This document shows, in pieces, positions 1-64,000 of a stretch of 64,000 nt of DNA. Origin of the DNA: Candidatus Poribacteria bacterium. Its GTDB lineage: Bacteria > Poribacteria > WGA-4E > PCPOR2b. A program made the translations under genes and the position numbers. Location: contig OZ242351.1 of NCBI GenBank assembly GCA_965208675.1, positions 3,040,001 through 3,104,000 on the forward strand. The letters run 5' to 3'. How positions within the stretch are numbered: position 1 is the stretch's first letter; every line of letters begins with the position of its first letter. The notes beneath the pieces are model-generated. The model was not told the origin of the DNA. It saw only the letters and a program-made list of their open reading frames with translations, and made no database searches.

Positions 1-312
1 CTAAAGCCTAGGGCTAGCGACAAACATGGGAAATACATGTTCATTCCCTTCCCAGTCGGAAATAGTAATCTCTCCTCTCGAATAATCACTATCATCATCA
101 TGCTCGATGACAGTAACACAGACTTTTGCGTCACTATTGCGGTCCCGCACAACAATCCTTGGCAATCCTTGATCATCCATGGTCAAGTCAAGGATACCTA
201 TGATTGAAATTGTGTTGTTCTTAATCCAAATAGTGGGATTACCTTCGTCGTCAACGATTGTAATACTTTTGCAAGTTACAGATTCATAGGTTGGATTAGT
301 TGTATCAGACAT
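1..312 (-). CDS. hypothetical protein, short beta-rich family (YESVTCKSITIVDDEG motif)
   Basis: ATG at 312 after AGGAG RBS; motif resembles ORFs 1645-2046 and 45542-45940. Confidence 0.6.
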   Translation of the reverse strand: MSDTTNPTYESVTCKSITIVDDEGNPTIWIKNNTISIIGILDLTMDDQGLPRIVVRDRNSDAKVCVTVIEHDDDSDYSRGEITISDWEGNEHVFPMFVASPRL

Positions 313-400
313 CGTAAATCTCCTCTTTGTAAGGGTTGTGGGGGAGGTGGCGGCCACCCCCTTTTTTTATTGCGTTTGCGCCGGGTCGTACTCATCCTCC

Positions 401-808
401 TTACTTATCCCTGAAACTCTCGCATTCAATATCGCCATATTTGGTCTTGCGCAGTAATTGAATTTCTTCCTTCATGGTTTCGACCTCAGTGTGTAAACTT
501 TTATACCATTCGTATATCTGCTCATCGGTTAGCGGAAAAGGAATCTCGCCCGGCATGATCACAAGTTTATCGGTTGCCGTGGCTTCTTCATTGACCGCGA
601 ATTCGCTTGCCTCGGCGTTCGTGAGCATTTGTTGTATCAAATGCGGTTTAGGCGTCGAATCAGCCGCCCAAATATCTTCTACGACTTCTGTTTCGGTGAT
701 CGGCTGGGCGCAGAAGTTACAGATTTTAATGGTCGTCACGTATAAACCCCAGCCGACGATTGCCGCAAATGCGACCGCGGCGATGATGAAGCTAATCAGG
801 ATTTTCAT
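401..808 (-). CDS. hypothetical membrane-anchored protein (N-terminal TM, CxxC)
   Basis: 135 aa ORF; ends KYGDIECESF, as in the 1645 ORF; ATGA overlap with upstream gene. Confidence 0.55.
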   Translation of the reverse strand: MKILISFIIAAVAFAAIVGWGLYVTTIKICNFCAQPITETEVVEDIWAADSTPKPHLIQQMLTNAEASEFAVNEEATATDKLVIMPGEIPFPLTDEQIYEWYKSLHTEVETMKEEIQLLRKTKYGDIECESFRDK

Positions 809-1161
809 TTTTTCGCTCTTCTTTTCGACAACTCTTTTTCGATATCAGCGTCCACCAGCCGAATATACTCGGGATCGGTTACAATCCACGCATGAGGGAT
901 TCCGCTTTGGCGCTTTTCGCGGTAATACCGTGACGAATCCGAATTATAAACGAAACAATTTTTAAGGGCATCGTTGGCGGCAGCCGAAACGGCATCGATT
1001 CTTGCCGTCATATCGTCAGCTAAAGCGATGGCATTGTCGATTTGTTCTATCTCTTTCTTTGCAGACGCTCTCACTCCAAGTTGTTTCCGTTTAGCGTCTT
1101 TGAGGCAAGTATCTTTCAAATCGGTGTCGCCCGATTCCATGGATACGGTACCAATAACCAT
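805..1161 (-). CDS. hypothetical protein, phage-like coiled coil
   Basis: 118 aa ORF in a tightly packed minus-strand cluster. Confidence 0.5.
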   Translation of the reverse strand: MVIGTVSMESGDTDLKDTCLKDAKRKQLGVRASAKKEIEQIDNAIALADDMTARIDAVSAAANDALKNCFVYNSDSSRYYREKRQSGIPHAWIVTDPEYIRLVDADIEKELSKRRAKK

Positions 1162-1242
1162 AAATTTGTCGCCTTCCAGTTCGTAGGAATAAATCCCGGG
1201 CGTGATTGGCTTCTTGACGAGATAACGATGTTTGTTTCTCCT

Positions 1243-1422
1243 TTAAAAAAACTCGATGTCTCTGACTAAATTGGCGTAAGCATCGAAAATTTTCAATTTC
1301 AGGGTTCGGTGACTGGGTAGGGTTTTATCCGTTTGGATATACTGTCCGCGCGGTAAACCGGAATCTTTATCCGCGGAGCCGAGGATGACCAGACAGATCA
1401 AGCAGCTAATCAGGGATTTCAT
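1243..1422 (-). CDS. small hypothetical secreted protein or fragment
   Basis: MKSLISCLICLVILGSA signal-like start, AAGGGG RBS. Confidence 0.4.
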   Translation of the reverse strand: MKSLISCLICLVILGSADKDSGLPRGQYIQTDKTLPSHRTLKLKIFDAYANLVRDIEFF

Positions 1423-1627
1423 TGTCAGCCCCTTTTGCCGTAACTGTGAGGTGAATATATTTTTCTTCATCATAAAAAATGTAGATATGGCCGTCTTTGG
1501 ATGTATCTAAATGGGTAATAGAGGCTCGAAGGTAGTTTTGGACTCCTTGGGCTTCCGTATTGCGATAACCCACTCTGACAACGCTTTCATCAGTGCTGTC
1601 CAAATTAAACTTTTCTGCTTTTAACAT
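1406..1627 (-). CDS. hypothetical protein
   Basis: 73 aa ORF with AAGGAG RBS. Confidence 0.5.
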   Translation of the reverse strand: MLKAEKFNLDSTDESVVRVGYRNTEAQGVQNYLRASITHLDTSKDGHIYIFYDEEKYIHLTVTAKGADNEIPD

Positions 1628-1644
1628 TGTAAATCTCCTTTCGA

Positions 1645-2046
1645 TTACTTGTGGATATAACCGTTTTTGTCGTAGGCAGATATGGCGCCGTGCCCCTTGT
1701 CGTCGATACCCATGATGACAGAACCTTTCGATCTTACATGGGTGCTTACAAAACCTCCGTGTCTATCCGTACCGATTATCACTTTTTTATCCCCTTCGCG
1801 GAGGAGCACTTCATCGGCACTGATCACCGCACCTCTAAATGTTGGACCGTCGTCGAAAATCGCAATGTCATATGGTCTAATATGTATAAGCACATCGCCA
1901 CTGCTAACCTTCAAGCTCTCACATTCAATATCTCCGAATTTTTCCTTTTGTGCGGATATGGGCGACAGCAGCAGGCCGATAATGGTGAAAATACTGCCTA
2001 ACGCCATTAGACCTGCCCTTTACTTCCAATTAATCAGGGGTTTCAT
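1645..2046 (-). pseudogene. TM-anchored beta-repeat family protein, probable nonsense codon near the 5' end
   Basis: GGAG RBS then ATG at 2046 (MKPLINWK), in-frame TAA at 2020-2022, then RAGLMALGSIFT...AQKEKFGDIECESLKV; paralog at 45542; could instead start at ATG 2007. Confidence 0.5.
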
Positions 2047-2329
2047 TAAATATCTCCGTTTCAAGGCGATTGATGAAATTTAACAACGTCTCAGGGTCAT
2101 CATGATACCTATCAAGTGCGGACGCCTTTTCGCCCGGTTTCAGGTTTTTCGCTAACGTCCTTTCGAGACGCCAACCGCTACCCTTCAAACCTACAAATCC
2201 CTTGAGCTCGTCAAACGATTTTAGAGGGAACGATACCGCCCAGTATATATCATCATAGTACAGGCGCCCGTAAACACGTCTGTGCCGTGGTGGAGGCGGG
2301 GAAGTCCGTACTGTCATTTTTTCAGTCAT
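2030..2329 (-). CDS. hypothetical protein
   Basis: 99 aa ORF with strong AGGAGGAGG RBS. Confidence 0.6.
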   Translation of the reverse strand: MTEKMTVRTSPPPPRHRRVYGRLYYDDIYWAVSFPLKSFDELKGFVGLKGSGWRLERTLAKNLKPGEKASALDRYHDDPETLLNFINRLETEIFNETPD

Positions 2330-2659
2330 AACCTCCTCCTTTTTTTATAAAATGTCCGATCATATGGGTTAGCGGGCATTTTCATTGGTGGAAAAATGGG
2401 CGGCGAGGAACAAGCACCTTATGAGCGTGACTTTCAGTCCGCTCTTCATCGCGGCAAAGGCTGCAATCCTACTTACCCGATTAGGAATCCTATTTTCCTA
2501 TTCGGGTATCCGTCGGCAATCTGCGTTAGCGCGGTTGCCGCCATAAGGCGACGGGGGCAGGAGTAAGTGTGCGATCGGTCACAATCTGCATGAATCCCCC
2601 GCTCCCCGTCATAAGATTATGAGTTGCATCAAGCATATACAGCACACCGCCTGAAAAAA

Positions 2660-2974
2660 TCATCGTAACCGCAATATTCGCGCCCCTCCTTCAATCTGCA
2701 TAACAAGGTCGTTCCAAACGGCGTTGTAATCTTGTTGGTCTGGCGTGCTATAGAGAGTGTACCGATGCCGGGTTTCAGGCTTTGTTGACGGGTCATGCAA
2801 ATCTACGCCCACCGCCACAATATGATATTGTCCGCCATCTACCTCTAATTCCGCTAATTCCGCGCAATCTATAGCGTTAATGTTTACTAATCTGTTAGAT
2901 GGTAATTCTCCAAGAACATTGTAAATCTCCTTTGTCTGAAGGTGCGTATCGGCAGAAATGCTGTTAACACCCAT
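2660..2974 (-). CDS. hypothetical protein
   Basis: 104 aa ORF downstream of the lipoprotein gene. Confidence 0.5.
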   Translation of the reverse strand: MGVNSISADTHLQTKEIYNVLGELPSNRLVNINAIDCAELAELEVDGGQYHIVAVGVDLHDPSTKPETRHRYTLYSTPDQQDYNAVWNDLVMQIEGGARILRLR

Positions 2975-2989
2975 TGCCAGCCTTCTTGT

Positions 2990-3565
2990 CTATCTTGTGA
3001 ATCTATTTTTTCCGAGAGGAATGCCCATTGCTTTTAGGGCCTGGTACAATGGTATTTGCCACGGGCTTTTTACGCCCCATGGCACTACTGTGGATACTGC
3101 CGAAGGCGGCATTCCAAGACCACCTTCATTGTTATCAGGACGTTTAACTTCGACCAAAGCGACTACTTCACGATCTAACGTTCGTATAATTTTGATATGC
3201 CTTTCAATAGCGAAAGTGCGCACCAAATAGTCGCAGCCAACATCCTCATATTCATCGTATGATTCGGTTATCGTTCCTGCTCCCGCACGAATTGCCGCTA
3301 CGTGCATGGCGGATTCGACAGCAGCAATGCTTTTGGTTACAATGACGTCCTTGGTTTTTTGCGGAGGCATCACTACTTTAACGCCTGCGCTAATCAGTGC
3401 ATGTTCAACTTCGTTTGCAAACCATGCTTGATACAACCGATTGTTGGGCGGTTGTACAATAAATACGGGGTGATGTGGGACATCTCGAACAACAACGGCA
3501 TTGTAGCGAGTAGTACCACAAGCTATCATAAACACACACAATCCCAGAACAAACCCATGCTTCAT
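2990..3565 (-). CDS. hypothetical lipoprotein
   Basis: AGGAG RBS, ATG 3565, MKHGFVLGLCVFMIAC lipobox. Confidence 0.65.
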   Translation of the reverse strand: MKHGFVLGLCVFMIACGTTRYNAVVVRDVPHHPVFIVQPPNNRLYQAWFANEVEHALISAGVKVVMPPQKTKDVIVTKSIAAVESAMHVAAIRAGAGTITESYDEYEDVGCDYLVRTFAIERHIKIIRTLDREVVALVEVKRPDNNEGGLGMPPSAVSTVVPWGVKSPWQIPLYQALKAMGIPLGKNRFTR

Positions 3566-4396
3566 TTTAAGTAAACTCCTACTATTGAAAGTTAAACATC
3601 TATTCTCGTTGTTTGCCAAGCTGTTAAGGTATTGGAGTGCTTTTTGTGGGTTTCGGTTTTGTATTTGTACCACTCGCCAGCATCCCAACCTTTTGGTGTT
3701 TTCATGCCATAGTAATAATCGTTTCTCAAATCTTCTAGCGTTGGTTGATTAGATTTTCTACGAAGAGTTGGCCCTACGCAAGAACCTACCGCCTTAAACC
3801 CCTTGGGAATTACCGTACAACACAGAGTAACAACACCAATCTGAGCATTTCAGTAGATTGCTTATGACATCTATGGGTCATTATTAAACTCCTTTCTTAG
3901 TATTAGCCATAGCCGTTTGAATTCTCTCTGTGAGCTTTTTTCAAGATGAAGTCAATTGCCATCAAAGGCACACAATCAAAGCGAGTAATGCTATTGCTGA
4001 AGGATTTATTTTGATTCCTACCCATATAGAGTTGAATAAGCAATCGCATTTTATTGGTTATAATTTGGGCACACGCAAAAATTCCGACTTACTGGCGCCG
4101 CGAAGACATGGCACAACACTGCCAAAGCGGCGGCTATTTTGTATTTCGTTTGGAACACGAACGATAGACGAACAGGCAGCAACCTTCTATCGTCGGCTCG
4201 AACTGAACCCACTGCCATAAAGTCTATTGATATAAATACATGGAACTTCCCTCCCTCCTTCCATTCCCCGGCGAAGGGGTGCGGCAGGCATCACGGCACC
4301 GTGATGCCGCCTCCTGCCGCGGGAAAGATTATAAGATGCGTAAATCTCTTGCACCAGCCGGATCAGAGAAAGACGATCTGCCTCCTCTTTACTATG

Positions 4397-4412
4397 GCAA
4401 AAACCGTGCCAA
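4397..4412 (-). promoter_or_regulatory. sigma54 -24/-12 promoter
   Basis: minus strand TTGGCACGGTTTTTGC (GG-N10-GC); palindromes GTCTCATAATGGGAC (~4533) and GTCCCATATTGGGAC (~4622) upstream. Confidence 0.7.
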
Positions 4413-4744
4413 CGGTCGGTCTAAGGAAGGGTTCAACTCTGTAAAGGCATAGAAATCCAGTGGTAGCTTGGCTTTGATAGGTATGGGAAGGAGTCAGACG
4501 GACGGTAGCGTGACAGGGTGCGGGTTGAAAAAGTCTCATAATGGGACTGATAAGATTGGCAGAAATAGCGGATAAGCCTGTAATGACGCGGGATGGGGGC
4601 GTTTTCTCAATATGGGACTTCGTCCCATATTGGGACACATGAGAAGGTTTTAGGGGAGGATTAGGTCGGTCAATGGATAACTTTTTTGTGGAAAAAACGT
4701 TTTTAAGAAAAAAATTTAATTTTTTTCTGTAATTACCGGGTGGT

Positions 4745-5515
4745 GTCGGGTGCGGTTAGGAAGGGGATCTCTATCGCGTTCGCTATCCACTCGCTTGATC
4801 GCACCTACGGTAAAGCGTAACGAGTAAAGCGTAATGCGTAAACGGTTAGGATTTGTGTATAGTGCGTTGCGGTTGGAAACAGAGCCTACCGGGATGGACC
4901 GCGCAGTTTATTCAACTTCAATCTCCGATACAGGGTTGATTGACCAATTTTCAACGCTTACACCTTAGTGGACAAGTATGACTGTCCAAACATTGGGGGT
5001 AGGTACATGGAAAAAGGGTTGCCCGGGATTAGCAGCGGTGTTGGTGTTTGGTAATCAATTGGGATGGGTGAGGTTTGAAAAGCGTTGGGTTTCGCTATAT
5101 CCATCGAGTTTTGTACGCTGTGAGTTTGATAGGGCGGTTCGTTTTCACGGGTGTTTTTGGCTGAATCCGCTCTACCCAACCTACAAGAGCTGTCTGAACT
5201 GCGACTCATATGACTGAATGATGGGCTATGATTAAGAGAGCACATAATCATCCAGTGTTGAAGCGTGGTTTTTGTAGGTTGGGGTAAGCGGAGTAAATGA
5301 AAGACGTGAAAAATGTTGAGTGGATATTGGTAAATGAAGTTGTTTAGAATTTGTTAAAAAGTAGCGAACCCAACGCTTTTGGATATTTCGAGGCGTTTGA
5401 TTTATTGGAAGCGGGAGCGGAGAAGACAATCGTCTTCGCTATACGCTCAGTTGATCCCAACCTACAAGAACTACAAAAACCTGACCCCCTCTAGCTCCCC
5501 CTTGCCAAGGGAGAG
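4745..5515. repeat. cluster of GTAG-type REP-like palindromic repeats
   Basis: GTAGGTTGGG(T/G)...AGCGAA(A)CCCAAC units at ~5060-5186 (-), ~5272-5378 (+) and ~5455; related copies at ~17246-17370, ~31538 and ~59635-59690. Confidence 0.7.
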
Positions 5516-5564
5516 GATTTTACTAGACAAGACTATCGCCCTCCCTGTTCAGTCGGTTGATTCC

Positions 5565-6674
5565 TCAGAATTTCAACCCCAAGCTAACGCGGTGCGCACG
5601 CTGCAGATGCCCAAAATCAGCAAACGCATAGTCGAGAGAAAGCATCGTCCCCGCAAAATCCATGTGCATACCCAAGCCAAGCGTAAACCCCTCTTCATCA
5701 TCACCCCGGTCAGCGCCCAACCGGAATTTATAACCGCCGCGGAGAGCAACCACCTTTTTATACCAATACTCCAATCCGAAATTTACCCGTTCGCTATTGT
5801 CGTTCGGATGGTTGCCGTCAAGCGCAATCGTGAGCAGGTTATCGCTAGAATCAATTAAATCGTAGGCGATGCCGAGACGGAAATTGGACGGCAACGGAAA
5901 TTCCACGGTTTCTAATTCAGCCGTTCGCGTCGGATTCGTCGTGTCCGGATACGGGCGGTAGTCCGCGTTTCTGGGATCGCCCGCCGCTTCGGCGCCGGTC
6001 TCAAGGTCGGGACCGCTGAAACGCATTTCAGGTCCAAAATTCGAGAAGGACATCCCGATGCGCAAACTTCTCCAGCCGGTGTGGTACAAGGTGCCAACAT
6101 CCACGGCAACCCCTCTGGCGCTCTCGCGATGAATCTGTTGATGGATGTATTTGGCATTGATTCCGAAGGAGAGGCTGACCCCGGATTCCTTTTCGTAAAA
6201 CTGCCTGGAATACGCCGCCGATACCGCCGCATCCCACGCCGAGAACCACAACCCCGTCCCATCCGGCTTTGAGAGCGTGGTAATTTCCATATCCGGGACG
6301 TTCAGAAATGTAACGCTTGCGCCCAAGGTGCCCACCTTGTCAATCGGCGTGGCGAACGCAAGATAGTTGTACCGCACGTCCGCCAACCATATTGTGTGCG
6401 TGTCTGAAAAGCTGGTGTGTTCGAGTTGGCTTAACCCGGCAGGATTCCAGTAAATGCTTGTGACATCGTTCGCAAGCCCGCCAAACGCGCCGCCCAAGCT
6501 ATCCACACGCGCGCCGGGGCCAATTTTCAGGAACTGTGCGCCCGCAGTACCGACATTTGTGGTCGCGTTACTCGGAGCCGCCTGTAAAAACACGGCGGCA
6601 ACCAAAAGAACAGAAATTATCGGGTTGAATCGCCGCTTGTCCATCGCTTTATTCATAAAAATAGTTTTGTGCAT
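5565..6674 (-). CDS. PorV/PorQ (UPF0164) family outer-membrane beta-barrel
   Basis: GAQFLKIGPGAR..LGGA and SIYWNPAGL motifs; ends DYA...HRVSLGLKF. Confidence 0.85.
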   Translation of the reverse strand: MHKTIFMNKAMDKRRFNPIISVLLVAAVFLQAAPSNATTNVGTAGAQFLKIGPGARVDSLGGAFGGLANDVTSIYWNPAGLSQLEHTSFSDTHTIWLADVRYNYLAFATPIDKVGTLGASVTFLNVPDMEITTLSKPDGTGLWFSAWDAAVSAAYSRQFYEKESGVSLSFGINAKYIHQQIHRESARGVAVDVGTLYHTGWRSLRIGMSFSNFGPEMRFSGPDLETGAEAAGDPRNADYRPYPDTTNPTRTAELETVEFPLPSNFRLGIAYDLIDSSDNLLTIALDGNHPNDNSERVNFGLEYWYKKVVALRGGYKFRLGADRGDDEEGFTLGLGMHMDFAGTMLSLDYAFADFGHLQRAHRVSLGLKF

Positions 6675-6718
6675 GGTCTTCTCCTGCTGAAGAGCGCGCC
6701 TCAAAGGCGCATCCCCAT

Positions 6719-9700
6719 TTATCGAATAATCGCAAACCGGCTAATTCTATTACCGACGACAGCGTCGCTCTCATCGCGCGCTTCAACATGATAGATGTAG
6801 ACGCCGCTGGCAAGGGCTTGATTGTAACGGTTTAGCAGCTCAAACGTCTCCGTGCCGCCCTTATCCCCCTGCGCCAAACGATCATCCGGACTGAAGGCTG
6901 CGGTATGTTCGTGTTCAATCTCTCGCACTAACTCGCCCGCCATCGTATAAATCCGTATCGTACATCGCGGCGGGAGATGGGTGAAGAAGATTTTATCCGT
7001 CCCTTCGGCAGTCACCGCCCGGTTGGTGACGAAATAGGGGTTCGGCACAACGCGGATACGTCCTAGATCGGCTTCGATGTTTTCTGCGGTAAGCGTCTCT
7101 TCACCCGTCCTCAGAAGCACCACGTCACCGTCCTGCGGGGCGCTGACGCCGCCCATCTCAACCATAAATACATCGCCTGCGGAGATTTCACGGTTGGGAT
7201 CTTTGATGTACAAGTAACCGCCCCGAATGTAAATCCGAAAAAAATCTGGTGTAGCTTCCCGGATATAAGTATCACTCCAGGCTGCACCAGTAAAGATTGC
7301 ATACCCATCGGCGCGCTCGCCGTTGAACGCAATCTCCTCGCCCGTAATCTCATCCATCACTTTGACGTGCGCATCGTCGACAAACCTAATCGAGTAGGTA
7401 TGCGGACGGTAATATGTTGCCCACCAAACGTTGGGCCACGTGTTCTCTCCGACGCCGGGCGACTGAATGTCCACCGTCCAACCCGAAACAGAGCCTTCAC
7501 TCAACTCAACGTTGACAATCGAGTTTTCGGTCGGACTCCCGTACGTTACATCAACGCCCTTTATCTTTAGGATAACGCCGTCAAACATCGGGGAGAGCAC
7601 CTCCACAGCCTCGCCGTGAGGAGGGTCATACCACTCAAACGATTGCCGCTCCACCACCGTCTGATTTGTCGCCGCGTCAATAATCTCATAACTGGGCGGC
7701 TGGTATCCGGGACCTGTAATATAGGCGCCGGCATCGGTCTGTTTCGCGCCCTGCCAGACGATTCTATATTCATGTCCCGTCACCTTGTTCGGCGCAAGTA
7801 CCATCGGTTCAACCGTGACCGTCCCCGTGAGGCCGGAAGGTGTATCCACCACATCGGCGGTGGCACCTCGATACCCAGCCGGTTGCGCACGCGGCACCAC
7901 ATGAACCATGGTCTCAATCTGGCTGCTTTCCATCGCGATAAGCCCGGTTATAGGGTTGCCCGTATCATACGAGGTAACCGCATAGGTGTACTCAAGGCCA
8001 TTGGTCAACCCTTCGTCGGAGTAGAAATTCTTGATGCCCGCATCCTCGCCGAGCGCCATCGACGGCGTAGAAACAACCCGGAAGATATCGCCCGCCACTG
8101 GAGGGCCTGAAGGCCCGTCTGAAATTGCGACATACAAACCACCAAAGTAAATTTGCGCACCGGAACGGTAGGTTCCATCAGGATACGGTTCTCCCGTAGC
8201 CGAGTCTTTCACCACAACATACCCCTCACCGTTCGCAGGGAACTCCGGATTATGCGCCATTACCTCCCAGAGCGTCGTATTAATTACCTCAAAGGACGTA
8301 CTAGAGTTAAATTTGATGGCGTAAACCGCACTCTTGAAAAAGTCGGAAAAAAACGGCTCATCGCCCTCGTTTGTAATCGTAGCGTCCGACTGCTTGCCGA
8401 CATGCGCCACCGTGAAGAAGTTGCCGGTTGCGCTCGGTTTATCAAATTCCATTAGCATCGTCCAATCTTCCACAGGGTTGCCGGACGATGAATCGTAGGA
8501 CGTATCTCTCCGGTAAACCCGATAACCTTCAAATATCTTCTCCGAATCGGTCACATCAACATACTCTTCGATACTTTTATTCACACCTTGGTCCACCCAG
8601 CGACCATCGCTTTCCCAAATGAGTGTCACCTGTCCGTCAGCAGGAAGGGCAGTGACCAACGGGGACGGCGGCGGCGCCGGAGCAACATAGGCATCATCGT
8701 ACAACTTCTGCGCCCAGTCCGACGATGCCTGCAGCCCTTCAAGCCCCTCGCCGATCGCCACTGCCGCGATGACCGTGAATTCCTGTCCGGGAGCGAACGC
8801 TGCGATGGGGCCGTACGACTGGATAAAGCGCTGATCGTCGTAATTCGCGGGAAGCGGTTCAACGCCGGGGATGCTGATTAAAGCGTACTTTTCCGCGTCA
8901 GTCGTTGGATCGGTGGAAATCGTAATCCGTTTATGCGCTGTAAATGGAATCTTCGCCCCGGCATCCTGCGCGTTGTCCCCAATATACGAATCTAACACCC
9001 GCAAACCGATATACCCTACCGCAGACGCATTGGAGAAGCCGTAAGAGAGATAACGGTTCGGATGGGCTTCAGGGTTGAGCGCATCCGGCGTCTCATCCAG
9101 CGCAACGAAGTCATCAGCCGAGTAGCTCGCCGTGCCCGTTTCGTTGCTAGAGATATCAACGTCGTACCGGAACGCCATGAATAGGTCTTCGAGCGTCTCG
9201 TTCCCAACATTTTTGACATTATATTCCAGAATAAAAAAGTCGTAGAGCGGCGCATAACTCCACTGAAAGCCGTTGACATCAAGCTCCAACCCGAGAATTA
9301 ATCCCTTATTCGCCTCAGCGTTCATGTCCGTGCATCTGAACCGAATCGCTTGGCTCGTCGGCGTCCCTTGCGTTGTTACACCGGGCTTATCAGAAATCAC
9401 CTCGGGCACATCGTCAGTCGGCCAAATCTCACTCTGCCTGCCATCCGACTCAGAAACCCCAACTTCCCCGCCAATCTTGGCGCCAATCCAGATATTGCCC
9501 TCATAAAGGTAGGAATCGTTCGTCCCCGCGGGCCACCAACCTGATGGGTTAGCGGTCGGGTTGCTGGGGTAGCCGACGACTGCGGTGTTGTAAACAGCAG
9601 ACGATAGATTGCCTACGTCAAGCGCTTTCCAATCCACGCCTGCCTTCACCGGCAGAATTGCTATGGCGAATAGCGCAGATGTCAGTAATGCAGTAGGCAT

Positions 9701-9736
9701 AAATCCACGTGTCTGCCCTGTTCCGTGGGTTTTCAT
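6719..9736 (-). CDS. large secreted protein with FnIII-like segments and a T9SS-type C-terminal sorting domain
   Basis: signal peptide; FEGYRVYR and YTYAVTSYD; C-terminal IRVVPNPY...IRIYTMAGELV...ASGVYIYHVE. Confidence 0.8.
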   Translation of the reverse strand: MKTHGTGQTRGFMPTALLTSALFAIAILPVKAGVDWKALDVGNLSSAVYNTAVVGYPSNPTANPSGWWPAGTNDSYLYEGNIWIGAKIGGEVGVSESDGRQSEIWPTDDVPEVISDKPGVTTQGTPTSQAIRFRCTDMNAEANKGLILGLELDVNGFQWSYAPLYDFFILEYNVKNVGNETLEDLFMAFRYDVDISSNETGTASYSADDFVALDETPDALNPEAHPNRYLSYGFSNASAVGYIGLRVLDSYIGDNAQDAGAKIPFTAHKRITISTDPTTDAEKYALISIPGVEPLPANYDDQRFIQSYGPIAAFAPGQEFTVIAAVAIGEGLEGLQASSDWAQKLYDDAYVAPAPPPSPLVTALPADGQVTLIWESDGRWVDQGVNKSIEEYVDVTDSEKIFEGYRVYRRDTSYDSSSGNPVEDWTMLMEFDKPSATGNFFTVAHVGKQSDATITNEGDEPFFSDFFKSAVYAIKFNSSTSFEVINTTLWEVMAHNPEFPANGEGYVVVKDSATGEPYPDGTYRSGAQIYFGGLYVAISDGPSGPPVAGDIFRVVSTPSMALGEDAGIKNFYSDEGLTNGLEYTYAVTSYDTGNPITGLIAMESSQIETMVHVVPRAQPAGYRGATADVVDTPSGLTGTVTVEPMVLAPNKVTGHEYRIVWQGAKQTDAGAYITGPGYQPPSYEIIDAATNQTVVERQSFEWYDPPHGEAVEVLSPMFDGVILKIKGVDVTYGSPTENSIVNVELSEGSVSGWTVDIQSPGVGENTWPNVWWATYYRPHTYSIRFVDDAHVKVMDEITGEEIAFNGERADGYAIFTGAAWSDTYIREATPDFFRIYIRGGYLYIKDPNREISAGDVFMVEMGGVSAPQDGDVVLLRTGEETLTAENIEADLGRIRVVPNPYFVTNRAVTAEGTDKIFFTHLPPRCTIRIYTMAGELVREIEHEHTAAFSPDDRLAQGDKGGTETFELLNRYNQALASGVYIYHVEARDESDAVVGNRISRFAIIR

Positions 9737-9995
9737 TTTTCCCTCCTGAAAACGAGGTTAAATACACTCAAAACCTCTTACTCATATAGCCGAATCAAAC
9801 AACTCGCCGAAATTTCAAGGCTCTAATACAACTCATGGATCATTTTCAGTGACAGTAATTGTTTTCAATTCAATATTGCTAACACGAAAGTGCGGGAACT
9901 CACGATGAACTCAATGTGTTGGCGTCCCTGAGAGACTCTGTCCTTGCCCGACCAAAATCGGCGCCTGATTTCCTTATCACGGTATGTCATGGCTA

Positions 9996-11036
9996 TCAAT
10001 TATTCCACATCTCCGCACGCCGCATGAATATCAAGGGATCTGCCACCCATTCTGCATAGCCAATATTCCGGTCATCTGTCAAATAGTTGAGTTTCTCGTC
10101 AATGCAAGTAGCCAGTGCTGCATCTTCCATCGCCAGCGTAAATCCGCCGAGTTCTACTTCCTCGTCAAGGACGGTGACAGTGAATGTATTGTTGAAGGCT
10201 TGCACAGCATCACGGTTTCCAATCTCACCCCTGGCTATCGCATCAATTGTCCCCGCGGCCAGGGCATCAAGGAGTTCCGATTCACCACCCTCATCGCCGA
10301 GATAAACAACTTGCGGCATTTTTTCCGAGGGCGGATAGAGATAGCTGCGTCCTGCCAAATTCGAAGTGGCGTTGGCGGCGGTAATCATGTACATCTCGGT
10401 GCCATCCGCGACGACAGTGCCTTGCGGTGTCGTAACACGCGTACCCTCGGCGAGAACACCGTCGGCATCAACAAGTCCCGTCAATACCAGCAAACGTGCT
10501 TCTCCGGTCGTTGCGGAAAGCACGCCAACGCGTACATCGCTGGTCAGATCGGCATAGTCGGCGAGGCGTTCTGTGTCTTCGGTGCGCACCAAAAGCGACT
10601 GGCGAAACTTGATATGCCCTGACGTAAAATTAACGACTTTGTTGCCGTGCTCATCTCGGGTGCGAGAGTCGAGAATCGTGATGCCGCCGCCGACAATATC
10701 GTATTCTGAATCGGCGGACTTCAGCCAGATGTCCGGCCAAACCGCAATAGGGTGGCGGACAAACGACAATCCCGCGCCTTCCATAGCTTCAAGTGCCGTC
10801 AATAGGTCTGCTTCATAGCCAAGATGTGTACTAAAGCCCTCGGCAGTAGGCTCTTCGTCGGCACTGTAACTCACTGGTGAAAAATAGGCGTAGAATCCAA
10901 CATTGAGGACTTGACCGCCATCTGTGCAGGCTTGTGATGGCAGAGAGGGATGGAGAATAGGCTGAAGTTGATCGCAGGCGGAAAGCCCCGCAATCGCAAA
11001 CACGCAGGTGAGTATGATGATTTTCTTGGTGTTCAT
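9996..11036 (-). CDS. transporter substrate-binding lipoprotein (amino-acid/polar solute family 3-like)
   Basis: lipobox LSAC; GYEADLL, GGITILDSR and VNFTS motifs. Confidence 0.75.
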   Translation of the reverse strand: MNTKKIIILTCVFAIAGLSACDQLQPILHPSLPSQACTDGGQVLNVGFYAYFSPVSYSADEEPTAEGFSTHLGYEADLLTALEAMEGAGLSFVRHPIAVWPDIWLKSADSEYDIVGGGITILDSRTRDEHGNKVVNFTSGHIKFRQSLLVRTEDTERLADYADLTSDVRVGVLSATTGEARLLVLTGLVDADGVLAEGTRVTTPQGTVVADGTEMYMITAANATSNLAGRSYLYPPSEKMPQVVYLGDEGGESELLDALAAGTIDAIARGEIGNRDAVQAFNNTFTVTVLDEEVELGGFTLAMEDAALATCIDEKLNYLTDDRNIGYAEWVADPLIFMRRAEMWNN

Positions 11037-11262
11037 CTCGGCAACACCCTTACCGATAAAACGCTCGTTTTCCGCCGCCCATACAATAATCCTAATGTGG
11101 TTCGCCCTTCGGGTCGCTTTTCAGATTCCCCAACTGTTGTTTTGGCTTCCTTATTCTTGGGAATAGCGGTAACGGTATAATTGATATTCGGAATAAAATA
11201 CCGGCACGATTATAGCACAGGTTACGAATTTCTTTCAAATAAATAAAAACCGCTCATTTTAC

Positions 11263-13188
11263 TCATGGGTAGAGGCTATAAACCTTTATACCGAGTGCGA
11301 CGCCGATGAGGCTCCATAGCCCCCAAGCGAGGAATTGGCCTAATATAAATCCCAGAAACAGCGGCAACGCACGGCGATAGGCGCCAATCCCGCCGCCCTT
11401 AAAGACAAGCCGCTTGAGCAACCATCCCCAGAAGATAGAGAACCACATGCCGCTAATGCACCATCCGTACGAAACGGCGAAGCCCACAGGGTAAAACGAC
11501 CACCACAAAAACCGGCGCTTTAAGTACGCAAGCAAGACCGTAAAGGCGAATCCAAACCCAAAGCCGCGAATCTGGCGCGTGCTCGGGTCGCGGGGATTGG
11601 TAATCCAACTCGAAAGGAATTGGAACGGCGCCACGGCATCCCAGCCCTGCCTGTAGTGATGCTGATAGTAAAGCACGATATGTGCGCCAATGGCAATCAA
11701 CGATCCGACAATGCCGGCAAAAATCATCGCCGCCACAAGCCGATTGTCCCGTATCCGCAGCGCTGAACCAATCTTAAACCCTTCGAGCTGGTGGGGCATC
11801 GGATGAGAACGGTAACCATAGGAGAGCCATTGAAGCAGCGTCGTCAGCGAAAGGTTTTTTGCGCCGACAAGGCGAGTCCCCGTAAACATGATGATAAGCC
11901 GGTCCGGCAGCGCGTCATGAAGTTCATGCGTGGGCGGCCCCAACTCCGCACGCATACGCGCCATAGCAATACACATGAGAAAATGAATGATAAAGTAGAG
12001 CGCCGCCACCCAGTACGGAAGGCCCGCAGCGTGCCAAAACGCAAGCATGAGAAGAAACCCGCCAATCCCCCCATAGATTGCGAAACGGTACAACGGCTCC
12101 TGCTTTGACGCCTCCCCGCTTCTGCTGAATAGCCCGACAACCATCAACCAAATATGCCGCCGAGCCGTCCAGAGTGCAATAAACCCAATGGCAAGCCATG
12201 CGCCGGCGCGCTGTTCGCCATGCCAACGGTCCAGAGGGCGCCAGCCCATTGCAGAAAAGACGACATGCTCCGCTTTCCAGAATAAAAAGAAAAACCAAAG
12301 CGAGAAGGAAAGCCCAAGCGGCATCAAGTAACCCACACCCACCGCGAAAAGGTAAATTTTCATCGGGAACCATGAGATAGCGCTCCACGGTTTCTCGGTC
12401 ATAAACTGCGCAATCTCAATGTCCTTCAGCGGGAGCGCGGGAATCCATGGATAGAGATAGTTCAACCCGGCAAACACCTCTATTGCCAGCGCAACGGCAA
12501 AACCTATCCAAGTCAGCCTGCTTGAGAAAACGCCCGCCGTGTTGCCAATTATCTCGATGGGAAGTTGCGCAATCGGGTAGTTCAACCGCTCATGTTCTAT
12601 CCACTGTCTCCGAAGTACGATGTTGATACACAGCGTGACAAACAGGAAAATGGCAGTGAAAACCGACCACGCTACGAAAGGTTTAAGCCACGACAGCACA
12701 ATTAACCGCTGCCAAAAAGGCTCAGTGCCGGGTTCATAATACCCCTGTAGCACGGTGAGGTCAGAGATAGTAAGCCAGTTCGGAAGGTAGGCGTGGAAAA
12801 GATTAGCCCAGTCGTTCTCGGGGGTCGCAAGCCAAAAACCGTTGATGGTCGTCGGAACAAGTTGGCGGGCAATGTCACGTCCCGAAAGCGCGGTGGCTAT
12901 CGAAATCATGACGTAGAGCGTGGCAAGTTCGGATGCTGTCAGTGCAAAACGCGGGGCAAAGCGCTTTATGCCGTGATTGATCATCGCCAGCATAAACACG
13001 GTGAAAAGCACCGTTGGAAAGAATGAGAAGACCGTCACTTCCCCAACGGCACGGTGCTCTGCCGCGACAATCCAGAAAACATTGAAAAAAATCAGAGGAG
13101 CCCCAAAACCGAGCACCCTGACAATAAAGCGGATTGTGCTAGTGGTGTCCGCGGCACCCGGGCTCTTCGCTTGAGACGCTGAATACAT
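11263..13188 (-). CDS. DUF6785-like polytopic membrane protein (putative transporter)
   Basis: many TM helices; ATPENDW, QWIEHERLNYPI, RMRAELG, HPMPHQLEGF, PLFLGFILG. Confidence 0.8.
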   Translation of the reverse strand: MYSASQAKSPGAADTTSTIRFIVRVLGFGAPLIFFNVFWIVAAEHRAVGEVTVFSFFPTVLFTVFMLAMINHGIKRFAPRFALTASELATLYVMISIATALSGRDIARQLVPTTINGFWLATPENDWANLFHAYLPNWLTISDLTVLQGYYEPGTEPFWQRLIVLSWLKPFVAWSVFTAIFLFVTLCINIVLRRQWIEHERLNYPIAQLPIEIIGNTAGVFSSRLTWIGFAVALAIEVFAGLNYLYPWIPALPLKDIEIAQFMTEKPWSAISWFPMKIYLFAVGVGYLMPLGLSFSLWFFFLFWKAEHVVFSAMGWRPLDRWHGEQRAGAWLAIGFIALWTARRHIWLMVVGLFSRSGEASKQEPLYRFAIYGGIGGFLLMLAFWHAAGLPYWVAALYFIIHFLMCIAMARMRAELGPPTHELHDALPDRLIIMFTGTRLVGAKNLSLTTLLQWLSYGYRSHPMPHQLEGFKIGSALRIRDNRLVAAMIFAGIVGSLIAIGAHIVLYYQHHYRQGWDAVAPFQFLSSWITNPRDPSTRQIRGFGFGFAFTVLLAYLKRRFLWWSFYPVGFAVSYGWCISGMWFSIFWGWLLKRLVFKGGGIGAYRRALPLFLGFILGQFLAWGLWSLIGVALGIKVYSLYP

Positions 13189-13351
13189 CCTAAACCATTT
13201 CGTCAGAAGATAAAATCGTTAGATTTATGGGCATGAAATACGTACAAACAAATACCCCCCTGACAAGGGGGGCTAGGGGGGTTACTCCCCTTTTTGATTG
13301 GAATTAAATATGTGTAATTATTAGCTTCAGTGACTATAATTCCGATCTGCC

Positions 13352-13558
13352 CTAACCGCCTTGAACGGCATGGACAATCTCAACCTCGCTGCCCGCACGG
13401 ACTACCGTCTCCTGCCACTGTTTTTTGGAAATTAACTCCTGATTCATGGCAACGGCAATCCCGGGTTGGACCGGATCAATTTGCAGGTCTATAAGGAGTT
13501 GATAGAGCGATAACCCTTGCTCAACCGTCTTGACTTCGCCGTTCACACGTATATCCAT
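13352..13558 (-). CDS. thiS: sulfur carrier protein ThiS
   Basis: 68 aa, VNGE...EIVHAVQGG C-terminal GG. Confidence 0.95.
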   Translation of the reverse strand: MDIRVNGEVKTVEQGLSLYQLLIDLQIDPVQPGIAVAMNQELISKKQWQETVVRAGSEVEIVHAVQGG

Positions 13559-13606
13559 TGGCTCTTTCCATTGGACATAATAATCGCCAGCACAAAAATC
13601 CCTGCG

Positions 13607-14764
13607 CTAATGTGCAAACCGTGACAACTGAAACGGTGAGATGATTTCCGAGGTTTTGCCCGTCAAAACGAGCGAAGCAATCTCGCGGGCGGTCACTGGC
13701 GCTAGAAGGATGCCGTGACGATAGTGTCCAGTTGCCATGACCAAGTTCTCAACAGCCGATGGACCAAGGATGGGTGAGTTGTCACGGCTTCCCGGTCGCA
13801 ATCCGGTCCAGGTCTCTACAATTGGGAGGTCGTAAACGCCGGGAACCGCTTCCCATGCGCCCCGAAGCAGCTCGAATATACCGCCGGCGGTCAGTCGGGT
13901 ATCGAACCCCATCTCTTCGCTCGTCGCTCCGATAACCAGCCGCCCATCATTCTTGGGTACGAGATAGACATCTGTCGGATACTTCGCGCGGGTTGTGCGA
14001 ATCACCTTCTGGAGTTTCAACCCCGACTCCATCTGCAGCGCCAAAATTTGGCCCTTGACCGGGCGCAACGGCGGTTTCGCATTTCGTGGCAACCCCTCAA
14101 TCTCGTTAGACCAGCATCCGGCGGCAAGTACAATGACATCACAATCTTCCAGAACCCCATCGACCCACACCCCGTACGCTTTTTCACCTCGAATTTCAAT
14201 TTTATCGACGGGCGCGTTTTCGTACAGGCATCCCCCGGCTTTCCCATGCGCGGCAATCAGGGCGTGGACCATCAAACGGTTATCAACCTGATGGTCGTTC
14301 GGGCTGGAAATCGCCGCCGTGATCTTCGGGGAAAGCAACGGCTCTATTTCTCTCGCCTCGGCGCCGGTGAGCCATTCGCACGGCAGGTTCAAGAATTGTT
14401 GCGATTCGTACAGATGTTCCAGTTCACGGGCATCATCCGGATCTACGCCGACAATTAACGTCCCCTCCGTCCGGTAGCCGAGGGGCAACCCACTGTCCGC
14501 CTCCAGCGCCGCTGTCCACTCCGGATACATCTCAAGGCTGAGACTGCCCAATCGTAAGAGCGCCTTCTCCTCAAGGTGAACTTCGGCGAGCGGAGCTAAC
14601 ATTCCCGCAGCCGCCCACGATGCCGAACGCCCCGCGCGGTCCCGCTCGTAGATTGATACTGCGCAGCCCGCCTTTGCTAACCGCCAGCCGATGCTCAACC
14701 CAATCACCCCGCCGCCGATGATAATCACTCGTCGATTTGGATGTGGGTTGTGGCTACCCATCAT
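13607..14764 (-). CDS. thiO: glycine oxidase ThiO
   Basis: GGGVIG FAD motif, ASWAAAGML, TGLRP, GHYRHGILLAP. Confidence 0.93.
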   Translation of the reverse strand: MMGSHNPHPNRRVIIIGGGVIGLSIGWRLAKAGCAVSIYERDRAGRSASWAAAGMLAPLAEVHLEEKALLRLGSLSLEMYPEWTAALEADSGLPLGYRTEGTLIVGVDPDDARELEHLYESQQFLNLPCEWLTGAEAREIEPLLSPKITAAISSPNDHQVDNRLMVHALIAAHGKAGGCLYENAPVDKIEIRGEKAYGVWVDGVLEDCDVIVLAAGCWSNEIEGLPRNAKPPLRPVKGQILALQMESGLKLQKVIRTTRAKYPTDVYLVPKNDGRLVIGATSEEMGFDTRLTAGGIFELLRGAWEAVPGVYDLPIVETWTGLRPGSRDNSPILGPSAVENLVMATGHYRHGILLAPVTAREIASLVLTGKTSEIISPFQLSRFAH

Positions 14765-14917
14765 TCTCCTCTGCAAACGAAACATGCATTAATATGCGCA
14801 AAACTAACTCCTAAGACGGAATCTTCAATCTTCAAATCGAAGATGGGGTTTATTCTGGTTCATAGAAACGCCAATTGCGCCCATTGGCGTTGCACGCATT
14901 CCACTCGGTTCGAAAAA

Positions 14918-16846
<1,929 letters not shown>

Positions 16847-16983
16847 CTAATCCTCCTGATAGATTTTACTTTCGGCTATAGTAGTAGGCATACTCCGTAT
16901 GCCGTGACCCTCGTCTCGACGCCGCCATCACCATTCAATGCAATATGTGCTAGGTACCACGGTACAACAAGCAAACAAAAAGC

Positions 16984-17020
16984 AAAAAAAAACCGCTTTC
17001 CAGCATAAGGAAAACGGTGT
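16984..17020 (-). terminator. intrinsic terminator, probable riboswitch expression platform
   Basis: minus strand ACCGTTTTCC..GGAAAGCGGT followed by a T run, between the aptamer and thiC. Confidence 0.75.
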
Positions 17021-17094
17021 CCTAATCGAAAATGCCGCCGCCGCATAACAACGGCGATTTTCCGACCTGAATCGATAATTGTGGGTTAACTCGT

Positions 17095-17188
17095 GTTTTC
17101 CTACGCTGGGATTACCCAGGTCAGGTTCAAAGGGTTTGTTCTCAGCCCTCGCCGACCCTTTAAAATAGAGAGAGCACCCCTAACAACC
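17095..17188 (-). ncRNA. TPP riboswitch
   Basis: minus strand GGGGTGC...CTGAGA..ACCCTTTGAACCTGACCTGGGTAATCCCAGCGTAGG upstream of thiC. Confidence 0.95.
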
Positions 17189-17245
17189 TATACTGCCAGC
17201 TATTTTACAACATCTACGCAAAAAAGTCAAGAAAAAGACAGTTCC

Positions 17246-17370
17246 CGTAGGTTGGGTAGAGCGGATTACTCCATTAACGCCCTTTCACCCACAAACCGTT
17301 CCAAATTTGGAATGAAGCTTGGCGGAAAAATGCGCACAGCGAAACCCAACTCTTTTGAAACCTCCCGCAC
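17246..17370 (+). repeat. REP-like element
   Basis: GTAGGTTGGGTAGAGCGGATT...AGCGAAACCCAAC, an inverted homolog of ~5060-5186. Confidence 0.7.
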
Positions 17371-17609
17371 ACCAACTGATTACCTGCCCCCCCCAATCAT
17401 AGCCCATCATTTAATCACACGAACCACAGTTCAGACAAAAACTGTAAAGTTTCACAGTAACGTTGTCCAAGGATGTCCGGTTATTGGAAACAATCGGACT
17501 GAAATCCAGTCCCAGACTGAATTTCACGCTTCCAAAATCTCGACCTTGTGTCCGGTTCCGCTTCAATCTACTGTGAAAACTGTGAAATTTACATTTGCCT
17601 CTCTTAAAA

Positions 17610-17640
17610 GTAGTAGGCATACTCCGTATGCCGCAACCCT
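17610..17640 (+). repeat. REP-like repeat GTAGTAGGCATACTCCGTATGCCG, second copy at ~16881
   Basis: identical 24-mer with internal hairpin on both sides of the riboswitch region. Confidence 0.75.
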
Positions 17641-17760
17641 CGCCCCAATACCGCCATCCGGCTTTAAAGCAATAGCAGAAAATCATTGACAATCGCGTCG
17701 ACGCTAGATAAAGTATATCTGATATTGTTCCCATAATCTCCACCCCTAAGGATGAGGACA

Positions 17761-19299
17761 ATGAACCGTGACACCATTGTCGTTTTAGATTTTGGATCGC
17801 AGTATACGCAGTTGATTACCAGGCGCATTCGTGAACAAGAGGTGTACTGTGAAATTCATCCATATTATACCCCCGCCGATCGGTTAGCCTCCATGCAGCC
17901 AAAGGGAATAGTCTTATCCGGCGGCCCCTCAAGCGTTTACGCGTCAGATGCGCCCCTTCCCGATTCCGGGGTTTTTGCGCTTGGAATTCCCATTCTAGGC
18001 ATATGTTACGGCATGCAGCTCGTCGCACACCTGTCAAATGGCGGTGTGGTACACCCAGCCGATGAACGTGAATACGGTTCGGCAGAGCTGGTCGTTGATT
18101 TACCGATTCCGCTGTTCGCAAATTTGCGGGGCGAGGTGAACGTGTGGATGAGTCACGGCGATCGAATCGAGGTGCTGCCGCAAGGATTCCTCCAGATCGC
18201 CCACACGCGCAACTCGCCAATCGCGGCGATGGGTGATATAGACCGGGATATCTACGGGTTGCAGTTCCATCCCGAGGTCGTTCACACAAAAGATGATAAT
18301 CAGATTCTCTCCAACTTTGTCTTTGAAATCTGTGAGTGCAGCAAAGGATGGACCATGAAATCTTTTGTCGCCGAGGCAACGGAGAAAATCCAAAAGCAGA
18401 TTCAAGGACATCGCGTGTTGTGCGCCGTGAGCGGCGGCGTTGACTCAACCGTCCTTGCAGTTTTGCTCCGGCGCGCTATCGGCGAAGCGCTTGCTTGCGT
18501 GTTTGTTAACAACGGCTTGTTGCGGAAAAATGAAGCGGAAGGCGTGATTGAAGATTTTCGGGAGCTTGGAATCGAAGTGCACTGCATCGACGCAACAGAT
18601 CGATTCCTGAATTGCCTCGCCAACGTTGACAATCCCGAAGGAAAACGCAAGCGTATCGGGAACCAGTTTATCGAAGTTTTTCGAGACGAGTTGGGGACGT
18701 TAGGGGCGATTGACCACCTTGCGCAGGGCACCCTCTACCCCGATGTAATCGAAAGTGTGTCCGTCAAAGGGCCTTCCGCAACCATAAAGACGCACCATAA
18801 TGTTGGCGGCTTGCCCAAAGATTTACCCTTCAAACTCGTCGAACCGTTCCGAGATTTGTTCAAAGACGAGGTGCGCGCAGTAGGCATCGAGTTAGGCATC
18901 CCGAAACCGATTCTTGGGCGGCATCCTTTTCCAGGTCCCGGTTTAGCTGTCCGAGTTATCGGCGCTGTTACTCAAGAGCGGCTAGAAATTCTCCGTGAAG
19001 CGGACGAAATCTTCATCGCAGAAATTAAGAAAGCTGGTTTGTATAATGAGATTTGGCAAGCACTGGCGGTGCTGCTGCCAGTTAAGAGTGTCGGAGTGAT
19101 GGGAGATGAGCGAACTTACGAAAACGTGGTCGCGCTCCGCGCCGTCACCAGCACCGATGCCATGACCGCGGATTGGGCGCGCATTCCTGACGCCGTTTTA
19201 GCGGTAATCTCCAATCGCATCATCAACGAAGTGCAAGGCATTAACCGCGTCGTTTATGATATTAGCTCAAAACCGCCTAGCACCATTGAATGGGAGTAA
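17761..19299 (+). CDS. guaA: GMP synthase (glutamine-hydrolyzing)
   Basis: [30 protein letters not shown]. Confidence 0.98.
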
Positions 19300-19453
19300 G
19301 CTCTTTCCCAAGCCATTTTCTTGCTTCTCAACATGGGACACGTCTTGGGTATATTCACGTCGATCCGGCAAGGTGGGAATAGTAGATTCATCTTGAAATA
19401 ACCACGTTTTTAACCCCCTAAATCCCCCTTATCAGGGAACTCTTGAACTTATA

Positions 19454-21616
19454 ATGACCGATCTCCTCAAATCTCTGAACTCAGTTCAACGCAGAGCGGT
19501 CCAACATACCGAAGGCCCCCTGCTGCTATTGTCAGGGGCAGGCAGCGGCAAAACCCGGGTAATTACCCACCGCATCGCCTACCTCATCCGCCAACGCAAA
19601 ATTTCACCGTTTAATATTCTTGCCGTAACCTTCACCAATAAAGCTGCCGCAGAGATGAAAGCGCGTCTTGAGAGTCTAATTGGCCCCGACAGTCAATCCG
19701 TGTGGGCAGCGACCTTCCATTCAACCTGTGCGCGGATTCTCCGCAAGGATATTGAACGGCTCGGTTATTCCCGCTACTTCACGATTTACGATACCGTTGA
19801 CCAGCTTACGCTTGTTAAAAATATTCTCAAGCAACTCCAACTCCGTGAGAGCGATGTTCATCCAAGGGCTGCCCTCAGTACCATAAGCAACGCCAAGAAC
19901 GAACTCACTACCCCTGAAATGTACGCAAAGGCAGTCAGCGATTACATTGAGGAACGCATCGCACAGATTTATCGCATGTACCAAGACCGGCTTCGGGAAA
20001 ACAACGCCCTCGATTTTGACGACCTTATCATGCTAACCGTCGAGCTGTTTGAATCGCATCCGGATGTGCTTGGTTACTATCAGAGTAAATTTCGATATAT
20101 CCTCATTGATGAGTATCAGGACACAAACCACAGCCAGTATCGACTGATGCATGCGTTGGCGAATAAGCATCACAACATCTGCGCCGTAGGCGACGACGAT
20201 CAGTCGATATACTCGTGGAGAGGTGCCGACATCAACAACATCCTCGACTTCGAGCGGGACTATCCGAATGCCGCTGTCCTTCGCTTAGAGCAAAACTACC
20301 GTTCCACACAAAATATCCTCGAAGCAGCATATGAAGTTGTCCGGAACAATCAGAAGCGAACCGAGAAAAAACTCTGGACGCAGAATAAGATGGGAGAGTG
20401 CATCCGCTGCTTTCAGGCACAAGACGAGAACGAGGAGGCGGACGTAGTTTTACGGGAGATTGAGCGCTGGCGGGAAAAGGACGTGAAATACGGAGAATGT
20501 GTAATCTTCTATCGAATCAACGCACAGTCCCGAACCTTTGAGGATGCGCTCAGAAAAGCCAATATCCCGTATCAGATTGTGGGCAGTGTCCGATTCTATG
20601 AGCGAATGGAAATTAAAGACATAATGGCGTATCTGCGCGTAATTGTCAACCCGGCGGACGCAATCAGTCTCAGGCGTATCATTAACGTCCCGCGTCGAGG
20701 AATTGGCGACACGACGCTGCAGCGGCTGGAGATTTTCGCTAGCGAAGCAAACATCTCCCTGTTCGAGGCTATCAAAGGAGTCGGAGAGGTCGACAGGCTT
20801 CGTCATGCGGAACGGGACAGAGTGCGAAAATTCGCTAAACTCATCGACTCCTTTGATGCAGACGATGCACCGGCTAACACAATAGAACAACTACTCGACC
20901 GCTCCGGTTACCTTAAATCTCTGACGCAAGAAGGCACTATTGAAGCGCAAGGCCGGGTCGAGAACGTCCATGAGTTTATCACTGCCGCCATTGAATATGA
21001 GGCGCGTGACGCCGAACCGTCGTTAGCCGGATTTTTGGAGATGATTACGCTAGTCGCTGACATCGACACTATGGATGACAAAAGCGACGTGGTCACGCTC
21101 ATGACGCTGCATAGCGCAAAAGGGTTGGAATTTCCGATTGTATTCATGGCCGGGATGGAAGAAGGATTATTGCCGCATCAGCGTTCATTCTCCAGCGAAG
21201 CCGAACTCGAGGAGGAACGGCGGCTCTGTTACGTCGGCATTACACGCGCGAAAGAGCAGGTCTACATGATCCATGCCCGCGAGCGGCGGCAATACGGCTA
21301 CACCGACTATCGGATGCCTTCGCGTTTCATTGAAGAAATTCCCCACGAATTGCTGGATCGCGAAGATGTCTTTCAGCCGCCGCACCGTCCGGTCGTTTCG
21401 TCCTACGACCCCGATACGCCCGACGCTGATGAGGGCTTCGCATTCGATTACGACGTTGGTGAGGTGGTCTACCACACAAAATTCGGAAAAGGCAAAATTA
21501 CCGCCATGAGCGGATATGGACCCGATATGCGCCTTACTATACGGTTCACGCGCGGAATCGAAAAAACACTAATGGCAGGTTACGCAAAGCTGCAAAGAGC
21601 AGGAAGTGATTATTGA
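19454..21616 (+). CDS. pcrA: ATP-dependent DNA helicase PcrA/UvrD
   Basis: GAGSGKT, DEYQD, HSAKGLEF, EERRLCYVGITRA, C-terminal Tudor-like domain. Confidence 0.95.
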   Translation: MTDLLKSLNSVQRRAVQHTEGPLLLLSGAGSGKTRVITHRIAYLIRQRKISPFNILAVTFTNKAAAEMKARLESLIGPDSQSVWAATFHSTCARILRKDIERLGYSRYFTIYDTVDQLTLVKNILKQLQLRESDVHPRAALSTISNAKNELTTPEMYAKAVSDYIEERIAQIYRMYQDRLRENNALDFDDLIMLTVELFESHPDVLGYYQSKFRYILIDEYQDTNHSQYRLMHALANKHHNICAVGDDDQSIYSWRGADINNILDFERDYPNAAVLRLEQNYRSTQNILEAAYEVVRNNQKRTEKKLWTQNKMGECIRCFQAQDENEEADVVLREIERWREKDVKYGECVIFYRINAQSRTFEDALRKANIPYQIVGSVRFYERMEIKDIMAYLRVIVNPADAISLRRIINVPRRGIGDTTLQRLEIFASEANISLFEAIKGVGEVDRLRHAERDRVRKFAKLIDSFDADDAPANTIEQLLDRSGYLKSLTQEGTIEAQGRVENVHEFITAAIEYEARDAEPSLAGFLEMITLVADIDTMDDKSDVVTLMTLHSAKGLEFPIVFMAGMEEGLLPHQRSFSSEAELEEERRLCYVGITRAKEQVYMIHARERRQYGYTDYRMPSRFIEEIPHELLDREDVFQPPHRPVVSSYDPDTPDADEGFAFDYDVGEVVYHTKFGKGKITAMSGYGPDMRLTIRFTRGIEKTLMAGYAKLQRAGSDY

Positions 21617-21730
21617 AACCGAGTTTCTTCCTGAACCCGAGTTTTTACTTCAAAACTCGGGTTCTTCAACCATTTACAACAGTTGAAAATTTATCGTAAC
21701 GTAGAAACGCGAAAGGTTAGGAATACCCAG

Positions 21731-22021
21731 ATGGCAACCATTACGACAGAAGAAGTGAAACACGTCGCTGCCCTTGCACGGCTCGAGTTCAACGAAGAAG
21801 ATATTCAGCAGTTCGCCCATCAACTCGCCCGCATTATAGACTATATTGGAAAGTTGAACGAATTGGATACGGCCGACGTACCGCCGACTTCACATGTCCT
21901 TCCTATCCGCAATATCGTCAAAGCAGATGTCCCGAAGCCAACCAATCCTCGAGACGATTTTTTGGAAGGCGCCCCGAGCGCCCAGGAAGGATATTTTGAG
22001 GTGCCGAAAGTCATTGAGTAA
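21731..22021 (+). CDS. gatC: Asp/Glu-tRNA amidotransferase subunit C
   Basis: EVKHVAALARL...YFEVPKVIE. Confidence 0.95.
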   Translation: MATITTEEVKHVAALARLEFNEEDIQQFAHQLARIIDYIGKLNELDTADVPPTSHVLPIRNIVKADVPKPTNPRDDFLEGAPSAQEGYFEVPKVIE

Positions 22022-22077
22022 ACAGCGAGGGATTTGAGATTTTACGTAAACGAAAAAGACGCAAAGGAATCGAAACT

Positions 22078-22434
22078 TTGAAACAGCGGGTGTGCGAACA
22101 TCAAAAGAAAATTGCCGATGAAAAAGATAAACCGATTACTAACATAAACCAAATCAAGCATGACGAGATTGACCGCTTGGATATTCTTCTAAAAAAATAC
22201 CTTCCGACGCTTAAAGCGAAGAAACGCGCGATGATTGCCCTTCACTTGAGCGACATTGCCGGAGAAATACCAAATTTTGAAAAGTGTTATACCGCACTTG
22301 TGCAAAGCGAAGAAATCTCTGAGGATAATCTCGCTGACTGTATGGAGGAGATGGAAATTTCAATTATCCACATGCTTAATCACATGAAAGACCTGAAGCC
22401 GCTGCTCAAGCAAGCCGTCAATGTGTTGCCATGA
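22078..22434 (+). CDS. hypothetical helical protein between gatC and gatA
   Basis: 118 aa, AAGGA RBS with TTG start. Confidence 0.6.
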
Positions 22435-22459
22435 TTATCCACAAAGGAGTACACGTTTC

Positions 22460-23920
22460 ATGCCGTTACACGAACTGGCAGCCCACGAACTTCACCAAAA
22501 ATTGAAAGCGCGCGAAATCACTTCGGTTGAACTTACGCAATCCGTTTACGACCGAATCAGCGCCGTCGAACAACGGGTACAAGGGTACATCACGTTAACG
22601 AAGGACATCGCTTTCGAGCAAGCCGAAGTTGCGGACGCGGGTTTCGAACGCGGGGAGGAAATGCAGCCCCTCGCAGGAATTCCAATCGCAGTCAAGGACG
22701 TAATCTGTACCAAAGACGTGTTGACAACCTGCGGCTCCAAGATTCTGCACAACTTCATTTCGCCCTACGACGCCACCGTTATGACTAAAATTCGTCATCA
22801 AGGATTTGTAATGATCGGCAAGACAAACATGGACGAATTTGCGATGGGGTCATCAACAGAGAATTCAGCGTTTAAAATTACTCGCAATCCCTGGAATCTG
22901 GATACCATCCCCGGTGGTTCAAGCGGCGGATCCGCAGCCGTGGTCGCCGCAGACGCTGCAATCTGCGCCCTCGGATCGGACACTGGCGGTTCAATTCGAC
23001 AACCCGCCGCGCTGTGCGGTGTCGTTGGAATGAAGCCGACTTACGGGCGTGTGTCACGGTATGGGCTTGTGGCGTTCGCGTCGTCTTTAGATCAGATTGG
23101 CCCCTTCTCCAAAGATGTGACCGATTGCGCTTTGATGCTCAACGCTATCTGTGGGCACGACCCCATGGATTCTACCTCCGTGAATCGTCCCGACACAGAC
23201 TTCACCCGGAGCCTAGTCAACGGCATCAGTGGAATCAAAATCGGCATCCCAAAGGAATATTTCATTGAAGGGTTAGATGCAGATGTGGAAGACAGGGTTC
23301 GGGGCGCAATTGAAGTGCTTCGTGGGTGCGGTGCAATCATCGAAGAGATTTCCTTACCCCACACCGAATATGCCATCGCAACATATTACATCATCGCTCC
23401 TGCTGAAGCCAGTGCCAATCTAGCGCGGTACGATGGCGTTCGATTCGGATTTCGTGCCAGTAACGCCGAAAACCTCATTGACATGTACAGAAAGACGCGG
23501 AGCCAAGGGTTCGGAGAAGAAGTTAAACGCCGAATCATGCTCGGTACTTACGCGCTCAGTTCGGGATACTATGATGCCTACTATCTAAAAGCACAAAAAG
23601 TACGGACACTGATTAAGTCCGATTTTGATAGTGCATTTGAAAAAGTTGATGTCATCGCCGCACCGACTTCACCAACACCGGCATTTAAGGTTGGTGAGCG
23701 GACAGACGATCCGTTACAGATGTACCTTTCAGACATTTTGACTACGCCGGCGAGTCTCGCGGGTATACCTGCAATCTCCATGCCGTGCGGTTTGACGCAT
23801 AGCGGGTTGCCTGTCGGCTTGCAAATTATCGCCCCGGCGTTTGAAGAGAACAAAATCCTGCAAGTGGCGTACACTTATGAACAACACACCGGCGGCCATC
23901 AAAAAAAGCCGAACTTTTGA
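22460..23920 (+). CDS. gatA: Asp/Glu-tRNA amidotransferase subunit A
   Basis: amidase signature [36 protein letters not shown]. Confidence 0.97.
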
Positions 23921-23986
23921 TTCGCAGCGGATTCTAAACGGTAGTCGAGATCTCCGAATCGCGAAATCTTTAATGATAGGAGCAAT

Positions 23987-24496
23987 ATGAACAATCCGAA
24001 ACCGGCTAACCTTGTCTTTGTCCCTACAGGCGGACTAATCGGCGCCGTTGTCGGGGGAATGCTTTGGGCAAAGTATGTCCAGTGGACAGGCTACACAGCA
24101 GGCGGGGTCGCGTTCGCCATCGGCGTCTTCACTGGACTCGGCGTACTGTTGACAGGCAGATCTCGGCGGATAAGTGTCTGCTCAATCGCCTCGCTGTTTG
24201 CCGTCCTTGGTATCATTTTCGGTAAATACCTTGATGTCCGTTGGAACGCCCTCGAACGGATTAAAACTCAACTCATGGACACGCAGGGAATCTCCTCCAA
24301 TCAAGCTGAACCCATAGCGCAGACCATTTTCGCGGGGCATTCTACGTGGGAACTCATGCGGGACCAGATGCAGTGGATAGATTTAATCTTTTACGCCATT
24401 GCCGCCTTCATTGCGATTTATGTCGTTCGCAGCCGAGTCCTCCACCGAATTTTCTTCAAATCTAAACAATCAAACATAACACATCAAGACCCATAA
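23987..24496 (+). CDS. hypothetical membrane protein
   Basis: 169 aa, about 4 TM segments, AGGAG RBS. Confidence 0.75.
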   Translation: MNNPKPANLVFVPTGGLIGAVVGGMLWAKYVQWTGYTAGGVAFAIGVFTGLGVLLTGRSRRISVCSIASLFAVLGIIFGKYLDVRWNALERIKTQLMDTQGISSNQAEPIAQTIFAGHSTWELMRDQMQWIDLIFYAIAAFIAIYVVRSRVLHRIFFKSKQSNITHQDP

Positions 24497-24545
24497 CTTG
24501 AAACAAACTAACTGAATTCAATCAAAACCGCAATAGGTGAATATT

Positions 24546-25994
24546 ATGAAACCAAATCGACCCGTTCTAACAAGTTGGCTCGGTGGTGTTTTAATTTTGG
24601 GATGCATGCTATCCTTCATCCCGATAATGGTTATCGCACAGGATGAAGAGCCGGCCTCCGGAAATCCGCTCGAAGATGAACTTTTGGAACAAATTCAGCT
24701 TTTTTCTGAAATACTCGCCCGCACACAACAGGATCACCGAGACAATCCTGAAGCCAAGCAACTCATTTACGGTGCGATTCGTGGTATGCTGCGAACGCTA
24801 GACCCCTACAGCCAGTTCTTCGAACCAGAAAGTTTCGCTGAATTGCGCGAGGAAAACCGCGGAACTTATGGCGGTCTCGGCATGGCAATCGGCATTCGAG
24901 GCAATCGGTTGACGGTCATCACCCCCTTCAAGAACACGCCTGCCGGTCAGGCAGGCATTCAAAGCGGAGACGTCATCGAGGAAATCGAGGGAAAAGAGAC
25001 AGCGAATATGACTCTCGAAGAGGCTGTTAAACTCCTTCGAGGCGAGCCGGGGACGCAAGTGAAGGTCACAATTATCCGCGAGGGAGAACTCGAAAAGCTG
25101 GAAGTAACCATGACGCGGGATGTCATCCGTTTTCCCAACGTCGAATCCAAAACGCTCAAGGGGAATATCGGATATATCCGGATTAACCAATTCCGCCAAA
25201 CAACAGCCGCAGATGTTGATGATGTCTTTAAAACCTTCAACCAGCAAGATATTCGTGGAATTATTTTGGATTTAAGATCCAATCCCGGTGGAATTCTTCA
25301 GTCTGCCGTTGAAATTGCGAGTTGCTTTTTGGAGCCCGAGCAGTTAATCGTCTATACCCAAGGAAAACAGCCGAGGCAAAACTTCGTCGCCATCGAAGCG
25401 AAACTGCAGAAGCACTACCCGCTAGTGGTGCTTGTGAACTTCGGCAGCGCAAGCGGATCTGAGATTGTTGCGGCAGCCATAAAAGATCACGGGCGCGGCT
25501 TAGTCATGGGTCAAAAAACCTACGGTAAGGCTTCGGTGCAGCAAATATTTCCGCTCAGCGGCGGCGCCGCAGTCAAGTTAACTACAGCCCACTACTACAG
25601 CCCTAACGGTGTTGACATCCATGATGACGGTATCTCTCCCAACATCGAACTGCCGTGGTTTAACAGGCCTGAAGTCAAAATGTTACGAAAACTCAACACT
25701 AACGAGAAAATCAAGGCATACATTGAGAACAATGGTGATGACATCCTAAATCAGCTAGAAATAGCACGTGCAGCGCCGAGAAACGATGCTGAGGCACAGG
25801 CGCTTCTTAGAAAATTCCGGCAACTGGTGGATATGCTCGCAAATGAACAAATTATTTTGAGCGATGCAGGCATAAAGCTGGCAATTGCGCGTCAGACAGA
25901 AAACGATCTCGATCAGTACGAATTCGATCCTCAGATTTCCTTAGCTATCCAGCAGTTACAAGCCGGCGCACTTCTCCAAACAATGTACGAGTAA
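24546..25994 (+). CDS. S41 family carboxyl-terminal processing protease (PDZ)
   Basis: LDPYS, GLG, DLRSNPGG, SASGSEI, TYGKASVQ. Confidence 0.93.
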   Translation: MKPNRPVLTSWLGGVLILGCMLSFIPIMVIAQDEEPASGNPLEDELLEQIQLFSEILARTQQDHRDNPEAKQLIYGAIRGMLRTLDPYSQFFEPESFAELREENRGTYGGLGMAIGIRGNRLTVITPFKNTPAGQAGIQSGDVIEEIEGKETANMTLEEAVKLLRGEPGTQVKVTIIREGELEKLEVTMTRDVIRFPNVESKTLKGNIGYIRINQFRQTTAADVDDVFKTFNQQDIRGIILDLRSNPGGILQSAVEIASCFLEPEQLIVYTQGKQPRQNFVAIEAKLQKHYPLVVLVNFGSASGSEIVAAAIKDHGRGLVMGQKTYGKASVQQIFPLSGGAAVKLTTAHYYSPNGVDIHDDGISPNIELPWFNRPEVKMLRKLNTNEKIKAYIENNGDDILNQLEIARAAPRNDAEAQALLRKFRQLVDMLANEQIILSDAGIKLAIARQTENDLDQYEFDPQISLAIQQLQAGALLQTMYE

Positions 25995-26054
25995 AATCAA
26001 CGGCCCCCATTATGCGTACGATTAACCACTAAATCACAGTTCAGACAACAGATT

Positions 26055-26834
26055 ATGATTACCAAACGCATTATCCCCTGCCTTGATGTCCGTGCTGGCA
26101 AAGTGACAAAAGGAATCGCCTTTCGTGGAAACGTTGACATCGGAGATCCCGTCGAAATGGCGAGTTTCTATTATGAGTGCGGTGCGGATGAGCTTGTCTT
26201 TTACGACATTACCGCTAGCAACGAAAGACGTGATATCATGATCGATGTTGTATCGGCGGTAGCGCTGGAAATCTTCATCCCATTCTCCGTCGGCGGAGGG
26301 CTTCGCACCTTGGAGGATATGCGCCGTGTACTGCTCGCAGGCGCTGAAAAAGTCAGTATTGACTCTGGCGCAGTCAGAAACCCGGACCTAATCGCAGAGG
26401 GCGCGAAGGCATTTGGTAGCCAGTGTATCGTCCTAAGTATGCAGGTGAAGAGCGTGCCGAAAAGCCATTCTATCCCGAGCGGTTACGAGGTCTATATTGA
26501 TGGGGGGCGCCGTGCTACTGGTTTGGATGCACTGCAGTGGACGCAGTGCGGCGTCGAATTGGGAGCAGGTGAGGTTGTGGTTAACAGTATAGATCAAGAT
26601 GGAACTAAAGCCGGATACGAACTCAAGCTAACACAGTTAATCACAGATGCGGTGCCTGTGCCCGTGGTTGCATCGGGCGGCGCCGGAAACCCGCAACATC
26701 TTCGCGACGTGTTCGTCGAAAGCCGTGCCGACGCCGCCATTGTTGCCTCCATCACCCACTACGGCGAATTTTCGATTGAAAACATCAAACGGCACCTCAA
26801 AGCGCAAAACGTGCCCGTTCGCAACACATGGTAG
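26055..26834 (+). CDS. hisF: imidazole glycerol phosphate synthase subunit HisF
   Basis: [28 protein letters not shown]. Confidence 0.96.
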
Positions 26835-26997
26835 CCCGTCAACGCTAGTTTGGATATATTGACAACGGTTATTTCCCCTGTTAAAATCGGCATAGGAAGC
26901 ATGCGGTTGCCCCAACCTTTACGCATACGAACTTACAAGATGACCTATATGCACTTAGAATCTAGCATTGATGAACTTTACCAGGAGGTAACGAGTC

Positions 26998-28008
26998 ATG
27001 GAAATCCGGAAATCGTTCGCATGTGCAGTATGCGTCAGTCTTATTCTCTTGGCGGCCATCGCGGTGCCGAGAAGTGCCGCGGCGCAGGCACCCGATAATC
27101 CAACCATTGCGTTTACTGCCAACGCCGAAGGCGGTAATATCTGGCTGATGGATCCCGATGGGAAGAATCAGCGCCCAATTCTCGCGATCAAGGGAAACCC
27201 CGTACCCTTGGGTTTAGTGTGGTCACCGGACGGCAACAAGCTCGCCTTCCATACCGAAATCAGGAAGAACATTGATGTTTATTTAGCCGATGCTAACGGC
27301 GAGAATCTCCGCCAACTCACGAACCATGAGGCGGAGGATAGTTGGCCAAACTGGCACCCCGGCGGTCAAAAGATAGCGTTTGCCACCAATCGGGACGGAA
27401 ACTTTGAAATCTACGAGATGACTTCAAGAGGGGAAGTTCTGCAAAACATCACAAACGACGCTGTCTACGACAGTTATCCCGCATGGTCGCGTGACGGGCG
27501 GCATATTGCCTTCTCCTCCATTCGAGGGAAAACCCTCGGAGACATCTGGGTGATGGATGCAAGCGGCGAAAATCTTAAAAACCTCACAAATCATCGCGCC
27601 GAGGATTTCCGGCCGAGATGGTCTCCGGATAGTCAGAAGATAGCATGGCTTTCCCGCCGCACCGGTAGAGGCCATGTTTATGTGATGGACGCCGATGGCG
27701 AGAATTTTCTACAAATCGTAAAACCGCCTAGCTCCGAAAAGCGGGATCCCGAATGGTCTCCGGATGGTAAAAAAATTGCCTGCGTTCACTTCGCAGGAAA
27801 TATTGCAAGTATCCGAATTTTTGAGGCGGATGTGAAGGAACAAGACGCAGAGTTCGTCGAAATACTTCCGGCTATAGGCTTCCCGAACCGGGCGCCGGCG
27901 TGGTTCGACCCCGACTTTGTCAAGCCTTTCTCCGTTTCCCCCGCTGAAAAACGAAATCTCGCATGGGGTTGGCTCAAGCAGGCGGGAGACATGTTTTCCG
28001 ATAGATAG
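26998..28008 (+). CDS. secreted TolB-like (PD40 repeat) beta-propeller
   Basis: signal peptide, repeated WSPDG motifs, tail SVSPAEKRNLAWGWLK. Confidence 0.9.
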   Translation: MEIRKSFACAVCVSLILLAAIAVPRSAAAQAPDNPTIAFTANAEGGNIWLMDPDGKNQRPILAIKGNPVPLGLVWSPDGNKLAFHTEIRKNIDVYLADANGENLRQLTNHEAEDSWPNWHPGGQKIAFATNRDGNFEIYEMTSRGEVLQNITNDAVYDSYPAWSRDGRHIAFSSIRGKTLGDIWVMDASGENLKNLTNHRAEDFRPRWSPDSQKIAWLSRRTGRGHVYVMDADGENFLQIVKPPSSEKRDPEWSPDGKKIACVHFAGNIASIRIFEADVKEQDAEFVEILPAIGFPNRAPAWFDPDFVKPFSVSPAEKRNLAWGWLKQAGDMFSDR

Positions 28009-28263
28009 CGTCGGAAAATCAGAAGCTACGGGATTGACACTCGCTGCACCTCGTTGAATTGAGATATCCCAATCCTCGGATTGTTTCTTCGGTCAACAGA
28101 CTAAGACTTCAAGCCTATTCTTCGCCGCGGATGTAGTTATTGAAGTGCTTGTACCAACTGCCTCTATCCCACCAAGCCGCGAAGTTGACGATTGCCGATT
28201 GGCCCAAAAACGTCAATCCAAAACTGAGCAGTGCGCATGCCCCAATCCCGTGCCGGGTGATTT

Positions 28264-30186
28264 GTGAATCAAACCTCCACTATCAAAAACAGCGTGGCAA
28301 GCGGTGTTTCCCTCAAAGCGGTGTCGATTGGCATTTTGGTGATGGCAGTCAACGCCTATTGGATTTCGGTCAACGACCTCGTCATAGGGCCGGCGCACAA
28401 CTATATGTCGCTGTTCAGTAACGCCGTTTTTAGCCTCTTTGTGCTGATACTCGCCAATCTCCTCCTGAAGAAACTCTCGCCGAGATTCGCATTTACTGCC
28501 TCCGACCTATTGGTCATCTATATCATGGTTGTCATGGTAACCACCGTGTCCGGACACCGAATGACCCGGCTGCTAGGAATTCTCGTCCACCCCTTCTGGT
28601 TCGCCACACCGGAGAATGATTGGCGAAATCTTTTCTGGAGTCATATTCCCGAATGGTTCACGGTCGGGGACAAAACCGCCCTGTCCGGCTTTTTTCTCGG
28701 CGAGTCCTCATTCTTCACACGGAAGCACATTGCCGCTTGGCTTGGGCCTATGTTTTATTGGTCGGCTTTTATTTTTGTCGTCTACTTCGTCCTCATCTGC
28801 GTGAACACCATTGTCCAAAAACAGTTCACGGAGCATGAAAGGCTCACCTATCCGATTACTTGGCTGCCGCTGGAGATGGGGCGAGATACATCCACTTTCC
28901 TAAAGAATAAGTTGATGTGGATGGGCTTTGGCATTGCAGCCGGTATTAGTCTTCTCAACGGTCTGCACACCTTTTACCCGTTCGTTCCGCCTATCCCCGT
29001 AGGGTGGCAGCCGCTAGCCTTCGAGGATAAACCGTGGATATACATGGGCAGGACACTCGTATCCTTCCAACCATTCGTCATCGGACTCGCCTTTTTCATG
29101 CCGCTAGACCTCGCCTTTTCCGCATGGTTCTTCTACATCCTAAAAAAAATGACGCAAGTCTTGATGGGGGTATCGGGATGGCACACGCTTTACTTCGACG
29201 AACAAGCACAAGGGGCATGGGTCGGATTGGGTATCCTTGCACTCTGGATCGGCCGCAGACACCTCAAGTGGGTGTTTACGCAAGCCGTCACGGGCAAGCC
29301 GGCAACAGATGACCCCAGTGCGCCTATGCAGTATCGAACCGCCTGTTGGGGCATCATGGCTGGATTGCTCGTTCTAATCTGGTTCGCCTATAAATCCGGT
29401 CTTTCACTTTGGGCACTTCTGCTTTTTTGGGGAATTTACGGTTGCGGCGCCATTGGCGTGACGAAAATCAGGAGCGGATTGGGCTTGCCCGTTCATGAAA
29501 TGCTTTGGATTGATCCCGCCCGGACGATGGTGACAGCTATGGGAACTCGGGTATTTGCCCCGCGAAACTTGACGGTGCTCTCCTTCTTCTATTGGTTGAA
29601 TCGTGAACAGGTTGCCCATCCAATGCCAAATCAACTCGAAGCCTTTCGAATCGGCGAGCAGTCCAATATTGATAATCGAAAACTGTTGCGGGTGATAATT
29701 CTAACCCTTGCTGTTGGGATACCGGTGACCTTTGTGATATACCTCAGCTATCTGTATAAACTCGGTGCCGTCAGCTCAGGGTCGTACATCGTGGGGATAG
29801 GGAGGGAAAGCTTTACTTGGCGGCTTCAACCGTGGTTAAGTCTTCCAACGACACATGACTATTTTACGATGAGCGCCATGGGGCTCGGTTTTGGTATCAC
29901 CGGTTTTCTGTTAGCTATGAAGATGCGGTTTCTCTGGTGGCCCTTTCACCCGGTCGGCTACGTATTGGGGGTAAGTCCGGGCGAGATGGTCTATGTTTGG
30001 GTGCCTGTTCTTGTCAGTTGGGCGCTCAAGTTCGCCATCCTCCGCTACGGCGGGTTGAAAGCCTATCGCGGCGCCATCCCGTTTTTTGCCGGCTTGATAC
30101 TGGGCGACTACTCCATGGGCTGCATTTGGAGCATTATCAGCGCGGTATTCAAAATAAACACGTACAACATGGCATGGCACGGCTAA
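28264..30186 (+). CDS. DUF6785-like polytopic membrane protein
   Basis: paralog of 11263 and 53418 (ATPENDW, ERLTYPI, WWPFHPVGY). Confidence 0.8.
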   Translation: MNQTSTIKNSVASGVSLKAVSIGILVMAVNAYWISVNDLVIGPAHNYMSLFSNAVFSLFVLILANLLLKKLSPRFAFTASDLLVIYIMVVMVTTVSGHRMTRLLGILVHPFWFATPENDWRNLFWSHIPEWFTVGDKTALSGFFLGESSFFTRKHIAAWLGPMFYWSAFIFVVYFVLICVNTIVQKQFTEHERLTYPITWLPLEMGRDTSTFLKNKLMWMGFGIAAGISLLNGLHTFYPFVPPIPVGWQPLAFEDKPWIYMGRTLVSFQPFVIGLAFFMPLDLAFSAWFFYILKKMTQVLMGVSGWHTLYFDEQAQGAWVGLGILALWIGRRHLKWVFTQAVTGKPATDDPSAPMQYRTACWGIMAGLLVLIWFAYKSGLSLWALLLFWGIYGCGAIGVTKIRSGLGLPVHEMLWIDPARTMVTAMGTRVFAPRNLTVLSFFYWLNREQVAHPMPNQLEAFRIGEQSNIDNRKLLRVIILTLAVGIPVTFVIYLSYLYKLGAVSSGSYIVGIGRESFTWRLQPWLSLPTTHDYFTMSAMGLGFGITGFLLAMKMRFLWWPFHPVGYVLGVSPGEMVYVWVPVLVSWALKFAILRYGGLKAYRGAIPFFAGLILGDYSMGCIWSIISAVFKINTYNMAWHG

Positions 30187-30328
30187 TAAGCCAGACTTGC
30201 ACCGGCGCGCGGTAGGCAGCTAGATCACGCAGCAGAACAGTTCCACAGAAAAAGAGTTTCGGGTTGGAAAACCCGACTCACCGGCTCAAAATTTAAGCTA
30301 GCCGGATTAAACCTTTACTTGCCCGTGC

Positions 30329-31408
30329 TTAGACCGTTGGCAGTGCAGGTGCAACATGCTTCGCCAGCAATTCCATTGAGCGCATCCACTTGGCTTTGTC
30401 ATCCCAGTCATGCGCCATCATCAGGAGTGTGCCAAATCCACCGGTAACGTCCCACAAGTCATGCAGTTGCCGAATGCATTCGTCCACATCTCCGATGATG
30501 CAAAGGTGTTTTAGGACGTATTCCGGTGTCACCTCGTCATCGGGTATGTCCAAATCGTGCTTCATCAAGTTCAACACATTTCTCGCCCTTATAACTGAGA
30601 TGAGGTAGTCGAACGATCGGGCAAACGCGCCATTCAGCGCGTGATTCCAGGCATCTTCGGTCGATTCGCCAACGAAGATGCTGCGCGCTACACGCCAGAT
30701 GGATCGGCCAGGGGGCGGGCGGTCCGCCTCTTCAGCGCCGGCGCAGTACGTTCGCCAGTGCTCAGCGACCGTTGTCGCAGCAGGCACGATATTCGTGCTC
30801 AGGGGCATATAGCCGCGCTGGCCAGCCATACGGCACGCCAGCGACTCGCCTTGGGTTGCGCTCATCGCGAGCGGCGGATGCGGTTTCTGATAAGGTCTGA
30901 GCAATTCGCCTATCCCGCGCTCGGGAACAGGGTTTTCGATTTTGATATGCCAATATTGCCCCTTGAAGTCGAAGGGCGCTTCGGCTTGCCACAACTTGAG
31001 AATCATATCGATGCCTTCGACCGTCATCAGCCCCTGCGTCTTTCGGTCCGGCAGGTTGAACAATTCCGAATCGGTCGCTATCCCGGACTGGCCAAATCCG
31101 CAATTTATGCGGCCGCGAGACAGATGGTCGAGGAACGCGAGGCGGCCGGCGACGTTAACTGGATGATGGTGGGGAATTATCGATACGCCGGGGCCAAGGC
31201 GGATGTTCTTCGTGTGCGGCAGCACGTTGGCTATAAAAACATCGTTAGATGGGATGGGTTCCTAGGCAATCGTGTGATGTTGGCCGACCCACGCCTCCGT
31301 AAATCCAAGCTTGTCGGCATGAACAACCAACTCAATGTCTTCTTCGAAACATTGTGTACGGTCCTTCTCCGGCGGGTGTAATGGCATCATGAACAACCCC
31401 AATTTCAT
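30329..31408 (-). pseudogene. LLM-class flavin-dependent oxidoreductase with an in-frame amber codon
   Basis: GGAGG RBS, ATG 31408 MKLGLFMMPLHPP...WVGQHHTIA*EPIPS; TAG at 31262-31264, same frame as ORF 30329-31225. Confidence 0.85.
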
Positions 31409-31768
31409 CGTATAGCCTCCCCTTCAATACACGCTATTTCTCGCCGTTCCTTAGCAATCCGTGGAAAATCGTATTATCAACATACGAATAATATCATAAC
31501 CCAACAGTAAGTATCAATCACAATGATCGAGAGTTCTTGTAGGTTGGGTTACCCGCCATCGCCCGCCATCTTTCCAGCCTCCCCTCCTTCCAGGCATTTT
31601 TCTTGCCCGCTTCTAATATAGAAAGTCTCGGCCGCCATTTGCCTCCTAGATTCGGATGGCGGAAGTTGACACCGCCACCTCCTTTTGCTAGTATATGACT
31701 ACCGAACGCATTAAAATCACCGTGCACCGAAAAAACTGTGTGCCGTGCCGCTAACGACTGACAACCCT

Positions 31769-34700
31769 ATGGGTGCAGAGCTAGAAACAACCACCGAACA
31801 CTCCGAGAATTTCCTCTCACTGGACCTTGAAGTCGGTGTCAAAGACCGCCGTATCCACGCCTTCGCAGCAATACGCCCAGATAGGGCGCAGCCACTAACG
31901 CGCCGCCCGTCGAGCAACGGATTGGACGCTGCATTGGCAGAATTAGACGAATTTGCCGACGGCGTAGATTTCCTACTCGGCCACAATCTTATCGATTTCG
32001 ATTTGCCCCACCTGCGAGCCGCAAACCCCAACTTGCGGCTATTAAGCCTGCCCGCGGTAGATACGCTCCGACTTAATCCTCTCGCCTTCCCCCGCAATCC
32101 GTATCACCACTTGGTCAAGCATTACCAAGACGGACAGCTCAAACGAGGGCGCATCAACAACCCCGAAATGGATGCCAGACTTGCTATGGAGGTCTTCAGC
32201 GACCAGCGGATTGCGTTAAGCAATACATCGTCCAATCTGCTGACCGCTTGGCATTGGCTGACCACGACTGCTGACGGCGAAGGGTGTAACAAGATCTTCG
32301 ATTCTCTGCGAGGTTCGCGAAGGCCGACGGACGTTGAAGCCTTTGACGGCATAAACACAATTCTGAGTGGGAACGCGTGCCAAACGCACACCCGCGAGGC
32401 GATAGCAAATGCAGACCGGCACGCCTGGGAGTTGGCTTACGCCTTGGCGTGGATTCCGGTGTCCGGAGGCAATTCGGTCATGCCGCCTTGGGTACGGCAT
32501 CAATTTCCCGGAGCCGGACGTTTGGTGCGCCAACTGCGAGACACCCCCTGCGCCGCGGTCAACTGCAACTGGTGCCGGCAACGGCACAACGCCCGGAGTG
32601 AACTTAACCGATGGTTTCGCTTTGCCGAATTCCGGGAAAAGCCAGACGATGATGACGGCAATTCCATTCAGCAGTCCATCGTTGAAGCTGTAATGGCGCG
32701 GAAACATGTGCTGGGAATCTTGCCAACCGGCTCCGGCAAATCGCTCTGCTACCAACTGCCGGCAATTTCGCGCTACGACAAGACGGGCGCCCTGACGGTA
32801 GTAATCTCGCCGCTGGTCGCCCTCATGGCTGATCAGGTCGCCGGGCTTGAACGTAAGGGCATCGGTTGCTGCGTCACCGTCAACAGACTGCTGTCGATGC
32901 CCGAAAGGGCGGATGCCCTGGATCGAGTACGTTTGGGGGATGCGGGCATCGTCCTGATTGCGCCGGAGCAACTTCGCAGCATCCCCTTCCGCCGAGCGTT
33001 AGAACAGCGCGAAATCGGCGCCTGGGTGCTGGATGAAGCGCACTGTCTCTCGAAATGGGGGCACGACTTTCGCCCCGATTACCGGTACGTGGGCCGGTTC
33101 ATCCGGGAAACCGCGGGGGAGCAGCCCGTGCCGCCTGTGTTATGCCTGACCGCTACTGCCAAACCCGATGTGAAGGCGGAAATTATTGACTATTTTCTTG
33201 ACAAACTCGACATCGAGCTGAATGTCTTCGACGGCGGCGCCCAACGAAACAATCTGGAGTTTTTGGTCGTGCGGACGAGCGGCGGTGAGAAGTTCGCTCA
33301 TGTACATCGGATTATTGCAGAACATCTACCGGTACAAAAACCGGGCGGCGCCATCGTGTATTGCGCCACGCGGCGACAGACTGAAGAGGTTGCAAACTTC
33401 CTGCAGGCGAATGAGACGAAAGCCGATTACTACCATGCGGGCCTGCCGCCGGAGACCAAGAAACACGTCCAACAAAACTTCATCAGCGGCGAGTTGCGAG
33501 TCATCGCAGCCACCAACGCCTTCGGCATGGGAATCGATAAACCGGACGTGCGGCTGGTCGTCCATGCCGACATCCCCGGTTCCTTGGAGAATTACCTTCA
33601 GGAGGCGGGGCGCGCCGGTAGGGACCAGCAGCCGGCGCACTGCGTACTGCTATACACTCAGGATGATGTCGAGCGCCAGTTTGGCATGTCGGCTTATTCT
33701 CGGCTCACATGGCGAGAAATCAACGGCGTCCTGAGGGCACTGCGTAATCTCGACCGGAGAAATCGGTTGAGCGGCGAGGTGGTAGCCACCGCCGGCGAAA
33801 TCCTACGAGCGGACGAGGACAACGCCTTTGACCGGGATTCGGCAACCGACGACACCCGCGTGCGCACCGCGGTGGCGTGGCTGGAGGAGGCGGAGTTGTT
33901 GAGTCGAGAGGAGAACCGGGTGCAAGTGTTTCCGTCCTCGCTGCGCGTGAATTCAGTGGAGGAGGCGCGCGCCAGACTGGAACGAATGTGTCACAGAAAT
34001 GACTACCGTAAACAACTAATGAAAATTGTCGAGAAGCTAATTGACGCTGACCCGGACGAAGGCATTTCCACAGACGAATTGATGGCAGCTTCCGGTCTGA
34101 CGCCAGAGGGGGTGCGAGGCGCACTCGACGACCTGGAGCAGTTGGGTATCGCAAACAACGACACCGTGTTGACCGCTTTCGTCCACGTAGGAGGTAAACA
34201 CTCATCACAAGATCGGTACACAAAGGCAGCAGAGTTGGAGCGTGACCTGATTGCCCTCCTGCAGGAGCTGGCTCCCGATATGGAAAAGGAGGATACCTCC
34301 ATGTTGCATCTCCGCGACGTCAACCAACGGCTTAAAGACGACGGTCATACCTACGCCCTGCCTGAACGCCTGTGGCGAATCCTCCGAAGTATCGCCGCCG
34401 ACGGACGGGGCGAGGGAAGCGGCGGCGGAAGTCTAGCTGTTCGGAAGCTTGACCCGGAAACTGTACGGGTGACGCTGCTGCGCGAGTGGAATGTGTTAGC
34501 GGAGATCGCTACGTTGCGCCGCCAAGCCGCGGCATGCCTGCTCGAACATCTTCTTTCCAGCCTGCCGACCGGCAGCCGAGGCACGGACCTGCTCGCAGAG
34601 ACAACGGTGGGGAAATTGCTAGCGGCGATTAAGTCAGACCTTATTCTTAAGTCAGACCCTATTCTGGCGAACCGAGTGAAGCGCCCCGAAAAACTCATGG

Positions 34701-36905
34701 AGCGCGCTCTGCTGTGGCTCCACGAGCAGGAGGTAATCCAACTAAATAAAGGGCTGGCGGTTTTTCGACCAGCGATGACCATCCACCTTCAGTCGGATCG
34801 CCGCGGTTTTGCGCGATCAGATTTTCAACCCCTCGATCTTTACTACGGCGAACAGATTCTGCAGATTCACATTTTAGCGGAATTCGCAATGCTAGGGCTT
34901 GGAGCGATAACTGACGCGCTGCGTCTGGCTATGGACTATTTTGTGCTTACCCGAGATAAGTTCCTACTACGCTGGTTGCGGGACAGAGAAGTTTCGCGGC
35001 AGACCACGCCGGAATCTTGGCGAACCATTGTCGAAAACCTGAGAAATCCCATACAACGCCGCATCGTGGCGGACGACCGGGAGCAGACGAACGTGCTGGT
35101 GCTCGCAGGACCCGGCTCCGGCAAGACGCGGGTGCTCGTGCATCGTATCGCCTATCTGATTCGCGTGAGGCGCGAGAACCCCCGCGGCATCTTGGCGCTC
35201 GCTTACAACCGGCATGCCGCCGTCGAAATCCGCCGGCGCTTAGCAGAACTCATCGGTGTCGACGCCCGCGGGGTGTTGGTGTTCACCTGCCACGCGCTCG
35301 CGATGCGGCTGGTCGGCGCCAGTTTCGAGGGACGCGCAAATCGCATGGATGACGAGGGTTTTAAGGAAATACTCCGCGATGCCGTGGCGCTGCTGCACGG
35401 CGAAGGGTTGCCGCCGGACGAAGCCGACGAATACCGCGCGCGCCTGCTTGCGGGGTTCCGCTGGATTTTAGTGGATGAGTATCAGGACATCGGCGAAGAC
35501 GAGTACGATCTGATTTCCGTACTGGCGGGCAGAACCCTCTCCGACGAAGATGACAAATTAAGCCTTTTCGCGGTGGGCGATGACGATCAGAACATCTACG
35601 CCTTCAACGGCTCCTCAGTCGAGTTTATCCGCCGCTTTGAGGAGGACTACCGCGCCCAACCCACCTTCCTGACCGGCAACTACCGTTCCACAGCCCGCAT
35701 TATCGCGGCTTCCAATGCGTTAATCGAGCCGGCGCAGCACCGCATGAAGACCGAGCACCCTATTGAGATCAACAGAGCGAGGCGGGATGAACCGCACGGC
35801 GGCGCATGGTCTGCGCTTGACTCGGTCGCCGGCGGGAAAGTGCAGATATTGCTTGTGGGCGATAATCTTATCGCCCAAGCGCAGGCAGTCGTCGTTGAGT
35901 TGAAGCGATTGTCCGATTTAGATCCTGACTGGGATTGGTCGAAATGCGCCGTCATCGCGCGCAAATGGCGTTACCTAGACCCGGTGCGCAGCCTCTGCGA
36001 ACTCGAGAAGATTCCGGTTCAGATGGCGAACGAAGACAACTTGAAAGTTTGGCATCTACGGGAAACCCGCAGCCTAGTCGAATGGCTGCGCTCGCAGGAG
36101 TCTCGCTTGTTATCAGGGGAAGAATTGAACAACTGGATGGACAACCTGCCCGCAAATCCTTGGACCGAACTGCTCCGCGAAGGCATATCAGAGCACACGT
36201 TGGAAACCAGCGGATCGGCAACACCGGCAAATCACTTCGTCGAGTGGCTGGCTGAATGGTGCCGCGACGTACGCCGCCGCCAGCGGGGGCTGCTGCTGTT
36301 GACCGCCCACCGCGCCAAGGGCTTGGAATTCGACCATGTGGTCGTATTAGAAGGAGGCTGGGATCGCGTTGACCGCGGCGAGGATGACGAGGATGTAGAT
36401 GCCCCGCGGCGGCTGTATTACGTCGCAATGACCCGCGCGCCTCACCCTTGCACTGGCGCGCTTTCCGGGCGAACACCGGCTGCAAGACGCCCTGCGGGGT
36501 AATCCCTCGGTGCTGTGCCAGGAGTCCGCCAAACTTCCACCGGCACCGCCGGACCTTGTGCAACGCTATAAGCGACTCAGTTTGGGCGATGTCTTCTTGA
36601 GTTTCGCGGGGTATAAGCCCCCCGAGAATCCCGTGCATCGGGATATCGCCTCGCTCTCTCCGGGCGATCCGTTGCATGTGCGCCTCGGGTCGAAGCGTTG
36701 GGAACTTCTTGATCGCAACGGGAATGTCGTCGGGCAGCTTGCCTCCGGATTCAACGGGCTTAACAACATGCGCTGCAACCGTGCTAAAGTCTGGGCAATC
36801 GTCGCCTGGAACCGCGACTATTCGGAACCCCAGTACCAACGCGGCATCCAACGCGATACATGGGAGGTCGTGGTGCCGGAGTTGATTTTCGAGCCGGATT
36901 CGTAA
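31769..36905 (+). pseudogene. RecQ-family helicase fused to a UvrD-like helicase, frameshifted near the 3' end
   Basis: PTGSGKS/DEAH/QEAGRAGRD and GPGSGKT/DEYQD/HRAKGLEF; after YVAMTRA (~36440) the shifted frame reads TLALARF... into ORF 36510-36905. Confidence 0.8.
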
Positions 36906-36991
36906 CCTTACCGATACCCCCGCATGCTGGTATACTTTCCATTTCACGATACGATTCAAGACCCGGGGGAAATGATTAATATTTACGCAAA

Positions 36992-37735
36992 ATGAATTCT
37001 TACAAATTCACAGATTATACATACTCGGAAATTAAGGGCTTCATTGAGGAAGGGTATTTGGCAATCTTACCGACCGGATGCACAGAACAGCAGGGCCCGC
37101 ACTTGCCGGTGGGTTTCGACACATGGTTCGCTGAGACCGTTGCTTTAGCGGCTGTACAGCACAATCGCGGCCGCGCCCTAGTGTTGCCGGCAATGCCATT
37201 TGGCCCAACCCCGGAACATTGTGGCTTCGGTTCAGGCTATGTCAACATTCCGCACCCGGTCCACGAAGAGTTCATCTATTTCGTCCTTGAATCGCTCGCA
37301 GAACAAGGTTTCAGCACCATCGTCGCCTGGCGAGGCTGCGGAGAGCATCGGTTACAGAGTACAGTAAACAAGTTCAACGCGAAATTTCAGAATCGATGTA
37401 CCGCCTGCCTTCCAGCACTTCCCTACCGGGATATTTGGCTGCGTGTAGCTGATCCCGCTATTCCGTGCGGTCACGCCGACAGCTTTGCGACTTCGATCGC
37501 TCTATACAAATGCCCGGAGATTGTTCGCGTCGACAAAATCCCTCCACCCAACACCGGTCAAGTTGACTGGAATGATCCGCATCTCGATTTTACGAAATAC
37601 TCAGAAACCGGTGTCATCGGTGACGCGACCAAAGCGAGTGCCGAATTAGGCAGTAAGCTTTGGAACGAGGTCGTAACGACATCAGCAGCAATAATCAGAA
37701 ATGCTGCCGTAAATTGTGCACCGAGTGGACAATGA
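36992..37735 (+). CDS. creatininase family protein
   Basis: GCTEQQGPHLPVGFD, HADSFATS, GVIGDATKAS..G. Confidence 0.88.
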   Translation: MNSYKFTDYTYSEIKGFIEEGYLAILPTGCTEQQGPHLPVGFDTWFAETVALAAVQHNRGRALVLPAMPFGPTPEHCGFGSGYVNIPHPVHEEFIYFVLESLAEQGFSTIVAWRGCGEHRLQSTVNKFNAKFQNRCTACLPALPYRDIWLRVADPAIPCGHADSFATSIALYKCPEIVRVDKIPPPNTGQVDWNDPHLDFTKYSETGVIGDATKASAELGSKLWNEVVTTSAAIIRNAAVNCAPSGQ

Positions 37736-37858
37736 GATGGATTAAACCGCCCAATTCCAAATCTTAAATCATCTGAACACTCCACTCACACTTCGGAGCA
37801 TAACAGGATTGTTGCCGCGGTCAAGGCGGGAGAGCCGCAAGCGACGTGAAAAAAAGTT

Positions 37859-37887
37859 TTGACAGAAATTGAGAGGAAGTATAAAAT
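37859..37887 (+). promoter_or_regulatory. sigma70 promoter
   Basis: TTGACA-N17-TAAAAT. Confidence 0.6.
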
Positions 37888-37958
37888 GCTTGTCGATCAG
37901 GGAATCCGAGCCTTCACTCGAATGCCCCTGAAGCTACCCGATATGAGGCCTCAAATCA

Positions 37959-37997
37959 AAAAGGGAGTTGTGCGTTTGACGTGCACATCCCTTTTTC
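37959..37997 (+). terminator. intrinsic terminator
   Basis: AAAAGGGAGTTGTGCGT-TTG-ACGTGCACATCCCTTTTT. Confidence 0.65.
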
Positions 37998-38117
37998 ATT
38001 ACAAATTAACGACGGCACGCGTATTTTTGATTACTACGGCTTGATACTTGTGCTAGAATTAGACGGCAACAAGTAAATCCCACCAGTTAATGGCTTTATA
38101 TCAACAAAACGAATCCC

Positions 38118-38990
38118 ATGCCAAAAATCCCGGTTCTGATTCTCTTTTTGATTTCCGTGTCGTTATGCTCAGCGGAATTAAGCGAGCCGCTATCGGTTGA
38201 AAGGTTGCTTGCCATAACCGAAAAAGAACTGGAAACGGAACTGCCAAAGTTTGATATTGTCTACATCAACATGGTCTGTGCACAGGGGTTGCCCGGCGCG
38301 CAAGCATTTGATATTCCAAAGGCTTTAGCAAAACTCGATGAATGGGCGAAACATATTCAACATGAAACCCAACGCCACGAATATCTGTTTCATCGAGATA
38401 AGGACTATTACAACGGCTCACTTGCATACTACCAGATTGAGATGATGGTGTCGGTCTTATCACAGGATATGGGGGTCAGGTATAATCCCGAACTGATTGA
38501 GTCTGACGCATTGTACGACCTTGAATCGACACGGTTCTATGCCGATTCAAGAGATGTGTTCCTTCATGGGTTGTTATCCCCGCGTCCGTGGGGAACTTGC
38601 GCCTCAATGCCTGTCTTGGTCGTTGCTATCGGTAGACGCTTGGGCTATCCGTTAAAACTAGTGCGCGCCAAAGCCCATCTTTTTGTGCGGTGGGAGTCGG
38701 AAACAGAGCGTTTCAACATTGAGGCGACAGGGCGAGGATGGAATCCTTATCCGGATTCGCATTATCGCCGGTGGCCGCATCCATTCACCAAAGCGGAAGA
38801 ATACGCCAACCGCTTTTTGAAATCGCTATCGCCGGCAGAAGCACTGGCGGATTTTCTGGGTCAACGCGCCTACTGTCTCAAGGAACATAAAAGAGATGCC
38901 GAAGCCAAAAAAGCGCATGTCAAAACTATCTGGATCTATCAATTGTTCAACGAAAGGAGCGGGCGAATAAAACGCCCGAACATGCTATGA
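38118..38990 (+). CDS. secreted transglutaminase-like (SirB1/Transglut_core2-like) protein
   Basis: signal peptide; GTCASMPVL..RRLGYPL..HLFVRW..FNIE (Cys-His-Asn/Glu). Confidence 0.75.
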   Translation: MPKIPVLILFLISVSLCSAELSEPLSVERLLAITEKELETELPKFDIVYINMVCAQGLPGAQAFDIPKALAKLDEWAKHIQHETQRHEYLFHRDKDYYNGSLAYYQIEMMVSVLSQDMGVRYNPELIESDALYDLESTRFYADSRDVFLHGLLSPRPWGTCASMPVLVVAIGRRLGYPLKLVRAKAHLFVRWESETERFNIEATGRGWNPYPDSHYRRWPHPFTKAEEYANRFLKSLSPAEALADFLGQRAYCLKEHKRDAEAKKAHVKTIWIYQLFNERSGRIKRPNML

Positions 38991-39826
38991 CTATGAACAC
39001 AGTTAAACGATTTACCCTACTGATACTACTGCTGACCTTTATCGCTTCACCCGTTTTAGAGGCCTATTATGACCCACACATCGGACGCTTTACACAACGT
39101 GACCCCGTAGGAGAAGGGGTGAACCACTATGTGTATACGGCGAATAATCCGATGAAGTTTGTTGACCCGACGGGCACTAGGATTGTGATATTGGGCTCCG
39201 CCGGCAAGGAAGTTACAATGGATAGCAGTGGCCTACATTTTCATACAGGTGGTGCTGGATTAAGCACTGAAGCGTCCATGTTGTATACAGGCATAACAGG
39301 TATGAGGACAATCGAAGCAGAAGACGGATCGGTAACGAAAAACCCCGATCTCAGAGACACTACCGCCGTTGGAAAAACTGTTATGGATGTCATCAGAAGC
39401 GACAAGACCGTTTATCTGCATTTTGATTCGTCTTTGCCTGATGCAATACTAGGTGTCACTGAATTTTTGAATACAGCCTCGAATGACAACATTTCGATTA
39501 GAATCAATGCCAAGAATGCCACCGGAACATTCGGAGGGTATTTACGATCAAGGAAAACGATTATACATGAACTGGTTCATGCAAACCAAGCGATAACCGA
39601 TCCCAGCACGTTTAGAAATAGAAGCTACTATAATGTCTATGACCTTGAATATCAGGCGTATGACATAGGCGCTCGATTTGCAGCCGAGGTCGGGGGACAC
39701 AATGCAACAGTGCTGGGTTACGTGCCACCATCCTATTTGCTAAGTAAGCAATTTAATCCTAATTCACTTACATATCATTACTATATTAGTATGGCGGCAC
39801 GAGAAACTGCAAGTCCATTCCGATAG
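38987..39826 (+). CDS. signal peptide + RHS core + HEXXH metallopeptidase domain (mini-RHS toxin-like) #1
   Basis: VLEA|YYDPHIGRFTQRDP..NHYVYTANNPMKFVDPTG; IHELVH...EYQA. Confidence 0.85.
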   Translation: MTMNTVKRFTLLILLLTFIASPVLEAYYDPHIGRFTQRDPVGEGVNHYVYTANNPMKFVDPTGTRIVILGSAGKEVTMDSSGLHFHTGGAGLSTEASMLYTGITGMRTIEAEDGSVTKNPDLRDTTAVGKTVMDVIRSDKTVYLHFDSSLPDAILGVTEFLNTASNDNISIRINAKNATGTFGGYLRSRKTIIHELVHANQAITDPSTFRNRSYYNVYDLEYQAYDIGARFAAEVGGHNATVLGYVPPSYLLSKQFNPNSLTYHYYISMAARETASPFR

Positions 39827-39886
39827 GGCTAAAAACACAGTGGCGGGGGCTTAAACCGAAAAACGTCCAACGCAAGGAGATACATC

Positions 39887-41338
39887 ATGAAACGCAAGGG
39901 AGCCTTGATTCTTTTTCTTTATGCGACAGTCGGTCTGATTTTGGGCGCTTCAGCATCGGAGAGACTAGAGATAGAATCGCTTATCACACAGCTTGGCGAC
40001 GAAGCCGTAGAGGTTCGTCACAATGCGTCTATACGTTTGGCTCAAATTGGCGCCCCAGCCGTGCCAGCATTGGTGGGCGTATTGCCGGAAGCAGATCGGA
40101 AACTCGCTTTAAGTATTGTTGAGACCTTGACGCTCATGGGCAGCGACGCCGAGGCCGCTGTATCAGCATTGATAGAAGCATTCAGAAAACCGAATTTTTC
40201 TGTCTACAGGAGGGAAATGTTTGTGGAGTTTCACAATAGTTGCATTGAAGCTCTTGCTGCAATTGGGTCGCCTGCGGTGCGTCCGTTGGTAGAGGCTTTA
40301 AATGATGTCAATGAATATACTCGTTATCATGTAGCATCGGCGCTAGGGTGGCTGGGGTCAAAAGCCCAAGAAGCCGTGCCTGCGTTAATACAGCTACTGA
40401 AGGATAAAGACGATGGGGTGCGGCAAGCCGCTGCGTCAGCATTAGGTAGAATGGCGCAACCTACCGCAGTAGATATAATGCTAATACCGCTTGAGGACTT
40501 GCTGCCCCCGCGTAGAAAGCCCGCATTAAGCCAGACGAATCATCCGGCCCAAGCGGCGGTTCCCACTCTGATAGAAATGTTGGGAGATGAGGATGAGAAC
40601 GATTCGGTTCGCGTCGCAGCAGCGGGGACGTTAGGCAGCATTGGCGATGTTACTGCCGTCCCAGCGTTGATAACCTCGTTGAATGACATAAACGATCGAG
40701 TCCGTTCAGCAGCAGCGTCCGCGTTGGGCAAAATTGGCCCTCCCGCCAATGCTGCTGTTCCCACACTGATAAACATATTAAAGAAAGGTCTATACGAAAC
40801 GCAAAATGTTCGAGTGTCGATTGTGCTAGGATTGGGCGGAATTGGCACTCCTGACGCTCTGAATGCGCTGATAGACGCTTTAAGTGATGAATCAACTTTC
40901 ATCCGTAAAGAGGCAGTATACGAGTTAAGCAGAATTGGCGAGCCTGTTGACAAAATCGTTCCACCTTTACTGGAAGCATTGGCGGATACGGATCAAGGTG
41001 TACGCGTTACAAGCTCTATGGAGTTAGCCAGAATCGGCGAACCTGCCATTCCTTTTCTGATTGAGGCATTGAGCCACGAAAAAGTAGAGGTGCGCAAGTG
41101 GTCAGCCTTCGCCTTGTCAGAGATAGATGGTAACATTCAAGCTGCCGAACCCGCATTGATACAAACATTAGGAGATAAAGATAAAGATGTTCGGCGGTAT
41201 GCAGCTTACGCATTAAAAAGAATTGGAACTCCTGAAGCGATTAAGGCTGCCGTCCCTGTGTTGGAGAAAGACGACAAGCCTATCATATCAACACGCATAA
41301 AAAAGCAACTGAAGCATCGAAAGCCGTCGGGGTTTTGA
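39887..41338 (+). CDS. secreted HEAT/PBS-lyase repeat protein
   Basis: signal peptide; repeated AVPALI..L.D....VR..AA.ALG. Confidence 0.9.
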   Translation: MKRKGALILFLYATVGLILGASASERLEIESLITQLGDEAVEVRHNASIRLAQIGAPAVPALVGVLPEADRKLALSIVETLTLMGSDAEAAVSALIEAFRKPNFSVYRREMFVEFHNSCIEALAAIGSPAVRPLVEALNDVNEYTRYHVASALGWLGSKAQEAVPALIQLLKDKDDGVRQAAASALGRMAQPTAVDIMLIPLEDLLPPRRKPALSQTNHPAQAAVPTLIEMLGDEDENDSVRVAAAGTLGSIGDVTAVPALITSLNDINDRVRSAAASALGKIGPPANAAVPTLINILKKGLYETQNVRVSIVLGLGGIGTPDALNALIDALSDESTFIRKEAVYELSRIGEPVDKIVPPLLEALADTDQGVRVTSSMELARIGEPAIPFLIEALSHEKVEVRKWSAFALSEIDGNIQAAEPALIQTLGDKDKDVRRYAAYALKRIGTPEAIKAAVPVLEKDDKPIISTRIKKQLKHRKPSGF

Positions 41339-41470
41339 AAAACGTGCACGCACAGAAGTAGCCATCAACAAATGATGGATATTATCTGTCATTAGTTATA
41401 GACTCTTAATAGTGTGATTGGCAAGTAGCAGTGGACACTGCCACCTGAATCTATCAATTATTCGATAATA

Positions 41471-42655
41471 ATGAACACCTACAAACGGGCTTTCATTACC
41501 TGTCTGTATTTGGTGAGCATGGCAAGTATTGTGTGTCATGCTCACGATCTGGACACCGCATCGTTAATTCAGCAACTTGAACATGCTGATACTGATGTCC
41601 GAAAAAGCGCAAGAAAAGCTCTCATCGAAATGGGCGAAGCAGCGGTGCCGGCATTGGTTGTGGGATTAAACCACGAAAAAGCCACGGTGCGTGAATATGT
41701 TGTGTATATACTGCATGATATTAGAAAGCGTGTACCTCACAATAAAGACATTGTGCGTGCATTGGTTAAAGCATTAAAAGATAACGATGAAAAGGTGCGC
41801 GATTGGGCATTGGTTAGTTTTTTGGACTATTCGGAATTACCGCCGGAAGTTATTTCGGGCTTAGTCCAGTTACTCTATTATGGATCTCCCTTCTATCACC
41901 CCGGTGCCAGCGAGGTTTTAGTCAAGGATGAGGGCGTATGGAATCCTCAAGCTGCTGCTGCCTTAATCGAGGCATTGCACAGTAGTGAATGGTCGCTTCG
42001 CTTCGGCACCGCCCTCGCTTATAGTTTTGGAGATGGACGTAGACAACTACGCTTGGAGTTTCCCAATAAACGCAATAAAGAGAAGCCGCCTTCCCCTGGA
42101 CTTAAAACAATTGTTGTGACGCCTTATACTGGGCAGCCGCCGCCGCCCGGAACTACAAAAGCGGTGGTTTCTACTTTAGTTGAAGGATTAACCCATCCAG
42201 ATTGGAAGGCACAGAATCTCGTGATTTTTTACTTGAAGGGATACGCCCATGACTTTGAGGAAGCGAAAAACGCGCTTGAAGCATTGCCACCCTTCGGTAT
42301 CATATTCCAAACTATCAGAGACGGGGATACAGTTAGGGATTCCGATGTTCTCGATTCATTGAATACCGATGGTATCACTTTCAAATTCAACCGTTCCCTC
42401 TCAGGTTACTTACTGGGGGAGATTACAATCAGGCCAGTTACTGAAGGCATTTATGGCGAACCGCTGGGTTGGAATGTTGAAAGGGGCAGCCATTCAATAA
42501 CGATAACCCCCCCAGAAGGGAAAGAACTGGTGAAAGAGCAGGATTATACGATTCAACTCAGAGAATTTGAGGATGCTCTGGGGTATCATGAACTCGGTGC
42601 CGAAATCGAGTTTTCGACAGAGGTTCCGATCCGGAGTTCCGGACACGCCCATTAA
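41471..42655 (+). CDS. secreted HEAT-repeat + C-terminal Ig-like domain protein #1
   Basis: signal peptide, HEAT repeats, ITFKFNR...SITITP...YTIQL..EIEFST. Confidence 0.85.
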   Translation: MNTYKRAFITCLYLVSMASIVCHAHDLDTASLIQQLEHADTDVRKSARKALIEMGEAAVPALVVGLNHEKATVREYVVYILHDIRKRVPHNKDIVRALVKALKDNDEKVRDWALVSFLDYSELPPEVISGLVQLLYYGSPFYHPGASEVLVKDEGVWNPQAAAALIEALHSSEWSLRFGTALAYSFGDGRRQLRLEFPNKRNKEKPPSPGLKTIVVTPYTGQPPPPGTTKAVVSTLVEGLTHPDWKAQNLVIFYLKGYAHDFEEAKNALEALPPFGIIFQTIRDGDTVRDSDVLDSLNTDGITFKFNRSLSGYLLGEITIRPVTEGIYGEPLGWNVERGSHSITITPPEGKELVKEQDYTIQLREFEDALGYHELGAEIEFSTEVPIRSSGHAH

Positions 42656-42712
42656 AAAAACTAACTTGAACCTTACATTTATCCGGATTCATCAACTATT
42701 CAACGAAAGGAA

Positions 42713-43540
42713 ATGACTATGCAAAGAGTTAAACGATTTACCCTTGTAATGCTGCTGCTAACCCTTATCGCTTCACCCGTTTTAGAAGCCTATTATGACC
42801 CACACATCGGACGCTTTACACAGCGAGACCCCGCCGGAGACGGGGTGAACCACTATGCGTATGCGGCGAATAATCCGATGATGTTTATTGACCCGACGGG
42901 GATGTATATCGTCCTGCCGGGCGGCACCGAAATAAGAAGCGTCCCTGAACAAGTTGATGGTCGCTATGTAAAGCCCGATTTGACAGGCAATGATAGTGTG
43001 GTTTGGGATTCAATATTCACAGGGGGAATAAACGGAACAGGAATCGCTGGAAGTAATGCTGCGGGCGGTATTGTGACCGATATTATCGAAAGTAGCACGC
43101 CTGTGCATATAAGGATTACAGAAAACCTCACACCTGGGGCGGTTGCCGATGCCACACTAGATCCTAATAACGGTTCTATTAGGGTAAGAATCAATGAAGG
43201 TGCCATGCCGCCGCAACCTCAATATGAGGGACAGAGGGCTCCGTTGACGATGGCTCTGGTTCATGAATTTTCTCATGTCCATGACTTTATGAAGATACCA
43301 CAAGACTTCATATATGGTCAACCATACCATTTCAGTTATGTTACGGAGATGAAGGCTTTTGATCTTGAAGCCCGGTACGCGATAGAAATGGATAGAGCAG
43401 ATGGAAATTATAACCCCGCCGGCTGGTATAGCGGACATACCGGCTTTAACGCACACCAACTTACGAACTATGGTTCCGTGGCCTATTACGGGCGACTTAA
43501 TAGATTGGCACTTAAGGCAATGCTAGGAACTTGGCGATAA
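42713..43540 (+). CDS. signal peptide + RHS core + HEXXH metallopeptidase domain #2
   Basis: N-terminus nearly identical to 38987 up to DPTG, then divergent; VHEFSH...EMKA. Confidence 0.85.
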   Translation: MTMQRVKRFTLVMLLLTLIASPVLEAYYDPHIGRFTQRDPAGDGVNHYAYAANNPMMFIDPTGMYIVLPGGTEIRSVPEQVDGRYVKPDLTGNDSVVWDSIFTGGINGTGIAGSNAAGGIVTDIIESSTPVHIRITENLTPGAVADATLDPNNGSIRVRINEGAMPPQPQYEGQRAPLTMALVHEFSHVHDFMKIPQDFIYGQPYHFSYVTEMKAFDLEARYAIEMDRADGNYNPAGWYSGHTGFNAHQLTNYGSVAYYGRLNRLALKAMLGTWR

Positions 43541-43557
43541 TCTACAGGGGGAAATCC

Positions 43558-44655
43558 ATGACCAAGCTCAAACGGGTTGCCCTAATCTTTCTATATTTGG
43601 TGAGCATGGCAAGCATTGTATCTCACGCTCAAGATAAGGACATCGCGTCGTTAATTCAGCAATTTAACCATAGAGATGAGGACGTAAAACAATACGCACG
43701 TAAATCCCTCATCGAAATGGGCGAAGCGGCAGTGCCTGCTTTGATTGTGGAATTAAACCACGAAAATGACAAGGTGCGCGAGAAGATTGTGGACATACTG
43801 TTTTTTATTAAGAATAGTGTTCCCGACAACAAAAACATTGTCCGTGCATTGGTTAAAGCCTTAAAAGATGATAGCGCCACAGTGCGTTCTCGGACAATGA
43901 GTGGCTTCTTGTACGATTCGGAGGAATTAGTGCCGGAAGTTATTTCGGGTTTAGTACAGGCACTCTATTATGGATCGCCCTTCTTTGGTCACTCGGATGC
44001 TTGCCATGTTTTACTCTGGGGTGGGGGTAAGAGGAATCCTCAAGGACAAACTGCCTTAATCGAGGCGTTGCATAGTAACGAATGGTCGCTTCGTTATGGT
44101 GCCGCCAGTGCTTATGGATTTATGATTAGACCGAACCGCTACGGGAAGTTAAGAGAGAAGCCTCGCCCTGAAGTAAAAAAAGCGATGTTTTCCGCGTTAG
44201 CTGAAGGATTAACCCATCCTGGTTGGAAGACACGTGAACACACGATTATTATTTTGAAAGGCCTCAGATCTGCCTTTGATGAAGCGAGACAAGCACTTGA
44301 AGCATTGCCGGCCTTCGGTATCATATCCCAAACTATAAAAGATGGACAGCCGGTTGTTGAAATGGATCCCGATGCTCTCAATTCATTGAATACTGATGGC
44401 ATTACTTTCAAGTTCACCCGTCCAATTCACGGGAATTGGACGATTACAATCCAACCCGTTGATGCCGAACCGCTGGGTTGGCATGTTGAAAAGAGTAGCC
44501 ATTCAGTAACCATAACCCCAAAAAAAGGGCAAGAATTGGTGAAAAACCATCGCTATAGAATTCAACTCAGAGATGTTAAAGACATTCTGGGGAATCAAGT
44601 CGATGCCGAAATCGAGTTCTCAACAGAAGTGCCGCTCATCAAACTCTCCCATTAG
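43558..44655 (+). CDS. secreted HEAT-repeat + Ig-like domain protein #2
   Basis: clear paralog of 41471-42655. Confidence 0.85.
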   Translation: MTKLKRVALIFLYLVSMASIVSHAQDKDIASLIQQFNHRDEDVKQYARKSLIEMGEAAVPALIVELNHENDKVREKIVDILFFIKNSVPDNKNIVRALVKALKDDSATVRSRTMSGFLYDSEELVPEVISGLVQALYYGSPFFGHSDACHVLLWGGGKRNPQGQTALIEALHSNEWSLRYGAASAYGFMIRPNRYGKLREKPRPEVKKAMFSALAEGLTHPGWKTREHTIIILKGLRSAFDEARQALEALPAFGIISQTIKDGQPVVEMDPDALNSLNTDGITFKFTRPIHGNWTITIQPVDAEPLGWHVEKSSHSVTITPKKGQELVKNHRYRIQLRDVKDILGNQVDAEIEFSTEVPLIKLSH

Positions 44656-44695
44656 AGTAAAGCCCCTAAATGTGAAGCCGTGGACACTGGCCTTG

Positions 44696-45549
44696 CTACT
44701 TGCCATACTTGAATCTCGCAATCGCCCCCGTTCTGCGAGTTCCGCACGGGCATAATGCGCCGGCATGGAAGGCGACTTCCAACGCCCCGCAGTTTGCATA
44801 TCAACGACAGTGGCGCCGGCACGGGCTAACGATACTGCCAAACCGACACGAAGCGAATGCCCACTGATAAAGCCCTCGACGCCGGCTTCGCTGGCCCAAC
44901 GCTTGATAGCGTTCCTAGCCCCCTCGGCAGATAGCCGTCCCTTGCCAAGATGTTGTTGGAATCTTACCCGCCGAAACAACGCACCTGATTCGATTCCCGC
45001 CTTTCTACAGTAATGTTTTATCACCCGGTGCGTCAATTCGCCGATGTAAAGCGCGGCGCCCTCACCCTCTTGATCGGTCTTACTCTGCCTGACTTCCAAC
45101 ACGCCGTCGTGGATGTCCTCTACATTGACCGCGACCGCCTCGGATACCCGGAGCAGACAATCGCTCATGAGGTTTATCAGGGCAGAATCACGCAGACCTG
45201 CAAGCGTCTTACTGGCTTCCGCAAATGAACATACCCGCTTGACTTCCTGCCATGTAAGCCCCTGGACTTGACCGCGGCGACGGCATGTGAAATTGTGGAC
45301 GGCGATTTGCCGGCTTCGTGAAGTGCCGTGATGTATTCCGCCAGTGCCGCATCATGGGGGCGATATAATCCTTAGCTTGTCGATATGGAACGCCTCAACC
45401 CGACCGTCGAACCACTCACTGAGATTCGCCAACGCCCGACCATACGCCTGAATCGTATTCTCGGAGACTCCAGAACGTATCAACAACCTTGTAGAATCGC
45501 TGACCGAGACCGCCTTTTTACCCTGTTCAGCTTGTGCGATCTCATTCAT
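44696..45549 (-). pseudogene. degraded Cre-like tyrosine recombinase
   Basis: GLRDSALI..LLRVSE, SKTDQ, GHSLRVG, GRWKS..M..HY; N-terminus (SENTIQAY) in a separate frame; 1-nt loss in a G-run at ~44727 removes the GAIARFKYGK* end. Confidence 0.85.
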
Positions 45550-45940
45550 CTTTGTCCCCCTTATGTGCTTTCCCCAGGACTCTTAAATCTCCGTCCTCAT
45601 CCCTGAGAACAAGCATCCCGCCGTGTTCACCGGCGCCAAGTCCGGCCTGCAATACCCCGCGCTCGCCATAAACACTGACCCGCCCACCCTGTTCACCAGC
45701 GTGAAGGAGCGCCCCCGACTTTCTGTCCTCTTTGCCATAGACTGTGACAACGCCGCCGTGTTCACCGGCACTGAGAATCACATGCGCTTCGCCCAACATA
45801 TCCACGACCTCTAGTTCAGTACACCGTATCATGGCAAAGGTATCGCGTTGTGCCGTGCCGGACGATACCAGCAACGCCGTGATTAAACTGCCTACTATAC
45901 CGCCGATAATACCACTAATAATTTGCTTTTTCGTGTCCAC
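45542..45940 (-). CDS. TM-anchored beta-repeat protein (AGE[HQ]GG x3)
   Basis: AAGGAG RBS; paralog of 1645-2046; internal GCCGGTGAACACGGCGG repeats. Confidence 0.7.
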   Translation of the reverse strand: MDTKKQIISGIIGGIVGSLITALLVSSGTAQRDTFAMIRCTELEVVDMLGEAHVILSAGEHGGVVTVYGKEDRKSGALLHAGEQGGRVSVYGERGVLQAGLGAGEHGGMLVLRDEDGDLRVLGKAHKGDKDE

Positions 45941-46053
45941 AGTGATCTCCTTTTAGGTTGGGTTAGAGATGAACATCCTTCTTACTTCTGATAAAATCAT
46001 TCAATTGACGCAACAAAAGGTTTGCATCATGACTTTCCAACCATCCCGAACCG

Positions 46054-46335
46054 CTATGACTTTTTCCTCGTATTGAATCGCGCGATAAAGTCTAGATGGT
46101 TCTGCAGTATCGTCGCTAGCATCGCGTCTTGTTTGTCTAATCGTCGATTGACATCATCTATCCTTCGATCCATCTCCGATGCCCGCTGATCCATGCGGTT
46201 CTCTAACATTCTCGCTTGTGTCAGTACCTCCGTTTTTACCCCTTTACGCAAGTTCGAGAGCGCCTTCCACGCGATACCTACTATCACGATTATCGTCCCC
46301 GCCGTATACACAACATCCATCAAATACACATTCAC
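46054..46335 (-). CDS. small single-TM coiled-coil protein, phage-like
   Basis: 93 aa, N-terminal TM followed by heptad repeats. Confidence 0.6.
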   Translation of the reverse strand: MNVYLMDVVYTAGTIIVIVGIAWKALSNLRKGVKTEVLTQARMLENRMDQRASEMDRRIDDVNRRLDKQDAMLATILQNHLDFIARFNTRKKS

Positions 46336-46459
46336 TGTTTTCCCCCTTTCAATTGGTCATTCACTCGTTGGAATTTGCTCATCCTAATCTTCTTGCGCTG
46401 CCGCCCATTCCCGTGTTCATTCAAAGTCAATCTCTGTTTCCATACCGCTCAAAAGCAAG

Positions 46460-46488
46460 TTGACACGAGTTAATGCCTGTGTTAGAAT
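46460..46488 (+). promoter_or_regulatory. sigma70 promoter with extended -10
   Basis: TTGACA-N17-TAGAAT with TG at -15/-14. Confidence 0.6.
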
Positions 46489-46494
46489 GGCGCA

Positions 46495-46792
46495 GTATTT
46501 CAACCTTTGCGCTATTTGGTATGGCATAGTACCCCCAAATACGCTGTGTGTACCTCCCTTATTGACGAAAATCACATTGATGGGAATAGACATCACTTGG
46601 GTTTGAAAATAGATTGCCCACTCAAGGGAAGGTGCTTTAGCAAATATCTTGTGTTTAAGCGTTAGGAGCTATTTGGGGGCAAATAAATTGGAGTGCGGAA
46701 GTTAAATTTCGCCGGCCCATACCCGTAAGTAATTCACCCATGGACATGAGAATCTCATCATCAGCGAAAACAAAATTTCCGCACTCCTTTGG
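46495..46792 (+). ncRNA. putative structured ncRNA
   Basis: nested inverted repeats downstream of a consensus promoter; no ORF of 60 aa or more. Confidence 0.35.
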
Positions 46793-46811
46793 TAGGGTCT
46801 GATTCTAAAGG

Positions 46812-47183
46812 TTAGTTCGTCGCTTCGGCGCTGAATCCTGCTTGTTTAACAGCGTCAGTAAGTTGTGCAACTGAGGCTTTACTTGTATCGCACTGAACTA
46901 CCGCTTTACCTTCCGCTTGAGAAACATTGACACTAATCACGCCAGGTACTTGATTAAGTGCAGACTGCACTTTGGCTACACAACCGCCTCACGTGAGTCC
47001 CGTAACCGCTAACGTGATTTCTTTAGCGGCAGCAGTCTCCATTGATGGCTCTTCAGCCGTGGCATCCGCAGCTTCACTAGTCTGCTGTGATGTTTCGGGT
47101 GCTTGTTCCATCTTCTCCGATGCACAGCCCATGACGAAAATCATCGCCGCGCAACAGAGCAGAGCCAACTGTAATAAACGCAT
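46812..47183 (-). CDS. selenocysteine-containing heavy-metal-associated (HMA) domain lipoprotein
   Basis: lipobox VMGC; AVTGLT-TGA(46989-46991)-GGCVAKVQSALNQVPGVISVNVS...AVKQAGF; hairpin AAGTGCA-GTC-TGCACTT just 3' of the UGA. Confidence 0.85.
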
Positions 47184-47360
47184 TTTGAGTAACCTCCTCT
47201 TCAATTAAAGATTTAAGTATGTGGTTATTCTACGCCATTGAATCACATTTTGTCAATTTTAATCGGAACGAAGCGTGAAATACAAATTCAATGTAATTGC
47301 AACCCTAAGCGTTCAGGGTATAAACCCAAATACACATCGTGTCCAGCCGCGCACGCCGCT

Positions 47361-49820
47361 ATGCAACGATTTTCCCGGATTTTTGCCATATTCATTGCTC
47401 TATCCTCCTCACTTCTCAACGTAATTGCTCAGAGCGGTTCCTACGAAACAACAAACTCCCGGAAGGACGAAAACATCCATCCGCTCGCACAAGACGTTCA
47501 AATCATTCCGGCGCCTATCACAGAATTAACCAACGCACAAGCACGTTCAGCAGTGCCCCGCCAATCAAAAGATTGGAACGCGATTATCAGGTCAGTCGGC
47601 ATCCGGCCCGATGCTGAAAAGTGCCTGGATTGTCACTTCAAAGAGCGGTCTTCAACGCCGCAGCACCCCGGAAATCACCTGAATCTCCACAGCGCGGAGA
47701 TATTCGGTTGTACGCTCTGCCATGGTGGGAATTCAGCGGCGTCCGACATAAGCCAAGCACACATCTCTACCGCCGAATTACCGTTTTTTAGTGGTCGCCG
47801 CGTGGAGGCGGCGTGTGGAAAATGTCATACCGCACCAGCGGTGCCGGGCGCTCTCTCGCTCTCCGGCGGTAGGTTTGTGTTAAATAAATACGGCTGTGTG
47901 ACTTGCCACAACCTGCCCATACAAATACCCGCAGCACGGTATGCGCCTCGTCTTGATACCATTGGTAATAAAGTCACAAAATCATGGCTGAGGCAGTGGC
48001 TTGAAGATCCAACAACTTATCTTAAAGAATCAAAGATGCCAAAAGTCGAGATGTCTGAGCATGAACGTGAAGCCATCGTCGAATTTCTTCTGACCCTACG
48101 GAATGACGGACTTTTCCAAGTGATTGATGGAACAGGTGACGCCGAAAATGGCAGGAAAATCTTCGTGGCGAATGAATGCCAAGCGTGTCATGAATCGAAT
48201 GGAGTGAACGACAACCCAGGTCCCAATCTTGAACAGGTCGGAACAAAAATTAATCGCATATGGCTCACAACCTATCTCCGAAACCCCGCGGCACTCCATC
48301 CACATACAAAAATGCCGGACTACGAGTTTTCAGATCAGGAGATTTTAGATGTGAGCGAATACCTGTTGAGTCATTTTCCTGATGGCAAAACCCCAATGGA
48401 AACATTCCCTGAATACCATTCCAATCCTTCCAAAGCGAGCGAAGGATTCAAAAACTACATCAGCAACGGATGCGCTCAGTGCCACGGCATTACAAAATAT
48501 ATGGACGTGAACATCACTGAAAAACTGAAGGCGTGGGATATTGAGGAAACCATAGCGCGAATTCGTGCACATCGCGGAGTACACATCCACACCCCGCAGA
48601 TTGACATTCCCGAGTCAGACCTGGAATTGATGAAGAACCCCCTTTTGGCAATGCAACAAAACGACAAATATCAATTGCTCAGATTCAATATAGAAGGGCA
48701 ATCCCAAAAAGATATTAGTAAATTCTTGTCGAAATTCTGGCAGTTCCCCATCCCGCTTCAGGGTGAACCGCCCGAATATTATAACAATACGGTGACGCCG
48801 CTCGCCTCTGAATCCTGCGGAATGTGTCATACAAAACAGTGGGAGGATTGGAAATCCACCCGTCATGCGCTGGCGATGGGACCTGGGATTTGGGGACAGT
48901 TAGTCGACCAGACTCCCCGTTATGTTGACAGTTGCTCTCCATGCCATGCACCATTGTCCGAACAACATCAGCATTTACCAACGCCGAAAGGCGGACATGC
49001 CGTGAATCAACTGTATGATGCAAAACTACAATCTCAAGGGCTTGCTTGTGCCGCGTGTCACGTCCGATCACACCAGCGGTTTGGGCCCCCTTTTTCAGAA
49101 ACTGCAGCCGCAGCAAGCGTTTTTGGCGAAGGACACCACGGCGGTGCCGTGGCCAGCCGGGCATACGAAGACTCCGCTTTCTGCAAGTCGTGCCATCAGT
49201 TTGAGCCGAACGGGTTCAGTCTGAATGGCAAACTTCTAGAAAATACCTACAATGAGTGGCTTGAAAGCCCTCACGCCCGACAGGGAGAAACCTGCCAATC
49301 GTGCCACATGCCGAACCGCCGTCATCAGTGGCGCGGCATCCATGATCCCGAGACTGTCCGAAACGCCCTCAAATTAGGTGTCGAGGTAATGAATCAACAC
49401 AAAACAATAGAAGCCGACATTCGGTTGACAAATGCTGGAGCAGGCCACTACTTGCCAACCTACATCACGCCCGCGATATTTGTCACGGTGCGGCTACTGG
49501 ATTCAGCCGGAAATCCTGTTCCCGGCACCGACCAGGTGCGTGCAATTCAACGGCGGGCACCATTGTCGTTAAACCGGGAAATTTTTGACACACGCATCCC
49601 ACCGGGCGGGACCTGGGTGTATACCTACAACGTTTCAAAATCCAAACAGGCGAAATCCCTCGAAATCCGCATTGATGTCCATCCGGACCACTTCTATAAC
49701 GGTTTTTTTAAGATATTCCGCGCCAAAACCCAGGAGGCACAACAACACATTTTCAAGGCGCTTGAAACTACTGAAAACAGCCCATACCGATTGCTGACCG
49801 AGCACATTCCATTGGAATAA
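47361..49820 (+). CDS. multiheme c-type cytochrome (11 CxxCH), c554-like C-terminal module
   Basis: signal peptide; CLDCH, CTLCH, CGKCH, CVTCH, CQACH, CAQCH, CGMCH, CSPCH, CAACH, CKSCH, CQSCH. Confidence 0.9.
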   Translation: MQRFSRIFAIFIALSSSLLNVIAQSGSYETTNSRKDENIHPLAQDVQIIPAPITELTNAQARSAVPRQSKDWNAIIRSVGIRPDAEKCLDCHFKERSSTPQHPGNHLNLHSAEIFGCTLCHGGNSAASDISQAHISTAELPFFSGRRVEAACGKCHTAPAVPGALSLSGGRFVLNKYGCVTCHNLPIQIPAARYAPRLDTIGNKVTKSWLRQWLEDPTTYLKESKMPKVEMSEHEREAIVEFLLTLRNDGLFQVIDGTGDAENGRKIFVANECQACHESNGVNDNPGPNLEQVGTKINRIWLTTYLRNPAALHPHTKMPDYEFSDQEILDVSEYLLSHFPDGKTPMETFPEYHSNPSKASEGFKNYISNGCAQCHGITKYMDVNITEKLKAWDIEETIARIRAHRGVHIHTPQIDIPESDLELMKNPLLAMQQNDKYQLLRFNIEGQSQKDISKFLSKFWQFPIPLQGEPPEYYNNTVTPLASESCGMCHTKQWEDWKSTRHALAMGPGIWGQLVDQTPRYVDSCSPCHAPLSEQHQHLPTPKGGHAVNQLYDAKLQSQGLACAACHVRSHQRFGPPFSETAAAASVFGEGHHGGAVASRAYEDSAFCKSCHQFEPNGFSLNGKLLENTYNEWLESPHARQGETCQSCHMPNRRHQWRGIHDPETVRNALKLGVEVMNQHKTIEADIRLTNAGAGHYLPTYITPAIFVTVRLLDSAGNPVPGTDQVRAIQRRAPLSLNREIFDTRIPPGGTWVYTYNVSKSKQAKSLEIRIDVHPDHFYNGFFKIFRAKTQEAQQHIFKALETTENSPYRLLTEHIPLE

Positions 49821-49976
49821 TGCAATCGCGTACGGCGGAGATAAAGTAAACGTAGGCAGTTGATGCGAAAGTAGACACACGGTTTTACCATATTCCTTAG
49901 CCGATGTCGCCCCACCCATCTTTTGATTCATCAAACGGGTACAATTGTTTAAGCGGCAGAAAGGAGGGAGACTTCA

Positions 49977-52190
49977 ATGAATACCCAATTATTGATAAAA
50001 TGGATGTCTACGCTTATCCTGTCGATAGTCATAATCTATTGCCGCTATCCCGTTGCGTACGCGCTAGATTCCGCCGAATTTGAACAAGCCGTTGAACGCT
50101 ACCGAAATCGGGTTCGCAAGGATCCGAAAAACCTGGCGTTGCACCGCGAACTGATCGCACATGCGCAGCAAACCGGCCGATTAGACATTCCACTGCAAAT
50201 ATACAAAAACGCATACCTAAAGCAACCGGCAAATTCAATTGTCCTCTACGTCTTAGGATATACCTATATCAGGGAGGGATCCGAAACGTCCCTCATGGAA
50301 GCAGTAAAATTGCTAGAAATGGCAATAGAAAAGCGGCCTCAGTTTGCAGACGCTTATGCGGCATTGGGTGAGTGCTTTGCAGCTCGGGGGAATACCAAAA
50401 AGGCAATCGAAGCCTATAAAAGGAGTGTCCAGCTTAATCCCAACCTCTGGGAGGCTCACCTAAAACTGGGGAATTACCATCGAGATGCGAAAAACTATCA
50501 AAGCGCAATCGAACACTACACAAAATCCCTCGGCGCACGTCCCAAGAATCCCGTAATCCATTTTGAACTCGGCGCACTGTACCGAAAAACTGGAGACCTT
50601 CAATCTGCGCGCCAAGCTTTCACACTAGCAATAAAACATGACAAAGGTTACGCTGATGCCTACTATCAGTTGGGACAAATTTACGCTTTGCAGCAAAAAC
50701 CGAAAGACGCGCTGAAGCAATATCGCAAAGGGCGCGAGTTCGACCCAAAAAACGCCAAAGTCCGCTATCAGCTCGCACTCATCTTCCTGGACGGTGACGA
50801 CGGGCGTAACGCAATCTTAGCGCTGCGGAGTGCATTAGCCGTGGATTCCAAATACGCGGAATATGTGAATCTGCTGAACAATGTTAGCACGTTGGATGCA
50901 GTGGAAATCGCTGCGCAAATTCTTCAAAAACACCCTGACAATGCGGAACTTCAGCACTTCTTAGGCATGCTCTACCTAAAACTCGGCCAAACGCAAATCG
51001 CCCAAACTCATCTCGAACGTGCGAAAGCGCTCGATCCAAACAATGCTGACGTGCGGTTCACCCTCGCTGAAAGTTATGAGCAGAAAGCGCCCGACACAGC
51101 GATCGAAGAGTATAAGCAGGCGGCAGAACTCGGTAAAACCAGTCTCGATCTCCTGTTAAAACTGGCTGAAAGCTACCAGCAGGAAAAAAACTTTGAAGAG
51201 TTTCAAGGGATTGCCCAGCAGATTTTGGCGATTGATGCAAAGCAGCCGGAAATCCATTATCAACTGTCAAATTTTTATGATGAAAAATCCAATCGGAAAA
51301 AGCAAGCTGGTGAAGTAGAAGAAGCAGAAACGCTATTTAAGTTGGCAATCGAACATGCGAATAAAGCGTCCGAGCAATCTCCTAATGTTGCAGCCTACCA
51401 TCTCAAACTCGCGGGTTTTTATGATCGGCAGAAGCAACTCAAAGCAATTCGTCTCTATGACAAAGTAATTGAACTAGACCCATTTAACGCAGAAGCGTAT
51501 TACCGACGTGGGCTGTTCATGTCCAATTTCACATTTGGTGAGGCGAAGTTATTGCTCTATGATCCCGAAGATGTCATGGACGACTTGCAAAAAGCCATAA
51601 AACTCGACCCGAATTTAGCCGGCGCACACTACGCCCTTGGGGTCGCTCACGACCGGATGGGCGACGTCCAGAAAGCCATGGTTGAATTCGAGAAAGCAGG
51701 AAACCTTGATCACAGCAATCCAAGGCCTCATCTTTATCTCGGCGAAAAATATGCCAATTCCGGACAGTTCCACCTGGCGATAGCCGCTTTCGCGAAAGCC
51801 GTCAAAGCGGATCCGGAAAATGTTGAAGCCCTTAAAGACTACGCCTTCTTGTGCCTAGCCCACGATGAGGAACGCGGGTGGCGGCAGGCAAAACGCGCCC
51901 TTGAAAAAGCCATTCAAATTCGACCTAACGACGCAGAAATCCTGATGAATTACGGATACACGCTCTACCTCAGCAAAAATAATAATGAAGCGATTGCCCA
52001 TTATCTGCGCTCAATTGAACTCAAACCCGATTGGCCGCTAAGCCGCTACAATCTTGCAATCGCTTATGAGCAAATTGGCAAAAAAGAACTCGCCTTGGCA
52101 GAATATCAGAAAGTAGTCAAACTCGATCCGGAAGGGCTTCAAACCGAAAAAGCGTTGAAACGTATCCAAATATTGACGGGAAAACAATAA
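49977..52190 (+). CDS. secreted TPR-repeat protein
   Basis: many A.AY..LG...A..L.P repeats; AAGGAGG RBS. Confidence 0.92.
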   Translation: MNTQLLIKWMSTLILSIVIIYCRYPVAYALDSAEFEQAVERYRNRVRKDPKNLALHRELIAHAQQTGRLDIPLQIYKNAYLKQPANSIVLYVLGYTYIREGSETSLMEAVKLLEMAIEKRPQFADAYAALGECFAARGNTKKAIEAYKRSVQLNPNLWEAHLKLGNYHRDAKNYQSAIEHYTKSLGARPKNPVIHFELGALYRKTGDLQSARQAFTLAIKHDKGYADAYYQLGQIYALQQKPKDALKQYRKGREFDPKNAKVRYQLALIFLDGDDGRNAILALRSALAVDSKYAEYVNLLNNVSTLDAVEIAAQILQKHPDNAELQHFLGMLYLKLGQTQIAQTHLERAKALDPNNADVRFTLAESYEQKAPDTAIEEYKQAAELGKTSLDLLLKLAESYQQEKNFEEFQGIAQQILAIDAKQPEIHYQLSNFYDEKSNRKKQAGEVEEAETLFKLAIEHANKASEQSPNVAAYHLKLAGFYDRQKQLKAIRLYDKVIELDPFNAEAYYRRGLFMSNFTFGEAKLLLYDPEDVMDDLQKAIKLDPNLAGAHYALGVAHDRMGDVQKAMVEFEKAGNLDHSNPRPHLYLGEKYANSGQFHLAIAAFAKAVKADPENVEALKDYAFLCLAHDEERGWRQAKRALEKAIQIRPNDAEILMNYGYTLYLSKNNNEAIAHYLRSIELKPDWPLSRYNLAIAYEQIGKKELALAEYQKVVKLDPEGLQTEKALKRIQILTGKQ

Positions 52191-52409
52191 TGCAAAAGAA
52201 GGATCAACTTAGAACATGCACAGTGGCGCACCCAAATCACCGTAGGAGCGATCTCCGAATCGCGACCGCTTTGCTCATGCAAAACTCGTTCATACACAAA
52301 ACCAATAAATCAACGGCGATACAACGAATTGTGTTAATGCTTCATGCGCAATTCTTCGTCAAAACCCTGAAAACCCAATTTATACGCATTAAAATGGAGG
52401 TTTATCATC

Positions 52410-52832
52410 ATGCCACAACCCTTACCATTACAGTCAATCAATCACGTGTCCTTCGATGTCGCTGACCTCGAAGCGAGTATGGCGTTCTATCGCGATGTAC
52501 TTGGATTCCAGCGAATTCGCCGCCCGCACTTCCCTTTAGCACCGGGCATTTGGCTGTACAACTATGGACTTCAACTCCACCTAAAGCAGCCGAGGCACAC
52601 AAAGTTTAACGAAGAATCTCAAGAGCGCAATCTCTCAGTCACCGCCGATCATATCGCTTTTTATGTTCAAGACACCGATGAAGTCGAACGCTTGCTAAAG
52701 GAACATAACATCCCATACAGAGCTTTGTTCGTTGAGGAGGCGGGCATCACAATGGTGTTTTTTCAAGACCCCGACGGAAACCATCTTGAGGCCGGCACTT
52801 ACCCGCCGCCTGTCGAGTTTGTGGAAGGTTGA
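52410..52832 (+). CDS. VOC/glyoxalase family protein
   Basis: INHVSFDVADLEASMAFYRDVLG; FFQDPDGNHLE. Confidence 0.92.
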   Translation: MPQPLPLQSINHVSFDVADLEASMAFYRDVLGFQRIRRPHFPLAPGIWLYNYGLQLHLKQPRHTKFNEESQERNLSVTADHIAFYVQDTDEVERLLKEHNIPYRALFVEEAGITMVFFQDPDGNHLEAGTYPPPVEFVEG

Positions 52833-52834
52833 AC

Positions 52835-53335
52835 ATGGCACTTCGACGCAAACGCAAAACCGAATCTGAACGCGAAACTAATGCTTCACATGCGGAAAAT
52901 TTTCCAAACGCGCTCCATGCTAATAAATACAGTATACGATTTGATATCCTTCCAGAGATTTCCTACCTAGACATTCAACAGTGTAGGCTAATTGCTGACA
53001 TTTTACCCCTATGCAAAGGCTTTCCCGACGCGGTGTGGCTCTCGCAGCAAAAAGTTGAAGAAGGGCTTGATTCCTGTAGTGTCAACTTTTGGGCTTTTAC
53101 CAAAGAATCCGAAGCGATAAAGGAATTTGCAATCTGGTTTGAGAGTTTTTTCAGAGATGCATCTGTTTCTCAATTTTTGGAACGCTTCGTTGAGCATGCC
53201 CTTGAAAAAGCCGGGGACGAAGAAGTCATACTTGCAAATTGGTCTCGTATCCATGCGGCCGAAGATGAAGTCAAAACCATCGTCAAACGCGAAATCGAGA
53301 TGTCAAGTGAGAATAATTCGACACTTGACTGTTAG
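52835..53335 (+). CDS. hypothetical protein
   Basis: ORF directly following the VOC gene. Confidence 0.6.
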   Translation: MALRRKRKTESERETNASHAENFPNALHANKYSIRFDILPEISYLDIQQCRLIADILPLCKGFPDAVWLSQQKVEEGLDSCSVNFWAFTKESEAIKEFAIWFESFFRDASVSQFLERFVEHALEKAGDEEVILANWSRIHAAEDEVKTIVKREIEMSSENNSTLDC

Positions 53336-53417
53336 CACATAGAGCCATAAAGGTCGCATGCGAAATTAACAGCCTGCCGGTCAGCATCTTGTTGGCCATT
53401 TCCAATTCAAAGGGAAA

Positions 53418-55292
53418 ATGTCGTTTGTCCGTGCAATAATTCTGGGTATCGTGTTGATACCAATCAATCTGCACTGGCTCATGCATGCTGAGTCGCTCCA
53501 TCCGCCCGTCTACTCAACCCTCTTTACCCTCTTTTACAATGTGACATTCACCCTCTTTGTCCTTGTGGTGTTGAATGCGCTGCTAAAAAAATATTCACCA
53601 AAGTTCGCATTTCAACCCGGTGAACTTCTAATCGTCTACGTCATGTTGTCGATCGGAACGGGTATCTTTGGACATGACCTAATGATTGTCTTTGCGCCAA
53701 CATTGACCGCCTTCTGGTTCGCAACGCCGGAAAATGAATGGTCGGTCCTATTCCGGCAGCATCTGCCTGAATGGCTCTTTGTCTCTGACGAGAAGGCGCT
53801 GCTGGCGTTCCACGAAGGTGAATCATCGCTCTATATCGCTAAACATATCAACGCATGGCTGGTTCCCGTCGCAATCTGGGGTAGCTTTTTAATCGTGCTG
53901 CTATTCGTTTTGGTGTGCATGAACGCACTCATCCGTAAACAGTGGGCGGAAAATGAAAGGTTATCTTACCCGGTAATCCAACTGCCGCTGGAGTTGGCAA
54001 GTGGCGGTACGGGGTTGCTTGCTAATCCTCGCTTGTGGATCGGCTTCGCAGTCGCCGGCAGTTTGGATTTAATCAACGGTCTTCATGGGCTTTTTCCGTC
54101 ATTCCCCAATTTCAAACTGGTTCAAGACCTCCGCCCGCTTTTCACAACCCAGCCTTGGAATGCCATCGGTTGGACGCCCATAGCAGTCTACCCCTTTGTG
54201 GTGGGATTGGGGTATTTTCTGCCGGTCAATCTTGCGTTTTCCGCATGGTTCTTTCACGTATTCTGGAAGGCAGAACTCATTTGTCGGAATGCAATTGGAC
54301 TGTGGAGCACACCCGGCCCGTATCGGAGCTTTACGACATCGGGTGCATGGATGATTCTCACACTGTTCGTATTATGGAACAGTCGGAAATACCTCATTCA
54401 GGTGGTCCGGTGGTCAATTCGTGGTACCCCATCGTCAGTGGCTGCCAACGAGCCGATGACGTATCGAGCTGCAAGCCTTGGAATGATATCGGGCACAATT
54501 ATATTGGTGTTATTCCTCGCCTACGCGGGGATGTCCGTCTGGGTAGCAACCCTTTTCCTTCTAATCTACTTCCTTTATATGGTAGCCATCGCTCGCATCC
54601 GCGCCGAAATCGGTCCCCCAGCCCACGACGCTGAATGGATGGGGCCAGAACAACTCCTCCTGAACAGTTTTGGTGCGAGTCGTATTGGCCCTCGTAATAT
54701 TGCCATGTTTACTCGACTCTATTGGATGAGTCGAGCGTATCGCTCACATCCGGTCGGGCACCAGTTGGAAGGGTTTAGAATTGCACAGGTAATCAGGGCG
54801 CCAAGCCGCATATACCTAGCGGCGATGATAATTGCATCAGTGGTTGGAACTTTCGCCGGCTTTTGGGCATATACACACAATCTGTATGAACATGGAGCAG
54901 GATCTGGTGGCAGCTTGGGGGCAGAAGCGTTTCGACGGTTGCAGGTCTGGCTGCAAAACCCGGGAGCGCGCAACGATATGATGCTCAGGGAGGTCGGATT
55001 GGGAGCTGCCGTGACCTTCCTCCTGATGGTATTACATCAGCGATTCGTAGGATTTCCTTTTCACCCGGTCGGTTATGCCGTCGCTTGCGGTTGGGTAATG
55101 AGTGCCGCCTGGTTTTCGGTCTTTCTGGCGTGGTTGGTTAAATGGACAATCCTGAAGTTTGGCGGTATTCGGCTCTACCGCCAGATGGTGCCGTTCTTTT
55201 TAGGAGTAATTCTAGGTCAACACGTCGTCGGAGGGTCATGGACAATCATCCGCGAAATTGTGGGTGGATACGGGTATCGGTTCTTTCCCTAG
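53418..55292 (+). CDS. DUF6785-like polytopic membrane protein
   Basis: third paralog (ATPENEW, ERLSYPV, RIRAEIG, FPFHPVGY). Confidence 0.8.
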   Translation: MSFVRAIILGIVLIPINLHWLMHAESLHPPVYSTLFTLFYNVTFTLFVLVVLNALLKKYSPKFAFQPGELLIVYVMLSIGTGIFGHDLMIVFAPTLTAFWFATPENEWSVLFRQHLPEWLFVSDEKALLAFHEGESSLYIAKHINAWLVPVAIWGSFLIVLLFVLVCMNALIRKQWAENERLSYPVIQLPLELASGGTGLLANPRLWIGFAVAGSLDLINGLHGLFPSFPNFKLVQDLRPLFTTQPWNAIGWTPIAVYPFVVGLGYFLPVNLAFSAWFFHVFWKAELICRNAIGLWSTPGPYRSFTTSGAWMILTLFVLWNSRKYLIQVVRWSIRGTPSSVAANEPMTYRAASLGMISGTIILVLFLAYAGMSVWVATLFLLIYFLYMVAIARIRAEIGPPAHDAEWMGPEQLLLNSFGASRIGPRNIAMFTRLYWMSRAYRSHPVGHQLEGFRIAQVIRAPSRIYLAAMIIASVVGTFAGFWAYTHNLYEHGAGSGGSLGAEAFRRLQVWLQNPGARNDMMLREVGLGAAVTFLLMVLHQRFVGFPFHPVGYAVACGWVMSAAWFSVFLAWLVKWTILKFGGIRLYRQMVPFFLGVILGQHVVGGSWTIIREIVGGYGYRFFP

Positions 55293-55540
55293 GTTTCTTG
55301 ACATCTAAGTCAGGTTTGTGCTAGATTTGCTGACGATCTGGACGTTCTACCGCGTCTTCACCAAAAGGATAATGGAGTATTCCCGCATATCCTATCGCTC
55401 TGAGCAGTTAGCGATCCGTTATTTTGGATTTCCTAACTTGTAACCATCCTTGTCCAGTTACGTTAAAATATTTACAGCACCCAAATACAATTCAAACTAT
55501 TTTGCGGATTGCGTTACCTTAAACAGCACGTTATGAGTTT

Positions 55541-55556
55541 CGGCATAAGTCATGCT
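55541..55556 (+). promoter_or_regulatory. possible sigma54 promoter
   Basis: CGGCATAAGTCATGCT (GG-N10-GC, partial consensus). Confidence 0.4.
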
Positions 55557-55713
55557 TGGCGTTCGAGGAAAAAAATGACTCAAAATCTTGAAGGAGGTAA
55601 ATCGGTGGATGTAGGAGCAAGACCTTTAATTCACGGAGGCTAATCAGATAACTCCATAGACCGTTTCACTTTGCCGCCAGTCTGGTCTTGCCGCCAGTTC
55701 TACTAGAGTAGGT

Positions 55714-57933
55714 ATGATTAACAAACCGTCAGTTGTTCTATTCCTTGCCCTGTGTATTTTAGTGAATTGTTGTATGGTTTCAAATCTACATGCGGACACT
55801 GTTTTGGAAGGCGCACTCGCGTTGATAGACCAAGAAAACTACGCTGAGGCCGCCCTACAATTAGAACCGCTGCTGCAAACATCAATTCAAGAATTGAATG
55901 TAAATTCGGAGGAAATTCATCACGTCCTCGCACACTGCTACGAAAAACAGGAAAAATGGAACGAGGCCGTCCAACATTACCAAAAAGCCGTTGCGCCCGC
56001 CAATGAGTTGGCTGATTATGCACTTTTTCGGCTAGCCAAAGCATATCATCAAATGGGCGATTATCCAAGCGCGCTAATCTGGTATCAACGTTTAATTGAT
56101 GAATATCCACGAAGTTTCCATTTCGGCGAAGCGAATTTTGAGATTGCAAAGGTGTACCAACAGCAGAACGACTATGAAAAAGCGCTCGACTCTTTGTCTA
56201 ACTTGATAGACAACAAAGGGAGCGGCTATGTTAGGCAATCACTTTATGAACGAGGATTGGTTTACGAAGCATTGGGTAAACGGAAGCAAGCCTTACTCAC
56301 TTATCAACAACTTACCAATGCCGATCCAACCGACGAGGTCGCCAAGAACGCACTGGATCGAATTAAGAAACTAGTGAAAGCACATCCTAATTATAAAATT
56401 AGTCGTACCCAACGCATGAACCAGGGGTTAGTGCTTTACCATCATAGCAACTGGGCAGGGGCTCGCGCAGAATTTGAAAGAGTTGCAGCCGGTTACAAGG
56501 ATTCACTCGCAGGTCGAGCTACCTACTATGTCGGTCGGAGTTACTACCGGCAGCGGCGGTACGATTCCGCAATCAAGGCATTCAACAAGGTGGGTTCGCT
56601 GTACCCGGAAAGCGGTTATTTGACGCGGGCGCTATATCAAACAACACTTTGCTATCGCCGCTCGGAACAGCCCGATATGGCGCAAAAGCGGTTAAAAGCT
56701 TTCCTCGAACAATACGCGTGGAGTGCGTTAGCGGATGATGCGCATTACGATCTCGGTTGGGTGCAACAGAACCAAGAACAATATGACGAAGCAATCGCGA
56801 CCTATCGCCGCATGACACAGAAATATCGCAGCAGCGATTTAGTATCCCAAGCATATTGGCGCATTGGATGGATTCAATTTAAGAAAAAACGATATGCAGA
56901 GTGCATCGAAACCTTCGCCGCCTTGCTGGAACAATACCCAGACAGTGCGTTTAGCACAGCCGCGCACTTTTGGATAGCCAAGAGTCACGAGCGTCAGAAT
57001 CAGTGGGAAGCAGCCGAAAAAGTGTACCGCGAAAACGTTGCAGCCAACCACTGGTATTATGCGGACCGAGCACGGGCTATCCTTAAGAATGGGCCTCAGG
57101 GAGGTGTAGTCTCTCTGAACACCACTGAATCACGGGCAAATGTCGCGCCCAACAATTCGGTCTGGAAAGATATCGGATCAAAGAAAACGCCGCGCGCTGC
57201 AAAATTGATGCAGCTCAGGCTTTACGAAGATGCGCTCACCGAACTCAAGGGAACCATTCGTGTTGATAGGTCCAACCTTCAAGATAGTTACTATAACCTG
57301 ATTGTCTGCTATCAGAAACTCAAAGAATTTCAGAAAGCAATCATATATGCGGATAAGCTGGCAAGTTTTGAAATGCTGCAAGATGAAAACGAAGCTATTC
57401 CAATCGAACTGTACCAACTGCGTTATCCGCTCTATTACGGAGAAATCATCCAGAGGCATTCACAAGCATACGAGATTGACCCGCTGTTCGTGGCTTCCAT
57501 GATTCGTGAAGAGAGCCGTTATAATGCAGATATCGCTTCTTGGGCGGGAGCGCTGGGATTAATGCAAATCATGCCTGCAACCGGTCAGGATCTCGCCCGG
57601 CGTCTCAGAATTCGCCACTTCCGCACTGCCATGCTTCTGAATCCGGAGATAAACATTCAGATGGGCACATGGTACATGAAACACCTGATGGATAAATTTG
57701 AAAACAACCATGCGCTCGTTGCCGGAGCATACAACGGCGGTCCCGGCCGCATTCAACGATGGTTAAATGAAATGGACGTTTCCGATTTCGACGAATTCAT
57801 TGAGGATATTTCGATTACTGAAACCCGCCGCCATATCAAGAAAGTCATCGATAGCTACCGCATCTATAAGGAACTCTACTCAGAACACAATCTTCCCGCG
57901 GCGCCCCCAAAAATTATAGGTGACAAGGGGTAA
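55714..57933 (+). CDS. slt: soluble lytic murein transglycosylase (TPR + SLT domain)
   Basis: MIREESRY, GALGLMQIMP, AYNGG, ETRRHIKKV. Confidence 0.9.
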   Translation: MINKPSVVLFLALCILVNCCMVSNLHADTVLEGALALIDQENYAEAALQLEPLLQTSIQELNVNSEEIHHVLAHCYEKQEKWNEAVQHYQKAVAPANELADYALFRLAKAYHQMGDYPSALIWYQRLIDEYPRSFHFGEANFEIAKVYQQQNDYEKALDSLSNLIDNKGSGYVRQSLYERGLVYEALGKRKQALLTYQQLTNADPTDEVAKNALDRIKKLVKAHPNYKISRTQRMNQGLVLYHHSNWAGARAEFERVAAGYKDSLAGRATYYVGRSYYRQRRYDSAIKAFNKVGSLYPESGYLTRALYQTTLCYRRSEQPDMAQKRLKAFLEQYAWSALADDAHYDLGWVQQNQEQYDEAIATYRRMTQKYRSSDLVSQAYWRIGWIQFKKKRYAECIETFAALLEQYPDSAFSTAAHFWIAKSHERQNQWEAAEKVYRENVAANHWYYADRARAILKNGPQGGVVSLNTTESRANVAPNNSVWKDIGSKKTPRAAKLMQLRLYEDALTELKGTIRVDRSNLQDSYYNLIVCYQKLKEFQKAIIYADKLASFEMLQDENEAIPIELYQLRYPLYYGEIIQRHSQAYEIDPLFVASMIREESRYNADIASWAGALGLMQIMPATGQDLARRLRIRHFRTAMLLNPEINIQMGTWYMKHLMDKFENNHALVAGAYNGGPGRIQRWLNEMDVSDFDEFIEDISITETRRHIKKVIDSYRIYKELYSEHNLPAAPPKIIGDKG

Positions 57934-57955
57934 AAACCTTCAACCAATTTCGGCG

Positions 57956-59080
57956 ATGCCAACAATCATGATCGTTGCCGGAGAGCCATCCGGCGATCTG
58001 CATGCCTCTCGCGTTGCGTCCAAACTCAACGACCTTGCTCCCGGTATCCATCTCGTCGGTATGGGGGGAGATTTGATGGAACAGTCCGGCGTCAGCCTAA
58101 TCTTTCACATTCGCGACTCCGCCGTAATGGGGTTTGGCGAAGTTGTTGCTTCCATACCCGCATTTCTGAAGAAACGCAGACATCTAAAGCGATACATCCG
58201 CGAAACAAAACCTGACGCCCTGCTCTTGGTAGATTTCGCCGAATTTAACGTAGGGTTAGCGCGTTTCGCCAATCGACAGAGTATTCCCGTAATCTACTAC
58301 ATTCCTCCCAAAGCTTGGGCGTGGCGTCCGCATCGCGCCAAAAAGATAGCCAAATACGCTACTATCGTTGCATCAATCTTTCCTTTCGAGGCAACATTCT
58401 ACCGTCATGCGGGCGCAAACACGACGTTTGTAGGGCATCCACTCGTGGACTTCGCCCAATCAAACCTGAGTCGCGAGGAAGCCCGCCGCACGCTGAACTT
58501 ACGCGAAAACTCGCCCGTCCTAGGGTTAATGCCGGGCAGCCGCCGCCGGGAAGTTGACCGGTTACTCCCAGTCATGCTAGAGGCCGCCCGACACATCCGC
58601 GAATCCGTGCCGGATTGTCAGTTTATCCTTCCGCTCGCACCTAGTATCCATCCGGAGTCCCTGCCGAAAATGCCGTTCGTAAACCTTGTTAAAGGGAACA
58701 CCTATGATTCAATGAGAGCCTCAGACCTGATGATGATAGCATCGGGGACAGCCACTCTCGAAGCAGCCTGTTTAGGAACTCCGATGATCGTACTATATAA
58801 AATGTCGCGGTCGAGTTGGTGGATTATAAAATCGCTCGCTGCCATAGACAGGAGCGCTTTGCCGAACATCATCGCAGGGCGGGAAATCGTTCCGGAACTC
58901 CTCCAGAACGATGCACAACCGTCGCAAATTACCCCCATTGCGCTTAAGTTGCTGCAGTCTTTAGAAGCGCGGCAATCTCAACAGGAGGAACTCCGCAAGG
59001 TTCACGCACAACTTGGCAATCCCGGTGCGGCTGAGCGTACAGCCCAGATAGTCCTAGATTGCCTAGCAATTACACCTTAA
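57956..59080 (+). CDS. lpxB: lipid-A-disaccharide synthase
   Basis: VAGEPSGDLH, WAWR, IFPFE, VGHPL, PGSR..E, SGTATLE, PELLQ. Confidence 0.96.
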   Translation: MPTIMIVAGEPSGDLHASRVASKLNDLAPGIHLVGMGGDLMEQSGVSLIFHIRDSAVMGFGEVVASIPAFLKKRRHLKRYIRETKPDALLLVDFAEFNVGLARFANRQSIPVIYYIPPKAWAWRPHRAKKIAKYATIVASIFPFEATFYRHAGANTTFVGHPLVDFAQSNLSREEARRTLNLRENSPVLGLMPGSRRREVDRLLPVMLEAARHIRESVPDCQFILPLAPSIHPESLPKMPFVNLVKGNTYDSMRASDLMMIASGTATLEAACLGTPMIVLYKMSRSSWWIIKSLAAIDRSALPNIIAGREIVPELLQNDAQPSQITPIALKLLQSLEARQSQQEELRKVHAQLGNPGAAERTAQIVLDCLAITP

Positions 59081-59182
59081 TGGACTAGCATAACTGTCTA
59101 AACATTGGGGGTAAGCAAAAACTTTATGTCACCACTGCGGACCGTTCCGCAGTTCAAAGTGTTACTTAATGGCTATCTTATG

Positions 59183-59447
59183 AGCAAATTGTGTGCCAAG
59201 ACGAATATTTCCCCGCAATTCAAGCTCCGTTTGGACTCGGAAACCCTTGTGTGACAAGGGATCTGGGCAGTTAATTTTTTTTCAGACTGAGACGGCAGCG
59301 TCCTGACGCGGTAGGCAAAGGGGTGCGCCAAATGTCCACACGATTCGGTAAAATTGGGGAGAAATAGCGCGTGAAGCCTTGCTAGGTAAGGGTTTTGGGG
59401 GATGTGCGCCAAAAGTGTGCAATAGCGCCAAATGTCGCACCCCTTTT
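59183..59447 (-). promoter_or_regulatory. sigma54 promoter + enhancer module, copy 1
   Basis: minus strand TTGGCACACAATTTGCT at 59183-59199; GCGCCAAATGTC(G)C palindromic sites; inverted homolog of 63265-63528. Confidence 0.7.
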
Positions 59448-59708
59448 GGCGAGAAGGAATGTCCGTAGAAGAAATCGAACCCGGCGCCGTTCAAAAATAC
59501 TAAGCTAAGCCTAGAACGCTCTGAAAGGAAACACAAGGTGTGTTAAAGCGGTCCAACCGATAGCTACCGGAGCGTCCACTGGAACTTGGAAGGATGGAAG
59601 TGTGGAGCGTATGGGATTGGAATTTTCGGAATTGCTGGGCTCACTTTAGAAGCGTTGCGTTTCGCCTTCCGCTCAATTCAAGCTACAAGAGTTTGTTCTA
59701 CTTCACTT

Positions 59709-60113
59709 TCACTCAATGAGATGCCCCATAAAAACGTAGATGTCCAGACTATACGGGTGATAGAATATCCATGCTCTCCGGTCATACTGGTCGATAAAAT
59801 CAAGGAATTTTTGTTTATCGCCTGGCGGAAAGTACCTGGCTGTAAGTTGTTCATCAACACTTCTGCTCCAATCATATTTTACATACTCTTCGAAACCTTC
59901 GGGCGCATGGTCGTATAGATTATAGGTACGTGTTACTTCCTCCATCTCCAAGGCAGGCGAGCCTAACCGTTCGTGTTCTTCCCCCTAATTTTCTCGGTCT
60001 GCTTTCCACGCGCAGTTTGAAAGACTGAGCGACAGCAACAAAAATCCAACCCCGGTAGCAATCATTGAAGTTGTCAAAAACTTGTGCCAGTAAAACTGTT
60101 TTTGTTCTTTCAT
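59709..60113 (-). pseudogene. lipoprotein-like gene with an in-frame TAG
   Basis: AGGAGG RBS, ATG 60113 MKEQKQ...LSLSNC, TAG at 59985-59987, continues in frame into ORF 59709-59951. Confidence 0.6.
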
Positions 60114-60312
60114 CGTGGCCTCCTAATTCTCCATAAACAATGATAAATCGCTGCAACACGCCATCGCAACGCTCCTCCGGAAAACAAGCATTTGAGAATT
60201 GGACAAAGGACTTGGAATCCGCCGCCATTCTCCCGGCTGCGAATCGCATATCGAAGATTTTAAGGAACTAACAGAATCGCGGTCTAGACAATATCGGCAA
60301 CAACAATCAACT

Positions 60313-60603
60313 TTACCCGGGACAGGCGCAAGGAACACATTCGCACTTAGGACATCCATCAGCATAAATCCGCGCGGCGTCCCCGAGATCGACATTCAGC
60401 AAACTCGCCAGTGTTGAAAGCCACGCGAACACGTCGGCCAACTCTTCCCGGAGGCGATTGGCGTTTTGAGGTTCACGGCGTATCTCCTTCGCAAGTTCGC
60501 CCACCTCTTCAGCGAACCAAACAAACGTCCGGTCCACGCCGCGTCCGGCATCCCGTTCAAAATAGATGCGCTCAATCAAACTCTGAAATTCTTGAATCGT
60601 CAT
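60313..60603 (-). CDS. MazG-like nucleotide pyrophosphohydrolase
   Basis: WFAEEVGELAKEIR..EELADV; C-terminal CPKC..PCAC. Confidence 0.88.
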   Translation of the reverse strand: MTIQEFQSLIERIYFERDAGRGVDRTFVWFAEEVGELAKEIRREPQNANRLREELADVFAWLSTLASLLNVDLGDAARIYADGCPKCECVPCACPG

Positions 60604-61718
60604 CGGTCAGCTATCGGCGGATAGGGTCTCGAATCGGGCCCGATGTAGTCGGCGCGTGGACGGATAAGCCTGTTATTGGTTCGCTGCTCTATGGCGTGAG
60701 CAGCCCAACCGGTAACCCGTGACATCACAAAGATTGGCGTAAACATCGGCGTTGGGATACCGCATAGATGATAGGCTGACGCGCTGTAGAAATCGAGGTT
60801 CGGGAACAGCTTCTTTTCTCGCCACATCACCTGTTCAATACGCTCGGAGATATCGTACAGTTTGGTGTCGCCGCTTCTCTCTGAGAGTTTCTGCGACCAC
60901 TCTTTAATAATATCCGAACGCGGATCTGAGGTCGTGTAGACACGGTGGCCGAAGCCCATAATCAAGGTCTTCTTCACTAACATGTCCAGAATAGCGGATT
61001 CCGCTTCGTCCGGCGTCTCAAATCGTTCAATCAACTCCATAGCGGCTTCGTTAGCGCCGCCGTGCAAGGGACCGCGCAGCGTACCAATGGCGGCGGTAAT
61101 TGCGGAATAAATGTCGGATAGCGTTGAAGTGGCGACACGGGTAGCAAAGGTTGAAGCGTTAAATTCGTGCTCTGCGTAAAGAATCAACGACACGTCGACA
61201 GCTTTGCGGCTGACTTCATCCGGCGGCTCACCGTGCAACAGATGGAGAAAATGTCCGGCGATTGTGTCATCATCTGTTTCGGTATTGATGCGCTCACCGT
61301 TCTTCTGGAAATGATACCAATAGAGCAGCATCGAACCGAAGCTGGCAGTAAGCCGATCCACGATATTAAGCTGATTGTTTGCCTCGTTTTCCGGCTCGAT
61401 TGTGCCCAGCGCTGAACAACCGGTACGCATGACATCCATCGGATGCGCATCGCCCGGCAACTGTTCAAGGACAGTTTTAATCCCGGCAGGCAGGCTGCGC
61501 ATACCTGCTAACCGCGCTTTGTAGTCATCAAACTCAGCCTGCGTAGGCAACGCGCCGTGAATCAACAGATAAGCGACTTCTTCAAAGGTCGCGTGCTCCG
61601 CTAAATCGTGAATGGAATACCCCCGGTAGTTGAGTCCTATTCCTTCTAGTCCTACCGTGCAAATTGAAGTTTCGCCGGCAGTAACGCCGGCTAACCCCCC
61701 CGGCTTTTTAGTTTTCAT
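60600..61718 (-). CDS. prpC: 2-methylcitrate synthase
   Basis: [34 protein letters not shown]; adjacent to prpB. Confidence 0.9.
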
Positions 61719-62631
61719 TGGGTTCTCCCTCGCTAAGAATGCTAGCAGTTGGCTCTGCGGTTAATAGTCGATCGAGTTTCTGTTCGTATTCGTGGTAGTT
61801 TAGGAACTCATACAACTCCGATCTCGTCTGCATGTTATGCACGGCATCTCTCTGTGTCCCCTGTTGGCGTATAGTTTGATACACATTGAGCGCAGCCGCG
61901 CTCATTGCGCGAAACGCGGACAGCGGATACAGCACTAACCTCACTCCTAACGCCTTGAGTTCGTCCGTCGTGAACAGCGGTGTCTTGCCGAACTCCGTCA
62001 TGTTCGCCAAGATTGGAATGTCAACCGCATCCGTAAACTGTCGATACTGGCTGAGTTCCGACATGGCTTCAGCGAAAATCATGTCCGCCCCTGCTTCCTT
62101 ATAACGACATGCGCGTTCAATCGTCTGTTCCAACCCTTCAACAGCAAGCGCATCAGTTCTCGCCATCAGTACAAAGTCCGAATCTGTCTTCGCATCAACC
62201 GCGGCTTTAATCCGATCCACCATCTCTGCAGCGCTCACAAGCTCCTTGTTAGGGCGGTGGCCGCAACGCTTCGCTTGCACCTGGTCCTCAATGTGTATCC
62301 CTGCGGCGCCAGCCTTAATCATCTGCTGCACGGTTCGAGCAATCATGAACGCGTTGCCCCAGCCGGTATCCGCATCAACCAGTAGCGGGAGTCCTGTCGC
62401 GCTGGTAATGCGGCGCACATCCGCTAGCACATCGTTCAAACTAGTCATGCCTAAATCGGGCAGCCCGTAAGAGGCGTTGGCAACACCGCCGCCGGAAAGA
62501 TAGATCGCCCGAAATCCCACGCGTTCCGCCATCAAAGCGGCGTACGCGTTGATGGCGCCGACGACCGCCAATGGGGTTTCTATAGATAACGCCTCGCGAA
62601 AACGCCCTCCCGCCGAAGATGTTTCGATCAT
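61708..62631 (-). CDS. prpB: methylisocitrate lyase
   Basis: [33 protein letters not shown]. Confidence 0.95.
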
Positions 62632-63264
62632 CTTTCATCTCCCCAATACAATCAAGCGAACGAATAGTGGGCGATCAATCGAACAGATAGTGAGGCCGAC
62701 AGGCTTCAAAACTGTAAATACTATCGCCCTCGTTATTCACTCGGTTGATCGGTATTATAATGAAAAACACCGTGCCTGTCAATTCATGCAAATTAACCTT
62801 TATGCGGTGCAGGACTTTCAACGCCACCCGCCGCATAGCAACCACGTAATAGCGGAATCCTAATTCCTTGTTTTCGCCTCCATAAAATTGGAATCGAAGA
62901 CTATCCAATACCGTCAAAACTTAACCTGCGAAAGCCCTTCTTAAAGTCTGTAAAAGGTCTCTCTTTGCAGAATAGGCCTTTTGAACTCTCGCGGTGTCGG
63001 AAAATCAACATGGTTCAGAGCATACACAAAAACAATCACATTGTCAACTCAGATGTGTTGTTCAGTTTCGGCTTGTCAAGTGATTTAGGTAAGCCCCGCT
63101 TTTCAGTAATCTTCGTTCATATTGCGCACATTCTCTTGAGCCTCGATCAAACATCATCAGATCACGAGTGAACCCGTGTGCTTTTCCCAACTTTGGTCGC
63201 CAATCTGTATCAATTTGCTACCTAATCTGTATCAAACTTATCCTCTCACCGATAACCATTCATT

Positions 63265-63528
63265 CAAAGGGGTGCGACATTTGGCGCTATTGCACACTTT
63301 GGCGCACAACCCCCAAACCCCTGTCTAGTAAGGGTTCGCCCGCTTCCTAACCCCAATTTTCCCAAATCGTGTAGACATTTGTCGCACCCCTTTGCAAATC
63401 TCGTCAGGACGTTGCCGCTCCAGTCTGAAAAAAAATTTAAATGCCCGTATCCCTTGATACATAAGGCTTTCCGAGTCCAAACCGAGTTCAAATGGACGCG
63501 GGATTTTAGCTTTGGCATAGAAATTGCT
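63265..63528 (+). promoter_or_regulatory. sigma54 promoter + enhancer module, copy 2
   Basis: TTGGCATAGAAATTGCT at 63512-63528, about 50 nt before the FGE-family gene. Confidence 0.75.
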
Positions 63529-63576
63529 TCCATTCCATGAAAACCCAATTCGTTGGGATTGAGGAGGATATCGATT

Positions 63577-64000
63577 GTGAAAAATATTGTTTTCTTCCTG
63601 CTGTTGTGTTTGATACCGAGTCAAGCACTGAGCGAAACACCAGAAGGAATGGTACGAGTACCTGCGGGCGAGTTTATCATGGGGACTGATGAGTCTCAAA
63701 CTCCTGTCGACCAACGTCCGGCGCACAAACTCTATCTAGACGCATTCTACATTGATAAACACGAAGTCACCAATGCCCAATTTGAAGAGTTTATTTTAGC
63801 AGGTGGTTATAAAAAGAAGAAGTATTGGACAGAGGCTGGCTGGGAGTTCATTCAGAAGGCTCGGTATTACTACCCCACACGGGAAACGTATCGTATTGAT
63901 GCCCCTCTAGCTTTTGGTGATAATGTCGTTTCAACTGCCCCAGACCATCCAGTCATCGGCGTAAGTTGGTATGAAGCCAACGCCTACGCAAAATGGGCTG
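63577..64000 (+). CDS. formylglycine-generating enzyme (FGE-sulfatase) family protein, truncated by the window end
   Basis: GAGGAGG RBS, GTG start, signal peptide, MVRVPAGEFIMG...FYIDKHEVTNAQF...HPVIGVSWYEA. Confidence 0.9.
   Translation, partial: MKNIVFFLLLCLIPSQALSETPEGMVRVPAGEFIMGTDESQTPVDQRPAHKLYLDAFYIDKHEVTNAQFEEFILAGGYKKKKYWTEAGWEFIQKARYYYPTRETYRIDAPLAFGDNVVSTAPDHPVIGVSWYEANAYAKWA

Follow-up and report, generated by a model that had tools for sequence, protein, structure and literature searches.

The window analysed here, a 64,000-nucleotide stretch of contig OZ242351.1 from a Candidatus Poribacteria bacterium, carries a cassette of six open reading frames, all on the plus strand and at the positions given in a first-pass annotation. 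The first gene (38118–38990) encodes a transglutaminase-like enzyme of 290 residues, with a PF13369 match, a menin/SirB1-like fold and a TPR-like C-terminus, and shares the ATGA overlap noted earlier with the second gene, mini-Rhs A (38987–39826, 279 residues). Mini-Rhs A consists of a predicted signal peptide of 26 residues (38987–39064; cleavage after ...LEA, with a family-wide A-x-A before the core), a remnant of the Rhs core running from YYDP to DPTG (39065–39175; positions 37–75 of the 76 in TIGR03696), and a C-terminal zincin-like domain with an HExxH...E motif (tip A, 39176–39826). It is followed by a signal-peptide HEAT-repeat gene (39887–41338, 483 residues), a signal-peptide gene with HEAT repeats and an Ig-like tail (41471–42655, 394 residues), mini-Rhs B (42713–43540, 275 residues; signal 42713–42790, core remnant 42791–42901, zincin-like tip B), and a signal-peptide HEAT gene with a Big_5 domain (43558–44655, 365 residues from the ATG). 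All six encoded N-termini have a positively charged start and a hydrophobic stretch.

Upstream of the operon, a sigma-70-like promoter could be identified on the same strand by consensus match only (37859–37887, TTGACA-17-TAAAAT; 11/12, the best of 18 sites). Between this site and the first gene lies a terminator-like hairpin (37954–38000, plus strand; inverted repeat I6 and terminator scan), possibly an attenuator of the operon, and an Rfam scan gave no credible match upstream of the first gene. On the other side, the cassette adjoins a broken tyrosine recombinase (44620–45490, minus strand), which possibly belongs to the system. This is the dead integrase reported earlier, matching positions 33–168 of 172 in PF00589 and disrupted in its 5' part by a frame change and a stop codon. 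The cassette is held in a variable island (36971–46035) that is missing at the matching site of a same-genus genome (G001), where the matches stop at window position 36970 and restart at 46035, 25 bases apart in G001.

Both mini-Rhs proteins start with a predicted Sec-type signal followed by an RHS core (TIGR03696, 48.0 and 50.8 bits, cut-off 32.5), as had been proposed, and the match covers only model positions 37–76 of 76, i.e. the second half. The core starts at residue 27, and Pfam gives no RHS/YD repeat (PF05593). The near-identical gene starts could also be recognized: the first 188 nucleotides are 89% identical and the repeat ends at 39174 and 42900, within the DPTG codons. A predicted signal peptide, about 38 last residues of the Rhs core and a variable tip characterize the mini gene throughout the family, and its homologues are not simply 3' fragments of full-length RHS genes. 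In a set of 45 minis, which leaves out four whose second motif did not match the regex, residue –1 of the predicted cut is always A, G, S or C and residue –3 always A, V, G, S or T. A hydrophobic stretch precedes 77 of 79 cores lacking the catalytic Arg, versus 1 of 57 Arg-preceded cores.

The predicted mature mini starts one residue past the catalytic Arg, aligning with residue 651 of YenC2 and 2104 of TLP, and the Arg position itself is taken by the –1 Ala of the signal. The complete Arg-Asp-Asp autoprotease site is thus not present in the window minis; in mini-Rhs A both Asp residues are present and the Arg position is missing. Mutation of this Arg lowers Rhs autoproteolysis, according to PMC13018210. 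The first Asp is retained in 44 of 45 minis, while six loci in four genomes retain only the second core half, without this Asp, and their enzymes form a single branch (support 91/87). Core residues 1–35 have pLDDT values below 50 when modelled alone and are predicted to be disordered. The first-pass annotation had described these proteins as self-cleaving, which is doubtful because the Arg is removed by the predicted cut, one lineage has lost the first Asp, and the lone core is disordered in the model.

Descent of the signal peptide from the first half of the Rhs core, which would fit the spacing, was rejected at a DNA identity of 22–26%. Longer core loops (26/45 minis) are not a specific hallmark, since they also occur in 2/7 Arg-preceded cores of the same loci. 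Two pattern matches (L019, L021) are decayed orphans, and the candidates in G216 and G121 have Arg-preceded cores. Ordinary orphans with an Arg-containing core were found in G013, G017 and G018.

The conserved unit is a pair of genes, an exported transglutaminase-like enzyme with a mini-Rhs directly downstream. With the enzyme as query, a mini-Rhs was found next to it in 66 of 79 metagenome loci (8 were too short, 5 were without) or, after clustering at 90% identity, in 51 of 60 clusters, against a background of 29 positives among the 1504 remaining windows of these loci. In sampled genomes of Verrucomicrobiota, Planctomycetota and the window's own phylum, a mini is next in 21 of 24 enzyme copies, a count partly read by eye. 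A third conserved neighbour was sought around the enzyme-mini loci and none was found. Of the transglutaminase/HEAT neighbourhood noted earlier, the transglutaminase part is conserved, with these counts, and the HEAT part is not, with HEAT homologues in 0 of 105 loci outside Poribacteria. The transglutaminase-like gene, previously regarded as an accessory, is rather the defining partner, and the window cassette is one copy of a widespread system that is broader than first seen. The findings support a polymorphic Rhs-core system that is exported by Sec, lacks a shell and has a conserved enzyme link, and we consider it very probable that this is a genuine system in which enzyme and core act together.

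Minis might also be loaded in trans into full-length Rhs shells, or be mainly a silent reservoir of tips, with the enzyme serving the Rhs locus generally. Long Rhs frames or Rhs ends do occur in the enzyme-positive genomes examined, tips are common to minis and full-length genes, and some minis are broken. Minis without a detectable member of the enzyme family are present in G007 (99% complete) and in the fragmented G402, and one enzyme paralogue of G000 stands upstream of a full-length Rhs; these three cases also count against the explanation that we prefer. However, of the 401 sampled Verrucomicrobiota genomes 235 have Rhs cores and only 6 have the enzyme, it is a mini and not a full Rhs that follows the enzyme in the 21 copies mentioned, and the nearest full Rhs is about 600 kb from the window locus. 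In addition, the mini signal peptides are highly diverged but have kept their features, unlike what is expected for a silent cassette. This alternative appears quite improbable.

The enzyme matches PF13369 with 29.2 bits (gathering cut-off 23.5) and has an intact triad, Cys161-His187-Glu202. A C-H-E/D triad was found in 23/23 enzyme copies sampled from genomes and in 120/121 and 142/144 database homologues; the Cys invariance in the metagenome loci was preset by the search pattern and is not counted as evidence. In contrast, the canonical SirB1 of G007 has Pro in place of the Cys. Judged by sequence and fold, the subfamily looks active and of the papain/transglutaminase type. It comprises 1333 clusters at 50% identity (E ≤1e-30), with genomic context checked in part of them. 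In the predicted structure, a helical N-terminal part is followed by a transglutaminase core and a TPR-like end. The best structural match is menin (Z 12.1, rmsd 4.6, 212 residues aligned), and, among active folds, bacterial transglutaminases (4xz7, Z 10.4; TglA, Z 9.6) and N-acyltransferases are some of the closest; the LapG structure 4fgo scores Z 7.3. Foldseek searches with the models of enzyme and tip gave nothing at E ≤0.001.

Prediction of an enzyme-core complex gave a score of 0.45 versus 0.01 for the best control, with contacts agreeing in at least 79% and a partner pLDDT of at least 43. This is weak support: 116 of 157 solved pairs attained the mark, as did 2 of 215 mismatched pairs, and those attaining it at scores ≤0.60 were only 18 of the 157 solved pairs and both mismatches. 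Eight natural enzyme-core-tip fusions could be identified, forming a single clade with almost wholly unrelated tips, an intact triad and no RHS repeats. These fusions and one mini (L120) retain the Arg beside an intact enzyme, and the enzyme is therefore not simply a substitute for the Arg.

A related possibility is that the enzyme is a scaffold that takes over core folding from the YD shell and provides a conserved Arg in trans, so that the core cleaves itself while the triad serves otherwise. The enzyme indeed carries near-invariant Arg residues besides the triad, both Asp are mostly retained in the minis, and menin is a peptide-binding scaffold, as stated in PMC10318531. The missing first Asp of the six half-core minis and the conservation of the triad almost without exception argue against it, and we regard it as a minor possibility. 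It also seems rather unlikely that the enzyme is a covalent anchor or modifier, acylating or cross-linking the mini to a carrier (lipid, cell wall or surface), with tips displayed and not released; the site could be the N-terminal amine that signal peptidase sets free, or Gln, Asn or Asp of the core. Such a role would fit the transglutaminases and N-acyltransferases among the closest folds, the very precise position of the new mini N-terminus, and the membrane-anchored look of many enzyme homologues. It would fit less well with the half-core minis, which have other N-termini, with the fusions, which have none free, and with the stretch that is always retained, immediately ahead of the established Rhs cut site.

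We propose that the core serves as a leader for recognition and that the enzyme frees the tip in trans, an explanation to which we give an even chance. The mini-Rhs would be exported by Sec, and signal peptidase would leave about 38 last core residues at the N-terminus, with the variable tip behind. As DNA, this remnant acts as a homology box for tip exchange among minis and full-length rhs genes, as comparison shows. As protein, it would be a leader read by the co-exported Cys-His-Glu enzyme encoded directly upstream, which may bind the core as a replacement for the missing YD shell and may cut after DxxG to free the tip. The gene downstream would encode tip-specific immunity, judging from position and co-occurrence. 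That the enzyme's chemistry is cleavage after DxxG is about evenly balanced; protease activity is not the only option, because enzymes with this fold can also be transglutaminases, acyltransferases or amidases. Both Asp are retained in most minis, although a pure leader would not need them; they might have been preserved by gene conversion with full-length cores.

Two different HEXXH tips had been described. The HEXXH domains are present, but the tips are not unrelated, being 29% identical over 117 residues (E 1e-7), and on this sequence similarity they are one zincin-like family. For tip B, structure comparison shows a zincin-like fold, with a best Z of 7.4; neurotoxin light chains are found among its top VIA matches, at Z below 8 and together with many zincins, which indicates no specific kinship. 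Metallopeptidase tips are a property of this locus and not a general trait, as HExxH occurs in 10 of 44 tips, and these 44 sort into 41 families. In G000 and G002, tips of family B are also carried by full-length Rhs genes, and in the sister genome G002 the slot of tip A holds a family-B tip instead. At two orthologous slots the signal DNA is 97–100% identical and the tips are unrelated. The family thus shows a hallmark of polymorphic toxin systems, C-terminal domains that are exchanged behind a conserved N-terminal part for trafficking. Known domains among the tips include PT-HINT with colicin D and peptidase M76, besides a DUF922 match below cut-off and weak Ntox24 and M91 matches. Most of the 52 tips scanned have no Pfam match, and because only 3 pass the cut-off, most tips are toxins by inference only.

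All three HEAT genes with signal-like N-termini match HEAT_2, as claimed, and the Ig-like tail was recovered in the last gene as Big_5 (27.8 bits, cut-off 23.6), which matches 3 of 6 aligned tails. From its position, the 483-residue protein (HEAT_2, E 9e-74) is a candidate immunity protein for tip A, the 394-residue protein a candidate spare immunity protein of the tip-B family, and the 365-residue protein the candidate cognate immunity protein of tip B; they would protect the periplasm against the zincin-like tips. The first-pass annotation had instead proposed that the mini cleaves itself unaided and that the HEAT solenoids are a substitute cage. In the Poribacteria loci examined, each zincin-type mini is indeed followed by HEAT genes, and both Asp are present. 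Yet the Arg is missing from a core predicted to be disordered, the HEAT homologues are confined as described above, and all 5 tips of family B, including two on full-length shelled Rhs genes, have a HEAT-Ig gene behind them. We consider this model very improbable. The HEAT genes look like lineage-specific genes that track the tip family and resemble immunity, not a cage; co-variation of the downstream gene with the tip was observed.

No description of a shell-less mini-Rhs with an enzyme was found in the literature searched, and the system is apparently undescribed. It shares with Rhs/YD toxins (YenC2, TccC3, RhsA and teneurin-like proteins) the C-terminal core and cut-site motifs, a variable tip after DxxG that also occurs on full-length Rhs, and an immunity-like gene next to it. 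It differs by the absence of a YD shell and of the first core half, by a signal of its own ending at the catalytic Arg position, and by a dedicated separate enzyme. Orphan rhs-CT modules likewise have a short core homology for tip exchange and arrays of tip and partner genes, but lack an N-terminal trafficking module, whereas minis have the signal-like stretch described above. In the Maf loci of Neisseria, MafA has the position of partner gene and the N-terminal domain of MafB is DUF1020, unrelated to the Rhs core; to our knowledge, the Maf partner is not an enzyme of transglutaminase-like fold. MafA-MafB-MafI nevertheless shows the same combination of partner gene, signal peptide, conserved N-terminal part, variable tip and immunity (MafB is described in PMC4436062).

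With SirB1/Transglut_core2 (PF13369) and menin, the enzyme shares the Pfam match, helical N-terminal part, transglutaminase core and TPR-like end, but canonical SirB1 lacks the Cys, whereas the mini-Rhs-linked subfamily is predicted to be exported and looks active. LapG is a trans-acting transglutaminase-like processing protease, and we know of no protease of the McjB/LapG type that reads an Rhs core. In the lasso peptide protein McjB a papain/transglutaminase fold cuts a partner precursor, and the bacterial function of PF13369 is given as unknown, both in PMC10318531. McjB and LapG thus resemble our enzyme in acting with this fold on a partner precursor, and differ in Pfam family and substrate. 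Zhang 2012 (PMC3482391) describes catalytically dead transglutaminase domains fused N-terminally to RHS-repeat arrays, likewise tying the fold to Sec-exported Rhs toxins; the present enzyme is of PF13369 type, with an intact triad, usually in a separate gene and without repeats.

Rhs biology rests on a shell and a self-cutting plug, and here only the last 25–38 residues of the plug survive, exported and paired with an enzyme. There are about equal chances for and against a distinct, widespread class (PVC-type, Poribacteria) in which an active menin/SirB1-like enzyme replaces the shell, reads the core as leader and frees hundreds of uncharacterised toxin domains. If true, it would provide the first substrate for PF13369, a testable one, with a structural link to the peptide-binding architecture of menin, and an autoprotease motif would have turned into a recognition tag. 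The enzyme could serve as a simple marker gene for many unknown antibacterial domains in uncultured bacteria, and short 'RHS core domain proteins' should not all be taken for silent orphans.

The cassette, described as AT-richer than its flanks, is so relative to the left flank (46.8% versus 58.6% GC) and hardly so relative to the right (47.8%) or to the whole genome (49.2%), in which 11% of 748 equal windows are equally low. Contigs from short-read runs X1/X4 cover 37500–45400 piecewise, the longest with 0 differences; these runs are possibly the source sample, so the comparison checks accuracy only. A seeming recombinant joining 39004 to 42735 in these contigs was rejected, as the joint belongs to a third mini-Rhs, present elsewhere in the same genome.

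The cassette at 38118..44655 (plus strand) consists of a gene for a putatively exported transglutaminase-like PF13369 protein (38118..38990; the enzyme), mini-Rhs A, a HEAT gene, a HEAT-Ig gene, mini-Rhs B and a HEAT gene with Big_5, a mini-Rhs (or mini) being a signal peptide, the last ~38 residues of the Rhs core, ending in DPTG, and a variable tip. All six genes were found where the first-pass annotation had placed them, and its PF13369, HEAT and Big_5 assignments were upheld. In a profile search the Rhs core scored above cut-off in both short genes, with its second half only, beginning at residue 27 of each and preceded by a positive, then hydrophobic, then A-x-A-like N-terminus. The near-identical starts form a 188-nt repeat (89%) ending within the DPTG codons. 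The tips do diverge after DPTG, but they are not unrelated, since both are distant members of one family. In a structure model of mature mini B the tip is confident and the core unfolded; the best structural neighbours of this tip are zincin metallopeptidases, with Z up to 7.4, too low to single out one family. The cassette, supposedly AT-richer than its flanks, is AT-rich only modestly, and sits inside an island of ~9 kb which the same-genus genome G001 lacks at the same site.

Several other features were observed in this region. Before the first gene (37859-38000), a strong promoter match precedes a stretch of ~100 bases that closes with a terminator-like hairpin, a possible attenuator matching no Rfam family. 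The 3'-terminal ~60 bases of the enzyme gene (38927-38986) recur 5' of secondary minis, at 42680-42712 and near 14300 in locus L005, which suggests that cassettes duplicate along with this leader. The same island carries a creatininase-family gene (PF02633; 36992-37735). A RecQ-like plus UvrD-like helicase gene (31745-36905, 58.6% GC; domains named from motifs) is split near 36500 here, whole (1720 aa) in the same-genus genome G002, and absent at this site in G003.

The pairing of enzyme and mini is real and goes beyond the first-pass finding, being conserved in no fewer than four phyla. A scan of species genomes for cores with Ala immediately before them turned up nine stretches. Three are from Poribacteria and two are decayed orphans; in the other four (Planctomycetota, two Verrucomicrobia, Hydrogenedentes) the enzyme gene lies directly 5' of a signal-plus-core mini whose tip is unrelated. 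A metagenome search with the enzyme yielded 440 confirmed hits, and the best 80 of these correspond to 79 loci, of which 66 have a mini as the next gene, 8 are too short and 5 have no mini (51, 5 and 4 of 60 clusters at 90%), bearing out the proposed linkage of signal-plus-core-only proteins to a transglutaminase-like gene; among other windows of the same loci, taken as control, 29/1504 were positive, many being further minis. The enzyme occurs in 6/401 and 8/401 sampled genomes of two phyla, one of them Verrucomicrobiota, and in 2/176 of its own phylum. Read by eye, 21 of these 24 enzyme copies (three of the 24 had been seeds of the search profile) precede a mini; the others lie on a contig that is too short, before a core without signal and before a full-length Rhs. 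In the reverse test, Rhs cores were found in 235/401 of the same Verrucomicrobiota genomes, and among the core matches listed (150 of 932) signal plus core was confirmed in at least five genomes, of which four belong to the six enzyme-positive ones; exceptions with a mini and no enzyme are G402 (fragmented) and G007. Outside Poribacteria, HEAT homologues were found in 0/105 loci, and no third gene family was found to recur near enzyme-plus-mini loci.

Some arrangements deviate. In L047/L057 enzyme gene and signal-core mini converge on opposite strands, ~880 bases apart; in L085:144-2033 and the homologue P0145 the enzyme frame continues without stop into signal, core and tip, by read-through or sequencing error; P0138 and P0152 carry the enzyme domain in two tandem copies.

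The signal peptide is supported because the -1/-3 rule holds in 45/45 minis and a signal-like stretch accompanies 77/79 non-Arg cores versus 1/57 Arg-preceded cores. The 44 tips fall into 41 families; 10 contain HExxH, and few match Pfam, one match being PT-HINT plus colicin D. The gene 3' of the mini varies between loci, with a hydrophobic N-terminus in 23/34. The source genome has five cores, three in minis and two in full-length Rhs, both ~600 kb from the cassette. In G002, whose enzyme is 99% identical, the DNA match extends up to the DPTG codons and then ends, and the mini has another tip. Identities over upstream, signal, core and tip are 98/97/85/35% in the first orthologous slot and 100/100/89/22% in the second; with near-identical upstream and signal parts and dissimilar tips, the two slots show by comparison that tips are exchanged at the core. 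Tip B also occurs, 51% identical, on a full-length Rhs. A HEAT-Ig gene lies behind family-B tips in 5/5 cases, two of those on Rhs with a YD-repeat shell, which fits an immunity role rather than the substitute cage that had been suggested for HEAT proteins.

At G000:C1:2446000-2482000 (minus strand) of the source genome, and in L007-L009, full-length Rhs with signal peptides lie behind a secretin, PilN-like and GspC-like cluster and a gene for a conserved signal-peptide protein of ~400 aa without Pfam match. This arrangement may be a type II-like route by which the lineage exports specifically its Rhs; it is followed by extended arrays of genes for Ig-like lipoproteins, SMI1/KNR4 and HEAT proteins.

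The mature mini alignment starts at YenC2 residue 651 and teneurin-like residue 2104, one past the position of the conserved Arg2103; we take YenC2 Arg650 to be the same residue. Mutating Arg2103 is reported to lower autoproteolysis (PMC13018210), and in shelled Rhs-type proteins this core region is described as sealing the cocoon (PMC8765631). Six loci in four Planctomycetota genomes keep only the core half adjoining the cut site. The enzymes of these loci group on a single long branch (support 91/87), which meets the outgroup, so that its root is unsure. The enzyme model is confident (pLDDT 92.9), resembles menin and bacterial transglutaminases and ends C-terminally in a TPR-like part; its triad Cys161-His187-Glu202 is kept in 23/23, 120/121 and 142/144 sequences, and canonical SirB1 differs. 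Eight direct enzyme-core-tip fusions were found among 264 homologues scanned; they form one clade (69-93% identical mutually, at most 61% to others) with differing tips. These fusions (P0079, P0157, P0176, P0178, P0179, P0181, P0192, P0197) have no visible signal peptide. Complex prediction gave weak support, with 0.45 for enzyme plus core versus 0.01 for the best control, contacts agreeing to 79% or more and a partner pLDDT of 43 or higher; in this range (at most 0.60) the calibration passes were 18/157 solved pairs and the only two of 215 mismatched pairs that passed at all.

Taken together, residue loss, half-cores, conserved triad, fusions and complex prediction favour a reading in which the core serves as a leader that the enzyme recognises. 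Its simple form is opposed by the facts that both Asp are usually retained in minis, that the fusions and L120 retain Arg, and that minis occur without the enzyme. Mini and enzyme would be exported by Sec, the enzyme would bind the core and cut after DxxG in trans, and the freed tip would act as a toxin to which the neighbouring gene confers immunity; we give this trans-cleavage an even chance.

The system would resemble polymorphic toxin systems in its way of working, and it shares parts with Rhs toxins, from which the mini differs by the absent shell and incomplete autoprotease. Orphan rhs-CT modules are described as having no trafficking signal (PMC4436062, PMC3239186), whereas minis have a predicted one. 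In its accessible text, Zhang 2012 (PMC3482391) mentions transglutaminases only as tips or as inactive domains fused N-terminal to RHS repeats; the roles of bacterial PF13369 are stated to be unknown, and McjB is presented as a transglutaminase-like leader peptidase (PMC10318531). No description of the present pairing was found in the main texts of the open-access literature searched. We regard the system as a polymorphic toxin variant with new architecture, and its processing step is probably new.

At G000:C1:2460520-2460900 (minus strand), a full-length Rhs directly follows a second enzyme copy, and a two-residue insertion displaces its core Arg; a similar core is present in L014. This one case fits an enzyme serving Arg-less cores.
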